A stretch of DNA of 64,000 nt from an uncultured Acidobacteriota bacterium (GTDB taxonomy: Bacteria; Acidobacteriota; Thermoanaerobaculia; UBA5066; Gp7-AA6). The stretch is from the NCBI GenBank assembly GCA_963843325.1, contig CAWJKC010000007.1, positions 14,401 through 78,400 on the forward strand, written 5' to 3'. The notes under the pieces are model-generated. The model did no database searches. It was not told the DNA's origin and worked only from the letters and a program-made list of their open reading frames with translations. This document shows positions 1-64,000 of this stretch, piece after piece (the stretch's first letter is position 1; each line of letters starts with the position of its first letter). Both the position numbers and the translations under genes were made by a program.

Positions 1-2
1 CG

Positions 3-224
3 GCCAACTGGTGCGAGCGCGAGACCTGGGACATGTTCGGGATCAAGTTCTCGGGGCACCCGGACCTGCGCCGGATCCTGACCTGGGAAGGCTTCAACGG
101 CTTTCCGCTGCGCAAGGACTTCCCGCTCGAGGGCATCGACACGGGCGCGGCCGTCTATCCGGAGGAATGGCCCGAGGGCGGCGGTCCCTCGAAGGGCGAC
201 ACGAACCGCAAGGTGGTCTCGTGA
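3..224 (+). CDS. nuoC: NADH-quinone oxidoreductase subunit C, C-terminal part (5' end lies outside the window)
   Basis: The frame-3 translation [44 protein letters not shown] is the conserved NuoC/Nqo5 C-terminus. The stop at 222-224 overlaps the GTG of nuoD. Confidence 0.9.
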
Positions 225-1426
225 GCGACGAGAAGATCTCGCAGGCCGAGAAGGACGAGGCCGCCGACTTCGCCGAGCGGGCGAAGGCGGCCGCCGCGCA
301 GCCCGGCTGCGCCCGAAGCCCACACGCTCTTCGACGTCCAGGAGATGGAGCTGAACTTCGGCCCGCAGCACCCCTCGACGCACGGCGTGCTGCGGCTCGT
401 GCTCAAGGTCGACGGCGAGAAGATCCTCGAGGCCAAGCCCGACATGGGCTACCTCCACCGGGGCACCGAGAAGCTCTTCGAGACCGAGACGTACCCGATG
501 GGGATCCCGCACACCGACCGCATGGACTACGTGGCGGCGGCGACGAACAACCACGCCTTCTGCCTGACCGTCGAGAAGCTGCTCGGCGTCGAGATCCCGC
601 GGCGGGCGCAGCTGATCCGCGTCATCCTCGACGAGCTCCAGCGCCTGTCCTCGCACCTCGTGTGGCTGGGGACCTCGGGCATCGACCTCGGCGCCGTGAC
701 GCCGTTCTGGTACGCCTTCCGCGAGCGCGAGCAGATCCTCGACTTCTTCGAGGAGTACTGCGGCGCCCGGCTGACCCTGAACTGCATGCGCATCGGCGGC
801 CTGCCGTTCGACCTGACGGCCGGGTGGACCGAGCGCGTGTCCGAGTTCATCTCCGACCTTCCGGCCCGCATCGACGACTACGAGCAGCTCCTGACGGACA
901 ACCGCATCTGGAAGAAGCGCACCGTCGGCGTGGGCGTGATCTCGGCCGAGGAGTGCGTCGAGTGGGGCCTGACCGGGCCGATCATCCGCGGCTCCGGCCT
1001 CGCGTGGGACCTGCGCCGCGCGCAGCCCTATGAATGCTACGAGGAGCTCGACTTCGTCGTTCCGACGCGGCGAGAACGGCGACACGTACGACCGCTACAT
1101 CGTGCGCGTCCAGGAGATGCGCCAGAGCGCGAAGATCATCCGCCAGTGCCTTTCGAAGCTCGAGCCCGGGCGACATCCGCGGCAAGGTGCCGCGCGTGAT
1201 CCGGCCGCCGGCCGAAGAGGTCTACGCCTCGATCGAGTCGCCCAAGGGCGAGCTCGGCTTCTACTGCGTCTCCAACGGCACCAACAAGCCGTACCGGATG
1301 CACGTGCGGCCGCCCTCCTTCATCAACCTGCAGGCGCTGCCGAGGCTGGCGAAGGGGCACCTGGTCTCCGATCTCGTCGCCCTGATCGGGACGATCGACA
1401 TCGTGCTGGGGGAGGTCGACCGGTGA
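221..1426 (+). CDS. nuoD: NADH-quinone oxidoreductase subunit D, reading frame broken as sequenced
   Basis: NuoD hallmarks are present: [40 protein letters not shown] and [38 protein letters not shown]. They lie in three frames (ORFs 345-1199, 1030-1686, 1034-1426). The shifts are near 1065 and 1170. A further shift probably lies between GTG 221 and 345. Confidence 0.9.
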
Positions 1427-1438
1427 ACCTGTCGGCCG

Positions 1439-2591
1439 ATGTTCTGGACCTACGCGAAGGTCGTCCTGCTCGTCGCGACGGTGCCGGCGATCGTCGGCTT
1501 CGTCATCGTGCTCGCCGAGCGCCGGATCATGGCGCTTCATGCAGGTGCGCCTCGGGCCCAACCGCGTCGGGCCCGAGGGGACGCTGCAGGGGCTGGCCGA
1601 CCTGGTCAAGCTCGTCACGAAGGAAGACATCACGCCGGCGAAGGCCGAGAAGGCCGTGCACTTCCTGGCGCCGGTCCTGGCCGTGATCCCGGCGCTCACC
1701 GCGCTCGCGGTGATTCCGTTCGGCCCGCCGGTGCAAGATCGGCAAGGTGATGGTGCCGCTCTGGGTGGCCGACGTGAACATCGGCCTGCTCTTCCTGCTC
1801 GCGATCACGTCGATCGGCGTGTACGGCATCATCCTCGGCGGCTGGTCGTCGAACAACAAGTACTCGCTGCTCGGCGGCCTGCGCTCGGCCGCGCAGCTGG
1901 TGTCCTACGAGGTGCCGATGGGCCTCTCGCTCGTGTCGCGTGCTCCTGATGACGCGCTCGCTCTCGCTCGTCGAGATCGTCCGGCGCCAGGAGTCGATGG
2001 AGCTCTGGTTCATCTTTCCGGGCCTGGTCGCCTTCTTCATCTACTTCGTCTCGGGCGTCGCCGAGACCAACCGCAACCCGTTCGACCTGCCCGAGGCGGA
2101 GTCCGAGCTGGTGTCCGGTTTCAACACCGAGTACTCGGGCGTCAAGTTCGCGTTCTTCTTCCTCGGCGAGTACACGTCCATGATCATCATCTCGTGCGTG
2201 GCCGTCACGGTGTTCCTCGGCGGGTGGCTGCAGCCCTTCCCGAACGTCGCCGCGCTCAAGTTCCTCGGGATCGTGCCGCCGGCGGTCTGGTTCCTCGCCA
2301 AGGTCAGCGCCTTCATCTTCTGCTACATCTGGTTCCGGTCCACGTTCCCGCGCTACCGGTTCGACCAGCTCATGGCGCTCGGCTGGAAGTGGTTGATCCC
2401 GCTGGCGCTGACGAACATCGTCGTGACTGCCTTTGCGATCCTCGCTCACCCCCGGACGAACGACCGGCCTCGTGTGGCTGGCGTGGATCTTCGGCTCGCT
2501 CTTCGTGGCGATGTACTTTCTCTCGAAGCTCCGGCAGAAGCTCGCGCGGCGCGAGCGCCTGGCCGCCGAGCCGCACCCGGTGGAGGGCTGA
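1439..2591 (+). CDS. nuoH: NADH-quinone oxidoreductase subunit H, reading frame broken at least 4 times
   Basis: NuoH motifs are present: [73 protein letters not shown] and PRYRFDQLM. They are spread over ORFs 1439-, 1539-1949, 1747- and 1940-2605, plus a last frame that ends at TGA 2589-2591. Confidence 0.9.
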
Positions 2592-2595
2592 TCCG

Positions 2596-3078
2596 GTGGC
2601 TCTGAAGAAATGGCTCGACAAGATCGCGCTGCTCGACCTGTTCGACGGCCTGTCCGTCACGGGAAGGCACCTGCTCAAGAAGAAGCTCACGATCGAGTAC
2701 CCCGAGCAGAAGAAGCTTCCGTCGGACCGGTTCCGCGGGATGTTCCGCCTCGACGAGGACCGGTGCATCAAGTGCTCGCTGTGCGCGATCGAGTGCCCGA
2801 TCAACATCATCTACATCGACTGGCACAACGAGAAGGACGAGGCGGCCAAGTCCGTCAAGGTGCTCGACCGCTTCGACGTGGACCTGAAGCGGTGCATGTT
2901 CTGCCAGCTCTGCGAAGAGGCCTGCCCGACGGTGCCGAAGTCGATCTGGCTGACGACCAAGACGTACGAGATGGCTTCCTACGACCGCAACGAGTCGCTC
3001 TACCTCGACATCCGGAAGCTCACGGACTGGGCGGAGGCGCCCAACGTGAAGCCCTTCACGGTCGTGGAGCGGGGGTAG
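2596..3078 (+). CDS. nuoI: NADH-quinone oxidoreductase subunit I (2x[4Fe-4S])
   Basis: GTG start at 2596. Two ferredoxin-type motifs are present, [12 protein letters not shown] and [12 protein letters not shown]. The frame is intact. Confidence 0.95.
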
Positions 3079-3085
3079 GGCGGCG

Positions 3086-3640
3086 ATGACGGGCGGCGTG
3101 CTGCTGACGGGCGCCGGGGGATGGCTCTTCGCCGTCCTCGCGGTCTTCGCGCTGATGTCCGCGGTCGCCGTCGTCGTCGCGCGCAACCCCGTGCACTCGG
3201 CGCTCTTCCTGCTCCTGTCGTTCGTGCTGGTGGCCGCGATCTTCATCCTGCAGCAGGCGGAGTTCGTGGGCGCCGTCCAGATGCTGGTCTACGCGGGCGG
3301 GATCATGGTGCTCTTCCTCTTCGTCGTCATGCTCGTGAACCCGGGCGTCGTCGCCGTGGGCAAGGCGTTCCAGACGCAGTTCGACGTGGCGCTCGTGCTG
3401 CTGCCGATCTTCCTGCTGCCGTTTCTCTACATCCTCGGCACCGAGAAGCTGCCGGACGTGGCCGTCAAGCCGGACGCGTTACGGATGGTCGGGGACCGGA
3501 TCGCGGGCAACACCGAGGCCGTGTCCTGGGTGCTCTTCCGCGACTACCTCGTGCCCTTCGAGGTCGCCTCGGTCTTCCTGCTCGTCGCCATGATCGGCGC
3601 CGTCGTCCTCGGCAGGCGCTCGCTCGAGAAGATGGACTGA
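3086..3640 (+). CDS. nuoJ: NADH-quinone oxidoreductase subunit J
   Basis: Intact 184-aa polytopic membrane protein. [39 protein letters not shown] is typical of NuoJ. The position between nuoI and nuoK supports the call. Confidence 0.9.
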
Positions 3641-3644
3641 CGCC

Positions 3645-3951
3645 ATGACGATCACGCTCAACCACTACATGATCGTCAGCTTCCTGCTCTTCTCGATCGG
3701 GTTCATGGGCGTCCTCGTGCGGCGCAACTTCCTGACGATCCTCATGTCGGTCGAGCTGATGCTGAACGCCGTCAACCTGAACCTGATCGCCTTCTCGCGC
3801 CGGCTCTCGCGACCTGACCGGACAGGTCTTCTCGATCTTCGTGATCACGATCGCGGCCGGCGAAGCGGCCATCGGCCTCGCGCTCACCATCTCCTTCTTC
3901 CGCCAGCGCCGGACGCTGGACGTCGAAGAAGCCAACACGATGCAGGGCTAG
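3645..3951 (+). CDS. nuoK: NADH-quinone oxidoreductase subunit K, one frame break
   Basis: The N-terminus [36 protein letters not shown] continues after a +1 shift near 3805 as [34 protein letters not shown]. The stop is TAG 3949-3951. Confidence 0.9.
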
Positions 3952-3962
3952 GCGGCAGCGCG

Positions 3963-6162
3963 ATGCGAAATCTCCTCTGGGCGATCCCGCTCGTCCCGCT
4001 GATCGGGTTCCTGATCAACGGCCTGGTGTACCTGCTCGTCGCACCGGACCGAAGGGCGCTGCGCACGGCCACGGCCACGGCAGCGGCGCCGGCAGCGACG
4101 CGCACACGGCGGCGACGGCGCCCGACGCTCGCCGGACACCGGCCACGATCCGGGTCATCACGACATCCCCTTCAAGGGCCTGCACACCGTCGTCGGCGTC
4201 GGCAGCGCGCTCGATCGCGTGCCTGCTGGCCTTCGGCGCCGTCTTCGACGTCGGGCTGAAGGCCTTCACGGAGGGCGCCGTCCCACAGCATGACGCTGTG
4301 GCGCTGGATCCCGCTCGGCATCAACCAGGCCGTGGGGCAGATCCCGGGCGCCGTGGGCGACTGGTACGTGGACGTGACGCTGCGGGTCGATTCGCTGTCG
4401 GCCCTGATGCTGCTGTTCGTGACCTTCGTGGGATTCCTCATCCACGTCTACTCCTCGGGCTACATGGGGCACGAGGAGGGCTACGGGCGCTTCTTCGCGT
4501 ACCTGAACCTCTTCATGTTCGCGATGCTCGTCCTCGTGCTCGGCGGCAACTTCCTGATGCTCTTCGTCGGGTGGGAAGGCGTGGGCCTGTGCTCGTACCT
4601 GCTGATCGGGTACTACTACGAGAAGAAGTTCGCGGCCGACGCCGGCAAGAAGGCGTTCGTCGTCAACCGGATCGGCGACTTCGGCTTCATCCTCGGCATC
4701 TTCGCGCGTCTTCGCCCTCTTCGGCTCGCTCGACTTCCAGAAGGTCTTCGCGGCCGCGGCGGCCAACCCGGCGGCGTACACGCCGTACATGACCGTCGTC
4801 TGCCTGCTGCTCTTCGTCGGGGCGTGCGGCAAGTCGGCGCAGTTCCCGCTCTACGTCTGGCTGCCGGACGCCATGGCCGGCCCGACGCCCGTCTCGGCGC
4901 TGATCCACGCCGCGACGATGGTCACGGCCGGCGTCTACATGGTCGCGCGCTGCAACGTGTTCTTCCGCATGGCGCCCGCACGCGATGATCGTGGTCGCGG
5001 TCGTCGGCGCCTTCACGGCGCTCTTCGCGGCGACGATCGGCCTCATGCAGAACGACATCAAGAAGGTCCTCGCGTACTCGACCGTGTCGCAGCTCGGCTA
5101 CATGTTCCTGGCCTGCGGCGTCGGCGCCTTCACCGAGGGCATGTTCCACGTCACGACGCATGCGTTCTTCAAGGCCTGCCTCTTCCTCGGCGCCGGCTCC
5201 GTGATCCACGCGATGGGCGGCGAGCAGGACATCCGGCGCATGGGCGGCCTCGCGAAGAAGATCCCGCGGACGTACTGGACGTTCTTCATCGCCACGCTGA
5301 CGATCTCGGGCGTGCCGTTTCTCGCGGCCTTCTTCTCGAAGGACGCGATCAAGGCCGCCGTCTTCCACGCCGAGTTCGAGGCCGTGCCCTGGCTGCCGCA
5401 GGTGCTCTACGCCGTGGCCCTGTTCACGGCGGGCCTGACGGCCTTCTACATGTTCCGCCTCCTGTCGCTGACGTTCTGGGGCAAGTTCCGGGGCACGGCG
5501 GAGCAGGAGTCGCACGTGCACGAGTCGCCGGCGTCGATGACGGTGCCGCTGATGGTGCTCGCGTTCCTCTCGATCGTCTCGGGCTACGTCGGCGTGCCGA
5601 TCATCGAGCACGGCGACCGGATCGGCGAGTTCCTGAAGCCCGATCCGCCTGCCCATCGCGGGCACTCCACGAGGAGGGCCACCACGCGCCGCTCTCGCTC
5701 GAGCTCGCGCTGATGGCGGCCGCGGTCGCCGTCGCCTCGATCGGCATCTACCTCGCCTGGTCCTGGTACACGAAGGGCGAGGGCCGCACGCCGGCGCGCC
5801 TGGCCGAGCAGTGGCCGGGCGTCTACCGCACCGTCACGAACAAGTACTACGTGGACGAGGCGTACGACGAGGTCTTCGTCAACGGCCTCGCGCTCGGCGG
5901 CGGGCGCTTCCTGTGGGAAGTGGACGCCACCGTCATCGACCTCATCCCGAACGGGGCCGCGGCCGTCACGAAGGGCGCCTCCTGGGTCGCCTCGATCTTC
6001 GACCAGTACGTCGTGGACGGGCTCGTCAACGGCGTCGCGGGAACGCTCCAGGGTCTCTTCCGCGTCTTCCGCCGCGCCCAGACGGGCCGCGTGCAGAACT
6101 ACGCGCTGGTGATGGGCGGGGGATTGTTCGGTCTCGTGGCGGTCTATTTGCTGTTTCGCTAA
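3963..6162 (+). CDS. nuoL: NADH-quinone oxidoreductase subunit L, reading frame broken about 7 times
   Basis: NuoL hallmarks are present: [61 protein letters not shown] and [16 protein letters not shown], plus a C-terminal amphipathic region. The pieces lie in ORFs 3645-4259, 4290-4988, 4789-6162 and 4985-5713. Confidence 0.9.
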
Positions 6163-6186
6163 AGACGATTCAATAGAGGAAGTCGC

Positions 6187-7772
<1,586 letters not shown>

Positions 7773-7776
<4 letters not shown>

Positions 7777-9225
7777 AGTTCGCGTTCACCCCGGCCGACT
7801 GGATCCTGCTCTCGCCGGAGCTGTTTCTGACGGCGGCGGGACTGCTGATGCTCGGCATCTCGGTGGCCGTCGGCAAGAAGCGCGAGGAGTTCCTCGCCTT
7901 TCTCGCGGTCCTGATGATCCTGGTGACCGGAGTCCTCCTCGTGTTCGTGTCGGCGCAGGCGGGGCGCAAGGTCCCGATCCTCGGCGGCGCGTTCGTGGTC
8001 GACAACTTCGCCCTCTTCTTCAAGGCGCTGGTGCTCCTGTCGCTCGCCCTGACCGTCCTCGCTTCCGCGCGGTTCGTCGGCGCGGCGCCGTATCCGGGAG
8101 GGGAGTACTACGCGCTGCTGCTCTTCTCGGGCGTCGGGATGCTCTTCATGGCCTCGGGCAACAACCTGATCTCCATCTACGTCGCGCTCGAGCTGATGGC
8201 GCTCTCGTCGTACATCCTGGCCGGCTACTTCAAGGCCGAGCCCAAGTCGACCGAGGCGGCTCTCAAGTACTTCATCCTCGGCGCCTTCTCGTCGGGCGTG
8301 CTGCTCTACGGACTGTCGCTCGTCTACGGCGTGGCCGGGATCATGGGCCTGCCGGAGCTCGCCGAAGCTCTTCGCGACCGCCGAGCGCTCGAACCTGCTG
8401 ATGCTCGGGATCCTGCTCGTGCTCGCGGGCCTGCTCTTCAAGATCGCCGCCGTGCCGTTCCACGTCTGGACGCCCGACGTCTACGAGGGCTCGCCGACGC
8501 CGGTGACGGCGTTCTTCTCGGTCGGCCCGAAGGTCGCCGCGTACGCCATCCTCGCGCGGATCTTCTACGTGGCGTTCGCCAAGTTCCACGCCGACTGGGG
8601 GCTCGTCGTCGCCCTGGTCTCCGCCGCGACGATGATCCTCGGCAACATCGCCGCGCTCCTGCAGAACAACGTGAAGCGGATGTTCGCCTACTCCTCGATC
8701 GCCAACGCCGGCTACGCCCTGCTCGGCGTGCTCGGCTTCCGGACGGAGTGGGGCCTCTGGGGCATCCTCGTGTACCTGCTCGCCTACACGCTGATGAACT
8801 TCGGCGCCTTCACGCTCGTCATCCTGCTCGAGAGCAAGGGCTACGCGGGGGAGCTCGTCTCGGACTTCAACGGCCTCGCCAAGCGCAGCATGCCGGCGGC
8901 CGTCGTGATGCTCCTGTTCCTGCTGTCGCTCGCCGGGATCCCGCCGACCGCGGGCTTCATCGGCAAGTACTACCTGTTCACCGCGGCCATGAAGGCGGGC
9001 TACGCGTGGCTCGCGATCCTCGCGGTCGTGATGTCGGCCGTGTCGCTCTTCTATTACTTCCGGATCGCGTCCGCGATGTTCTTCACGGAGGGCTCGACCG
9101 CGAAGCTGACGAGCTCCTATGCGCTGACGGCCGTCCTCGTCATCTGCGCGGCGGGCACCATCGTGATCGGCGTCGCGCCGCAGCCGTTCCTGTCGATCCT
9201 GAAGTCCTGCGTCCTGACCCCGTAG
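7773..9225 (+). CDS. nuoN: NADH-quinone oxidoreductase subunit N, one frame break
   Basis: ATG 7773 overlaps the nuoM stop (ATGA). The N-terminal half lies in the frame of ORF 6351-9815. The C-terminal half is ORF 8401-9225 (FKIAAVPFHVWTPDVYEGSPTPVTAFF, KRMFAYSSIANAGYAL). The shift is near 8350-8400. Confidence 0.9.
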
Positions 9226-9249
9226 TTCGTATCCCGATAGACTGCCGCC

Positions 9250-9453
9250 GTGAGCAAGTCCGGCGGCTGGGCGCAGGCGGTGACTCTCGGCATCCTGTTC
9301 CCGGCGCTGCTCGCCGCGGGCTACCTCCTCGGAAAGTGGACCGGTCGATGGCTCGGCCTCGGCGAATGGACGGCCTACCTCGGGGCCGGACTGGGGGTCA
9401 TCGGCGCCTTCATCGAGCTGTTCCGGTGGTCCGCGCGGCAGGACGGCGAATGA
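9250..9453 (+). CDS. Small two-TM protein, AtpZ/ATPase_gene1-like
   Basis: 67-aa ORF with a GTG start and two hydrophobic helices. It lies directly upstream of the atpI-like, atpB and atpE genes. The assignment rests on size, topology and context only. Confidence 0.55.
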   Translation: MSKSGGWAQAVTLGILFPALLAAGYLLGKWTGRWLGLGEWTAYLGAGLGVIGAFIELFRWSARQDGE

Positions 9454-9815
9454 CCGGCGAGGCGGCGGTCTTGAAGCGCGTCCAGAGGCGCGCGCTCGTC
9501 TTCACAACTCTTTCAGCCGCAGTGGCTTCTGCCTTCAGCTGGCGCGCGGCCCTGTCCTTGACAATCGCCGCGGCCGTGGTAATTTTCAGCCTCCTGGTTC
9601 TCGAGAAGCTGACCGAGCGTCTCGTTCCCCCGCAGGCGAAACATGGGATCCGCGCGCTGGTTCCCTTCCTGCTGGTGACGGCCGCGAGTGTGCTGCTGCT
9701 CGGCGTGGCGGCGTTCCGCTGGAAGGGTTTCAGCCTGGCGGGCGGCGCCGCGGGGGTCTCGGCCGCGGTGGCGGCCATCGTGCTGGAAGGATTCGAGTCG
9801 AGGCGAGGGGAGTAG
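9450..9815 (+). CDS. atpI: ATP synthase protein I-like membrane protein
   Basis: ATG 9450 overlaps the preceding stop (ATGA). The product is about 121 aa with 3-4 predicted TM helices. It lies immediately upstream of atpB. The call is based on context. Confidence 0.5.
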   Translation: MTGEAAVLKRVQRRALVFTTLSAAVASAFSWRAALSLTIAAAVVIFSLLVLEKLTERLVPPQAKHGIRALVPFLLVTAASVLLLGVAAFRWKGFSLAGGAAGVSAAVAAIVLEGFESRRGE

Positions 9816-9825
9816 CAAAGGTCCG

Positions 9826-10588
9826 ATGGAACATCATTCGATTCTGTACGGGCCGGTCAACCGCCTGCTCCTCGCGATCCTCGGCCCTCCGCCGGTCGCG
9901 AAGTTCTCGGCGGGATGGTCGAAGTTCCTCTTTCCCGACGGCGAGCACGCCTGGATTCCCGACACGGCGATCATGGTGCTCCTGCTGACGGCGATCGTCG
10001 CGATCGTCTTCCCGCTGGCCGCGCGCCGGTTCGACAAGGAGCGCCCGGGCGGCCTCCAGAACTTCCTGGAGATGATCGTCGACGCGATCCGCGGTCTCCT
10101 CGAGGACGTCATCGGGCACGGCGCGCAGAAGAAGTACCTGCCGATGATCGGCGCGCTGGCGCTCTTCATCTTCATCGGCAACCTGTTCGGCTTGCTCTAC
10201 CCGCTCCAGCCGCCGACGGGGTCGCTCTCGACGACGGCGGCCCTCGCCGTGATCGCGTTCCTGTACTTCAACTGGCAGGGCATCAAGGAAAACGGCGTGA
10301 TCGGGTTCCTCAAGCACTTCGCGGGGCCGGTGTGGTGGCTCGCGCCGCTCTTTTTCGTCATCGAGATCATCGGCAACTTCGCGCGCATCCTGTCGCTCTC
10401 GCTGCGCCTCTTCATGAACATCTCGGGCGAGCACACGGTGACCGGGTTCTTCGCGAGCCTCGTGCCGATCGTCGTGCCCTGGCCCCTGATGATCCTCGGG
10501 CTCTTCACGGCGCTGCTTGCAGTCGTTCATTTTCGTCACGCTCACGGCCGTGTACATCAATCTGGCCACGGCTCACGAAGAACATTGA
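9826..10588 (+). CDS. atpB: F0F1 ATP synthase subunit a, frame break near the 3' end
   Basis: ARILSLSLRLFMNISGEHTV contains the essential Arg motif of subunit a. After about 10515 the conserved tail QSFIFVTLTAVYINLATAHEEH is read in the +1 frame. It ends at TGA 10586-10588. Confidence 0.9.
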
Positions 10589-10619
10589 AATCGTTCGAGA
10601 AGGAAGAAGGAGAGTACGG

Positions 10620-10940
10620 ATGTTGAAGAAAGCGTTCTTGATCGGAATCGTCGCGCTGGCCTGCGTGGCCCTGCCGGCGATGGCCCAGGAGCCGGGTGCG
10701 GGCGGCGTGGCGTCGACGGGAGTGCGCTGGGGCGCGATCTCGGCGGCCTTCCTGCTCGGCATCGCGGCGGCGGCCGGCGCCATGGCTCAGGGCCGGGCCA
10801 CGTCCTCGGCGGCCGAGGCCATGTCGCGCAACCCGGGAGCGGCGGGACCGATCCGTCTCATGACGATCATCGGTCTGGCCCTCATCGAGTCGCTCGTGCT
10901 GTACGCCCTGCTCATCGCGGGTCAGATCAGCAAGCTCTAG
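10620..10940 (+). CDS. atpE: F0F1 ATP synthase subunit c with an N-terminal signal-peptide-like extension
   Basis: An AGGAAGAAGGAGAG Shine-Dalgarno sequence lies upstream of the start. The mature part, GAISAAFLLGIAAAAGAMAQG..RLMTIIGLALIESLVLYALLIA, is a classic c-subunit hairpin with the carboxylate Glu. The first ~22 aa, MLKKAFLIGIVALACVALPAMA, look like a Sec signal peptide. Confidence 0.9.
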   Translation: MLKKAFLIGIVALACVALPAMAQEPGAGGVASTGVRWGAISAAFLLGIAAAAGAMAQGRATSSAAEAMSRNPGAAGPIRLMTIIGLALIESLVLYALLIAGQISKL

Positions 10941-10948
10941 TCCGAACC

Positions 10949-10999
10949 CGGGCCTCCCGCCTCGTTTTCGGGGCTGGAGGCCCGTTTTGTCTCCTTTTG
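10949..10999 (+). terminator. Rho-independent terminator after atpE
   Basis: A 9-bp GC stem (cgggcctcc / ggaggcccg) has further inner pairing. It is followed by TTTTGTCTCCTTTT. Confidence 0.7.
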
Positions 11000-11019
11000 G
11001 ATACATTCTGACCCCCGGA

Positions 11020-11047
11020 GGAAACCTCCGAGGCGGTGGGAACGTAC
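11020..11047 (+). promoter_or_regulatory. Candidate ECF-type promoter upstream of the ECF sigma gene
   Basis: GGAAAC-N17-CGTA fits the generic ECF pattern of AAC in the -35 and CGT in the -10. It lies about 110 nt upstream of the 11158 start. This is a motif match only. Confidence 0.25.
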
Positions 11048-11157
11048 TTCCAAAGTGAAAAGGCCAAGACGCGCCGGGCCTCTACTCCGTAGAAAACTCG
11101 GAGGTTAGCCCGGTTCGACCAACGGCGGGAGCCGTCTAGGCCGGACGGGCAAGCATT

Positions 11158-11820
11158 TTGCGAAAAGAGACGGGCATGGAAAGAGTAAGCGTGCAGCCAG
11201 CTCCCGAATCCGTTGTGCCGCAGGCGGTGTCGGCGTGGGACTTCAACTCCCAGGTGATGCCCTTCGTGGACTCGCTCTACAACACGGCCTACCGGATGAC
11301 CCGCAGCGCCGAGGATGCCGAAGACCTCGTCCAGGAAACCTTCTTCAAGGCTTACAAGTATTACGACAAGTTCGAAGAAGGCACGAACCTGAAGGCGTGG
11401 CTCTTCAAGATCCTCAAGAACACGTTCATCAACAACTACCGCAAGAAGAAGCTCGAGCCCCGCAGCGTGGACTTCGCGGAGATCGAGGATTCCTTCGAAC
11501 GGATCGTCCGGCGCGACAGCGCGGAGCCGGCGGGGGACCCCGAGACCGAGTTCTTCAACGGCGTCATGGACGACGACGTCCGCAAGTCGCTCGAGTCGCT
11601 GCCCTACGACTACCGCATGGTCGTGATCCTGGCCGACCTCGAGGACTTCTCCTACAAGGAGATCGCGGAGATCCTGGACTGCCCGGTGGGGACCGTCATG
11701 TCCCGGCTCTACCGCGGCCGGAAACTGCTGGAAAAGGCGCTCCTGAAGTACGCCCGCAAGCACGGGTACATCCGGGGAGCCGAACCGACCAAGATGCGCA
11801 CCCGCCCCCGGTCCGCCTGA
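11158..11820 (+). CDS. ECF (sigma-70 family) RNA polymerase sigma factor
   Basis: Region 2 is AEDLVQETFFKAYKYYDKFEEGTNLKAWLFKILKNTFINNYRK. Region 4 is LPYDYRMVVILADLEDFSYKEIAEILDCPVGTVMSRLYRGRKLL. The start is TTG 11158, with ATG 11176 as an alternative. Confidence 0.9.
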   Translation: MRKETGMERVSVQPAPESVVPQAVSAWDFNSQVMPFVDSLYNTAYRMTRSAEDAEDLVQETFFKAYKYYDKFEEGTNLKAWLFKILKNTFINNYRKKKLEPRSVDFAEIEDSFERIVRRDSAEPAGDPETEFFNGVMDDDVRKSLESLPYDYRMVVILADLEDFSYKEIAEILDCPVGTVMSRLYRGRKLLEKALLKYARKHGYIRGAEPTKMRTRPRSA

Positions 11821-11896
11821 GGCCGATCGAGGACAGGAAGTCCCGCGGAAGGGACGGAATAAGGGCCCCTCGGGGCCCGTTTCCGTCTCTGGCCCG

Positions 11897-12511
11897 ATGA
11901 ACTGCACCAGAGCCCGCTTCCTCCTGTACGCCTACCTGGACCGCGACCTTCCCGGTGCGGAGGGGAGCGCCCTGGCCCGTCACGTGGCCTTTTGCGCGCC
12001 CTGCGCCGCCCGTGCCCGCTCGGCCCGGGGCCTTTCAGGGCTGCTGCACAGCCGGGTCCGGTACGACCGGGCTCCCCAGGACCTGCTGGAGCGACTTCGC
12101 AGCGGCCGTCTCGAGCCCCGGATGCGCCTGCGTTACGCGCCCCTCGGACTTGCCGCCTCGATCCTCCTCCTCATCCTTCCCCTCGTCGCCGACCAGGCCA
12201 TTCCGAACGGCGGAGTCCTGTCCATGATGGCGCCGGCCACCCTGGCGACCTCGCGGGGCGTCATCCCGGTTTCGCGCCAGATGACGGGCACCTTCGTCTG
12301 CCTGCAGTGCGATGGCAACCACGAAAAGGAAGCCTGTCCGCTCACCGAGCGCGCCCACGAGCTCGGCTTCTGCGCCGACAACGGAGAGACCTTCCGCGTC
12401 ATGACCACCGACGCCGCGTTTGCGTCTGCCTCGGTCGGCCAGGCGGTGACGGTCGAGGGCGTGGCGTTTCCCGAGTCGGGCTTCCTGCGGGCAAGCCGCG
12501 TCGGCTACTAG
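11897..12511 (+). CDS. Anti-sigma factor (zf-HC2), single TM helix, Cys-rich extracytoplasmic domain
   Basis: The N-terminal H-x3-C-x2-C motif (HVAFCAPC) is present. A TM segment LGLAASILLLILPLVA follows. The gene lies directly downstream of the ECF sigma gene. Confidence 0.75.
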   Translation: MNCTRARFLLYAYLDRDLPGAEGSALARHVAFCAPCAARARSARGLSGLLHSRVRYDRAPQDLLERLRSGRLEPRMRLRYAPLGLAASILLLILPLVADQAIPNGGVLSMMAPATLATSRGVIPVSRQMTGTFVCLQCDGNHEKEACPLTERAHELGFCADNGETFRVMTTDAAFASASVGQAVTVEGVAFPESGFLRASRVGY

Positions 12512-12537
12512 CCGTCGCCTGCGCTCCGCTACGGGAT

Positions 12538-12671
12538 CTGCGCCTTCGGCGCACCGGTGAACGGCTCGCCCAAAGGGGCTCGACCGTTCACCTGATCCCT
12601 CCGCTCCGCTCCGGCTCCCGCGGCGCGAACCTCCTCCCTCCCTTCGGTCGGGAGACTATTCACGCCGCGAG
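12538..12671 (+). repeat. Structured intergenic repeat, copy 1 (family of two in this window)
   Basis: It aligns over about 134 nt with the reverse complement of 23681-23816. The 3' 60 nt have 2 mismatches. The 9-bp helix ggTGAAcgg/ccgTTCAcc is replaced in copy 2 by ggCGGCcgg/ccgGCCGcc. Confidence 0.85.
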
Positions 12672-12714
12672 CTGACGCGACAACGCCGCTGAAAAACGCT
12701 CGCCCGCGTCAGAG

Positions 12715-12751
12715 CCCTCCCTCTCCACCCGTGAGGGGGGAGAGGGCAGGG
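12715..12751. repeat. REP-like GC-rich imperfect palindrome
   Basis: ccctccctctcc (12715-12726) pairs with ggagagggcaggg (12739-12751) with one bulge. The site is intergenic, upstream of the GHMP kinase gene. Confidence 0.5.
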
Positions 12752-12788
12752 GTGAGGGGGGGCGCAGTCGTTCCAATAAGATGCGGCC

Positions 12789-13792
12789 ATGAGCAAGGTG
12801 TTCGAGGCGACGGCCCCGGCGCGCATCGATCTGGCCGGCGGCACGCTCGACCTCTGGCCGCTCTACGTCCTCCATCCCGGCTCGGTCACCGTCAACGTCG
12901 CCATCGACCTGCGGGCGCGGTGCCGGGTCGGCGTGCGGGAGAGGGGCTTTCGCGTCACGGTGCCGGGCCTCGGGTACGAGCGCGTCGTCAACAAGGCCTC
13001 GGAGCTGCTGGCGGATCCGCGGGCGGCCCTGGCCGGGGCGCTGCTCGAGGGGCTCGCGATCACGGAGCCGCGGGACATCGAGCTTTCCTCGGACGTCCCG
13101 TACAGCTCGGGTCTCGGCGGCTCGTCGGCGCTGACCGTGGCGATGGCGGCGGCTCTGTCGGCGAGCGTCGGGCGCGATTTCGGCGGCCCGGGCGAGGTCG
13201 AGCTCGTGCGCGACGTCGAGACGCGGGTCCTGGGCAAGCCCGCGGGCGTCCAGGACTACTACCCGCCGCTGTCGGGCGGACTGCACAACCTGCGTTTCTT
13301 TCCGGGCCGCATCGAGGCCGAGCGCCGGGACCTCGATCCTGTCCGAGTGGCTGCGGCACCTGACCCTCTACGACACGGGCGCCTCGCACTCGTCGGGCAT
13401 GAACAACTGGGAGATCTTCCGGTCCCGGCTCGAGGGCGACCTCGGGGTCGCCGCCCGCCTCGACGACGTCGGCGCGGCGGCGCGCGAGATGGCCGAGCGC
13501 CACGGAAGTGGAAGACTTTCGCGCGATGGGCGCGGCGCTCAAGCGGGAATGGGAGGCGCGGCGGCGGCTGGCGCCGGTCGTGTCGTCCCCCCGGATCGAA
13601 GACGTCGTGGGCAGGGCGCTCGATGCCGGGGCCTGGGGCGCCAAGGCGTGCGGCGCCGGAGGGGGAGGATGCGTCGTCGTCCTCTCGGATCCCGGCAGGA
13701 CGCCGGCCGTGCGCGAAGCCCTGACGAAGCTGCCCGAGGGGCGCCTGCTTCTCGTGGCCGCGGAAAACCGCGGCCTGATCCTCAGCGCTTAG
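12789..13792 (+). CDS. GHMP-family sugar kinase, two frame breaks
   Basis: The N-terminus is APARIDLAGGTLDLWP. The GHMP ATP motif is PYSSGLGGSSALTVAMAAAL. The C-terminus is GAKACGAGGGGCVVVL. The pieces lie in ORFs 12789-, 13399- and 13508-13792, with shifts near 13335 and 13505. Confidence 0.8.
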
Positions 13793-13799
13793 GCCGCCA

Positions 13800-14665
13800 A
13801 TGACGACGGCCGAACCCTCGGATCCGCCGCCGTCGATCCCGACCCGCGGTCCCTGGCCGGGCCTGCGCAAGGCGTTTTCGGACGCCGTCGAATCGGGCGT
13901 CCGGCCGTGGCTCGATGCCGGGCAGCCGTATCTGCTCGAACAGCTCCGGTTTGCGCTCGGCCGCTTCGACCAGGGCGCCGCGCTGTTGCGCTACTTCGAG
14001 TGCGACCACCCGGGCCTGCCGCAGAGAACGCGCGACGTCCTCGACGTGGGCACCGGCAACGGCGGGGTCGCCTTTGCGATCGCCAACTGTCCCGGCTACC
14101 GCGTCGCGGCCATCGACATCGGCCAGAACCGGGTCCTGCGGGACGTGCAGCGCGCGACGGGCCTGCCCGTGCGGTACGCGCTCGCGAGCGGCCGGCAGCT
14201 GCCGTACGCGGCCGAGAGCTTCGACATCGTGCTCCTCATCGAAACGCTCGAGCACGTGGCCCGCCCGCGCAGACTCGGCGAGGAGATCCTGCGTGTCCTG
14301 CGGCCGGGGGGCGTCTGCCTGATCACGACGCCCGCGCGCCTGCGCTACGTGCTGGCGCCCGACCCGCACTACGGGATCCGGGGCATCGCCGGGCTTCCGA
14401 ACGCGGTGCAGCGGTTCGTGGTCGACCGGATCGCCCGCCGCCGGATCGTCGCGCCGGACGGCGCTTCGTGGCCCGCGTACGACGTCGCGCATCTCTACTG
14501 GACGGTCCAGGGCATCGGAGGGTGTTTCCCGGGTCGAGGTCCGTGCGCCCGCTCTACTCCCGTCCGATGGTCGGCGGCCCCGCGTTCTCGCACGAGTGGT
14601 GGAGGCGAAAGCTCCGCGCCTTCCTCTTCGACTACGTCGTCGTGACGAAGGCTGCCCGCACCTAG
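13800..14665 (+). CDS. Class I SAM-dependent methyltransferase, frame break(s) near the 3' end
   Basis: Motif I is VLDVGTGNGGVAFAIA. A post-I/II region (FDIVLLIETLEHV, LRPGGVCLITTP) follows. The tail continues in the frame of ORF 13907-14665 after about 14520. Confidence 0.8.
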
Positions 14666-14702
14666 GCGCTTCGGGGACCGGTCACGCTATCCTGTCCGGA
14701 AG

Positions 14703-16745
14703 ATGGAGCCTCCGACGGAGCCCGGACCCGCGTCGCCCGGCCGCGCCGTCGCCGCCCGCGCAGCGGTGCTGTTCTTCGGCGCCGCGGCGCTCTTCTGGCT
14801 CGGGCTCGGAATGCACCGCGGACTCCTGCTTTCCGAGGACGTCAAGTCGCGCGATGTGGCCGTGGGCTCCCTCGTTCCCGGCGACGGAGATCGTCGCGCC
14901 GGCTCTTTCGGACCCGGTCTGGCAGTTCGTTCCGTGGCTCGACCTGGCGCGACGGGAGATCGGATCGGGGCGGGTTGCCGCTCTGGAACCCGTATCAGAA
15001 CGGCGGAGCGCCGCTGCTGGGCAACGGCCAGTCGTCGCTGGGCTCGCCGCTCGTCTGGCCGGCGCTCGTTCTCGGCGTCGCCGCGGGGTGGAATCTTTCG
15101 CTGTTGCTGCGGCTGCTCGTCGCGTTCGGCGGCACCTTCCTCTGGCTGCGCGATCTCGGCCGGTCGAGGAGCGGGGCGATCCTGGGCGCGATCGTGTTTT
15201 CCCTTTCGTGCCCTTTCGTCGCGTGGCTGGAACACCCGGAAACGCTGACGCTCGCGCCGCTGCCGGTCCTGCTGCTTTTCGCCCGGCGGGTCGCCCGGAA
15301 ACCATCGCGTGGCTCCTTGCTCGGGCTCGCCCTGACGACCTATCTCGTCATCGCCGGAGGGTCAGCCCGAGTCCGCGCTGCTCGCCGCGCTGCTCGCGGG
15401 GGCCGTGACGCTCCGGGAGTCGGAGGGCATCCGGGCGACCGGGGCGGCCCTCGGGGCCGCGATTCTGGGGGCGGGGCTTGCTGCGCCCCTGCTGTTCCCC
15501 TTCATCGAGTACCTGGCGCTGAGCGACGCGGGGCTCGGAGTGGGCCGGCATCCGTTCGTCCTGGGGCTACGCGATCTGCTCCGCTTCGTGGTCGCCAGCC
15601 TCCCGGGCTCAAACGTGATCGAGGCGGCGGCGGCGGTCTCCCTGACGGCGCTCGCGCTGGCGATCGGCGGTCTGGCACTGTTGCGGGGGCGACGCGACCT
15701 GCGCTTCTGGGCCTCGCACGGCCGCAGCGATGCTCCTCGTGACCTACGACAGCCCGATCTCGCGGGCGCTCGCGCTCCACACGCCGATGTACTGGACGCG
15801 CGCGCTCCTTCTGCTGCCGCTGGCGCTCGGCGCGCTCGCTTCGGCCGCGGCCGATCGGCTGCGCGAGATCTGCGTCGAACGGGGATTCCGGATGACTGGC
15901 CCGCGGGATCGGACCGGCCGCAGTCGCGCTCGTCGCCGGCGAGCTGCTGCTGCGGGCGCAGGGCGTGCACGGCCATGCGCGGCCCGAGGATCTCGCTCGC
16001 TCGACCCCGTCTGCTCGAGCGGTTGCGCGCCGAACCCGGCGTCTTCCGGGTTCTGCCGCTCCACACGTTCCTGCCGCCGGAATCGGCGACGACCTGGGGG
16101 CTCGAAGACGTTCGCGGCTACGATGCGCTCGGCCCGAAAGGCTGGCGGGAGCGCCGGGAAGAGATCGGGCGGTTCACCCGCACGCCGACCGTCACCGACG
16201 TCGTCGAGCCATGGGATCTGGCTCCGGGCGGCAGGGGGCTCGACTTCTGGAACGTCCGCTTCCTTCTCCTGCATCCCGGGTTCAATTTCGGCGCGGACGA
16301 ATTTCGCGCGCGCCTGGGTCTGGACCTGGAAGAGGTCTACTCGGGACCGGACGGCCGGATCCTGCTCAACCGGCGCGTTCAGCCCCGGGCGCGACTCGAG
16401 GGAGCGGGCACGGTGCGCGTCGAGCAACGGTTCCCGACGTCCTGGCGCCTCGCCGTCGACGCGGAGGCGGCGACCCGTCTGACCGTCGCCAATCCCTTCT
16501 TTCCGGGTTGGACGGCGTGGATCGACGGGGCATCCGTGCCGTTGTCGGCGAAACCCGGTGACCCCCTGGAAATCGCGGTTCCGGCGGGGCCCCACCGGGT
16601 CGAGCTGCTCTACCGGCCCGCGTCTTTCCGTTCCGGCTGCGCCGTCGCGCTCGTCTGCGCGCTCGCGCTCCTGCTCGTTGCCGTTCGGCGGCCGGCCCGC
16701 CCGGTCGCGGCAGCGTCGGCGCCGGAAACCTCGCCGACGGCCTGA
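14703..16745 (+). CDS. YfhO-like polytopic membrane protein (putative GT-C glycosyltransferase), about 6 frame breaks
   Basis: LWNPYQNGGAPLLGNGQSSLGSPL and multiple TM segments are followed by a soluble C-terminal domain that ends in a TM anchor. The pieces cycle through ORFs 14703-, 14596-, 14975-, 15405-, 15730-, 15965- and 15405-16745. The family call comes from motif memory. Confidence 0.65.
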
Positions 16746-16754
16746 TCGACGAGG

Positions 16755-16778
16755 TCAGATCCGGTCGAGTTGGGCGAC
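16755..16778 (-). repeat. 24-nt direct repeat A (vestigial cupin 3' end)
   Basis: tcagatccggtcgagttgggcgac matches 17664-17687 at 23 of 24 positions. On the minus strand it reads VAQLDRI-stop, compared with the cupin C-terminus VARLDRI-stop. Confidence 0.85.
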
Positions 16779-16787
16779 GGGGCCGGC

Positions 16788-17664
16788 CTAGGCGGCGCGG
16801 CGCATCGCGGCGATGCACTGCTCGACCGCGCGCCGCATCGCGGCGGGAGACTCGGCGCGGTGCCAGCCGCCGTGTCCCGGGCAGCACCCACTCGAACGAG
16901 AAGTCGAGCAGGCGCTCCATGGAACGGATCTGCTCCTCCCACGAGTACCAGCAGGCGTCCCGGAAGGCGACGAGCCGTCCCCGGCGGCGCGACCAGGCGA
17001 GGTGGTCTCCGGTGAAGAGGTACTTGTTCCGGTGGAGCAGGACCGCGTGGCCGCGGGTGTGGCCCGGCGTGGGAATGACGAGGAGGTCGTCGGCCAGCGC
17101 CACGGGGTCGGGCCCCGCGATCCGGCGCTCGATGCCGCGCGTGCCTGCCGTGACGTCGTCCTCGTGGAGGACGCGCTCGCAGCCAAAGCGCGCGTGAAAG
17201 GCCGCGTGGTCCGCGACGTCGTCGCGGTGGGTCAGAAAGAGGGTGCGGACGCCGCCGCGCGCGGCGAGCGCGTTCAGGAGCGGGCCCGCGGCGCGGGGGG
17301 AGTCGACCAGGACGTTGCCCTCCGGGCGCTCGACGAAGTAGCTCCAGGCGCCGAAGGAGCTCTCGGCCGTGAAGCCGCAGAAGGAGACGTTCCCGTCCAC
17401 GGTCTCCGGAAAGGCGGCGGCTGCCTCCGAAGCGTTCGTCCGCGAGACCGTGCCGATGGAGGCCGTCGGGCAGGCGACGAGCGCCATCAGCGCCCGCCGG
17501 CGGCCGGCCTCGTCCGAAGGCTGCGCGCGGACGAACGAGTGTCCGCGGCCCTCGTCGAAGACCTCCGGAGCGATGCGGCGGCACGCGTCGCAGTCGATGC
17601 AGGTCCGGTCGACGTAGAAATCTCCGGGGACGTTCTCGGGCAGCCGTTCGGCGGCGTTGGCCAT
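16788..17664 (-). CDS. Ferredoxin-domain / MBL-fold metallo-hydrolase fusion, one frame break
   Basis: The N-terminus GDFYVDRTCIDCDACRRIAPEVF is ferredoxin-like. The MBL core is LFLTHRDDVADH...IPTPGHTRGHAVLL. The tail PGHGGWH...AAMRRAA lies in ORF 16788-17186 after a shift near 16880. Confidence 0.8.
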
Positions 17665-17687
17665 CAGATCCGGTCGAGTCGGGCGAC
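17664..17687 (-). repeat. 24-nt direct repeat B (the true 3' end of the cupin gene)
   Basis: tcagatccggtcgagtcgggcgac. It is the partner of 16755-16778. Confidence 0.85.
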
Positions 17688-18023
17688 CGTGCGCTCTCCC
17701 ACGACGTTGCCCGTGTTGAGTGTGGTGCCGGGCTCGATGAGGACGACCCAGCATTCGTCCTCGGCGGAAGGCTTGTGCTCGACGCCCTTCGGGACGATGA
17801 AGAAATCGCCCTCGGAAAGCTCGACGTCGCCCGTGCGCAGCCCCATCCGCATGCGTCCGCGGACGACGAGGAAGAGCTCGTCCTCGGTCTCGTGGTGGTG
17901 CCAGACGAAGTCGCCCTGGAGCTTGACGACCTTGACCTGGTGGTCGTTCAGGTCGCCGACGACCTTCGGGCTCCAGCGGTCCGCGAAGAGCGAGAACTTC
18001 TGGGCCAGGTTCACCTTGTCCAT
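17664..18023 (-). CDS. Cupin domain protein
   Basis: Intact 119-aa ORF. The cupin motifs are GDFVWHHHETEDELFLVVRG and GDFFIVPKGVEHKP. Its stop overlaps the start of the next gene by 1 nt. Confidence 0.85.
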   Translation of the reverse strand: MDKVNLAQKFSLFADRWSPKVVGDLNDHQVKVVKLQGDFVWHHHETEDELFLVVRGRMRMGLRTGDVELSEGDFFIVPKGVEHKPSAEDECWVVLIEPGTTLNTGNVVGERTVARLDRI

Positions 18024-18104
18024 GGGGACTATCCTTTCTCGGCGTCCCGGCCCTCGGTTCCCTCGGCCCGGGCTGCCGACGCGGCGTTCTCCCGCCGCGA
18101 GGGG

Positions 18105-20142
18105 TCACATCCTCCCCGGCTCGGGGATTCCGAGCAGCCCGAGCAGGCGCGACATCTCCGTTCGGAAAATACGCGCGATCGTCACCCGGCGGTTCCGGAC
18201 GGCGGCGTCGGCCTCCTGGAGGATCGGCTGGCGGTGGTAGAAGTGGTTGAAGCTCTGCGCCAGGCCGAACGCGTGCCGCGCGAGGGTGGCGAGCTCGAGC
18301 GACTCCACCGCCCGCTCGGCGACGTCCGGCGTCGAGGCGGCGTCCAGGGCGATGGTCCAGAGGTCGTCGTCCCAGTCGGCGCCGTCCACGCCCGCCGAGG
18401 CCGGTTCGACGGGGATGCCCTTCTCGTCGAGCTTGCGGAAGATGTTGTCGGCCCGCACGAGCGAGTACTGCAGGTACGGCCCGGTGTCGCCCTCGAAGTT
18501 CAGGGCCTCGTCGAAGTCGAAGGCGATGATCTTGTTGCGTCCGACCTTGAGCAGGAAGTAGCGCAGTGCGCCGATCGCGATCGCGCGCGCGTCCTGCTCG
18601 GCCGCCGGCGCGCCGCCCGCCGCGTCCGCCCCGCGGCGGCTGCCGATCTCGGCGCGCGACCGCTCGAGCAGGAGCTCGACGAGGTCGTCGGCCTTGACGC
18701 CGAGGCCCTTGCGGCCCGACATCTCGACGAACGGCTTCTTCTCGTCCTCGGCCGAAAGCCGGTACTCCTCGCCGAAGCGCTCGGCCAGCTCGCGCGCGGC
18801 CTTCGGCGACAGGGCGACGATCTCGTAGGAGAAGTGGACGGAGCGGTCGGCCTCCGCGGTGTGGCCGAGCGCGCGCAGGCCCTCGCGCACGACCTTCTGC
18901 GGATAGGACTGCCGCACGTCGATCACGTTGAAGACGCGGTGGCCGTGCCCGAACGGCGGCGCGCCGGCGGCGCCGCCCTCGTGGGCGCTGCGCCAGAGCG
19001 GGTGGGCGAGGACCGCGGTCGGGATCTCTTCCTCGCGGACCGAGCCCGAGGCCCAGACGGGCGTGAAGAGCGTGTAGTCGAAGTCGATGGGCAGCAGGCC
19101 GAACTTCCAGAGCTGGTACGCGATGTCCTTGCCGGTGTACGTGACGGTGCCGGTCGAGCGAACGAGGATCTTGTCGGGCTCTTCCATCCCGGCGAACTCC
19201 TCGGACTCCGTCAGGCGCAGCACCCAGCAGCCGGCGTGCTTTCCCTCGGTCTCGAGGTGGATGGCGCCCTTCTCCTTGAGCATCGCGAAGGCGCGGGCCC
19301 AGAAGTGCTTGTGCAGGATGTCGCTCTCGCGGGGCAGCAGGTCGTACGCGATGCCCAGGCGGCCCATCGTCGCCAGGTGCGCCGAGACGACGGCGTCGAC
19401 GACGAGGGCCGCGATCCGCGCCGTCTCGTTGTCGCCTTCCTCGATCGCGTGCAGCACGGCGTCGCGCCAGGCCTTGGTCTCCGGTCGCGCCGCGTAGGTG
19501 CGCCCGACCTCGGCGTAGAGGTCCCAGCAGAGGTAGGCGAAGCCCTTCGGGTTGGCGACGCCGCCGGGCAGCCGGCTCTCGCGCACGACCTCGCGCGCGG
19601 CCTCGAGGGTCGTCACGTTCTGCAGGTGGAAGCAGGCCCGCGACCACGTCGGCGACCTGCACGCCGGTGTCGTCGAGGTAGTTCTGCACCTCGACCGGGT
19701 AGCCGAGGTGCCGCAGCGCGCGCACGAGGACGTCGCCGAGGACGGCGTTGCGCAGGTGCCCGATGTGGGCCGCCTTGTTCGGGTTGATGTTGGTGTGCTC
19801 GACGATGACCTTGCCCGCGCGCGCCGGCGCGGCCGCGGGTCCCGCCGCGAGCGCCTGGATCACCGGTCCGCGGTCGAGAAAGAAGTTGAGGTATCCGCCG
19901 CCCTCGACCCGCGCCTGTTTCACGCCAGCGGGAAGCCGGATCGCGGCGGCGAGCTCGGTCGCGATCGCGCGCGGCGCCTTCTTCAGGGCCTTCGCGAGGT
20001 CGAAGGCGGCCGGACACGCCAGGTCGCCGAGGGCGATCTTGGGCGGCCGCTCGAGGACGACGCGCTCGATCTCCGCGCCGAGCGTTTCGCGCGCCGCCGT
20101 GCGCAGCGCCTGCGTGATGGCCGAGCGAATCGGTTCCAGCAT
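18105..20142 (-). CDS. argS: Arginine--tRNA ligase, one frame break
   Basis: The N-terminal part contains VEHTNINPNKAAHIGHLRNAVLGD (the HIGH motif). The C-terminal part is ORF 18105-19616, with an anticodon-binding domain that ends ..LLGIPEPGRM. The junction AGLL/HLQNVTTLEAA is near 19620. Confidence 0.95.
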
Positions 20143-20184
20143 GGGGCGCGAGTATAAGCGGGGAAGTCGGCTTGCCTCCGGCGC

Positions 20185-20199
20185 TAGAATGGCCTCGTG
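20185..20199 (+). promoter_or_regulatory. Candidate -10 element 6 nt upstream of a GTG start (leaderless-type arrangement)
   Basis: TAGAAT is at 20185-20190 and GTG at 20197. There is no Shine-Dalgarno sequence. Confidence 0.3.
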
Positions 20200-20676
20200 A
20201 CCACTTCCGTCGTCCGCTCCGTCGCGGTCGGAGCCACCGCCGTGGATGCGTTCGACGCCTTCACGCGCGTCTCGGACCTGTTGTCCTGGCTTTGCGAGGG
20301 AGCGCTCGTGGGCCTGCGTCCGGGCGGCAACTGGGCGGTCGGGTTCACCGACCAGCGCGGGGTGACCGAGGCGACCGTGCTCGGCAAGATCGCGGACTTC
20401 GAGCGCGGGCGCCGGCTCGTCGTCACGGACATCTCGTACGAGCCGCGCGAGGGCGAAGCGCTCGAGGGCATCCGCATGGAGCTGACCTTCGCCGAGCGCG
20501 AGGGCGGCTGCGTGGTGACGGTCGCGCAGGACGTGCCGGACAGGGGCCCGGCCTACGAGCGCTACTCCGGCGAGGCGGGAACGGGCTGGGAGACGAGCCT
20601 GGCGGACCTGAAGAAGTACCTCGAGGGCCCGCGCCGCCGGCGCATCCTGATCGAGGCCGGGCTGCCCGAGAATTGA
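20197..20676 (+). CDS. SRPBCC/AHSA1-like domain protein
   Basis: Intact 159-aa ORF. The pattern of beta-rich N-terminal segments and a long C-terminal helix (GWETSLADLKKYLE) is typical of AHSA1/SRPBCC proteins. The call comes from memory of the family. Confidence 0.65.
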   Translation: MTTSVVRSVAVGATAVDAFDAFTRVSDLLSWLCEGALVGLRPGGNWAVGFTDQRGVTEATVLGKIADFERGRRLVVTDISYEPREGEALEGIRMELTFAEREGGCVVTVAQDVPDRGPAYERYSGEAGTGWETSLADLKKYLEGPRRRRILIEAGLPEN

Positions 20677-20680
20677 CGCG

Positions 20681-21433
20681 ATGAAGGACGAGTTGATCGG
20701 CTTGACGGAAACGGGCGTCTGCGGGATCTGCGGGGGCGCGGGCTGGGTGCTCGATTCCTCCGACGGCCGCAAGCAGGCGCATCCCTGCGTCTGCCGCGCG
20801 GCGGGCATCACGAAGGCGCGGCTCGACGCCGCGGGGATCCCGCAGCGCTACCGGGACTGCACGCTGGACAACTTCTCGGACAACAACGTCAGCCTCACGA
20901 AAGCGAAGACGGCGGCGCGGGAGTTCGTGGACGCCTACCCGGTCGTCGAGGCGGGCCTGCTGCTCGTCGGCCCGGCGGGCCGCGGCAAGACGCACCTGGC
21001 GTGCGCGATCCTGTCGGAGCTCGTGACGACCAAGGGCGTCACGGGGCTGTACGTCGACTTCTCGGACCTCCTGGTGAAGATCACGACGTCCTTCCGCCCG
21101 GACGCCGACATGTCCAAGGAATCCGTGCTCACGCCGTACGCGGAGGCCGAGCTCATCGTCCTCGACGAGCTCGGCGCCTCCAAGCCGCATCCGTGGGTCC
21201 TCGACGTGCTCTACAGCCTGCTGAACACGCGCTACAACCGCAAGCGCATCACGGTGGCGACCTCCAACTTCGAGGACGAGATCGACGCGTCCCAGGGCGA
21301 GCGCGAGAAGCTCGAGGACCGCATCGGCTACCGGCTGCGCAGCCGTCTCTACGAGATGTGCCTGATGGTGCCCCTGCGCGGGAGCGACTTCCGCAAGGAC
21401 GTCCTCGGCACGCGGATCCGGTCCCGGTTTTGA
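20681..21433 (+). CDS. DnaC/IstB-like AAA+ ATPase with an N-terminal Cys4 zinc-ribbon
   Basis: Walker A is GPAGRGKTHL and Walker B is LIVLDELG. The N-terminus is CGICGG...HPCVC. The frame is intact. Confidence 0.8.
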   Translation: MKDELIGLTETGVCGICGGAGWVLDSSDGRKQAHPCVCRAAGITKARLDAAGIPQRYRDCTLDNFSDNNVSLTKAKTAAREFVDAYPVVEAGLLLVGPAGRGKTHLACAILSELVTTKGVTGLYVDFSDLLVKITTSFRPDADMSKESVLTPYAEAELIVLDELGASKPHPWVLDVLYSLLNTRYNRKRITVATSNFEDEIDASQGEREKLEDRIGYRLRSRLYEMCLMVPLRGSDFRKDVLGTRIRSRF

Positions 21434-23658
21434 GAGCGCAGACCCTCCGAAGACTCGCGCGGCTGGCGTGGCCCGCCCTGCCGTGGGCGCTCGGCTGCGC
21501 GACGCCCGCGCCCCAGCCTCCGCCCGCGCAGCCCGCGCCCGTCGAGGCCCCGGTGCCGATCCCGGCCCTGCGCGTGTCGCCGCCGCCGGCGCCGGCTGCG
21601 CCGTCGGGCGTGCTCTACCGCGTCGGCATGAAGAGCGACCTGACGGAATTCGTGGCGGGAACGGCCGGGACGATCTGGGTCGTGGCCTCCGGGGACCGCG
21701 CGGAGCTCGTCCAGGGACCGGTCACGCTGCGCCCGGAAGGCGCCGCGGCCGCGAGCCTCTTCCAGGTCCAGGCGGGCGCGTTCTCGCAGGAGGACCCGGC
21801 AAAGAAGCTCGCCGAGCGGCTCGGCGCGAGCTTCCAGTCTTCGACGCAGATCGCGTTCTCGGCCGACCGCGGCCTCTACCGCGTGCTCCTCGGCGCCTTC
21901 CCGACGCGCGCGGAGGCGGACGCGTTCCTCGCGAAGCTCAAGGCCTCCGGCCAGGATGGCTTCGTCGTGCCCGGAGCCCCGGTGACCTCGGCCGCGCCGG
22001 CGACCATCTCGGTCACGGGCGGAGCGGGCGCCTCGCTCACGTTGCCGGCGCCCGTCGATCTCTACGCGCCCGCGCCCGACGTGCGCGTCGTCGTGGACGG
22101 CGTCGCGTACCGGGGCAGCCTCCGGATCCTCGTCAACCCGCGCGGGACGCTGAACGTCATCAACCGCGTGGACCTCGAGGAATACCTCTGGGGCGTCGTG
22201 CCCGCCGAGATGGGGCCCAAACGCTTCGACGCCATCGAGGGGCTCAAGGCGCAGGCCATCGCCGCGCGGACCTACGCGATGGCGCACCGCTCGCAGTTCG
22301 AGAGCGAGGGCTACGACATCTGTCCCGGGCCCAAGTGCCAGGCCTACGGCGGCGCGTCGGCGGAGGACCCGCTCTCGACCGCGGCGGTCGAGGGGACGCG
22401 CGGCCTCGTGCTCGCCTACCAGGGGCAGTTTGCCGACGCGCTCTTCGTCTCGACCTGCGGCGGCGTGACGGAGAACGTCGAGAACGTCTTTTCGGGCGGC
22501 CCGCTGCCATACCTCGTCTCGGTCCCCTGCGGCGAGCTGCCGACCGAGGAGCTGATCGGCGCCAAGGGCGCGTCGCCCGAACCCCGCACGCCGCTCGCCT
22601 GGCGCGGGTACGTGCTGCGCCGGCACACGCCGAAGAAGGCGGCGCCGCGCGCGGCCAGTCTCGAGCTCGCCCAGAGCTGGGCGGGCGTGCCGCGGCACGG
22701 CGCCGCTCCGTCGCGGCTTTCGCCTTCGGTCGTCTACCCGTCGCTGATCTCCGACTTCGGACTGACGGACTCACAGGTCCTGCACCTGACGCCGCCCGAC
22801 GAGCGGTACTACGCCGAGCCGCCTTCGGCCGTGGAAGGCCTGACCGGGCCGGCCCGCAGCGCGTACGAGTTCTTCCTGCGCTTCCGTTTCGCCGGCGACC
22901 TGATTCCTCCCTCCGACCGCGACCTCGACGAGGAGGAGTACGCGGGGCTGGCCTTCTCGGTGGCCCTGCGGCTGCTGGGGGTCACGGAAGGCTCGGGCCG
23001 CTTCCTTTCGCGCGAGGGCTCGAACCTCTGGGTCAAGACGACGGACGGCCGCGTGGGCCTGCCCGTCAATCCGGACATTCCGCTGGCGCGGCGGGTGGGC
23101 TCTTCCTACCACCCGACGACCGCGCTGACGCTGCGGCCGGGCGACAAGCTGCGCTGGTACCGCACGGGCACCCAGGTGCTCGCGCTGTGGGTCGAGATGG
23201 AAGCGGACGGTCCGGAGTACGAGCGCGACTCGGCGTGGACGGAGTGGGTCCGGCGCGTGCCCGCGCGCGAGCTCGCGCGGCGCATGGCGGGCCGCGTCGC
23301 CGGCAACGAGGTCCGGGAAGTGACCGTCACCAAGCGCAGCCCGACCGGGCGCGCGATCGAGATGCGCGTCAAGACCGACCTGGCCGAGGCGACCTTCAAG
23401 CGCTTCGATCTGCGCCAGGCCGTCGAGATGCCCGAAATGCTCTTCACGGTCTCGAAGGTCGACGGCGCCGACGGCCAGGCGGAGTTCGTGTTCCTCGGCC
23501 GCGGCTGGGGCCACGGCGTCGGCATGTGTCAAAACGGCGCCTTCGGCATGGCCCTGGCCGGCCAGACCTACGACCAGATCCTGCGCCACTACTACACCAA
23601 CATCGAAATCGTCCCGGCTTCCACCGTGACCGTCCCGGCCGCCCCCTCCTCACGCTGA
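21430..23658 (+). CDS. SpoIID/LytB-domain lipoprotein with an internal SPOR domain
   Basis: TTG 21430 overlaps the preceding stop (TTGA). The signal peptide plus lipobox is LPWALGC. The SPOR-like segment is FQVQAGAFS..YRVLLGAFPTRAEADAFLAKLK. SpoIID motifs are EEYLWGVVPAEM, ALKAQAIAARTYA, STCGGVTEN and GRGWGHGVGMCQNGA. The 742-aa frame is intact. Confidence 0.85.
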   Translation: MRAQTLRRLARLAWPALPWALGCATPAPQPPPAQPAPVEAPVPIPALRVSPPPAPAAPSGVLYRVGMKSDLTEFVAGTAGTIWVVASGDRAELVQGPVTLRPEGAAAASLFQVQAGAFSQEDPAKKLAERLGASFQSSTQIAFSADRGLYRVLLGAFPTRAEADAFLAKLKASGQDGFVVPGAPVTSAAPATISVTGGAGASLTLPAPVDLYAPAPDVRVVVDGVAYRGSLRILVNPRGTLNVINRVDLEEYLWGVVPAEMGPKRFDAIEGLKAQAIAARTYAMAHRSQFESEGYDICPGPKCQAYGGASAEDPLSTAAVEGTRGLVLAYQGQFADALFVSTCGGVTENVENVFSGGPLPYLVSVPCGELPTEELIGAKGASPEPRTPLAWRGYVLRRHTPKKAAPRAASLELAQSWAGVPRHGAAPSRLSPSVVYPSLISDFGLTDSQVLHLTPPDERYYAEPPSAVEGLTGPARSAYEFFLRFRFAGDLIPPSDRDLDEEEYAGLAFSVALRLLGVTEGSGRFLSREGSNLWVKTTDGRVGLPVNPDIPLARRVGSSYHPTTALTLRPGDKLRWYRTGTQVLALWVEMEADGPEYERDSAWTEWVRRVPARELARRMAGRVAGNEVREVTVTKRSPTGRAIEMRVKTDLAEATFKRFDLRQAVEMPEMLFTVSKVDGADGQAEFVFLGRGWGHGVGMCQNGAFGMALAGQTYDQILRHYYTNIEIVPASTVTVPAAPSSR

Positions 23659-23680
23659 GAGCCACCCCCGGCGGATAAGT

Positions 23681-23816
23681 CTCGCGGCGCGAATAGTCTC
23701 CCGACCGGAGGGAGGGAGGAGGTTCGCGCCGCGGGAGCCGAAGCGCAGCGAGGGGGCCAGGCGGCCGGTCGAGCCCGCATCCGGGCGAGCCGGCCGCCGG
23801 TGCGCCGCAGGCGCAG
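23681..23816 (-). repeat. Structured intergenic repeat, copy 2 (inverted relative to copy 1)
   Basis: Its reverse complement aligns with 12538-12671. The plus strand carries GGAGGGAGGGAGGAGG. Confidence 0.85.
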
Positions 23817-23859
23817 GCCCCCCGAGCGAAGCGGAGGCGACGAGATAGAATTGGTCGAA

Positions 23860-25006
23860 ATGAGTACCGCCATTTCCTCCGAACGCGAGGCCATCATCCG
23901 GACGCTTCGTGATTTCTGCGACGCCGAAATCCGGCCCCACGTCATGAAGTGGGACGAGGCCCAGGAGTTCCCGAGCGAGGTGTTCCGCAAGCTCGGCGAG
24001 CTCGGCTTCCTGGGCGTGCTCTTCCCCGAGAAGCTCGGCGGGGCGGGGCTTTCCTACATGGACTACCAGGCGATCATCGAGGAAGTCTCCTGCGCGGACC
24101 CGTCGGTCGCGCTGTCGCTCGCGGCCCACAACAGCCTCGGCTCGAACCACATCTACCAGTTCGGCACCGACGCGCAGCGGCAGAAGTACGTCCCGAAGCT
24201 GGCGTCCGGAGAATGGCTCGCGGCCTGGGGGCTCACGGAGTCCGAGGCCGGGTCGGATTCGAGCGGCACGCGCACGACGGCCGTCCGCGACGGCGAGACC
24301 TGGGTCCTGAACGGCTCGAAGAACTTCATCACGAACGCTTCGGTCGGCCGCGTCGCGGTGCTCATGGCGGTCACCGATCGGTCCAAGGGCAACAAGGGGA
24401 TCTCGGCCTTCATCGTCGAGCTCGACAACCCGGGCATCCGCGTCGGCAAGAAGGAAAACAAGCTCGGCATGCGCGCCTCGGACACCTGCACGCTGGTGAT
24501 GGAGGACTGCCGCGTTCCCGCCGCGAACCTGCTCGGGTCGCTCGGCTCCGGCTGGGTCGACTCGATGAAGATCCTGGACGGCGGCCGCATCTCGATCGCG
24601 GCGCTGTCGGTCGGACTCGCGCGCGGCGCGTACGAGGCGGCGCTCTCCTATTCGCGCGAGCGCAAGCAGTTCGGCAAGGCGATCTCCGAATTCCAGGCGA
24701 TCCAGTTCTACCTCGCCGAGATGGCGACGGAGATCGACGCCGCGCGCCTGCTGACGGAGCGGGCGGCGGCGGCCAAGGATGCGGGGCAGCCCGTCACGCA
24801 AGCTCTCGGCGATGGCCAAGCTCTATGCCTCCGAGATCGCGGTCCGGGCGACCGACCGCGCGATCCAGATCTACGGCGGCTACGGGTTCACGAAGGACTT
24901 CCCGGTCGAGAAGTACTACCGCGACGTCAAGCTCTGCACGATCGGCGAAGGCACGAGCGAGATCCAGAAGCTCGTCATCGCCAAGCAGCTGCTGGGCGGC
25001 GCGTGA
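23860..25006 (+). CDS. Acyl-CoA dehydrogenase, one frame break
   Basis: Matches include [16 protein letters not shown] and [16 protein letters not shown]. After the junction [16 protein letters not shown] near 24800, the sequence continues [19 protein letters not shown]. Confidence 0.9.
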
Positions 25007-25060
25007 GCCTCGGGTTCGGCCGCGGCGTCCGAGGAGCTCGCCCGCGGCGTCCTCGCGGGG

Positions 25061-26001
25061 ATGGCGCGCCCGATCGGCCGCGCGATCTCCGAGGTCGAGC
25101 GCGATTCGGGAACGGTCCCCGACATCCTGCGCCGCCTCTTCCCGCGCACCGGGCGCGCGCGGATCATCGGCATCACGGGGCCTCCCGGCGCCGGCAAGTC
25201 GACGCTCGTCCAGCGTCTCGCGCAGGCGTATCGGAAGCAGGGCCGGCGCGTCGGCATCGTCGCCGTGGACCCGTCCTCGCCCTTCACGGGCGGCGCGATC
25301 CTCGGCGACCGCATCCGGATGGCCGAGATCTACACGGATCCGGGCGTCTTCATCCGCTCGATGGCCACGCGCGGCGCCCTCGGCGGGCTCGCCCGCTCGA
25401 CCAGCGACGCCGTCGACGTGCTCGACGCCGCCGGCTTCGACGTGGTCGTGATCGAGACGGTCGGCGTGGGCCAGGACGAGGTGGACATCGTCCGCGCCGC
25501 GGACACCGTCGCCGTGGTGCTCGTGCCGGGCCTCGGCGACGACATCCAGGCCATCAAGGCCGGCATCCTCGAGATCGCCGACGTGTTCGTCGTGAACAAG
25601 GCCGACCGCGAAGGGCTCGGACCGCGTCGTGGCGGAGCTCTCGATGATGCTCGACTTCGCGGGCCATCCCGCGTGGAGGCCTCCGATCGTGAAGACCTCG
25701 GCCACGACGGCGACCGGCGTGGCGGAGGCGATCAAGGCGCTCGAGGCGCACGGCGCGTTCCTGACGCGAGTCCGGCGAGGGCCCGAAGCGCCGCGCGCTG
25801 CGGGCGCGCTCCCGCCTGCTGGCCCTGGTCGAGGGCCGCTTCCGGCGGGCGGTGGAGGCGCGGGCGCCCGAGCCGAACGGGCTCGAGGAGGCCGTGCGCG
25901 CGGTCGTCGCGCGGCAGGAAGACCCGTACTCGGCGGCCGGACGGCTCTTCGAGACGGTCGTCGGCGCCCAGCGCGAGGCGGCCGGGAAGGCGCCGGCGTG
26001 A
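25061..26001 (+). CDS. meaB: Methylmalonyl-CoA mutase-associated GTPase MeaB/ArgK, two frame breaks
   Basis: Matches include GITGPPGAGKSTL, DPSSPFTGGAILGDRIRM, IETVGVGQ and VVNKAD. The pieces lie in ORFs 25061- and 25629-, plus a last frame that ends at TGA 25999-26001. The true start may be GTG 25003, which would add one more shift. Confidence 0.9.
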
Positions 26002-26405
26002 CGGCCTACAAGATCGACCACCTCGGCATCGCGGTCGACTCGATCGACGACGCGCTCGCCGTCTACCGCGCCCTCGGGCTCGTCGAAGAGAAGCGCGAGG
26101 AAGTGCCGGGCCAGAAGGTCGTCGCGGCGTTCCTGCCGGTCGGCGAGAGCCGCATCGAGCTGCTCGAGGCGACGTCGCCGGACTCGCCCGTCGCGAAGTT
26201 CCTGGCCAAGCGCGGCGAGGGAATCCACCACGTCTGCTTCGCCGTGCCCGACCTCGACGCGGCGCTCGCGGACCTCGCGTCGAAGGGCTTCCGGCTCATC
26301 CACTCGACCGGCGTCCCGGGCGCCGGCGGCAAGCGCGTCGCGTTCCTCCACCCGGAGGCCGGCCGCGGCGTCCTGATCGAGCTTTCCGAGAAGGGGAAGG
26401 CATGA
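25998..26405 (+). CDS. mce: Methylmalonyl-CoA epimerase (VOC/glyoxalase fold)
   Basis: GTG 25998 overlaps the meaB stop. Matches include KIDHLGIAVDSIDDAL..GESRIELLE..SPVAKFLAKRGEGIHHVCFAV. The frame is intact. Confidence 0.9.
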   Translation: MTAYKIDHLGIAVDSIDDALAVYRALGLVEEKREEVPGQKVVAAFLPVGESRIELLEATSPDSPVAKFLAKRGEGIHHVCFAVPDLDAALADLASKGFRLIHSTGVPGAGGKRVAFLHPEAGRGVLIELSEKGKA

Positions 26406-26728
26406 AAGTCGGCGAGTTCGTGATCGTCCACCTGGTCGGCCCGAAGGAGAAGTTCTGGGGGATCCTCAAGGATCGCGACGCCTCCGGCGTCACGGTTCGC
26501 GGCCTCTCGCTCGAGGGCTTCGACGACTGGCTGCGCGAGGTCGCGCGGCGCGACAGCGTGACCGTCCTGCCCTCGACCGTGTTCTTTCCCCTCCACCGCG
26601 TCGAGCGGATCTTCCTCGACGAGACCGCCGGCGATTTCGTGTCCCTCGCCGACCGCTTCAAGCGCGCGGTGGGGGAGGACGCGAGGTACTACCTCACGCC
26701 GATGCCGGACACGCTCGACGCGGGGTAG
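26402..26728 (+). CDS. Hypothetical protein (108 aa), translationally coupled to mce
   Basis: ATG 26402 overlaps the mce stop (ATGA). Third-position G/C is high throughout. I recognise no domain. Confidence 0.5.
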   Translation: MKVGEFVIVHLVGPKEKFWGILKDRDASGVTVRGLSLEGFDDWLREVARRDSVTVLPSTVFFPLHRVERIFLDETAGDFVSLADRFKRAVGEDARYYLTPMPDTLDAG

Positions 26729-26773
26729 CAGCGCTCCGAGGCGGAGCGTGGAGATGAGGTCAGGCTGCAGCAC

Positions 26774-28590
26774 TTGCTTTCCTTTCTCCTCGCGCACGCG
26801 GCTGCACTGGCACTGATCGCGGTCGCCGCCTTCGGCGCGGGGAGCCTCGTCCTTCGGCCGCTCCGATTCAGTTCGCCCCTGGAACAGGTCGTGACAGGCA
26901 CCACGCTGGGCCTCGGCGTGATCGGAACGCTGATGTTCCTGTTGGGGCTGGCGGGTGGGTTGTCATGGTGGCCCGTCGTTCTGACTCTCGGGGGCGCGGC
27001 AACATGGGGGCTTCACAGCTGCCGGCCTTTGCTCGCCGCGATGACCCGAGAGGGTTGGGAGCGGCAGAGGACCCTGAAGACGTTGACGACCGCCGGGCTG
27101 GCCCTCCTCGTCCTGGCGCCGGTCCTGTACGGAGCCCTGTATCCGCCGACGACCTACGACGCGCTCAACTATCACCTGCCGGTCCGCCAGGTCGTACCTG
27201 CTGGCGCACCGGGTACGACCGGTCCCGAACCTGCGATTTCCGGTCCTGCCGGCGCTCGGCGAGATGCTCTTTGCCGCAGCCATGCTCATCGGCGACGACG
27301 TGACGGCGCAACTGGTCGAGTTCCTGTTCCTTCGTTCTGGTGCTGGCGGCGCTCGTTTCATGGGCGCAGCGGCTCGGAAGGCCGCTCACCGGAACATGGA
27401 GCGTCGGGCTCCTGGCGGGGACTCCGTTGTTCATGACGCTCGGCTCGATGGCGTACGTCGACGTCGGCCTCATGGCGTTCGCGACCCTCGGGTTCTACGC
27501 GCTGTACGGGTACGCGGTGACAGGCGAACGAGGGTGGCTGATTCTGGCCGGAGCGTTTGGAGGGTGCGCGGCGGGAACGAAGCACTCGGGGCTCGTCGTG
27601 GTCGTCCTCTTCGCGGCGTGGGCGTTCGTCGTGGCGACGTCGGCATGGGATGCGCCCGCGAGAACTTGTGGCCGTTCGCGGCGGCGACGGTGGTCTTCGG
27701 CGCGCCGTGGTACCTGTGGATCGCGTACTGCACCGCCAACCCGATCTGGCCATTTCTCGGACGGCGGGTGGGCCACGGTTTCTGGAACGATGCGGACTAC
27801 GCCTGGCTCGACTGGTTTCTCCGGAGTTACGGTTGGGGCCGGACCCTCCGGTCGCTCCTCCTGTTGCCGTGGAATCTTGCGTTCGGTCAGCCGATCGGAG
27901 AGATTCGTCTACAGCCGGCGCCGTTCCTGCTGATTCCGGTCACCGTCTGGTGGGCCTTCCGCAGGAAAACGGGGCGGCTTCTTCTCGCTGCGATCGCTGC
28001 CTACGTCCTGTTCTGGTTCTCCACGTCGCAGCAGCTCCGGTTTCTCGTGCCGGTACTTCCGGTGCTCGTTTTCCTGGACGCGCGGGCCCTCGACGAGTTG
28101 ACGGCGGCGGCGCGACGGCGCCTTCCGTCCTGGGCGCAGGGGGCGATCGCCGCGTTGGTGTTCATCGCCTTTTCCTTCCCCCTCCTCGGAACGTACCGGG
28201 CCGTGCTTCAGAATGGTCCGCTGCCGACGACCCGCGCTGCGCGAGAGGCGTTTCTGCGCGGGCGCCTTCCCTCGTACTCGATCTACAGCGACCTGAATCG
28301 CCGCTACGGGCGCGGCTACACGATCTATGCGCTCCACGACGAAGGCATGAAGTACTACTGCGACGGGATCGCGGTCGGGGACTGGTTCGGCGATGGTCGC
28401 TACGGGGACATTCCGATGGACGATGCGCCGCGGCTGTTATCAGGCCCTCCGCAAACTGAACGCGGGCTTTCTGCTCGTCAGATCGGAGCCGCGGGTCGCG
28501 GCGCTCGCTGCGGCGTCCGACCACTTGTTCGAGAGCGTCTACAAGGATGGAGACATCGAGGTCTTCCGACTGCTCCGGGGCCCCGATTGA
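26774..28590 (+). CDS. Polytopic membrane glycosyltransferase, GT-C fold (PMT_2/ArnT-like), about 5 frame breaks
   Basis: About 10 or more TM segments are followed by a soluble C-terminal domain. The pieces lie in ORFs 26774-, 27264-, 27340-, 27557- and 28393-28590. The family assignment rests on architecture and is tentative. Confidence 0.6.
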
Positions 28591-28683
28591 CCGGTCCGGG
28601 TGGGGCGGGATGACCGCGGCGAGAAGCGGTCGAGCTCAGCGCGGACGCCCCGAGCGACGTATTCTCTGAGCGAGGGAATACGA

Positions 28684-29148
28684 ATGGCACTCCATGCCCG
28701 GGGTCGCGCTTCGGTTCTCTCCCTGGCTTTCGCTGTCGCGGCGCTGACAGTCGGCACGGCGTGCAAGGATTCCGAGAGCGTCACCGGCCCGAGCCCGCCG
28801 CCAACCCCGGCTCCGGTCATCGCCGGGGACTGGACGGGTTCGTACAGCAGCTATCTCATGGTGCTCTGCGTCCAGACCGAAGCGGGCACGGCAACCGCTT
28901 CGCTCACGCAGAACGGAGCCACGGTCACCGGCACGCTCGTCGCCAGAGGCGGGTCCTGCGGGTTCAATGGACGTGTTCAAGCCGATCGCAGCGGCAATCA
29001 GCTGACGGGAACGGTCACCGACGGTGCCTACGTGGGCACTCTCGACGGCGTGCTCACCGGCGCCGAGCTGCAGCTGACGGTTGGAATCCTGTCCAATGCG
29101 TCGGGGGCGACGATGAGCGGCGGCACCGCTGATCTGCATCGCCCGTGA
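28684..29148 (+). CDS. Putative lipoprotein
   Basis: The signal peptide ends LTVGTAC. A Gly/Thr-rich, beta-type sequence follows. A GAGGGAA Shine-Dalgarno sequence lies upstream of ATG 28684. Confidence 0.5.
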   Translation: MALHARGRASVLSLAFAVAALTVGTACKDSESVTGPSPPPTPAPVIAGDWTGSYSSYLMVLCVQTEAGTATASLTQNGATVTGTLVARGGSCGFNGRVQADRSGNQLTGTVTDGAYVGTLDGVLTGAELQLTVGILSNASGATMSGGTADLHRP

Positions 29149-30637
29149 CGGATCGGGGCAGGGCGGTGCGCGTCGCGTGCGGTGTCGCCGTCGCCGCGGC
29201 CCTCGCGGTCTACGGCGTCTACCTCTGCCCGCCACGTCTGTTTCGCGGTCGGCGGCTCGGACAGCTCCGGCTATGCGAACACGGCGCGCGCCATCTCGCG
29301 CGGCCAGCTCGTCGAACCGATCGACGCGCTCGCGCGCTTTCACCTTCCCGAATCCATGGCCGCGGTCTTCACGCCGCTGGGCTTCGTTCACGGCCCGCGG
29401 GACGGCACGCTCGCGCCGTTCTACCCGGTCGGGTTTCCGCTGCACCTGGCGGCCGCGGGCGCGTTTTTCGAGTGGGGGACCGCACCGTACCTGGTGAGCC
29501 CGCCTGTTCGCGCTTCTGTCGCTCGTCCTGGTGTATTTCGTTGGACGGCGGCTGGGGCTCGCCCGGTGGGCCGCGCGCGGGTGCGTCCGCGATCCTCGCC
29601 GCCTGTCCGGTCTTCGTGTTCCAGGCGATCCAGCCGATGAGCGACGTCGTCGCGACGTTCTGGGTCCTGGCTGCGGTCCTGTGCGCGCTCCTGTCGCGCG
29701 ACGACCGGCGCTGGGCTCTCGCCGCCGGCTTCTGCTTCGGCGCAGCGGTCCTGGTGCGGCCCTCCAACGTCCTGCTCGCTCGTGCCCCTCCTGTTCGCGC
29801 TGCGCTGGGACCGGCGGAGCCTCGCCGCATTCGTGGCCGGGGGGATTCCGTGCGCCGCGGTCTTTCTCGGCTACAACTCCCTCTGCTACGGCAGCCCGTT
29901 CGAGACGGGGTATGGAATGACCGGGCACTGGGGGGCGCTGGCCTGGGCGAACGCGCGAACGCGCGTCGTCGATTACTCGATATGGACGTCGCAGATCCTG
30001 ACGCCCGTGGTCTGTCTCGGCTGGCTCGGAGCGCTGCTCGATCGGAAGATCGCTGCCCGGGAGCGCGCCCTGCTGGGCTCGTGGTTCGCGGTTCTCTTCG
30101 TCTTCTACATTTTCTACGCTCCGCGCCGACGTCTGGTGGTACACCCGCTTCCTGCTTCCGGGGCTTCCCGCGCTGCCGCTCGGATTTTTCCTGCTGGTCC
30201 GCGACGTCTCGCGGGCCGGGCGTTCGCGCGCGTGGCCGCGGATCGTCGAGGCGGCGGCGGCCATCGCCCTCCTGCTGATCGTCCGTGCCGGGTTTCGCGC
30301 CACGCGGGAGCTCAACGTTCTCGAGATGCCGCGAATGCAGGCGGCCTTCCCGCAGGGCTGCGCGCTGGCCTCGAGCCAGCTTCCGGCCGGGGCCCTCGTG
30401 CTCTCGAGGGAGATGAGCGGTGCGTTGCGCTACTACACGGGCCTGACGCCGGTGCGCTGGGACGCCCTCGACCCGGCGGCGTTCCAGTCTCTGCGCGCCC
30501 GGACCGAGGCGGCCGGCGGCCGCTGGTTTGCGCTGCTGATGAAGTTCGAGATCGACTATGCCGCGCCGGGACTTCCGGGGAACTGGACGTTTCTCGGCGA
30601 AACCGGATCGGTCAGCCTGTGGCGGCTGGAGCGCTGA
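29145..30637 (+). CDS. Second GT-C-like polytopic membrane protein, about 5 frame breaks
   Basis: GTG 29145 overlaps the preceding stop. The N-terminal loop is GGSDSSGYANTARAI and multiple TM helices follow. The pieces lie in ORFs 29145-, 29182-, 29531-, 29782- and 30326-30637. Confidence 0.55.
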
Positions 30638-30640
30638 GGC

Positions 30641-31081
30641 CTAGGCGCGCTGGTGGTCCGCCTGCCAGTTGCGGATCCGGCGCTTGATCTCCTTGCGCTG
30701 CGGTGATGTTCTTCTCGAGGACCTCGCGCACGAGGGCGGGCAGCTCGTCGTCGCTCGCGAACCGCAAGTCCCACGAGCTGCTCGACGGAGAGACCGGGGA
30801 TCCGGGCGTGCAGGTCCGCCGACAGCAGCCGCTCCAGGCGCAGGCGCATCTCGAGGCGGATGACGCGGTCCTGGACCGCCAGCGCGAAGGTGCGCGCGTA
30901 GATCGCCATCCCGAACAGCGCGAAGGCCACGAGCACGGCGAGCAGCGTCGGCCAGGCCGGCGCCTTGAAGACCTGCCAGAGCGACCAGATCAGGTTGACG
31001 AGGAGGATCGGGAGCACGACGAAGTGGAACGGCGGGACCCACCGCGCATGGTGCTGCGAACGACTGCGTCCCGTCGCTCAC
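30641..31081 (-). CDS. Hypothetical membrane protein, about 3 frame breaks
   Basis: The N-terminus MSDGTQSFAA.., two TM helices (ORF 30556-31017) and the tail QRKEIKRRIRNWQADHQRA are spread over several frames. Confidence 0.45.
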   Translation of the reverse strand: MSDGTQSFAAPCAVGPAVPLRRAPDPPRQPDLVALAGLQGAGLADAARRARGLRAVRDGDLRAHLRAGGPGPRHPPRDAPAPGAAAVGGPARPDPRSLRRAARGTCGSRATTSCPPSCARSSRRTSPQRKEIKRRIRNWQADHQRA

Positions 31082-31805
31082 AGCGCGACGTTCTTGACGT
31101 AGTAGTCCGCCGCGGACACCTGGCCGTTGACGAGCAGGCGCGCCTGCTCGGGCGACATCTCGAGCGTGCCGCCGGATTCGCCGGCCGAGGTCGTCAGGAT
31201 GATCTGGATGGTCACCGGCACGCCGCGGCTCGAGGGATCCGAGAGGGCGCGCGCGGCCGCGTTCATGGCGTTGAAGACGGCTTCCTCGGTGTTCGCCGTG
31301 ACGAGCAGGCGCATCTTGCCGCGGAAGTTCGTCAGCTTGTACTGCGTGATGCCCGCGCCGTCGAAGACCTTGGTGAAGGCGGACTGGAGGTTCGCGTCGA
31401 CCGCCTGGAACGAGGGCCCCTCGCCGTCGGCGGCGGCTTCTCGGCCTGGCCCGACGGAAGGGCCATGCGCGGCTTCTTGTCGCGGATGTAGTCCTGCAGG
31501 CGCGGCACCGCGGCGGAGGCCGCGTTGGGGATCGCCGTCGGCTTGCGGCTCTCCGGCGTGTCGAGCGCGACGACGTTGCCGAAGTTCTCCTTGTTGTACG
31601 TCTCGGAGCCGTCGACGTCGATCTGGTCGAGCTTGATCGCCGTCACCGTGCCGTTCTCGAGCGTGATGATGGCCTTGTCGCCCTTCACGGTGTACTTCAC
31701 CCGGGCGAAGATCAGCGAGCCGTCCTTCAGCTTGACGACGTAGGCGAGCGCCGACGAGGCGGCGAGGACGAACGCGAGCACCGCCAGAAACAGGCTCTTT
31801 CTCAC
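31078..31805 (-). CDS. Hypothetical secreted protein, one frame break
   Basis: GTG 31805 is preceded by a GGAGGAGG Shine-Dalgarno sequence. The signal peptide is VRKSLFLAVLAFVLAASSALA. The C-terminal half is ORF 31078-31314. The junction near 31470 looks like a 2-nt gain or a 1-nt loss. Confidence 0.5.
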
Positions 31806-31842
31806 GACCGCGAAGCCTCCTCCGTCCGCAAACGGACGGCGT

Positions 31843-31871
31843 TTGACACGAACTCCCGAGCCACTAATGAT
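31843..31871 (+). promoter_or_regulatory. Sigma-70-type promoter with a near-leaderless arrangement for aroF
   Basis: TTGACA is at 31843-31848. A 16-17 nt spacer precedes TAATGAT at 31865-31871. ATG 31881 follows 9-10 nt later, with no Shine-Dalgarno sequence. Confidence 0.5.
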
Positions 31872-31880
31872 AGCACCCGC

Positions 31881-32895
31881 ATGCTCATCGTGATGGACGC
31901 GGCCGCGACCGCGGAAGAGGTCCGCCGCGTCGTCGGGGTGATCGAGACGCTCGGGCTGCAGGCCCACCCCATCCCGGGGGCCCAGCGCACGGCGATCGGC
32001 ATCACCGGCAACAAGGGAACGGTCGACCGCGGGGCCTTCGAGAACCTGCCCGGCGTCAGCGAGGTCATCCCGGTCTCGGCGCCCTACAAGCTCGTCTCGC
32101 GGGAAGCCAAGCGCGAGAACACCGTCGTCTCGATCGGCGGCGTGCCCGTCGGCGGGCCGCGCCTCGCCATCGTGGCCGGGCCCGTGCGCGATCGAGTCCG
32201 AGGCGCAGGCGCTCGAGATCGCCCGGCGCGTCAAGGAAGGCGGCGCCACGCTCTACCGCGGCGGCGCGTACAAGCCGCGGACCTCGCCGTACTCCTTCCA
32301 GGGCCTCGGGGTCGAGGGGCTGAAGATCCTCGCGCGCGTGCGCGCCGAGACGGGGCTGCCGACGATCACCGAGGTGCTCGACACCGAGACCGTGGACCTC
32401 GTGGCCGAGCACGCCGACTGCCTGCAGGTCGGCGCGCGCAACATGCAGAACTTCTCGCTGCTGAAGCGGCTCGGCCGCCTGCGCAAGCCCGTGCTCCTGA
32501 AGCGCGGCCTCTCGGCGACGCTCGAGGAGCTGCTGCTCTCGGCCGAGTACCTGCTCGCCGAGGGCAACTACGAGGTCATCCTCTGCGAGCGCGGCGTGCG
32601 CACGTTCGCCGACCACACGCGCAACACGCTCGACCTTTCGTCGGTCCCGTACGTGCAGCGGATCTCGCACCTGCCGATCCTCGTGGACCCGTCGCACGGC
32701 ACGGGCAAGCGCGCGAAGGTCCTGCCGCTCTCGCGCGCGGCGGTCGCGGTCGGCGCGGACGGCCTGCTCATCGAGGTGCACCACCAGCCGGAGCTCGCGC
32801 TCTCCGACGGGCCGCAGGCGATCCTGCCCGAGATGTTCGCGGAGCTCGTGGACGCGGTGCGGCTGCTCGCGCCCGTCGTCGGACGGACGGTGTGA
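31881..32895 (+). CDS. aroF: 3-deoxy-7-phosphoheptulonate (DAHP) synthase, type I-beta with an N-terminal regulatory domain, one frame break
   Basis: The N-terminal ~70 aa form a small regulatory-type domain. The junction AGP/CAIESE is near 32185. The sequence continues [41 protein letters not shown]. Confidence 0.9.
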
Positions 32896-33984
32896 AGGGG
32901 ATCCTCGTTCTCGAGGACGGCACCGTCTTCCAGGCCGACGCCATCGGCCGGCCCGGCACGTCCTTCGGCGAGATCGTCTTCAACACCGCGATGAGCGGAT
33001 ACCAGGAAGTGCTGACCGATCCGTCCTACTCCGGGCAGATCGTCGTCATGACGGCGGCGCACGTCGGCAACTACGGCATCCGCGCCGAGGAGGCCGAGTC
33101 CGACCGGGTCCACGTCGCGGGCTTCATCGCGCGCGATTTCCCGGCGCGGTGGAGCGGCACGGGCGGGGAGCAGAGCCTCGCGGACTACCTCTCCGCCAAC
33201 GGCGTGACGGGCCTGCACGGCCTCGACACCCGCTCCCTCGTGCGGCACATCCGCAGCAAGGGCGCCATGCGGGCGGGCGTGTCGACGGAGATCGCGGACC
33301 CCGCCGAGCTGCACCGCCAGGTGCTCGCCTCGCCGGAGATGGTCGGGGCCGACCTCGCGCTCGACGGTCTCGCTGAAGAAGGCGCGCCTCGAGCCCGGAG
33401 GCCGGGGCCGCAAGAAGTTCCGCGTCGCGGCCGTCGACTACGGCATGAAGCGCAACATCGTGCGGCTGCTCCAGGCGGGCTCCTGCCGCGTGACGGTCTT
33501 CCCGGCGACGGCGTCGGACGAGGAGATCCTCGAGAGCAAGCCGGACGGCATCTTCCTCTCCAACGGCCCGGGCGACCCGGCCGCGCTGCCGGGGCCCGTC
33601 CGCACGATCCAGAAGCTCGCGGCGACGGGCAAGCCGATCTTCGGCATCTGCCTCGGCCACCAGCTGCTCGGCCTCGCCTTCGGCGCGAACACGTTCAAGC
33701 TGAAGTTCGGGCACCGGGGCGCCAATCACCCGGTGCAGGACCTGCAGGGCGGGCACGTCGTCATCACGTCGCAGAACCACGGCTTCGCGGTCGACGGCTC
33801 CGCGCTGCCGGCCGAGATCGAGGCGACCCACAAGAACCTGAACGACGGGACGCTCGAGGGCTTCCGCCACCGCACGCTGCCGATCCTGGCCGCGCAGTTC
33901 CATCCCGAGGCGGCGCCGGGGCCGCACGACGCCAACGTCCTCTTCAACGGCTTCCTCGAGGCGATGGCCCGGTCGAAGCCGTGA
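32892..33984 (+). CDS. carA: Carbamoyl-phosphate synthase small (glutaminase) subunit, one frame break
   Basis: GTG 32892 overlaps the aroF stop. Matches include [28 protein letters not shown]. The GATase part is ORF 33445-33984 ([19 protein letters not shown]). The shift is near 33365. Confidence 0.95.
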
Positions 33985-35228
33985 AGTCGCTTCCCCTGCA
34001 GGTCGCCGTGCGCTACCTGCGGTCGCGGCCCTCGCGGCTGATCTCCTCGGTGTCGCTGCTCTCGATCGCCGGCATCGCGCTCGGCGTGGCGGCGCTCGTC
34101 GTGGCGATGGGGCTGCTCTCGGGATACCGCACGGAGATCCGCGAAAAGCTGATCGGCGCCAACGCCCAGGTCGTCGTCTTTCCGATGACGGCGGGCGGCG
34201 AGGCGGATCCCGCCGTCCTCGCGGCCCGCCTCGCGAAGGTGCCGCACGTGCGCGCGACGGCGCCCGTGATCTACCAGAGCGGCGTCGCCGCGTCGGCCGC
34301 GACGCCCGACGGGACCGACGCCGTCCTGAAGGGAATCGACCCCCCGTCCGAGCGCACGGGTTTCCGAGCTCGATGCGTACATCCCGAACGCCGAGCGCGT
34401 GATCACGCCGCGCCGGGCCGGGCGGGCCGCCGTCGGTGGCGATCGGGCACGAGCTCGCGCGCAAGCTCGACGCGCGCGAGGGCGACGTCATCCTGCTCTC
34501 CGTGGCCGACGGCTCGGGCGAGGCCGCGCGCCTGGCGCCGCGGTCCGGCCGCTTCCGGGTCGGCCGCATCTTCCGCACGAACTTCGCGGAGTACGACTCC
34601 GAGTGGATCTTCATGGACCGCGAGGCGCTGCGGCGGCTCGCGCGGCTGCCGGGCCAGGCCAACGTCGTCGAGGTGAGCCTGGACGACATCCGCGCCACGG
34701 AGAAGGCCGCGGCCGCGATCGGCGCCGCCGCGGGCAACGGCTACTCGGTGTCGGACTGGCGCTCGATGAACGGCGGCCTCTTCTCGGCCCTCGCGATCCA
34801 GCAGACGACGCTCTTTCTCGTCATCGGCCTGATCGTCGCGGTCTCGACGTTCAACATCGTCGCGACGCTCGTCATGACCGTGCAGGAGAAGAAGCGCGAC
34901 ATCGGCGTGCTGACGGCGCTCGGCGCCGAGGCGGGGTTCTTCTCGCGCGTCTTCCTCTCGCTCGGCGCCTTCCTCGGCGGCACCGGGGTCGTCGTCGGCG
35001 TCCTCTTCGGGATCCTCGATCTGCTGGGTCACGACCCGCTTCCGGCTGCTGTCGTTTCCGCCGGGCGTCGCGGAGATCTACTTCGTCTCGTACATCCCGT
35101 TTCTCGTGCGCCTGAGGGACATCGCGACGATCGTCGGCTTCGCCGCGATCGTGATCCTGCTCGCCTCGTGGTGGCCGGCGCGCCGCGCCTCGCGCATCGA
35201 CATCGCCGACGCGCTCCGTTACGAGTAG
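33981..35228 (+). CDS. LolC/LolE-family ABC transporter permease (FtsX-like), about 3 frame breaks
   Basis: GTG 33981 overlaps the carA stop. The N-terminus is LQVAVRYLRSRPSRLISSVSLLSIAGIALGVAAL. The FtsX domain is FNIVATLVMTVQEKKRDIGVLTALGA. The tail is EIYFVSYIPF..PARRASRIDIADALRYE. The stop is TAG 35226-35228. Confidence 0.8.
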
Positions 35229-35231
35229 CGG

Positions 35232-37635
<2,404 letters not shown>

Positions 37636-37647
37636 GGTTCGCCTTCG

Positions 37648-42425
<4,778 letters not shown>

Positions 42426-42449
42426 CGTTGAGGGGCTCGTACGGCGGTC

Positions 42450-42478
42450 ATTCTATCGGTTCGGGTCCCGCTTATACT
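42450..42478 (+). promoter_or_regulatory. Candidate promoter for carB (near-leaderless)
   Basis: TATACT is at 42473-42478, 9 nt upstream of GTG 42488. The -35 is weak and there is no Shine-Dalgarno sequence. Confidence 0.3.
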
Positions 42479-42487
42479 CCCGCCCCG

Positions 42488-45400
42488 GTGCCGAAGCGCG
42501 ACGACATCAAAAGCATTCTCGTCATCGGGTCGGGGCCGATCGTCATCGGCCAGGCGTGCGAGTTCGATTACTCGGGAACCCAGGCCGTCCGCGCGCTGCG
42601 GAGCGAGGGCTACCGGGTCATCCTCGTCAACTCGAACCCCGCGACGATCATGACGGATCCGGAGCTGGCCGACGCGACGTACGTCGAGCCGCTGACGCCC
42701 GACTTCCTCGAGCGGATCATCGAGCGCGAGCGGCCGGACGCGATCCTGCCGACGGTGGGCGGGCAGACCGCCATCAACCTCGCGCTCGCGCTGGCCGAGC
42801 GGGGCGTGCTCGAGAAGCGCAACGTGCGCCTGATCGGCGCCAACGAGCACTCCATGCGGCTGGCCGAGGACCGCGACCTCTTCAAGACGGCGATGCTCGA
42901 GATCGGCGCGGAGGTGCCGCAGTCGGCCCGGGCGCGCACGCTCGCGGAGGCCGAGGCGATCGCGAAGGAAATCGGCCTGCCGCTCGTCGTGCGCCCGTCG
43001 TTCACGATGGGCGGCTCGGGCGGCGGCGTCGCGCGCACCCTGGCCGACTTCCGCAAGATCGTGAAGAACGGGCTGTCCGAGTCCCCGACGCACGAGGTCC
43101 TCATCGAGGAGTCGGTCGAGGGCTGGAAGGAGTTCGAGCTCGAGGTCATGCGCGACACGGCCGACAACGTGATCATCGTGTGCTCGATCGAGAACTTCGA
43201 CGCCATGGGCGTCCACACGGGCGACTCGATCACGGTCGCGCCGCAGATGACGCTCTCGGACCGGCGAGTACCAGGCCATGCGCGACGAGGCCAAGGCGGT
43301 CATCCGCAAGGTCGGCGTCGACACCGGCGGATCGAACATCCAGTTCGCGGTGGACCCGAAGACGGGGCGGCGCGTCGTCATCGAGATGAACCCGCGCGTG
43401 TCGCGCTCGTCGGCGCTCGCCTCCAAGGCGACGGGGTTTCCGATCGCCAAGATCGCGGCGCTGCTCGCCGTGGGCTATCACCTCGACGAGATCCCGAACG
43501 ACATCACGAAGAAGACGCCGGCCTCTTTCGAGCCGTCGCTCGACTACGTGGTCGTGAAGATCCCGCGCTGGACCTTCGAGAAGTTCCCCCGCGCGGACAA
43601 CCGGCTGACGATCCAGATGAAGTCGGTCGGCGAGGCGATGGCGATCGGCCGCACCTTCACCGAGGCCCTCGGCAAGGCCGTGCGCTCGCTCGAGATCGGC
43701 CGGACGGGTTGAACGACGGCCACGGCCCCCTGCCGCAGGAGGAGCTGCTCGCGCGGCTCCGAGAGCCGACGGCCGAGCGGCTCTTCCACCTGCACCGCGC
43801 GTTCACGGCCGGGATGACCGTCGAAGAGGTCGCGGCGCACACGCGGATCGACCCCTGGTTCCTGGACGGCGTGCGTCGGATGGTGGAAGCCGAGGCCTCG
43901 TTCGCGGGCCGCGAGCTGGCCGCCGCCACTCGTGACGCGCTGCGCGACGCCAAGCGCCTGGGACTCTCGGACCGCACGCTCGCCCGGCGCGATGGGCGTC
44001 GACGAGGCCGCGGTCCGGGCGCGCCGGCGCGGAGCTCGGCATCCTGCCCGTCTACAAGACGCATCGACACCTGCGCCGCCGAGTTCGAGGCCGAGACGCC
44101 CTACTTCTACTCGACCTACGAGGACGAGAACGAGTCGTTCCGGACGGAGAAGCCCAAGGTCGTCATCCTCGGCGGCGGCCCGAACCGGATCGGGCAGGGG
44201 ATCGAGTTCGACTACTGCTGCGTCCACGCCTGCTACGCGCTGACGGAGGCGGGCTTCGAGACCATCATGGTCAACTGCAACCCCGAGACGGTCTCGACGG
44301 ACTACGACACTTCGGACCGGCTCTACTTCGAGCCGCTGACCTTCGAGGACGTTTCGGCGGTCCTCGACAACGAGCGGCCCGACGGGGTGCTCGTGCAGTT
44401 CGGCGGCCAGACGCCGTTGAAGCTCGCGCGCGCGCTCGAGGCGGCCGGCTATCCGATCTGGGGCACGTCGCCCGAATCGCATCGACGTGGCCGAGGACCG
44501 GGGCCGGTTCGGCAAGCTGCTCGGCGAGCTCGGCCTCGCGGCTCCCGCGCACGCGGAGGCGCGCAACCTCGCGGAGGCCGTGGAGGCGGGACGGCGCATC
44601 GGGTACCCGCTCGTCGTGCGGCCGTCCTACGTCCTCGGCGGCCGCGCCATGGCGGTCGTGTTCGACGAGACGCGCCTGGCCAGCTACGTGGAAGCCGCCG
44701 TCGCGAGCTCGGGCGAGCACCCGGTCCTGCTCGACCGCTTTCTCGACGACGCCGTCGAGCTGGACGTGGACGCCCTCTGCGACGGCCGCGACACCTGGAT
44801 CGGCGGCATCCAGCAGCACATCGAAGAGGCCGGGATCCACTCGGGCGATTCCTTCTCGGTCCTGCCGCCGTGGAAGATCCCGGCGCCGCTGATCGAGGAG
44901 ATCCGCGACGCGACGCGCCGGCTCGCGATCGGCCTCTCCGTGCGGGGGCTCGTGAACATCCAGTTCGCCATCCAGCACGGCAAGCTCTACGTCCTCGAGG
45001 TCAACCCGCGCGCCTCGCGCACGGTGCCCTTCGTGTCGAAGGCGATCGGCGTCCCGATGGCGCGCGCGGCGGCGCTGCTCGCGGCCGGCAAGCCGCTCGC
45101 CGGGCTGGGCCTGCCGCCCGAGCGCGATCCGGTCGACTTCTTCATCAAGGCCCCCGTCTTCCCGTTCCGCAAGTTCCCGGGCGAGGACGTGCTGCTCGGC
45201 CCCGAGATGAAGTCGACGGGCGAGGTGATGGGGATCTCACCGCGGTTCGGCGATGCCTTCGCCAAGGCGTGCGAGGCTTCGGGCACGCGGCTGCCGCTTT
45301 CGGGCCGGGCGTTTCTGACGGTCAATCCGTATGACAAGGCAGCGCTCATTCCGATCGGACGGGAGCTCGCCGACCTCGGCTTCGCGCTGTGCGCGACGGC

Positions 45401-45698
45401 GGGGACGAGCGAGGCGCTGCGGGAGGCCGGCGTCGAGACCGAGCACGTCTTCAAGGTGAACGAGGGCAGCCCCAACGCGGTGGACCGCATGGAGGCCGGA
45501 GAGATTCAGATGGTCGTGAACACGCCGCTCGGCAGCGCGTCGCGGTTCGACGAGGCGGCGATCCGCGCGGCCGCGCTGCGCCTCTCGATTCCGTGCCTCA
45601 CGACGCTGTCGGCGGCGACGGCCGCCGTCGAGGGCATCCGCTCGCGGCAGGAAGAGGCGACCGGCGTGGCGCCGCTCCAGGAGTACCACCGCGGATGA
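42488..45698 (+). CDS. carB: Carbamoyl-phosphate synthase large subunit, about 6 frame breaks
   Basis: The gene starts [30 protein letters not shown]. Both ATP-grasp halves, the oligomerisation domain and the MGS-like domain are present. The pieces lie in ORFs 42428-, 43278-43712, 43932- and 44487-45698. The break at 43709 is a 1-nt loss. The others are +1 shifts. Confidence 0.95.
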
Positions 45699-45717
45699 CG
45701 CGCGTGCGGTCGGCGGC

Positions 45718-47631
45718 GTGAACGACCTTCCGGCGCGGCGTCCGGGCGGCGTCGCGCGGCTGCTGCTCCTGCTCGCGTCGGTCGGCGGATTCCTCGGCGT
45801 CTTCGCGATCGGCTTCCCGCCGGCCTCGCGCGCCCGGCTTCCGATCCTGTGTCTGGCAATCGGCCTCGCGCTGCTGACGGCCTACATGCGGGACCGCGGG
45901 GTCGTCGCCTTCGGGTTCCTCTTCCCGCTCGCGGGCCTCGGCGATCGCCTCGCCGGCGGCGCGGACGCCATCGCATGGCCCGTGCTCCTGTTCTCCGGGC
46001 TCGCGGCCGGCTGGACCTTCCGGTTTCTCTACGACTTCGAGAGCGCGCCGGATCCCTCGCGCGCCGATCGGACGCTGCGCGCGTTGCTCGTCGTCTGGTC
46101 GCTCGCCACGGCGCTCGCCATCGTCCAGGCGCGCACGGTGTGGGCCCTCGTGCGCGGGCTCGGCCTGCGGGCCGTCAACGTGGAGGGACTGTCCGACAGC
46201 TCCGCGATCCGGACGAGCGTGCTCTCGTACGCCGCGCTGGCGGCGGGCGCCGCGTTCTTCTTCCTGCTGCGCCGGGCGGGTCCCGCGCTGCGGGAGCGGA
46301 CCCTGCTCGCGTCGCTGACCGGCGTCGCCGTTTCCGCGGGGGTGGCCGTGATCGAGCGCCTCGGCATCGGCCCCGGAGAGACGAACGGATACTGGAAGAC
46401 CGTCGGCCGGCTGTCCGGCGGGGCGATGGACCCCAATGCGCTCGGAATCCTCTGCGGCCTCGGCGCCGTCGTCGCGGCGGACCGCGCGGTGCTCGGGAGG
46501 GGGCGCGGGCGCCTCCACGCCGCTGTCGCCCTCGCTTTCATGGCGGCCGGTCTCGCCCTGTCGGGCTCGCGCAGCGGTGTGGCGATCGCCGGACTCGGCA
46601 TCGTCGCGCTGCTCGCCGCTCGCGGCACGCGGGCGCGCGGCCGCGCCGCGGTGCTCCTGTTCGGGGCCGTCCTGCTCGTCGGTGTCGCGTTCCTGCGCAT
46701 CTCCAATGGTCCGGGCAGCGCCGGTGAGCGCCTGGGCCAGGTTTTCGACGGCCGCCTGTCCCTCGAGTACCGCGCGTCCGCGCGGCCGGTCCTCTGGGCG
46801 AGCGCCGTGCGACTCTTCGCGCAGCATCCGGTCGAAGGCGCGGGCCTCGGCGCGTTTTCGTGGCAGCTGCCCAACCTGCTCGCCGAGCAGGGCCGTCCGG
46901 GAGGAATTCACGACAACCCCGGCAACGCCTACCTGCAGGCGCTCGCGGAGACGGGAGCCGTCGGCCTCATCCTGACGGCGGCCCTGGCGTTCGTGCTGGC
47001 GCGCGAGTCGTGGGCGGCGCTGCGCGACGCGGGCGCGCCGTCCGCGGCGGCCGGCAGCGGCGCCGCGGTGCTGGGTTTCCTCGTCGCGTTGCTGGCGGGT
47101 TCGCACTGGTTCGCCCCCGACGCCGCGTTTCTCTTCTTCCTGCTCGCGGCCGTCGCGGCGCGCGGGCAGCCCGCCGAGCGTCCGCGCTGGAGCCGCGCCG
47201 GGGCGCTGCTCGTGGCGGTCTACGCCGCCGCGGCGTTCGTCTCGGCCCTCGGCACGCGCGGAGCCGACGCGGCGTTTCGCTATCGCCCGGAGATCGGGTT
47301 TCACGAGCGCGAGTCCGGACCGGGCGGCACGTTTCGCTGGACCGAGCGGCGCTTCGCGCTGCGCGTCGAGCCGGAGCGGACGCAGCGGATCCTGCTCTCG
47401 CACTACACGCCCGAGGGGCGAAGCGTGGAGCTCACGGTGGAGGCGGACGACCGGAGGGTCGCCTCCCGCGCGCTCGAGCCCGGCCAGTCCCTGCCGCTGC
47501 GGCTCTCCGCGGACGCCGGGGGCCCGCGGGACTTCCGGTTCACGTTGTCGCGCGCGTTCGTGCCGCGGCGCCTCGGGGTTTCGGGCGATCGCCGCGAGCT
47601 CGGGGTGATCGCGGTGTTTCCGGGGAGCTGA
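45718..47631 (+). CDS. O-antigen ligase-like (Wzy_C) polytopic membrane protein with a C-terminal soluble domain
   Basis: Intact 637-aa ORF with a GTG start. About 10 or more TM helices are predicted. LALSGSRSGVAIAGLGIVALL and the loop GAGLGAFS..HDNPGNAYLQALAETG are typical of Wzy_C/O-antigen ligase proteins. Confidence 0.75.
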   Translation: MNDLPARRPGGVARLLLLLASVGGFLGVFAIGFPPASRARLPILCLAIGLALLTAYMRDRGVVAFGFLFPLAGLGDRLAGGADAIAWPVLLFSGLAAGWTFRFLYDFESAPDPSRADRTLRALLVVWSLATALAIVQARTVWALVRGLGLRAVNVEGLSDSSAIRTSVLSYAALAAGAAFFFLLRRAGPALRERTLLASLTGVAVSAGVAVIERLGIGPGETNGYWKTVGRLSGGAMDPNALGILCGLGAVVAADRAVLGRGRGRLHAAVALAFMAAGLALSGSRSGVAIAGLGIVALLAARGTRARGRAAVLLFGAVLLVGVAFLRISNGPGSAGERLGQVFDGRLSLEYRASARPVLWASAVRLFAQHPVEGAGLGAFSWQLPNLLAEQGRPGGIHDNPGNAYLQALAETGAVGLILTAALAFVLARESWAALRDAGAPSAAAGSGAAVLGFLVALLAGSHWFAPDAAFLFFLLAAVAARGQPAERPRWSRAGALLVAVYAAAAFVSALGTRGADAAFRYRPEIGFHERESGPGGTFRWTERRFALRVEPERTQRILLSHYTPEGRSVELTVEADDRRVASRALEPGQSLPLRLSADAGGPRDFRFTLSRAFVPRRLGVSGDRRELGVIAVFPGS

Positions 47632-47632
47632 C

Positions 47633-48624
47633 GTGGAATTCCAGTTTCATCCCGCCTCCCGGCAGTCTGCCGTGCGCACGGTCGTCCTCGGTCCGCGCGG
47701 CGAGCGGGTGGCGATCGCGGCGGCCGGGCTCGCCGCGCTGCTCGCGGTGTCGGCGTGGATCACGGTGCCCGCGGTGGCCTCGCGGGTGGTGCGGTCCGAG
47801 CACGCGGCCTCGATCGCCGAGGCCTCGGCCTCGGTCAAGAAGGACTATCGCGACGTCGCGGCACGCGCCGCCGGCATGCGGGAGCGGGCGCTCGACGGCG
47901 GCGACTTCGTCAGCCGCGCGGCGTTTCTCTACGGCGTCGCGCCGTCGGCCTGGCCGCGCGGCCTGAATCCCGAGTCGGGGCTGCTCGCGACTGCCGACCC
48001 GGAGCGGCTGGTCCCGGCGCTCGGGCGCTATGCGACGGGCCTCGAGCGCGGCCTCGACGCTCGTCGCCGGGCGGGAGGCGGCGGATCCGACCCTCGCGGC
48101 CGCGACACCCTCGATCCTGCCGCTCGCCTCGGACCTCGTGGAGCCGACGGTGCGCTTCGGCCCCCGCGTCTCACCCTGGACGGGGACGGAGGAATTCTTC
48201 GCCGGAATGGACCTTGCCGCCCCGGCCGGCGCCCCCGTCATCGCGCCCGCGGCCGGCACGGTGGCCTTCGCGGGTCGGGTCCCGGCGTCCGTGAACTCGC
48301 GCCTGTGGAGGTTCGGCAACCTCGTGGTGGTCTCGCACGGCTCCTCGGGCGCGACGGTGTTCGGGCACCTGGGCAAGGTCGGAGGTGCGCCGGGGGGAGC
48401 GGGTGCGGCGCGGCCAGCGCCTCGGTACCGTCGGGACGAGCGGCTGGGCGATGTCGCCGGGCCTGCATTACGAGCTCTGGAGGCCCGGTCCGGACGGGCT
48501 CGTGCCGACCGATCCGCGGTTCGCGATGCTCGACCTGCGCCTGCCCGGCCACGACGTCTCGCTCGAAAAGATGCGGGCGACCTCGGCGCCCGGGCCCATG
48601 GAGCCCCTGCCCGGCCTCCCGTAA
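47633..48624 (+). CDS. M23 family metallopeptidase, two frame breaks
   Basis: An N-terminal TM anchor is present. The LytM core is FFAGMDLAAPAGAPVIAPAAGTV..VVVSHG..VFGHL followed by GQRLGTVGTSGWAMSPGLHYELW. The pieces lie in ORFs 47633-, 48030- and 48385-48624. Confidence 0.85.
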
Positions 48625-48885
48625 TTGGATGCAGCAACCTGCATCGATTCGGCCCGAAGGCGGTATCCTGAGGAGGACGTGATCGAGACCTTCGACGTCG
48701 CCGAGCTGGCCTATGCGCGCTGGAAGCGCGCCGTGGATCTGCTCATGCGCGAGGTCGTCTGGCGCCGCGAGCTCCAGGCCCGCGAGGAAGAGCGCGCGCG
48801 CGCCGAGAAACGGCTGCGCAACCTGCGCCGCATCGTCCGGCGCGCGCTGGCCGAGTACAGCCGGATCCAGATCGCCCGGCAGTAG
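48625..48885 (+). CDS. Hypothetical small coiled-coil protein
   Basis: 86-aa ORF with high third-position G/C. The start is ambiguous (TTG 48625 or GTG about 48679). No domain is recognised. Confidence 0.35.
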   Translation: MDAATCIDSARRRYPEEDVIETFDVAELAYARWKRAVDLLMREVVWRRELQAREEERARAEKRLRNLRRIVRRALAEYSRIQIARQ

Positions 48886-48893
48886 CCGGGTTT

Positions 48894-49358
48894 CTAGCGG
48901 CGCGCCGGCGCCAGGCGGGCGTCCAGCGCGAATCGTTCCGGGCGTCCGGCGCGGATCTTCCCGAAATCCGGATGCGCGGGATTGAGCAGGAAGTTGCTCT
49001 CGCCGGGAACGATCGCCGAGGGAACCGAGAGGACCGCCGAGCCGAGATCCTTCGCCCACGCGTCTCCCAGCTGCGCGAGCGACTCCGGAGCGGGGGAGAG
49101 CCTCCACGCCCGGGGCAGGCTGGCGGCGTCGATGCGGCGCGCGGCCAGGCCCTCGGGGATCTCGATCGGGATCGCGACCAGGTCGTCGGGCAGCAGCGCC
49201 GGATCGCAGTGCACGAGCAGCTCGAGGGCGGCGAGCGAGAGCGTCTCCGACGCGTAGACGACGGTCGTGCCGCGGCTGTTCCAGCGGCCGCCGGCCAGGC
49301 GCGCGCCCTCGCCGTCGAGCGCCGCGTGCCTGCGCTTGCAGAGTCGCCAGACGGTCAC
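48894..49358 (-). CDS. RES-domain toxin (NAD+-targeting toxin family)
   Basis: Intact 154-aa ORF. GGRWNSRGTTVVYASETLSLAALE..SAVLSVPSAIVPGESNFLLNP carries the conserved R, E and S positions of RES domains. It lies directly downstream of a DUF2384-type antitoxin gene. Confidence 0.9.
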   Translation of the reverse strand: MTVWRLCKRRHAALDGEGARLAGGRWNSRGTTVVYASETLSLAALELLVHCDPALLPDDLVAIPIEIPEGLAARRIDAASLPRAWRLSPAPESLAQLGDAWAKDLGSAVLSVPSAIVPGESNFLLNPAHPDFGKIRAGRPERFALDARLAPARR

Positions 49359-49367
49359 GACGCGTTC

Positions 49368-49811
49368 CTACCCGACGATGCCGTGGGAGAGGCGCAGCAG
49401 GACGGACTCGACCTCCTCCGCGCCGAGGTCGGTGTCGAGCCGGGACAGCGGCGTTGCGCCGCCGAGGGAGCGGTTGTCCGTGTGCAGCCAGGAAGACGCC
49501 TTCGCGCGCGTGCCGAGGACGTCCTGCGCCAGCGCGGCGAGGCGGCCGAGGCGGAAGAGCCGGTCCGACTCCTCCGGCGAGAGACGCCGCTCCTTCTTGC
49601 GGCGGGCGAGCGTGCGCGGCGGGATGCCCAGAATGGCCGCGACGGTCGGGCCCTCGATCGCAAATCCGGAGGCGACCGCCGAAAGCGACGCGTAGGGCAG
49701 CCCCGCCCGCAAGGCGTCGCGCAGCTCTCCCGCGGACCTCGCCGGAACGAGGCCCGGGCCTCCCAGGGCCTGGATGACGTCGCCGATGGCTCCCATGGGC
49801 CCTCCTGCCAT
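49368..49811 (-). CDS. Xre-like antitoxin with a toxin-binding DUF2384 (MbcA/ParS-type) domain
   Basis: The HTH-like part is AAILGIPPRTLARRKKE. It is followed by SPEESDRLFRLGRLAALAQDVLG..WLHTDNRSLGGATPLSRLDTDLGAEEVESVLLRLSHG. The start is ATG 49811 or, after an AGGAGGG Shine-Dalgarno sequence, ATG 49796. Confidence 0.85.
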   Translation of the reverse strand: MAGGPMGAIGDVIQALGGPGLVPARSAGELRDALRAGLPYASLSAVASGFAIEGPTVAAILGIPPRTLARRKKERRLSPEESDRLFRLGRLAALAQDVLGTRAKASSWLHTDNRSLGGATPLSRLDTDLGAEEVESVLLRLSHGIVG

Positions 49812-49839
49812 ATGGCAGTCAACATTATGCCATATGGCA
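49806..49839. promoter_or_regulatory. Putative operator/promoter of the Xre-RES operon
   Basis: The perfect 12-bp palindrome TGCCATATGGCA occurs twice, at 49806-49817 and 49828-49839. The centres are 22 bp apart. On the minus strand, a CATAAT -10-like hexamer (plus strand 49824-49829) overlaps the end of the upstream copy (49828-49839). Confidence 0.6.
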
Positions 49840-49909
49840 TCCTGGACGGGAAGGGCCGCGGCGGTCATGTCCGAGCATCGCCCGCGGGGCGGGACAGATG
49901 CTGTCCGGG

Positions 49910-51082
49910 TCAGGCGGGGTAGCGCCGGAGGCGCTCGCGGTGCGCGTCGAGGCGGGCGACGACGTCCGCGACGCGGTCGCCCCCGGTCAGGGCGAGCAGG
50001 GCGTCCGCGAGGACGAAGGCGAGCATCGACTCCGCGATGACGCCGCAGGCGGGGACGGCCGTCACGTCGCTGCGCTCGTAGGCCGAGCGCGCGGGCTCGC
50101 CCGTCGCGAGGTCGACCGAGTCGAGCCCGCGGGCGAGCGTCGCGATGGGCTTCATGTACACGACGGCGACCACGTCCTCGCCGTTGGTCACGCCGGCTTC
50201 GAGGCCGCCCGCGCGGTTGGTGCGGCGGCGCAGGCCGCCCGGGCCCTTCTCGATCTCGTCGTGCGCCTGCGAGCCCGGTCCGCGCGCGGCCGCGAGGGCG
50301 GATCCGAACTCGACCGCCTTGACGGCGGGGACCGAGAAGAGCGCGCGCCCGATGCGGCCGTCGAGCTTCTCGTCCCACGACGCGTAACTGCCGAGGCCGG
50401 CGGGAACGCCGCGCGCCGCCACGAGCAGCGACCCGCCGAGCGTTTCGCCGGCCGCCTTCGCCGCGTCGATCGCGGCGACCATCTCCGGCTCGAGGGAGGC
50501 GTCGATCGCGCGCAGGGGCGAATCCTCGCGGACCTTCTCGAGCGCGGCGAAGGAGCGCGGCGAGCGCGTGTCGGCGACGGCGCCGAGCGAGAGCACGCCG
50601 CTGCGGACGGAGATGCCGCAGTCGCGCAGCAGCAGCTTGCACACGGCGCCCGCGGCCACCCGCGCCGCGGACTCGCGCGCGGAGGCGCGTTCGAGGACGT
50701 CGCGCAGGTCGGAGGCCCCGAACTTCATTCCGCCCGCGAGGTCGGCGTGTCCCGGACGGGGACGGGTCAGCCGTTTGGCGGCCGCGGCTTCCGGGTCGAC
50801 CGTCATCGGGCCCATCACGCCGGCCCAGTTGGCGTGGTCGCGGTTCAGGATCCCGATGGCGATGGGGGAGCCGAGGGTCAGCCCGCCCCGCACGCCGCCC
50901 TCGAAGAGGGCCGCGTCCTTCTCGATCTTCATCCGCCCGCCGCGCCCGTAGCCGTGCTGGCGGCGCGCGAGCTCTCCGGCGACGAAGTCCGGGTCGATGC
51001 GCAGGCCCGCGGGAATGCCTTCCAGGATCGCCGTCAGGCGCGGTCCGTGCGATTCTCCGGCGGTCGTGAGGCGCAGGGGCAC
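49910..51082 (-). CDS. aroC: Chorismate synthase
   Basis: Intact 390-aa ORF. Matches include TAGESHGPRLTAILEGIPAGL, RRQHGYGRGGRMKIE, RPGHADL and ERSDVTAVPA. Confidence 0.95.
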   Translation of the reverse strand: MPLRLTTAGESHGPRLTAILEGIPAGLRIDPDFVAGELARRQHGYGRGGRMKIEKDAALFEGGVRGGLTLGSPIAIGILNRDHANWAGVMGPMTVDPEAAAAKRLTRPRPGHADLAGGMKFGASDLRDVLERASARESAARVAAGAVCKLLLRDCGISVRSGVLSLGAVADTRSPRSFAALEKVREDSPLRAIDASLEPEMVAAIDAAKAAGETLGGSLLVAARGVPAGLGSYASWDEKLDGRIGRALFSVPAVKAVEFGSALAAARGPGSQAHDEIEKGPGGLRRRTNRAGGLEAGVTNGEDVVAVVYMKPIATLARGLDSVDLATGEPARSAYERSDVTAVPACGVIAESMLAFVLADALLALTGGDRVADVVARLDAHRERLRRYPA

Positions 51083-51119
51083 GCGAAGAGTTTACGGCAC
51101 GGCCGCGAACTCCTCCAGG

Positions 51120-51467
51120 TCACTGCGGCAGCAGTCCCTCCAGCGCGTTGGACGAGGCGAGGGTGGCGTAGGACTCTTCGGGCGTCGCGGCGGGCTTGCT
51201 CGCGCTCTCCAGCGCCAGACCCGTGAAGAAGAAGAAGAGCGCGGCGGCGGCGGCGGCCAGCCAGAACCGGTTGCGCGACCGCCGGAATCCTTCGTGCCGC
51301 ACGTCGTTCAGGACGGCCGCGACGAACCGCTCGTCCGCCGGCGCCGGACTCTCCGTGATCCCCATCGCCTTCCACGCGGCGGCGATGCGCGCGTCGGCGC
51401 GGCAGAACGGGCAGACGAAGAGGTGGCCCTCGTCGGTGCGTCGGGCGAGGCATTCCCTGCGGCTCAT
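51120..51467 (-). CDS. Putative anti-sigma factor (small, single TM helix)
   Basis: ATG 51467 overlaps the sigma stop (ATGA). An N-terminal Cys/His cluster (HLFVCPFC) and a TM helix (FWLAAAAAALFFFFTGLAL) are present. Confidence 0.6.
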   Translation of the reverse strand: MSRRECLARRTDEGHLFVCPFCRADARIAAAWKAMGITESPAPADERFVAAVLNDVRHEGFRRSRNRFWLAAAAAALFFFFTGLALESASKPAATPEESYATLASSNALEGLLPQ

Positions 51468-52021
51468 GGTCTCTCCTCCTGGAAGCGCACGCGGATCCTG
51501 CGGCGGGCGCGGTGCATGCGGACGCGGACGGCGGTGACGCTGATCTCGAAGCGCTGGGCGATCTCCCGGTCGGGCACGCCCTCGAGCTCGCGCGCGATCA
51601 TGATCTCGCGGTCGAGCGGGGACAGCGCGGCCAGGGCCGCGCGCAGCAGGTCGGTGTCTTCCTGGCGCGCCTCCTCGTTGCCGGGCGCGGCCTGCGTGTC
51701 GGGCAGGGGCGACTCCGGCCGGCGGCGGCGCACGAGGTCGATGGCGCACCGGATCGCGATCGTGCGGACCCAGGAACGGAAGTTCGACTGGGGACGGTAG
51801 CGGTCGAGCGCGCGGAAGGCCTTGAGGAACGCCTCCTGCGCGGCGTCCTCGGCGAGGCTCGCGTCCGAGGTGATGCGGCGCGCGGCGGCGATCGCGATCG
51901 GCGCGGCCAGGCGCACGAGCGCGGCGATTGCGTCCTGATCGCCGCGGCGCGCCCGCGCGACGAGGAGGTCCTCGTCGCCGGACGCCCCGGCCGCGACGGC
52001 GGAGATCGGGATCGGTCTCAG
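51464..52021 (-). CDS. ECF sigma factor (no canonical start codon in frame; CTG 52021 proposed)
   Basis: Region 2 is AEDAAQEAFLKAFRALDRYRPQSNFRSWVRTIAIRCAIDLVRRR. Region 4 is LSPLDREIMIARELEGVPDREIAQRFEISVTAVRVRMHRARRRI. The only in-frame ATG/GTG/TTG would delete region 2.1. CTG 52021 overlaps the upstream TGA in the same way as the ATGA junctions seen elsewhere. Confidence 0.8.
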   Translation of the reverse strand: MRPIPISAVAAGASGDEDLLVARARRGDQDAIAALVRLAAPIAIAAARRITSDASLAEDAAQEAFLKAFRALDRYRPQSNFRSWVRTIAIRCAIDLVRRRRPESPLPDTQAAPGNEEARQEDTDLLRAALAALSPLDREIMIARELEGVPDREIAQRFEISVTAVRVRMHRARRRIRVRFQEERP

Positions 52022-52521
52022 CTCTCGCCCCGGAGGAATGCGCCGAGCGACTGCAGCTCGTCCTCGCCGCGGTTTCCCATCTTCATGTGGAACGCGGTGA
52101 ACTTCTCCTGCTGATCGGGCGTCAGGATCGGCCAGATCTCGGCGCGGATCCTCGCGAAGAGCAGCGCGCCGTCGCCGTGGACGACGCCGACCTGCTGCGC
52201 GAGGACGCGGATGTTCGCCTCGTCGGTCGGCTGGGCGAGGATCGCGTCGTGCAGGGCGTGGCGCGCGGTCATGCCGGACTTGACGAGCGCCAGGATTTCG
52301 TCGGCGTGCGTCTTGAGCACGCCGCGGATCTGGAGCTGCTGCGTGTCGGACAGATCGAGGGCGCGCGAGATGTGGTCGAACATCCGGGCGGCGTGGGGGC
52401 CGTGCGACATGCCGGGGCCCATCTGCCGGCCGAGAAGCCTTCCGGCGAAGAGGCCGGTGAAGGCGAGGACGCCGATCCCTGCGGCAATCAGGATGGAGCG
52501 GCGGACTTTCTGGATGCTCAT
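52018..52521 (-). CDS. Spy/CpxP-family periplasmic protein (LTXXQ motifs)
   Basis: A signal or anchor helix is followed by two LTXXQ-type motifs, LSDTQQLQI and LTPDQQEKF. The frame is intact. It is the first gene of the operon with the ECF sigma and anti-sigma genes. Confidence 0.7.
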   Translation of the reverse strand: MSIQKVRRSILIAAGIGVLAFTGLFAGRLLGRQMGPGMSHGPHAARMFDHISRALDLSDTQQLQIRGVLKTHADEILALVKSGMTARHALHDAILAQPTDEANIRVLAQQVGVVHGDGALLFARIRAEIWPILTPDQQEKFTAFHMKMGNRGEDELQSLGAFLRGES

Positions 52522-52545
52522 CGGATAACCCCCTGTTCCTCTTCT

Positions 52546-52573
52546 TAAACGAGCTTCCGGCCTGAAAGGTTAC
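52546..52573 (-). promoter_or_regulatory. Candidate ECF-type promoter for the spy-like / sigma / anti-sigma operon
   Basis: The minus strand reads GTAACC-N16-CGTTTA, which has the AAC/CGT signature. It lies about 25 nt upstream of ATG 52521. Confidence 0.25.
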
Positions 52574-52600
52574 TCCCGGAGGACGGCATAAACTCGGCCC

Positions 52601-54832
52601 GTGGAGCGCAAATACGTCCTCCGGACCCCCGCGCGGCTGACCAAATACCGGGTGGACTACGACCGGGAATTGAACGACGAGCAGCGGGAGGTGGTCCTCG
52701 AGGGCACGGGCCCCATCCTCGTCATCGCCGGCGCGGGATCGGGCAAGACGCGGACCCTGGTCTACCGCGTCTCGCGGCTGATCGAGTCCGGGCACGATCC
52801 CTCCCGGATCCTGCTGCTGACCTTCACGAACCGGGCCGCGCGCGAGATGCTGCGGCGCGTCGAGTCCCTGCTGGCCGTGGACATGCGGCGGCTGATGGGG
52901 GGCACGTTCCACTCGGTGGGCAACCGGCTGCTGCGCCGGTTCGGAAGCCGCCTCGGCCTCGGGCAGAATTTCACGATCCTCGATCCCGAGGACGCCCGCG
53001 AGATGCTCGAGGCCGCGACCTCGGACAAGAAGATTCCCACGCTCGAGCGGCGCTTCCCCAAGGGCGACGTTCTGCTGGACCTCTACTCCTTCACGATCAA
53101 CACGGGCCGGCCCTTCACGGAGGTCCTCGCCGAGCACGCGCCGCACTTCTCGGAGATCGAGGCGGAGATCGTCTCGGTGTTCCAGCGCTACCGCGAGCGC
53201 AAGCGCCTGGGCAACGCGTGCGACTACGACGACCTGCTCCTGATGTGGAAGCGGCTGCTCGACGAGGCGCCCGAGGCCGCCGCGCAGATGCACGCCTCCT
53301 ACGACCACATCCTCGTGGACGAGTACCAGGACACCAACCGCCTCCAGGGCGACATCGTGGACGGGATGGCCCGGGTCAAGAAGAACGTCACGGTCGTCGG
53401 CGACGACGCGCAGGCGATCTACTCGTTCCGCGGCGCCTCCTTCGAGAACATCCTGGGGTTCCCGAAGCGATACCCCGAGGCGAAGACGTTCCGCCTGACC
53501 CGCAACTACCGCTCGACGCCCGAGATCCTCGCGCTCGCCAACGCCTCGATCGCGCACAACGAGCGCCAGTTTCCCAAGGAGCTCACGGCGGCGCGCGAGA
53601 GCGGCGGCATGCCCGCGGTCGTGGCGCTGCCGGACATCGCCGACCAGGCGCGCTTTGCCGCGCAGCGCCTGCTCGAGTGGCACGACGAGGGGGAGAAGCT
53701 GCAGGAGCTCGCGATCCTCTACCGCGCCCACTACCAGGCGCTCGAGCTGCAGATCGAGCTGACGCGCCGCGGCATCCCGTACGAGATCCGCTCGGGCACG
53801 CGCTTCTTCGAGCAGCGCCACGTCAAGGACGTCCTCGCTTTCCTGCGCATCCTCGTCAACCCGAAGGACGAGCTCTCGTGGAAGCGGGCGCTCAAGATCT
53901 TCCCGCGCGTCGGCGAGCGCTCGGCCTCCGCGGTGTGGGAGGCGATCGGCTCGCGGCCCGATCCGCTCGCGGCGTTCCGCGCGCTCGACGGCAAGGAGCT
54001 CGGGCGCGGCGGCGACGCGGCGCTGAAGCCCTTGCGCGCGCTGCTGGGACGGCTCGACGGGCCCTCGCTGCGCTCGACGCCCTCCGAGGCGATCCGCTCC
54101 GTCGTCGAGGACGTCTACAAGGACTACGCCCGCGCGAAGTTCCCCAACGGCGACGCGCGCCTCGACGACCTCGAGCAGTTCGCCCAGTTCGCCCAGACCT
54201 ACGACTCGCTGCCGGCCTTCCTCGAGGAGATCACGCTCTTCAACGAGCTCTCGGGCGAGGACGTCGTGGCGGGCGAGCCGGACGACGACCGCGTCGTGCT
54301 CTCCTCGATCCACCAGGCCAAGGGCCTCGAGTGGAGCCGCGTCATCGTGATGGGGCTGTCGGAGGGACGCTTTCCCAACTACCGCTCGGTCGCGACCGAG
54401 GAGGGCCTCGAGGAGGAGCGCCGGCTCTTCTACGTGGCCATCACGCGGGCGAAGAACGAGCTCGCGCTCATCTACCCCATGCTCGCCCGCGACCGGTACG
54501 GCGTGGACGTCATCCTCGAGCCGTCGCGCTTCCTGACCGAGCTGCCCGACACGGTGTTCGAACGCTGGACGATCGAACGGGAGCCCACCGCCGAAGAGGC
54601 CGTCTCCGCCGGCGGAGGAGCCGGTCAACTAGGAAGGGCGCTAAAATGGAGGCGATGGACGACATCTACTCCGCCATCTGCCGCGAGGCCCTCGAGTCGC
54701 GCCAGCGCGACCTCGGCACGTTCGTGGACAACGGGATGGTCGGGATGTCCAGCCGCCTCGAGAAGACGCTGCTGCGCCTGCCGTCGGGCCACTTCCTGCT
54801 CGGCCTCGGGCCCTACAACGCCGGCCTCGTGA
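52601..54832 (+). CDS. UvrD/PcrA/Rep-family ATP-dependent DNA helicase (the 3' tail as sequenced is probably out of frame)
   Basis: Matches include AGAGSGKTRTL, LLLTFTNRAAREM, ILVDEYQDTN, VVGDDAQAIYSFRGA, NYRS, SIHQAKGLEWSRV and YVAITRAK. After about 54610 the ORF becomes Arg/Ser/Ala-rich and overlaps the FHA gene by 187 nt. A +1 shift would end the gene at TAG 54630-54632. Confidence 0.9.
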   Translation: MERKYVLRTPARLTKYRVDYDRELNDEQREVVLEGTGPILVIAGAGSGKTRTLVYRVSRLIESGHDPSRILLLTFTNRAAREMLRRVESLLAVDMRRLMGGTFHSVGNRLLRRFGSRLGLGQNFTILDPEDAREMLEAATSDKKIPTLERRFPKGDVLLDLYSFTINTGRPFTEVLAEHAPHFSEIEAEIVSVFQRYRERKRLGNACDYDDLLLMWKRLLDEAPEAAAQMHASYDHILVDEYQDTNRLQGDIVDGMARVKKNVTVVGDDAQAIYSFRGASFENILGFPKRYPEAKTFRLTRNYRSTPEILALANASIAHNERQFPKELTAARESGGMPAVVALPDIADQARFAAQRLLEWHDEGEKLQELAILYRAHYQALELQIELTRRGIPYEIRSGTRFFEQRHVKDVLAFLRILVNPKDELSWKRALKIFPRVGERSASAVWEAIGSRPDPLAAFRALDGKELGRGGDAALKPLRALLGRLDGPSLRSTPSEAIRSVVEDVYKDYARAKFPNGDARLDDLEQFAQFAQTYDSLPAFLEEITLFNELSGEDVVAGEPDDDRVVLSSIHQAKGLEWSRVIVMGLSEGRFPNYRSVATEEGLEEERRLFYVAITRAKNELALIYPMLARDRYGVDVILEPSRFLTELPDTVFERWTIEREPTAEEAVSAGGGAGQLGRALKWRRWTTSTPPSAARPSSRASATSARSWTTGWSGCPAASRRRCCACRRATSCSASGPTTPAS

Positions 54833-55176
54833 AGCTCGACTTCGACGAGGTGCTCCTCGGCCGGGAAGTGCCCGAGTTCATCGGCGTCGGGATGCCCGTG
54901 ACGGGATTCCGCGTCTCGTCGCCGGACGCCTTCCTGAACACCGAGGTGTCGCGCCTGCACGCGAAGGTCATCCGGCGCGTCGCCGGCGACGGGCCGAGCT
55001 ACCGGCTCGTGGACATGCGCTCGACCTGCGGCACGTACCTGAACGGCGACGCGATCCCGGCGCCCGACGACCTCGGCGGCGTGTCCGAGGAAGACTGCGC
55101 GCGGCCGCTGCGCTCCGGGGACTTCTTCTCGCTGGGGCCCTCGGCCGTGAACCTGTTTCTCTTCTTCCAGAAGTAG
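54646..55176 (+). CDS. FHA-domain protein
   Basis: An AGGAAGGG Shine-Dalgarno sequence precedes the start. The FHA core is LLGRE...VSRLHAKV...YRLVDMRSTCGTYLNG. Confidence 0.8.
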   Translation: MEAMDDIYSAICREALESRQRDLGTFVDNGMVGMSSRLEKTLLRLPSGHFLLGLGPYNAGLVKLDFDEVLLGREVPEFIGVGMPVTGFRVSSPDAFLNTEVSRLHAKVIRRVAGDGPSYRLVDMRSTCGTYLNGDAIPAPDDLGGVSEEDCARPLRSGDFFSLGPSAVNLFLFFQK

Positions 55177-55198
55177 GTCCGCGGCTCGCGGCGTCTTC

Positions 55199-55306
55199 CC
55201 GGTGCCGTAGGGGCGGCCGCTTGCGCCTCGCCCGCGGCGGCGAGGGTCACGGTGCGCGCTCGATGTTCCTCGGGCGGCCGCACGAGCCCCGCCCCTACGG
55301 CGCCGG
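55199..55306. repeat. BIME-like pair of inverted REP units between convergent genes
   Basis: ccggtgccgtaggggcgg (55199-55216) pairs with ccgcccctacggcgccgg (55289-55306) at 17 of 18 positions. Each arm extends into its own gggcgg...ccgccc hairpin. Confidence 0.6.
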
Positions 55307-55357
55307 AAGAGGGAGGCCAGATGGTCATGGCCGTGAAAAACGATCGAGAGGTGAAAG

Positions 55358-55891
55358 TTACGCCGTCGGCGTGGCGACCGAGCGCGCCAGGACTTCCTCG
55401 TCGACGTCGAACTGGGAAGGCATGATGGCCAGCATGCCGCTCGCGTCCCAGATGCCCATCGTGCGCAGCGGCGGGCGGTAGATGTGGATCGAGATCGCGC
55501 GGGCACTCGTGGGCGCGAGGCGGTGCAGAACGGTCGGGCCGATGTCCGACAGATCTCCCTCCGGCCGCGCGCGGTTGTCGAAGAGCTCGGGCTTGTCGCG
55601 CGGAGTCGTGAAGCGTTCCTCGGCGAGCGTGCCGGAGAGGATCGCCATCCCGCCCATCACGCCGCGGTGGTCGTGGATCGGCGTGACCTGGCCGCTCGAC
55701 CACGCGATGAGCATGACCTCCCACTCGTCCCAGAGCAGGATGGGATGGCGCATGTACCGCTCGGTGGAGAACCGGACGCGGTCGAGGTAGCGCTCGGTCT
55801 CGCGCGCGACCTTCGCGCAGAGACGGCTGGGGGTCAGCCGTTCCGGCTGGAGGGAGGCCTCGCGAATGACCTCCTGGACGCGTCTCGGCAA
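55358..55891 (-). CDS. Cysteine dioxygenase type I-like cupin
   Basis: Intact 177-aa ORF with a TTG start. The motif SSGQVTPIHDH is followed by GTLAEERF..HRL...ISIHIY, the CDO-type 3-His cupin pattern. Confidence 0.7.
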   Translation of the reverse strand: MPRRVQEVIREASLQPERLTPSRLCAKVARETERYLDRVRFSTERYMRHPILLWDEWEVMLIAWSSGQVTPIHDHRGVMGGMAILSGTLAEERFTTPRDKPELFDNRARPEGDLSDIGPTVLHRLAPTSARAISIHIYRPPLRTMGIWDASGMLAIMPSQFDVDEEVLARSVATPTA

Positions 55892-55961
55892 AGGTCACTT
55901 TCCCGGATTCTAACGCCGCGGCGGGGCCGGTCCGCGCGTCTATTTTCGGGTCCGGGGCGCG

Positions 55962-55970
55962 TGCTATCGT
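55962..55970 (+). promoter_or_regulatory. Extended -10 element 9 nt upstream of ATG 55980 (leaderless-type)
   Basis: TGcTATCGT is present. There is no Shine-Dalgarno sequence. Confidence 0.3.
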
Positions 55971-55979
55971 CCCGGCCGC

Positions 55980-57029
55980 ATGAAAATCGCGGTCGTCCCC
56001 GGGGACGGAATCGGCGTCGACGTCACGGCCGAGGCGGTCAAGGTCCTGGACCGGGTCTGCCGGCAGCGGTCGATCCCTTTCGAGCCCGTTTTCTTCCCGT
56101 GGAGCGCCGACCACTACCTCTCGACCGGCGTGACGATCCCGCCCGGCGGGTTCGACGACCTGTCGCGCAACTACGACGCCATCTTCATGGGCGCCTTCGG
56201 CGATCCGCGCGTGCCCGACATGAAGCACGCGGCCGACATCCTGCTCGGCGCGCGCTTCCAGCTCGACCTCTACGTCAACTACCGGCCGGTGCGCTGCCTC
56301 GACGACCGGCTCTGCCCGCTCCGGGACTTCCGGGCGGCCGACGTCGACTTCGTCGTCTTCCGCGAGAACACGGAGGGCTCGTACGTGGGCGCCGGAGGCC
56401 ACCTGAAGAAGGGGACGCCCGACGAGGTGGCGACCCAGGAGGACGTGTCCACGCGCAAGGGCGTCGAGCGGATCATCCGCTACGCGTTCGAGTACGCGCA
56501 GAAGCGGGGCCGCAAGCGCGTCGTCATGTCCGACAAGTCCAACGCGATGCGCTTCGTCGGGGACCTCTGGCAGCGGACCTTCGCCGAGGTCGCGCGGGAG
56601 TTCGCCGGCATCGAGGCTTCGCACCTCTACATCGACGCGCTGTGCATGCAGCTGATCAAGGACCCGCGCCAGTTCGAGGTGATCGTGACGAACAACATGT
56701 TCGGCGACATCGCGACGGACCTGGGGGCGGCCCTGCAGGGCGGCCTGGGGATGGCCGCCTCCGGCAACCTGCACCCGGGGCGGGTGTCCATGTTCGAGCC
56801 GGTGCACGGCTCGGCGCCCAAGTACGCCGGGACGGGCAAGGCCAACCCCTTCGGCGCGATCCTCACGGCCGGGCTCCTGCTCGACCACCTCGGCCATGCC
56901 GCCGAGGCCGCCGCGGTCGAGGCGGCCGTGGCCGACTGCGTCCGGCAGGGCGCCGCGACGGCCGACGTCGGGGGGTCCCTGTCGACCGCCGCGGCCGGCG
57001 ACGCCGTCTGCCAGCGGCTGCGTCTCTGA
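55980..57029 (+). CDS. Isocitrate/isopropylmalate dehydrogenase-family enzyme (tartrate dehydrogenase / 3-IPM dehydrogenase-like)
   Basis: Intact 349-aa ORF. Matches include MKIAVVPGDGIG, NYRPVR, VVFRENTEGSYVG, TNNMFGDIATDLGAALQGGLGMAASGN and FEPVHGSAPKYAG. Confidence 0.85.
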   Translation: MKIAVVPGDGIGVDVTAEAVKVLDRVCRQRSIPFEPVFFPWSADHYLSTGVTIPPGGFDDLSRNYDAIFMGAFGDPRVPDMKHAADILLGARFQLDLYVNYRPVRCLDDRLCPLRDFRAADVDFVVFRENTEGSYVGAGGHLKKGTPDEVATQEDVSTRKGVERIIRYAFEYAQKRGRKRVVMSDKSNAMRFVGDLWQRTFAEVAREFAGIEASHLYIDALCMQLIKDPRQFEVIVTNNMFGDIATDLGAALQGGLGMAASGNLHPGRVSMFEPVHGSAPKYAGTGKANPFGAILTAGLLLDHLGHAAEAAAVEAAVADCVRQGAATADVGGSLSTAAAGDAVCQRLRL

Positions 57030-57050
57030 ACTGCCGGCGCGCCCGCGTCC

Positions 57051-57059
57051 TGCTACAAT
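57051..57059 (+). promoter_or_regulatory. Extended -10 promoter element
   Basis: TGcTACAAT is followed by an AAGGAG Shine-Dalgarno sequence and ATG 57083. Confidence 0.4.
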
Positions 57060-57082
57060 TCGCCGTCAAGGAGATACCGAAG

Positions 57083-57658
57083 ATGGCTAACGTTTCGCGC
57101 AGACTGCTCGTCGCACTTTCGGCCGCTTTTCTTCTCCTGGCCGTCCCCACGGCGCAGGCGTCGGACAAGAAGTTCATCGATTCCGACGACTCCAAGGAAA
57201 AGGACGAGCCGCAGAAGTTCCTTCCCGACTACGACAAGCTCGTGAAGGGCAAAGACACCGACTGGGTCTACTTCCCGGACGGCTCGCTGTCCAAGTACAA
57301 GACGGCCTCGGTGGCCGAGTTCGATCACAACGGCCACGGCTCCGAGTGCCGCGAGGCGGCGCGCGACGGCCGGGACTACATGGAGCAGTGGCTCGAGAAG
57401 CAGGGCTTCAAGGTGGTCAAGACGGGCGGAGACATCCAGATCGAAGGCAACGTGTTCAACGCCTGGGAGCCGAGCGGCGCGGCGCGGGCCTGGGGCGGCT
57501 GGGCGGCCAACCCCGGAGTCGGCCTGGAGCTGCTGGTCAAGAACGGCAAGGGCGCCGTGGTCGGCGAGCTGCGTCAGAAGGCCAAGGGATCGACCCTTCG
57601 CGACGCGGTCGAGAACGGCCTCGAGGACATGGCCAAGTCCATGTCGATGGGGAAGTAA
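57083..57658 (+). CDS. Hypothetical secreted protein
   Basis: The signal peptide is LLVALSAAFLLLAVPTAQA. An AAGGAG Shine-Dalgarno sequence is present. Codon bias looks coding. No domain is recognised. Confidence 0.5.
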   Translation: MANVSRRLLVALSAAFLLLAVPTAQASDKKFIDSDDSKEKDEPQKFLPDYDKLVKGKDTDWVYFPDGSLSKYKTASVAEFDHNGHGSECREAARDGRDYMEQWLEKQGFKVVKTGGDIQIEGNVFNAWEPSGAARAWGGWAANPGVGLELLVKNGKGAVVGELRQKAKGSTLRDAVENGLEDMAKSMSMGK

Positions 57659-57694
57659 GTTCCGCCCGGTATCGAAATAAATCCTTGCTACAGA

Positions 57695-57707
57695 GATACT
57701 TAGTATC
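57695..57707. promoter_or_regulatory. Palindrome in an AT-rich island upstream of the phoH operon
   Basis: GATACT-t-AGTATC lies inside the unusually AT-rich stretch 57670-57710. Confidence 0.25.
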
Positions 57708-57754
57708 GCGACGGGGGCGCCGGGCCGCGGCGCCCGCCCCCGCCGTGGTACCGT

Positions 57755-58769
<1,015 letters not shown>

Positions 58770-58778
58770 GGCATTGCC

Positions 58779-61091
58779 ATGCCCTCCGACGCGTCCACAG
58801 GACGCAACACCATCGATTTCCAGCGTTCCCCGACCCCGCCCCCGCGGGACGCCGAGCCTGGCGCACTCCGCGTCCGGCCGCTGTTCTGGGCGGTGGCCTA
58901 CGTCCTGGTCACGACGGCCTCCTTCTCGCCCACGCTGTCGTTTCGCGACACGCCCGCGGCCGCCGGCATGGTCGCGACGCACGACGTCGTCGCCCCGCGC
59001 GACCTGATCGTCCCGGATCCCGACGCCACGGCGCGGCGCCGGGCCGAGGCCGCCGCCGAGGTCCTGCCCGTGTACGACGCCGACGGACAGGCGCCCGTCC
59101 GCTTCGAACAGCAGCTGCGCGACTCCTTCGACCGCGCCCGTGCGGTGGCGGCGCAGACGCGGCCGAAGGGCCGGGTGACCCCGGAGCTCTCCGACGCCTT
59201 CGGGCTGCCGATCGGCGACGAGGCGCTCGCCGCGCTCGCGCGGCAGGGGTTCTCCAAGGAGCTCGAGGACCGGTTCGCCGTGATCGGCCTCGACCTCTAC
59301 CGCGGCGGGGTCGTGGACCATCGCGACCTGCCGCCGGAGGCGCGCAGCCGCGGGTTCGTCGCGCACGACACCTCGTCGGGCCGGGATTCGAAGCGGCGCG
59401 ACGCGGGCGCGACCGAGTACGGCAACGAGACGCGCACGGCGGTCACGGCGCGCCTGGCGGAGGGGCCCTTCACGCCCCGCGAGCGCGCCGAGGTGGCCGC
59501 GTTCCTGGCGGCGACGCTGCGCCCGAGCATTTCCTACGACGCGGCCTTGACGGGCGAGCGGCGGGCCGCGGCCACGCGCTCGGTCGAGAGCGTCTTCACC
59601 AGGATTCCGCGCGGGAAAGTGATCGTGCGGCGCGGCGACGAGATCACCGCGCGCTCGGCCCAGTGGATCGCGGCGGTGCGGGCCTCCGCGTCCGATCCGT
59701 CCTCGTGGGTCAAGGTCACGGGCGTTCTCCTCCTCCAGATCCTGGCCGCGGCCGCCTTCTGGCTGGACGCGCGCCGGCAGCGCCGCCGCAAGCGCGAACG
59801 CTCGTCGGGCGTCGTCTTCGGCACGGTCCTCGCGACCGGGATCCTCTTTGCCGTCGTCATCCGCGCGGGCTTCGTTCTGGCGCAGGCCCTCTCGCCGAGC
59901 CTGGAGGGCGCGTCGGGCGCCGTGAACTTCGCGATCCCGTTCGCGGCGGGCCCGATCGTCGTCAGCCTGGTGGCGGGCATGGGGCCGGCGCTGCTCGTCG
60001 CCCTGGTGTTCGCGATCGGCGCGGGCGTGCTGATGGGGCTCTCGTTCCCCTTCGCGCTCTTCGCGGTCGTCGGGTCGCTGGCCGGGATCTACGGCGTCGG
60101 CAAGGTCCGGTCGCGCAGCGTGCTGCTGTCCATGGGCGGCGTCGTGGCGGCGGGCAACCTCGTGGCGATCGTCGCGATCCACTTCCTGAACGCCGGCCCA
60201 TGGGGCTGGGACTTTCTGTACGACGCGCTGGCCGGGGCGGTGGGCGGGCTGACCGTGTCGATGGTCGTCGCGCTGTTCCTGCCGCTGTTCGAGCACGCCT
60301 TCTCGGTGGTGACGGACATCCGCCTGCTGGAGCTCTCGAACCAGAACCTGCCGCTGCTGCGCACGCTCGCGCTCGAGGCGCCCGGCTCCTACCAGCACTC
60401 GCTGATGCTCGGGCACCTGGCCGAGGCGGCGGCGGAGGCGATCGGCGCCGACGCGCTGCTCGCGCGGGTGTCGGGCTACTACCACGACATCGGCAAGACG
60501 AAGATGCCCGACTACTTCATCGAGAACCAGCCGAAGGGCTTCAACCGCCACGACCGCCTCGAGCCCTCGATGAGCGCGCTCATCATCGCCGCGCACGTCA
60601 AGGAAGGCGTCGAGATGGCGCGCAAGGCGCGGTTGCCCGAGCCGATCGCCACGGCGATCCGCGAGCACCACGGCACCAAGCTGATCCGGTACTTCTACCA
60701 GAAGGCGGTGACCCGGGCCGAAGGCGGGCCCGAGGCCGTTCAGGAAACCGACTACCGCTATCCCGGGCCCAAGCCCTCGACGCGCATCCTCGGCATCCTC
60801 ATGATCGCCGACGCCGTGGAGGCCGCCTCCCGCACGCTCGTCGAGCCGACGCCGGCCAAGATCCGCGCGATGATCCAGGTGATCGTCGACGACTGCCTGC
60901 GCGACGGCCAGTTCGACGACTGCGACCTGACCATGCGGGACCTGGCGATCATCGTGACGACGCTCGAGCGCACCGTCACGACCGTCTTCCACCACCGGAT
61001 CGACTACCCGGGCTTCGACTTCAACCGCGAGCGCACGCGGCGGCGGACGACCGAGACGGGCGCCGAGGCCGCGGGACCGAGGGCGGTGTGA
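58779..61091 (+). CDS. 7TM receptor with intracellular HD hydrolase domain (PgpH/YqfF-like)
   Basis: Intact 770-aa ORF. It has an extracellular N-terminal domain, seven TM helices and an HD domain (HSLMLGHLAEAAA..YYHDIGKT..HHG). Confidence 0.9.
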   Translation: MPSDASTGRNTIDFQRSPTPPPRDAEPGALRVRPLFWAVAYVLVTTASFSPTLSFRDTPAAAGMVATHDVVAPRDLIVPDPDATARRRAEAAAEVLPVYDADGQAPVRFEQQLRDSFDRARAVAAQTRPKGRVTPELSDAFGLPIGDEALAALARQGFSKELEDRFAVIGLDLYRGGVVDHRDLPPEARSRGFVAHDTSSGRDSKRRDAGATEYGNETRTAVTARLAEGPFTPRERAEVAAFLAATLRPSISYDAALTGERRAAATRSVESVFTRIPRGKVIVRRGDEITARSAQWIAAVRASASDPSSWVKVTGVLLLQILAAAAFWLDARRQRRRKRERSSGVVFGTVLATGILFAVVIRAGFVLAQALSPSLEGASGAVNFAIPFAAGPIVVSLVAGMGPALLVALVFAIGAGVLMGLSFPFALFAVVGSLAGIYGVGKVRSRSVLLSMGGVVAAGNLVAIVAIHFLNAGPWGWDFLYDALAGAVGGLTVSMVVALFLPLFEHAFSVVTDIRLLELSNQNLPLLRTLALEAPGSYQHSLMLGHLAEAAAEAIGADALLARVSGYYHDIGKTKMPDYFIENQPKGFNRHDRLEPSMSALIIAAHVKEGVEMARKARLPEPIATAIREHHGTKLIRYFYQKAVTRAEGGPEAVQETDYRYPGPKPSTRILGILMIADAVEAASRTLVEPTPAKIRAMIQVIVDDCLRDGQFDDCDLTMRDLAIIVTTLERTVTTVFHHRIDYPGFDFNRERTRRRTTETGAEAAGPRAV

Positions 61092-61519
61092 CGATGCGCG
61101 TGGACGTCCAGGGGCGCGTGGCCGGCGCGCCCTCGCCGGCGCGAGTGCGGAGCATCCTCTCGCGCGCCGCCCGGGCCGCGCGTTCGCGCGCCGGGGAGGT
61201 CTCGGTGCTCTTCTGCGCCGACGCCCGCATGCGCACGTTGAATCGCCGCTATCGCGGCAAGGACCGCTCGACCGACGTCCTGGCGTTCCCGGCCGGGCCG
61301 GCATCGCCGGGGTTCCTGGGGGACATCGTCGTCTCCGTGCCCTACGCGGGGCGGGAGGCGCGGCGGCGCTCCGAGCCGCCCGCGCGCGAGGTGGACCGGC
61401 TGCTCGTGCACGGCTTCCTGCACCTGATGGGCTACGACCACGAGACCGACGACGGACAGATGGAGGCCCTCGAGGGCCGCGTGCGGCGGCGCCTCGGCAT
61501 CGCGGAGCGGGCGCGATGA
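61088..61519 (+). CDS. ybeY: rRNA maturation endoribonuclease YbeY
   Basis: DVLAFP and the zinc motif HGFLHLMGYDH are present. GTG 61088 overlaps the preceding stop. ATG 61094 is an alternative start. Confidence 0.9.
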   Translation: MTMRVDVQGRVAGAPSPARVRSILSRAARAARSRAGEVSVLFCADARMRTLNRRYRGKDRSTDVLAFPAGPASPGFLGDIVVSVPYAGREARRRSEPPAREVDRLLVHGFLHLMGYDHETDDGQMEALEGRVRRRLGIAERAR

Positions 61520-62782
61520 TCTCGATCCTCTCGGCCGGTTTCTGCTACGCGGCCTTCCTGCTCTTCGAGACCTTCGCCCTCGCGCTCGACCGGCTGTCGC
61601 CGATCAAGGTCCGCGGCCTGCTCGAGGAGCATCCGGAGCGGGCGCGCATCCTCTCGGGAGCGGGCGAGGTCGAGATCGTGCGCACGACGACGAAGGTCGT
61701 GGTCCAGGCGCTGCTGCTGGCCGGCCTGCTGACGACCGTGTCGGCCCTCGAGGCGTACGACGTGCCGAGGCCCTGGCTGATCGGCGGGATCTGCTTCGTG
61801 GTCGGCTGGATGTTCACGGAGATCGGCTTGCTCAAGCGCGATGCCAACCGCGATCCCGAACGGATCGTCGCGCGCCTGCTGCCCCTGATCACGGCGGCGT
61901 CCTGGCTGCTGCTGCCCGTGGCGTTCCTGATCCGCCGCATCTTCGCCGCGCGCGCCCCGGGGCCGGAGAAGCCGGCCGAGGCGACCGAGCAGGAAGTGCG
62001 CGCCTACATCGACGTCGGGACGCCAGGAGGGCATCCTCGAGAAGGAAGAGGAAAAGCTCCTGATGTCGATCGTCGACTTCGGCGACACGCGCGTGCGCGA
62101 GGTCATGACGCCGCGCACGGACGTCGCGTGGATCGACGTGGCGTCGTCGCTGACGCTGCTGTTCGACCTGTTCGTCGAATCCAAGTACTCCCGGATCCCG
62201 GTCGTGCGCGGCTCGATCGACACGGTCGTCGGCGTGGTCCACGTCAAGGACGCGCTGCAGGCGATCCGCTCCGGCGCCAACCGCTCGATCGCGGACCTGA
62301 TGCGCGACGCCTACTTCGTGCCCGAGACGAAGAAGGTCTCGGAGCTGCTGCGCGAGTTCCAGCGGCGCCATCTCTGGATGGCGATCGTCGTGGACGAGTA
62401 CGGCGGCGTGTCCGGCCTCGTCACGGTCGAAGACCTGCTCGAGGAGATCGTGGGCGACCTTTCCGACGAGCACGAGGACGAGCGCGAGCCGGTGTCCAAG
62501 GCGGGCGAGAGCGCCTACTCCGTTTCCGGCAAGGCGAACATCGAGGTCGTGCGCGACCTCTTCGGCCGCGGCCCGGAGGAGGAGGAGTTCACGACCCTCG
62601 GCGGCTTCCTGACGAGCCGGCTCGGCCACATCCCGAAACCGGGCGAGGCCTACAAGGAATCCGGGCTGCGGTTCACGGTCGAAGAAGCGGACCGGCGCCG
62701 CGTCCATCGCGTGAAGATCGAGCCGACGGCGCCGGTGGCCGGCCCCGAGGCCCGCGTCCCGACCGAAACCCGCAACTCGTGA
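61516..62782 (+). CDS. DUF21/CBS-pair/CorC_HlyC membrane protein (CorC/TlyC family), one frame break
   Basis: The N-terminal DUF21 TM region is followed by the junction [16 protein letters not shown] near 62020. A CBS pair ([11 protein letters not shown]..) and a CorC_HlyC tail follow. Confidence 0.9.
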
Positions 62783-63669
62783 AGGTCGGCGAAGTCGCCG
62801 TCGTGGGCCGGCCCAACGCGGGCAAGTCCACTCTGGTCAACGCGCTGGTCGGGGAAAAGGTCGCGATCGTCTCGGACAAGCCGCAGACCACGCGCAAGCG
62901 CATCCTCGGGGTGGCCCGGCGTCCGGACTGCGAGATCGCGCTCGTGGACACGCCCGGGATCCATCGGCCGAAGTACAAGATGAACGCGGTCATGGTCCGC
63001 GAGGCGACCGACGCCCTGTCGACGGCCGACGCGATCCTCTTCGTCGTCGACGCCGCCGACGAGCGCGGTCCGGGCGAGGCGTTCATCCTCGAGCTCGTCG
63101 CGCGGGCCGGCACGCCGGCGATCCTCGCGGTGAACAAGATCGACCTGCTCAAGAAGGACCGTCTGCTGCCGCTGCTCTCCGAGCTCGCGGCGCTCCACGA
63201 GTTCCGGGACATCGTGCCGATCTCGGCGAAGACCGGCGAGAGCGTGGAGCGGCTGCTCGAGGTTCTCGCGAAGAACCTCCCGGACGGCGACGCGGCCTAC
63301 CCGGACGACTTCCTCACGGCGACGCCGGAATCCGAGTGGATCGGCGAGGTCATCCGCGAGAAGCTCCTCGAGCGCACGCGCGACGAGCTGCCCTTCGCGC
63401 ACGCGGTCCTGATCGAGGCGGTCCGCGAGGGGGAGGGCAAGGACATCACGGTCGTCACCGCCTCCATCGTCGTCGAGCGCGAGGGCCAGAAGGGCATCAT
63501 CGTCGGCAAGGGCGGGACCATGATCCGCGACATCGGCAAGGCGGCCCGGGAGGAGCTCGAGCGCGAGCTCGGCCGCCGGTTCTTCCTGGAGCTGACCGTC
63601 CGCGTGAAGCCGGACTGGCGCAACGACGAGCGGTTCCTCTCGCAGCTGCGAGGCGCCCCGGAAATTTAG
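62779..63669 (+). CDS. era: GTPase Era
   Basis: GTG 62779 overlaps the preceding stop. Matches include GRPNAGKSTL, DTPG and NKID. The KH domain is VVEREGQKGIIVGKGGTMIRDIG. The frame is intact. Confidence 0.95.
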   Translation: MKVGEVAVVGRPNAGKSTLVNALVGEKVAIVSDKPQTTRKRILGVARRPDCEIALVDTPGIHRPKYKMNAVMVREATDALSTADAILFVVDAADERGPGEAFILELVARAGTPAILAVNKIDLLKKDRLLPLLSELAALHEFRDIVPISAKTGESVERLLEVLAKNLPDGDAAYPDDFLTATPESEWIGEVIREKLLERTRDELPFAHAVLIEAVREGEGKDITVVTASIVVEREGQKGIIVGKGGTMIRDIGKAAREELERELGRRFFLELTVRVKPDWRNDERFLSQLRGAPEI

Positions 63670-63725
63670 CCGCCCCCGCGGGCCGCAGGGGCAGGGCTTG
63701 TCCCCGCCGGTGTGATCGAGCGGCC

Positions 63726-64000
63726 CTACGAGTTTCGGACCGACTGCCGCAGCCTCTCCGCCAGGTCGTGGAGCGACTCCGACAGCGATTCCCGCAGCCG
63801 CTGCATCTCCGCGAAGAGGTGGGACTCCGACTCGTGCCGCCGGACGCGCTCCTCGAGCAGCGGCGCGATCTGGGAGCGGATGTCCTCGGCTTCGCGGCGG
63901 CCCTGCTGGGTCTTCTCGTCGAACGTCGACTCGAGCTCGTGGTGCTGGCGCAGCGCGGCCTCGACCTGATCCTCGAGCCGGGGCAGGCGGTCGGTCAGGC
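63726..64000 (-). CDS. Hypothetical coiled-coil protein, C-terminal part (5' end lies outside the window)
   Basis: The minus-strand frame is open to the window edge and ends TAG (plus strand cta 63726-63728). It reads ..LEDQVEAALRQHHELESTFDEKTQQGRREAEDIRSQIAPLLEERVRRHESESHLFAEMQRLRESLSESLHDLAERLRQSVRNS. Its third-position G/C is better than that of the plus-strand ORF 63712-63969. Confidence 0.4.
   Translation of the reverse strand, partial: LTDRLPRLEDQVEAALRQHHELESTFDEKTQQGRREAEDIRSQIAPLLEERVRRHESESHLFAEMQRLRESLSESLHDLAERLRQSVRNS

What the first reader, a model, noticed from the sequence alone, without database searches (positions are those of the whole stretch)
12538..12671. Two-copy ~135-nt intergenic element whose central helix differs by four compensatory base-pair changes
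12538-12671 (plus orientation) and 23681-23816 (minus orientation) align end to end.

Shared features:
- A 5' GC hairpin: gcgcc-ttc-ggcgc in one copy and gcgcc-tgc-ggcgc in the other.
- A 9-bp helix enclosing a small inner helix (gccc..gggc).
- A variable linker.
- A 60-nt 3' block, cggctcccgcggcgcgaacctcctccctccct[t/c]cggtcgggagactattc[a/g]cgccgcgag, with only 2 mismatches. This block can itself close through gctc(cc)gcggcg / cgccgcgagc.

The 9-bp helix reads ggTGAAcgg...ccgTTCAcc in copy 1 and ggCGGCcgg...ccgGCCGcc in copy 2. Four consecutive positions have changed, and every change is matched in the opposite arm. The loop sequences differ freely. That is covariation, which points to selection on a folded RNA or DNA structure rather than on primary sequence.

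Neither copy overlaps a credible ORF. I cannot assign the element to any RNA family or mobile element from memory.
Basis: seen in the sequence. Interest (0 to 1): 0.7.

Follow-up and report, generated by a model that had tools for sequence, protein, structure and literature searches.

The report
Hairpin-rich repeat that abuts gene ends
The two look-alike stretches are real, but they are two members of a large family of 100-200-base hairpin-rich repeats scattered through Thermoanaerobaculia (Acidobacteriota) genomes, about half of which start right behind a stop codon or a tRNA gene end; this looks like an undescribed small mobile DNA element rather than a one-off regulatory RNA.

Summary
Window 12513-12671 (+) and 23842-23681 (-) align at 83% identity (blastn E 2e-43). 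The four-position helix difference is fully compensated.

"Two-copy" applies only to this window. Profile searches of those loci gave 156 copies. There is a long form (~185 nt, as here) and a short form (~110 nt) that lacks the two 5' hairpins.

On 73 long copies, 92% of proposed pair cells are Watson-Crick (33-47% in slid controls) and 32 of 50 pairs show double changes. G·U (25) is no commoner than A·C (30).

Of 124 non-redundant copies, 58 start 0-2 nt after the stop codon of a long co-oriented ORF, from 42 unrelated protein families. Six start 2-5 nt after a tRNA 3' end.

Related genomes show filled and empty sites, including an empty site in this window near 54.63 kb. I found no terminal inverted repeats, no target duplication, no Rfam match and no transposase.

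Best reading: a new non-autonomous mobile element that behaves like REP or IS200/IS605-derived elements and is recognised as folded single strands. An RNA role in 3' UTRs is not excluded.

The parts
12512..12694 (+). Copy 1 of the repeat (long form), full extent. It starts 1 nt after the TAG stop (12509-12511) of a zf-HC2 anti-sigma-like gene and lies about 95 nt upstream of a GHMP-kinase gene (ATG at 12789).
   Evidence: nhmmer E 1e-44. CM 177.8 bits. Coordinates from alignment A2. Flanking genes from Pfam.
12513..12518 (+). Conserved, unpaired 5' motif CGTCGC. It marks the 5' end of the element.
   Evidence: Invariant or near-invariant columns 7-12 of A2. Similarity between near-identical copies with unrelated flanks stops 0-3 nt upstream of it.
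12533..12599 (+). The module that is present only in the long form. Helix P1 (12533-12538 / 12594-12599) closes hairpin 1 (12539-12553) and hairpin 2 (12556-12592). Hairpin 2 has a conserved UC/UC internal loop and a bulged A. Its hypervariable compensated core is TGAA (12558-12561) / TTCA (12587-12590).
   Evidence: RNAalifold. Pair counts per helix: 93%, 91% and 98% paired. Short-form copies lack this module.
12619..12669 (+). Hairpin 3: an 11-bp covarying stem, an internal loop holding the pyrimidine run CCUCCUCC, and an apical stem-loop (12634-12654, CTCCC...GGGAG).
   Evidence: 98% of cells paired and 6 of 11 pairs with double changes. The apex comes in several alternative types in other copies.
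12670..12694 (+). Weakly conserved 3' tail (family consensus A[G/A]C GGATGG..CAG.GCGGC.GAAA). This is the 3' end of the element.
   Evidence: The position profile of 128 tails decays to background after about 25 nt. Tail-to-tail pairs in L018 and L109 show a tail on each copy.
23658..23843 (-). Copy 2 (long form), on the minus strand. It fills almost the whole gap between the SpoIID/SPOR gene (stop at 23656-23658, + strand) and the acyl-CoA dehydrogenase gene (ATG at 23860, + strand), so it is antisense to both. Its 5' end abuts the AT-rich run AATTCTATCT.
   Evidence: nhmmer E 3.8e-40. CM 152.8 bits. Coordinates. Flanking genes from Pfam.
23760..23798 (-). Hairpin 2 of copy 2. Its hypervariable core is CGGC (23796-23793) / GCCG (23765-23762).
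54630..54654 (+). An empty site in this window. The same gene junction in a related MAG (L003:5582-5775) holds a 194-nt copy placed directly after the stop codon. A third genome (L048) is also empty.
   Evidence: Flank identities of 90% and 82% with an 18-nt gap in the window against 194 nt in L003. Alignment. Sequence.

Best explanation
The two segments are copies of a previously undescribed family of non-autonomous, hairpin-rich interspersed repeats. The family is confined, as far as sampled, to Thermoanaerobaculia (Acidobacteriota).

Shown:
- Architecture: an unpaired 5' motif (A/C)CGTCGC; an optional three-way-junction module (P1, hairpin 1, hairpin 2); a long hairpin 3 whose internal loop carries CCUCCUCC; and a roughly 25-nt tail.
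- It is present in many copies per genome.
- It is gained, lost or replaced at fixed sites between related genomes.
- It lacks terminal inverted repeats and target duplications.
- Its 5' end is joined, strand-specifically, to the last bases of genes (stop codons of unrelated ORFs, with TAA over-represented, and tRNA 3' ends) or to other AT-rich spots.

Inferred:
- It is mobilised in trans by an enzyme that recognises the folded single strand. Hairpins with conserved bulges and mismatches, plus stem positions that are free to vary as long as they pair, fit this.
- It inserts 3' of a short A/T-containing target without duplication. This is how IS200/IS605-type and REP/RAYT-type (HUH tyrosine transposase) elements behave.
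- In a 70% G+C genome, stop codons are among the few tolerated A/T-rich sites, so surviving insertions pile up exactly behind genes and are co-oriented with them.
- Secondary spread occurs by recombination: tandem arrays, nested copies, and homology-anchored copying into paralogous kinase genes.
- As a by-product, each copy puts a very stable structure (-80 to -115 kcal/mol) at the start of a 3' UTR or between operon genes. It probably affects mRNA 3'-end stability or termination there, as REP elements do.
For: Family and abundance:
All but two chance hits are Acidobacteriota/Thermoanaerobaculia MAGs, about 35 assemblies, with up to 10 or more loci per MAG.
- 156 copies were found in about 0.8 Mb of loci.

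Structure:
- 92.4% of cells are paired against 33-47% in slid controls; 32 of 50 pairs carry double changes.
- Over the 41 pairs of helices P1, 1, 2, 3 and the apex, tallied separately: Watson-Crick 2832, G·U 25, A·C 30. Pairing is equally intact in copies abutting a stop (96.7%), co-oriented but distant (96.2%) and in opposite orientation (96.6%).

Gene-end abutment:
- 58 of 124 non-redundant copies begin 0-2 nt after the stop of an ORF of at least 80 aa.
- 43 abutting copies observed against 6.6 expected under uniform placement in the free intergenic space.
- The upstream proteins fall into 42 unrelated clusters.
- Six copies start 2-5 nt after tRNA-Val, -Gln (three cases), -Ala and -Pro.
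- Stops next to the element are TAA 29, TAG 16, TGA 13. The background is TAA 83, TAG 173, TGA 320.

Mobility:
- L003 is filled while the window and L048 are empty.
- L018 carries a forward copy that is absent in L026.
- L109 carries an extra copy relative to L032.
- The copy 1 site holds a short form in L001, one long copy here, and four tandem copies in L096.
- Copies at orthologous sites differ more than their flanks do (for example 73% against 90%), mostly by two-sided stem changes. This points to replacement.

Ends:
- Between near-identical copies with unrelated flanks, similarity stops 0-3 nt before CGTC.
- The reverse complement of the 5' end is not enriched in tails.
- Several contigs of short-read MAGs end inside the element, as expected for a repeat.
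Against: - No autonomous copy and no transposase was found. tblastn with an IS200 TnpA sequence recalled from memory found nothing in about 0.9 Mb of loci plus window. That sample is small and the query was a single protein.
- Transposition itself is not shown, only presence/absence and replacement.
- A simple DNA target does not explain everything. TGA stops and tRNA CCA ends are used. Copies that do not follow a real ORF show no excess of stop-like triplets (7 of 66, about chance).
- The sense strand is pyrimidine- and C-rich (C 9109 against G 7276; T 3838 against A 2453), and 76% of copies are co-oriented with the upstream gene. An RNA-level role would predict the same.
- My gene calls come from a home-made codon-bias caller.
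- The seed copies were ascertained through one exact apex motif.
Confidence: 0.6

Rival explanations
1. It is a cis-acting structured RNA module of 3' UTRs and operon junctions, for example a 3'-end stabiliser, a processing site, a factor-dependent terminator, or an anti-Shine-Dalgarno mimic. On this view it is kept by selection on the transcript, and its repeat nature is secondary.
For: - 90 of 118 copies are co-oriented with the upstream gene.
- Downstream neighbours are convergent far more often (30 against 40 co-directional) than adjacent gene pairs in general (79 convergent against 357 co-directional). This fits transcript ends.
- The sense strand is C/U-rich in its unpaired parts and carries CCUCCUCC, which resembles the 16S rRNA 3' tail (the resemblance is my own knowledge).
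- The folds are very stable.
- The excess of TAA stops could reflect selection for strong termination next to a hairpin.
Against: - G·U pairs are as rare as A·C (25 against 30 in 2944 cells).
- Pairing is just as intact in copies antisense to their neighbours, such as window copy 2.
- There is no U-tract terminator and no promoter.
- Many copies sit 0-30 nt before the next co-directional start codon, so the element cannot be an obligate terminator.
- Selection on RNA cannot by itself place new copies to the nucleotide behind 42 unrelated genes.
- No Rfam family matches.
Confidence: 0.22
2. It is a family of independently transcribed small RNA genes, trans-acting and C-rich, that target Shine-Dalgarno regions.
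For: - The conserved pyrimidine run CCUCCUCCC sits in an internal loop or apex.
- The structure is compact and stable.
Against: - No promoter-like or terminator-like signals at either window copy.
- Copies start at the last base of the upstream gene, which leaves no room for a promoter.
- Copy numbers of a hundred or so with tandem and nested arrangements are not typical of sRNA genes.
Confidence: 0.04
3. Insertion is coupled to RNA 3' ends. The element RNA is joined to, or a reverse transcriptase switches template onto, mature tRNA 3' ends and mRNAs cut at the stop codon in the ribosomal A site. The product then returns to the genome.
For: - Abutment is to real gene ends (stops of real ORFs and tRNA 3' ends), not to stop-like triplets in general.
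- Short A/C-rich spacers follow the tRNA CCA (AC, ACA, GCA, TTCA, AATCA).
Against: - No reverse transcriptase or other partner was identified.
- No mechanism is known for two-sided integration of such a product.
- Other junctions are AT-rich DNA sites, other copies of the element, or kinase-gene fragments. These are better explained at DNA level.
Confidence: 0.05

Closest known systems
REP / REPIN elements mobilised by RAYT (HUH tyrosine) transposases, including the 'CGTC-tagged' REP super-family (Di Nocera et al. 2013, PMC3733652)
   Same: - Abundant G+C-rich palindromic repeats.
- A conserved unpaired tag at one end; here it is CGTC(GC).
- Mostly downstream of genes, between co-directional and convergent ORFs.
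- Tail-to-tail pairs occur.
- No terminal inverted repeats or duplications.
- The paper reports that CGTC REPs likewise have no dedicated transposase.
   Different: - REPs are single 20-40-bp hairpins with 8-9-bp stems and 4-5-nt loops. This element is 110-185 nt with three or four helices, a three-way junction and modular long and short forms.
- CGTC REPs were not reported in Acidobacteria.
- No RAYT gene flanked by copies was seen.
- Nucleotide-exact abutment to stop codons is not a described REP property.
IS200/IS605-family ends and their non-autonomous derivatives (PATEs)
   Same: - No inverted terminal repeats and no target duplication.
- Subterminal hairpins with conserved irregularities.
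- Strand-specific insertion immediately 3' of a short A/T-containing sequence.
- A vacated or occupied site can be taken again, which fits the observed turnover at fixed sites.
   Different: - The left and right hairpins are not alike here.
- The apparent target is degenerate (TAA > TAG > TGA, CCA, other AT-rich runs) rather than one tetra- or pentanucleotide.
- No TnpA or TnpB was found nearby.
Integron attC sites (for example Vibrio VCRs)
   Same: - 55-140-nt imperfect palindromes that begin at or overlap the stop codon of the preceding ORF and are co-oriented with it.
- Structure rather than sequence is conserved.
- They are recognised as folded single-stranded DNA with extrahelical bases.
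- Some 5' junctions here read YTAAC, like the RYYYAAC inverse core.
   Different: - Copies are scattered behind housekeeping genes and tRNAs, not in cassette arrays.
- The ends do not pair with each other.
- GTTRRRY is not conserved at the 3' end.
- Filled and empty sites differ by the element alone, not by gene plus element.
Structured MITE-like repeats such as ERIC/IRU, Correia (Neisseria), RUP/BOX (pneumococcus), bcr1 (Bacillus cereus), and MIRUs (mycobacteria)
   Same: - 100-200-nt repeats in transcribed intergenic DNA that fold stably.
- They can alter mRNA stability or processing.
- MIRUs touch the stop and start codons of neighbouring genes.
   Different: - Those with a known mechanism have inverted terminal repeats and TA or other duplications. 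Neither is found here.
- There is no sequence similarity.
- MIRUs are tandem minisatellites that contain small ORFs.

Membership tests
Any Rfam 15 RNA family | Covariance-model match at or near the family's gathering score | tested here: not met
   No match at gathering thresholds over the whole window. At E up to 10 around each copy, the only hits are junk matches to neighbouring hairpins.
MITE in the strict sense (derived from a DDE transposon) | Terminal inverted repeats | tested here: not met
   The reverse complement of the 5' end (GCGAC, GGCGAC, GCGACG) is no commoner in the tails (19, 9 and 8 of 133) than in control flanks.
MITE in the strict sense (derived from a DDE transposon) | Target-site duplication flanking the element | tested here: not met
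   No duplication at L003 against window and L048, L018 against L026, or L109 against L032. No TA occurs in the spacers between tail-to-tail copies. The 5' stop codon is not repeated at the 3' end. The flanks are 80-90% identical, so a 1-2-nt duplication cannot be ruled out strictly.
REP / REPIN (RAYT-associated) | Single short (20-40 bp) palindrome with a conserved unpaired tetranucleotide tag (GTAG or CGTC) | tested here: inconclusive
   The tag is present (CGTCGC, invariant). The unit is 110-185 nt with several helices, which is outside the published definition.
REP / REPIN (RAYT-associated) | A RAYT gene flanked by the repeats in the same genome | tested here: inconclusive
   tblastn with IS200 TnpA (sequence recalled from memory) found nothing in 113 loci plus the window.
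IS200/IS605-derived non-autonomous element | Strand-specific insertion 3' of a fixed short target, with no duplication and no inverted ends | tested here: inconclusive
   Strand-specific 5' junctions and the absence of duplications and inverted ends are met. The target is not a single fixed motif.
Integron attC | RYYYAAC and GTTRRRY core sites that pair with each other; location in cassette arrays next to an intI gene | tested here: not met
   The 3' tail consensus lacks GTTRRRY. The ends do not pair. Copies are dispersed behind unrelated genes and tRNAs.
Intrinsic (Rho-independent) terminator | G+C-rich hairpin followed by a U-tract | tested here: not met
   No terminator-like site at either copy. 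The tails are purine-rich, not T-rich.
Structured RNA under RNA-level selection (generic) | Covariation with tolerance of G·U but not A·C on the transcribed strand | tested here: not met
   Covariation is strong, but G·U 25 is about equal to A·C 30 among 2944 cells.

The most novel reading that the evidence does not exclude
The element is the non-autonomous part of a mobile system that recognises the ends of genes as such. It inserts to the nucleotide behind stop codons of unrelated ORFs and behind tRNA 3' ends. The mechanism would be something not yet described, for example coupling to RNA 3' ends or terminating ribosomes, or a transposase that reads a structural signature of gene ends. On this reading it is not simply an AT-preferring REP-like element filtered by selection.
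Probability: 0.1. Interest if true: 0.85.

Novelty: new variant of a known kind. Interest (0 to 1): 0.55.

Why it matters
- Bacterial interspersed repeats are known mainly from Proteobacteria, Firmicutes and a few other groups. This would be the first described family for Thermoanaerobaculia, a poorly studied, mostly uncultured class.
- It is unusually elaborate, with a three-way junction plus a long hairpin, modular long and short forms, and interchangeable apex types.
- Its nucleotide-exact placement behind stop codons and tRNA ends is sharper than anything described for REPs. That makes the question of how such elements choose their sites directly testable by comparing closely related MAGs.
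- Annotation: it breaks short-read assemblies, it can be mistaken for a riboswitch-like RNA because of its covariation, and it marks true gene ends.
- Physiology: on the order of a hundred genes per genome carry a very stable structure immediately after the stop codon. In E. coli such an arrangement (REP within 15 nt of a stop) is reported to stall terminating ribosomes and lower expression (Liang and Deutscher 2015; from my own knowledge, not read here).

Tried and rejected
- Rfam at gathering and at E up to 10: nothing relevant.
- Sigma-70 promoter and intrinsic terminator scans at both copies: none.
- Terminal inverted repeats: not enriched.
- TA duplication (IS630/mariner-like) and duplication of the stop codon: not seen at filled/empty sites or in tail-to-tail spacers.
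- A closing helix between the 5' end and the tail (attC-like): inspection of individual copies gave no consistent pairing.
- Helix P0 (5' arm with the linker before hairpin 3): only 70% paired, weak in the middle, so kept as tentative.
- Adjacency to stops caused by one expanded gene family: rejected, since there are 42 unrelated upstream families.
- The recurrent TAC|CGTC junction as a target motif: rejected. These junctions lie inside duplicated N-terminal fragments of Ser/Thr kinase genes and reflect homology-anchored recombination.
- IS200-type transposase near copies: tblastn negative.
- Phage origin: three viral contigs share only the 21-nt apex hairpin, not the element.
- Additional degenerate copies in the window: none by nhmmer or by CM with filters off. 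The best other hit (25059-25127, 18 bits) is ordinary coding sequence.
- Exact-protein look-ups for the two genes flanking copy 1: not on record.
- Literature searches for a description of this element: none found.
- My first two GC-frame gene callers were too crude and were replaced by a codon log-odds caller. That caller still missed the acyl-CoA dehydrogenase gene next to copy 2.

Full report
**1. The observation**

The two segments are as described.
- blastn aligns window 12513-12671 (+) with 23842-23681 (-) over 162 nt at 83.3% identity, E 2e-43. Nothing else in the 64-kb window (70% G+C) comes close.
- The 5' hairpin, the 9-bp helix with its inner helix, and the 60-nt 3' block with two mismatches are all present.
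- Each copy folds far better than dinucleotide shuffles. The given strand gives -79.8 and -102.6 kcal/mol (z -4.3 and -4.5). The opposite strand folds even better, at -97.5 and -115 kcal/mol (z -6.9 and -6.6).
- The homology is longer than the finder's coordinates. It starts at a conserved CGTCGC (12513; 23842) and continues about 25 nt past the last hairpin. Copy 1 is about 12512-12694 (+) and copy 2 about 23843-23658 (-).

**2. Context in the window**

- Copy 1 begins one base after the TAG stop (12509-12511) of a zf-HC2 anti-sigma-like gene. It is co-oriented with that gene and precedes a GHMP-kinase gene (ATG at 12789).
- Copy 2 lies on the minus strand. It fills the gap between a SpoIID/SPOR gene (stop at 23656-23658) and an acyl-CoA dehydrogenase gene (ATG at 23860). 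Both genes are on the plus strand, so copy 2 is antisense to its neighbours.
- There is no Rfam match at gathering thresholds or at E up to 10.
- There is no sigma-70-like promoter and no intrinsic terminator at either copy.

**3. It is a large family, not a two-copy element**

- All but two chance hairpins (a Gaiellaceae and a Thiohalomonadales contig) come from about 35 Acidobacteriota/Thermoanaerobaculia MAGs, with up to ten or more loci per MAG.
- Profile HMMs built from these loci find 156 copies in the loci plus window. 28 of them lack the exact search motif, so the sample is not limited to it.
- Only the two known copies are in the window. A covariance model run with filters off confirms this: 177.8 and 152.8 bits, with the next independent hit at 18 bits inside coding sequence.
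- From the extra copies per locus and the window density, I infer on the order of a hundred or more copies per genome. This is rough.

**4. Anatomy**

From 5' to 3':
- An unpaired, nearly invariant (A/C)CGTCGC.
- A C/T-rich arm that pairs weakly with the linker before hairpin 3 (P0, 70% of cells paired).
- In the long form only: helix P1 closing hairpin 1 and hairpin 2.
- Hairpin 2 has invariant flanks, a conserved UC/UC internal loop with a bulged A, and a three-to-four-pair hypervariable core. The finder's TGAA/TTCA against CGGC/GCCG difference is this core.
- Hairpin 3 has an 11-bp stem, an internal loop with CCUCCUCC on one side and GAGAC on the other, and an apical stem-loop.
- The apex occurs in several interchangeable types, for example CCTCCTCCCTCCCTTCGGTCGGGAGAC and GCGTCCTCCGCTGCGCTCGCGGAGAT.
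- A weakly conserved tail of about 25 nt follows.
- The short form (about 110 nt) lacks P1, hairpin 1 and hairpin 2.

**5. Covariation**

- On 73 long copies, 92.4% of 3556 pair cells are standard pairs. The figure is 33-47% when partners are slid by 1-3 columns.
- 32 of 50 pairs show changes on both sides.
- There are 329 double-changed cells against 88 ± 7 in shuffles; 0 of 500 shuffles reach the observed value.
- Pair 68/98 occurs as CG 29, AU 18, UA 13, GC 11.
- One-sided changes are rare. A separate tally over the 41 pairs of helices P1, 1, 2, 3 and the apex gives Watson-Crick 2832, G·U 25, A·C 30, other 57.
- So a folded single strand is conserved. There is no sign that wobble pairs are tolerated on either strand, which is what RNA-level selection usually leaves.
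- Pairing is equally intact in copies abutting a stop (96.7%), co-oriented but distant (96.2%), and opposite to the upstream gene (96.6%).

**6. Placement**

- The upstream neighbour is on the same strand for 90 of 118 copies. In 52 of those the stop codon touches the element.
- Of 124 non-redundant copies, 58 start 0-2 nt after the stop of an ORF of at least 80 aa.
- Among the 70 copies that have a co-oriented upstream gene and also a downstream gene, 43 abut the upstream stop, against 6.6 expected if copies were placed uniformly in the free intergenic space.
- The 58 upstream proteins fall into 42 unrelated clusters, so this is not one amplified gene-plus-repeat unit.
- Six further copies start 2-5 nt after tRNA genes: Val, Gln (three cases), Ala and Pro.
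- Stops next to the element are TAA 29, TAG 16, TGA 13. All called genes in the same loci give TAA 83, TAG 173, TGA 320.
- Downstream there is no orientation preference and distances vary.
- Convergent neighbours are much commoner than among gene pairs in general: 30 against 40 co-directional here, compared with 79 against 357.

**7. Mobility and turnover**

- L003:5582-5775 holds a 194-nt copy directly after the TGA of a UvrD-like helicase gene. The orthologous junction in this window (about 54630-54654) and in L048 is empty.
- L018 has a forward copy right after a TAG where L026 has a GTAG-type REP instead. L109 has an extra reverse copy relative to L032.
- The site of window copy 1 carries a short-form copy in L001 and four tandem long copies in L096.
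- Copies at orthologous sites are sometimes more conserved than their flanks (98% against 93% and 80%) and sometimes far less (73% against 90% and 81%). Their stem differences are mostly two-sided, for example 8 pairs against 2 single changes. I read this as replacement by other family members rather than slow in-place compensation.
- Between near-identical copies with unrelated flanks, similarity ends 0-3 nt before CGTC.
- There are no terminal inverted repeats and no visible target duplication.

**8. Junctions that are not gene ends**

- Many TAC|CGTC junctions lie at the end of a duplicated 5-27-codon N-terminal fragment of a Ser/Thr kinase gene, with a full kinase start after the element (L046, L037, L051, L107, L005).
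- This is best explained by copying of element plus kinase leader into a paralogue. Homology anchors it on one side and a microhomology junction (TACCG) forms on the other.
- Other junctions lie inside another copy's hairpin-3 apex, within tandem arrays, or at AT-rich runs. Window copy 2 is an example of the last kind: AATTCTATCT|CGTCGCC.
- Stop-like triplets are not enriched at junctions that lack a real ORF (7 of 66).

**9. Interpretation**

- The combination resembles elements moved by HUH tyrosine transposases (REP/RAYT, IS200/IS605 derivatives): an abundant, lineage-restricted repeat; gain, loss and replacement; no inverted ends or duplications; hairpins with conserved irregularities; free but strictly Watson-Crick stem positions; and strand-specific joining of one defined end to A/T-containing sites.
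- Those enzymes act on folded single-stranded DNA and insert 3' of a short target.
- In a 70% G+C genome, stop codons, especially TAA, are the commonest harmless A/T-rich sites. This could turn an AT-preferring, strand-specific insertion into apparent gene-end targeting. This step is inferred.
- What does not fit neatly: the use of TGA stops and tRNA CCA ends, and the absence of any transposase in the roughly 0.9 Mb sampled.
- An RNA-level role cannot be excluded. Possibilities are a 3'-UTR stabiliser or processing site, interference with terminating ribosomes, or an anti-Shine-Dalgarno-like pyrimidine run. Such a role may coexist with mobility. The sense strand is C/U-rich and co-oriented with transcripts.

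**10. Comparison with known elements**

- The closest published category is the CGTC-tagged REPs of Di Nocera et al. (PMC3733652). They share the tag, the downstream-of-gene location and the lack of a dedicated transposase.
- Those are single 20-40-bp hairpins and were not reported from Acidobacteria.
- attC sites share the start-at-the-stop-codon geometry and the folded single-strand logic, but not the core sites or the cassette arrays.
- Classical MITEs (Correia, RUP, ERIC) have inverted ends and duplications, which are absent here.
- I therefore file it as a new variant of the structured interspersed repeat kind, not as a member of any named family.

**11. Limits**

- There are no expression data.
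- Gene calls come from my own codon-bias caller.
- Filled and empty comparisons involve flanks only 80-93% identical, so very short duplications or exact target bases cannot be resolved.

Noticed in passing
window 12714-12766 (+): A second, unrelated repeat sits about 20 nt after copy 1: the hairpin GCCCTCCCTCTCC...GGGAGAGGGCAGGGGTGAGGGG. There is only one copy in the window. The same motif follows the element in many related loci (for example L001, L010, L033, L049, L055, L056, L060, L071, L083, L085, L097-L099, L108, L113). It also drew spurious Rfam hits (Pab91, mir-150).
   Followed up: partly
L002, L024, L026, L035, L040, L057, L081 (3' flanks of the element): Classical GTAG-tagged REP palindromes (GTAGGGGCGGCCCTTGCGGCCGCCC and variants) occur in the same MAGs. 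In L026 one sits at the site where L018 has a copy of the element. The window has no convincing copy; the best candidate is 55207-55231 with 3 mismatches.
   Followed up: partly
L050, L077, L080 (inside the 3' strand of hairpin 3); also the L025 flank: A third small repeat (GCCGTGCTTCGCACGGCGTTCCCTACTGCCGGGGGTCTGCCTTCGGTGGTCGGGTC) is inserted at the same position within the element in three loci.
   Followed up: no
window 52601-54832 and 54630-54655: The UvrD-like helicase ORF in the window reads through the point where its orthologues in L003 and L048 stop, so the TAG at 54630 is out of frame. It then overlaps the next gene (ATG at 54655, FHA-like by its sequence; not checked against Pfam). 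This may be a frameshift or an assembly error in the C-terminal low-complexity tail.
   Followed up: partly
window 23860-25647: The acyl-CoA dehydrogenase ORF runs to 615 aa, but the Pfam C-terminal domain match stops at 85 of 150 positions near residue 313. This suggests a frameshift or fusion around 24.8 kb. My codon-bias caller also failed to call this gene.
   Followed up: no
L046:6242-6330, L037:6820-6904, L051:4460-4538, L107, L005:4905-4935: Short duplicated N-terminal fragments of Ser/Thr kinase genes (MTLAAGTKLGPYEILAPLGAGGMGEVY...) lie just upstream of the element, with a complete kinase start just downstream. About 15% of copies precede such kinase genes, which often stand in tandem arrays.
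   Followed up: partly
L096:1088-1796: There are four head-to-tail copies of the element with a 175-nt period and identical 15-nt spacers. They lie at the site orthologous to window copy 1.
   Followed up: partly
L114-L116 (IMG/VR contigs): Three related viral contigs carry the 21-nt apex hairpin CTCCCTCCCTTCGGTCGGGAG flanked by C-runs, but not the rest of the element.
   Followed up: partly
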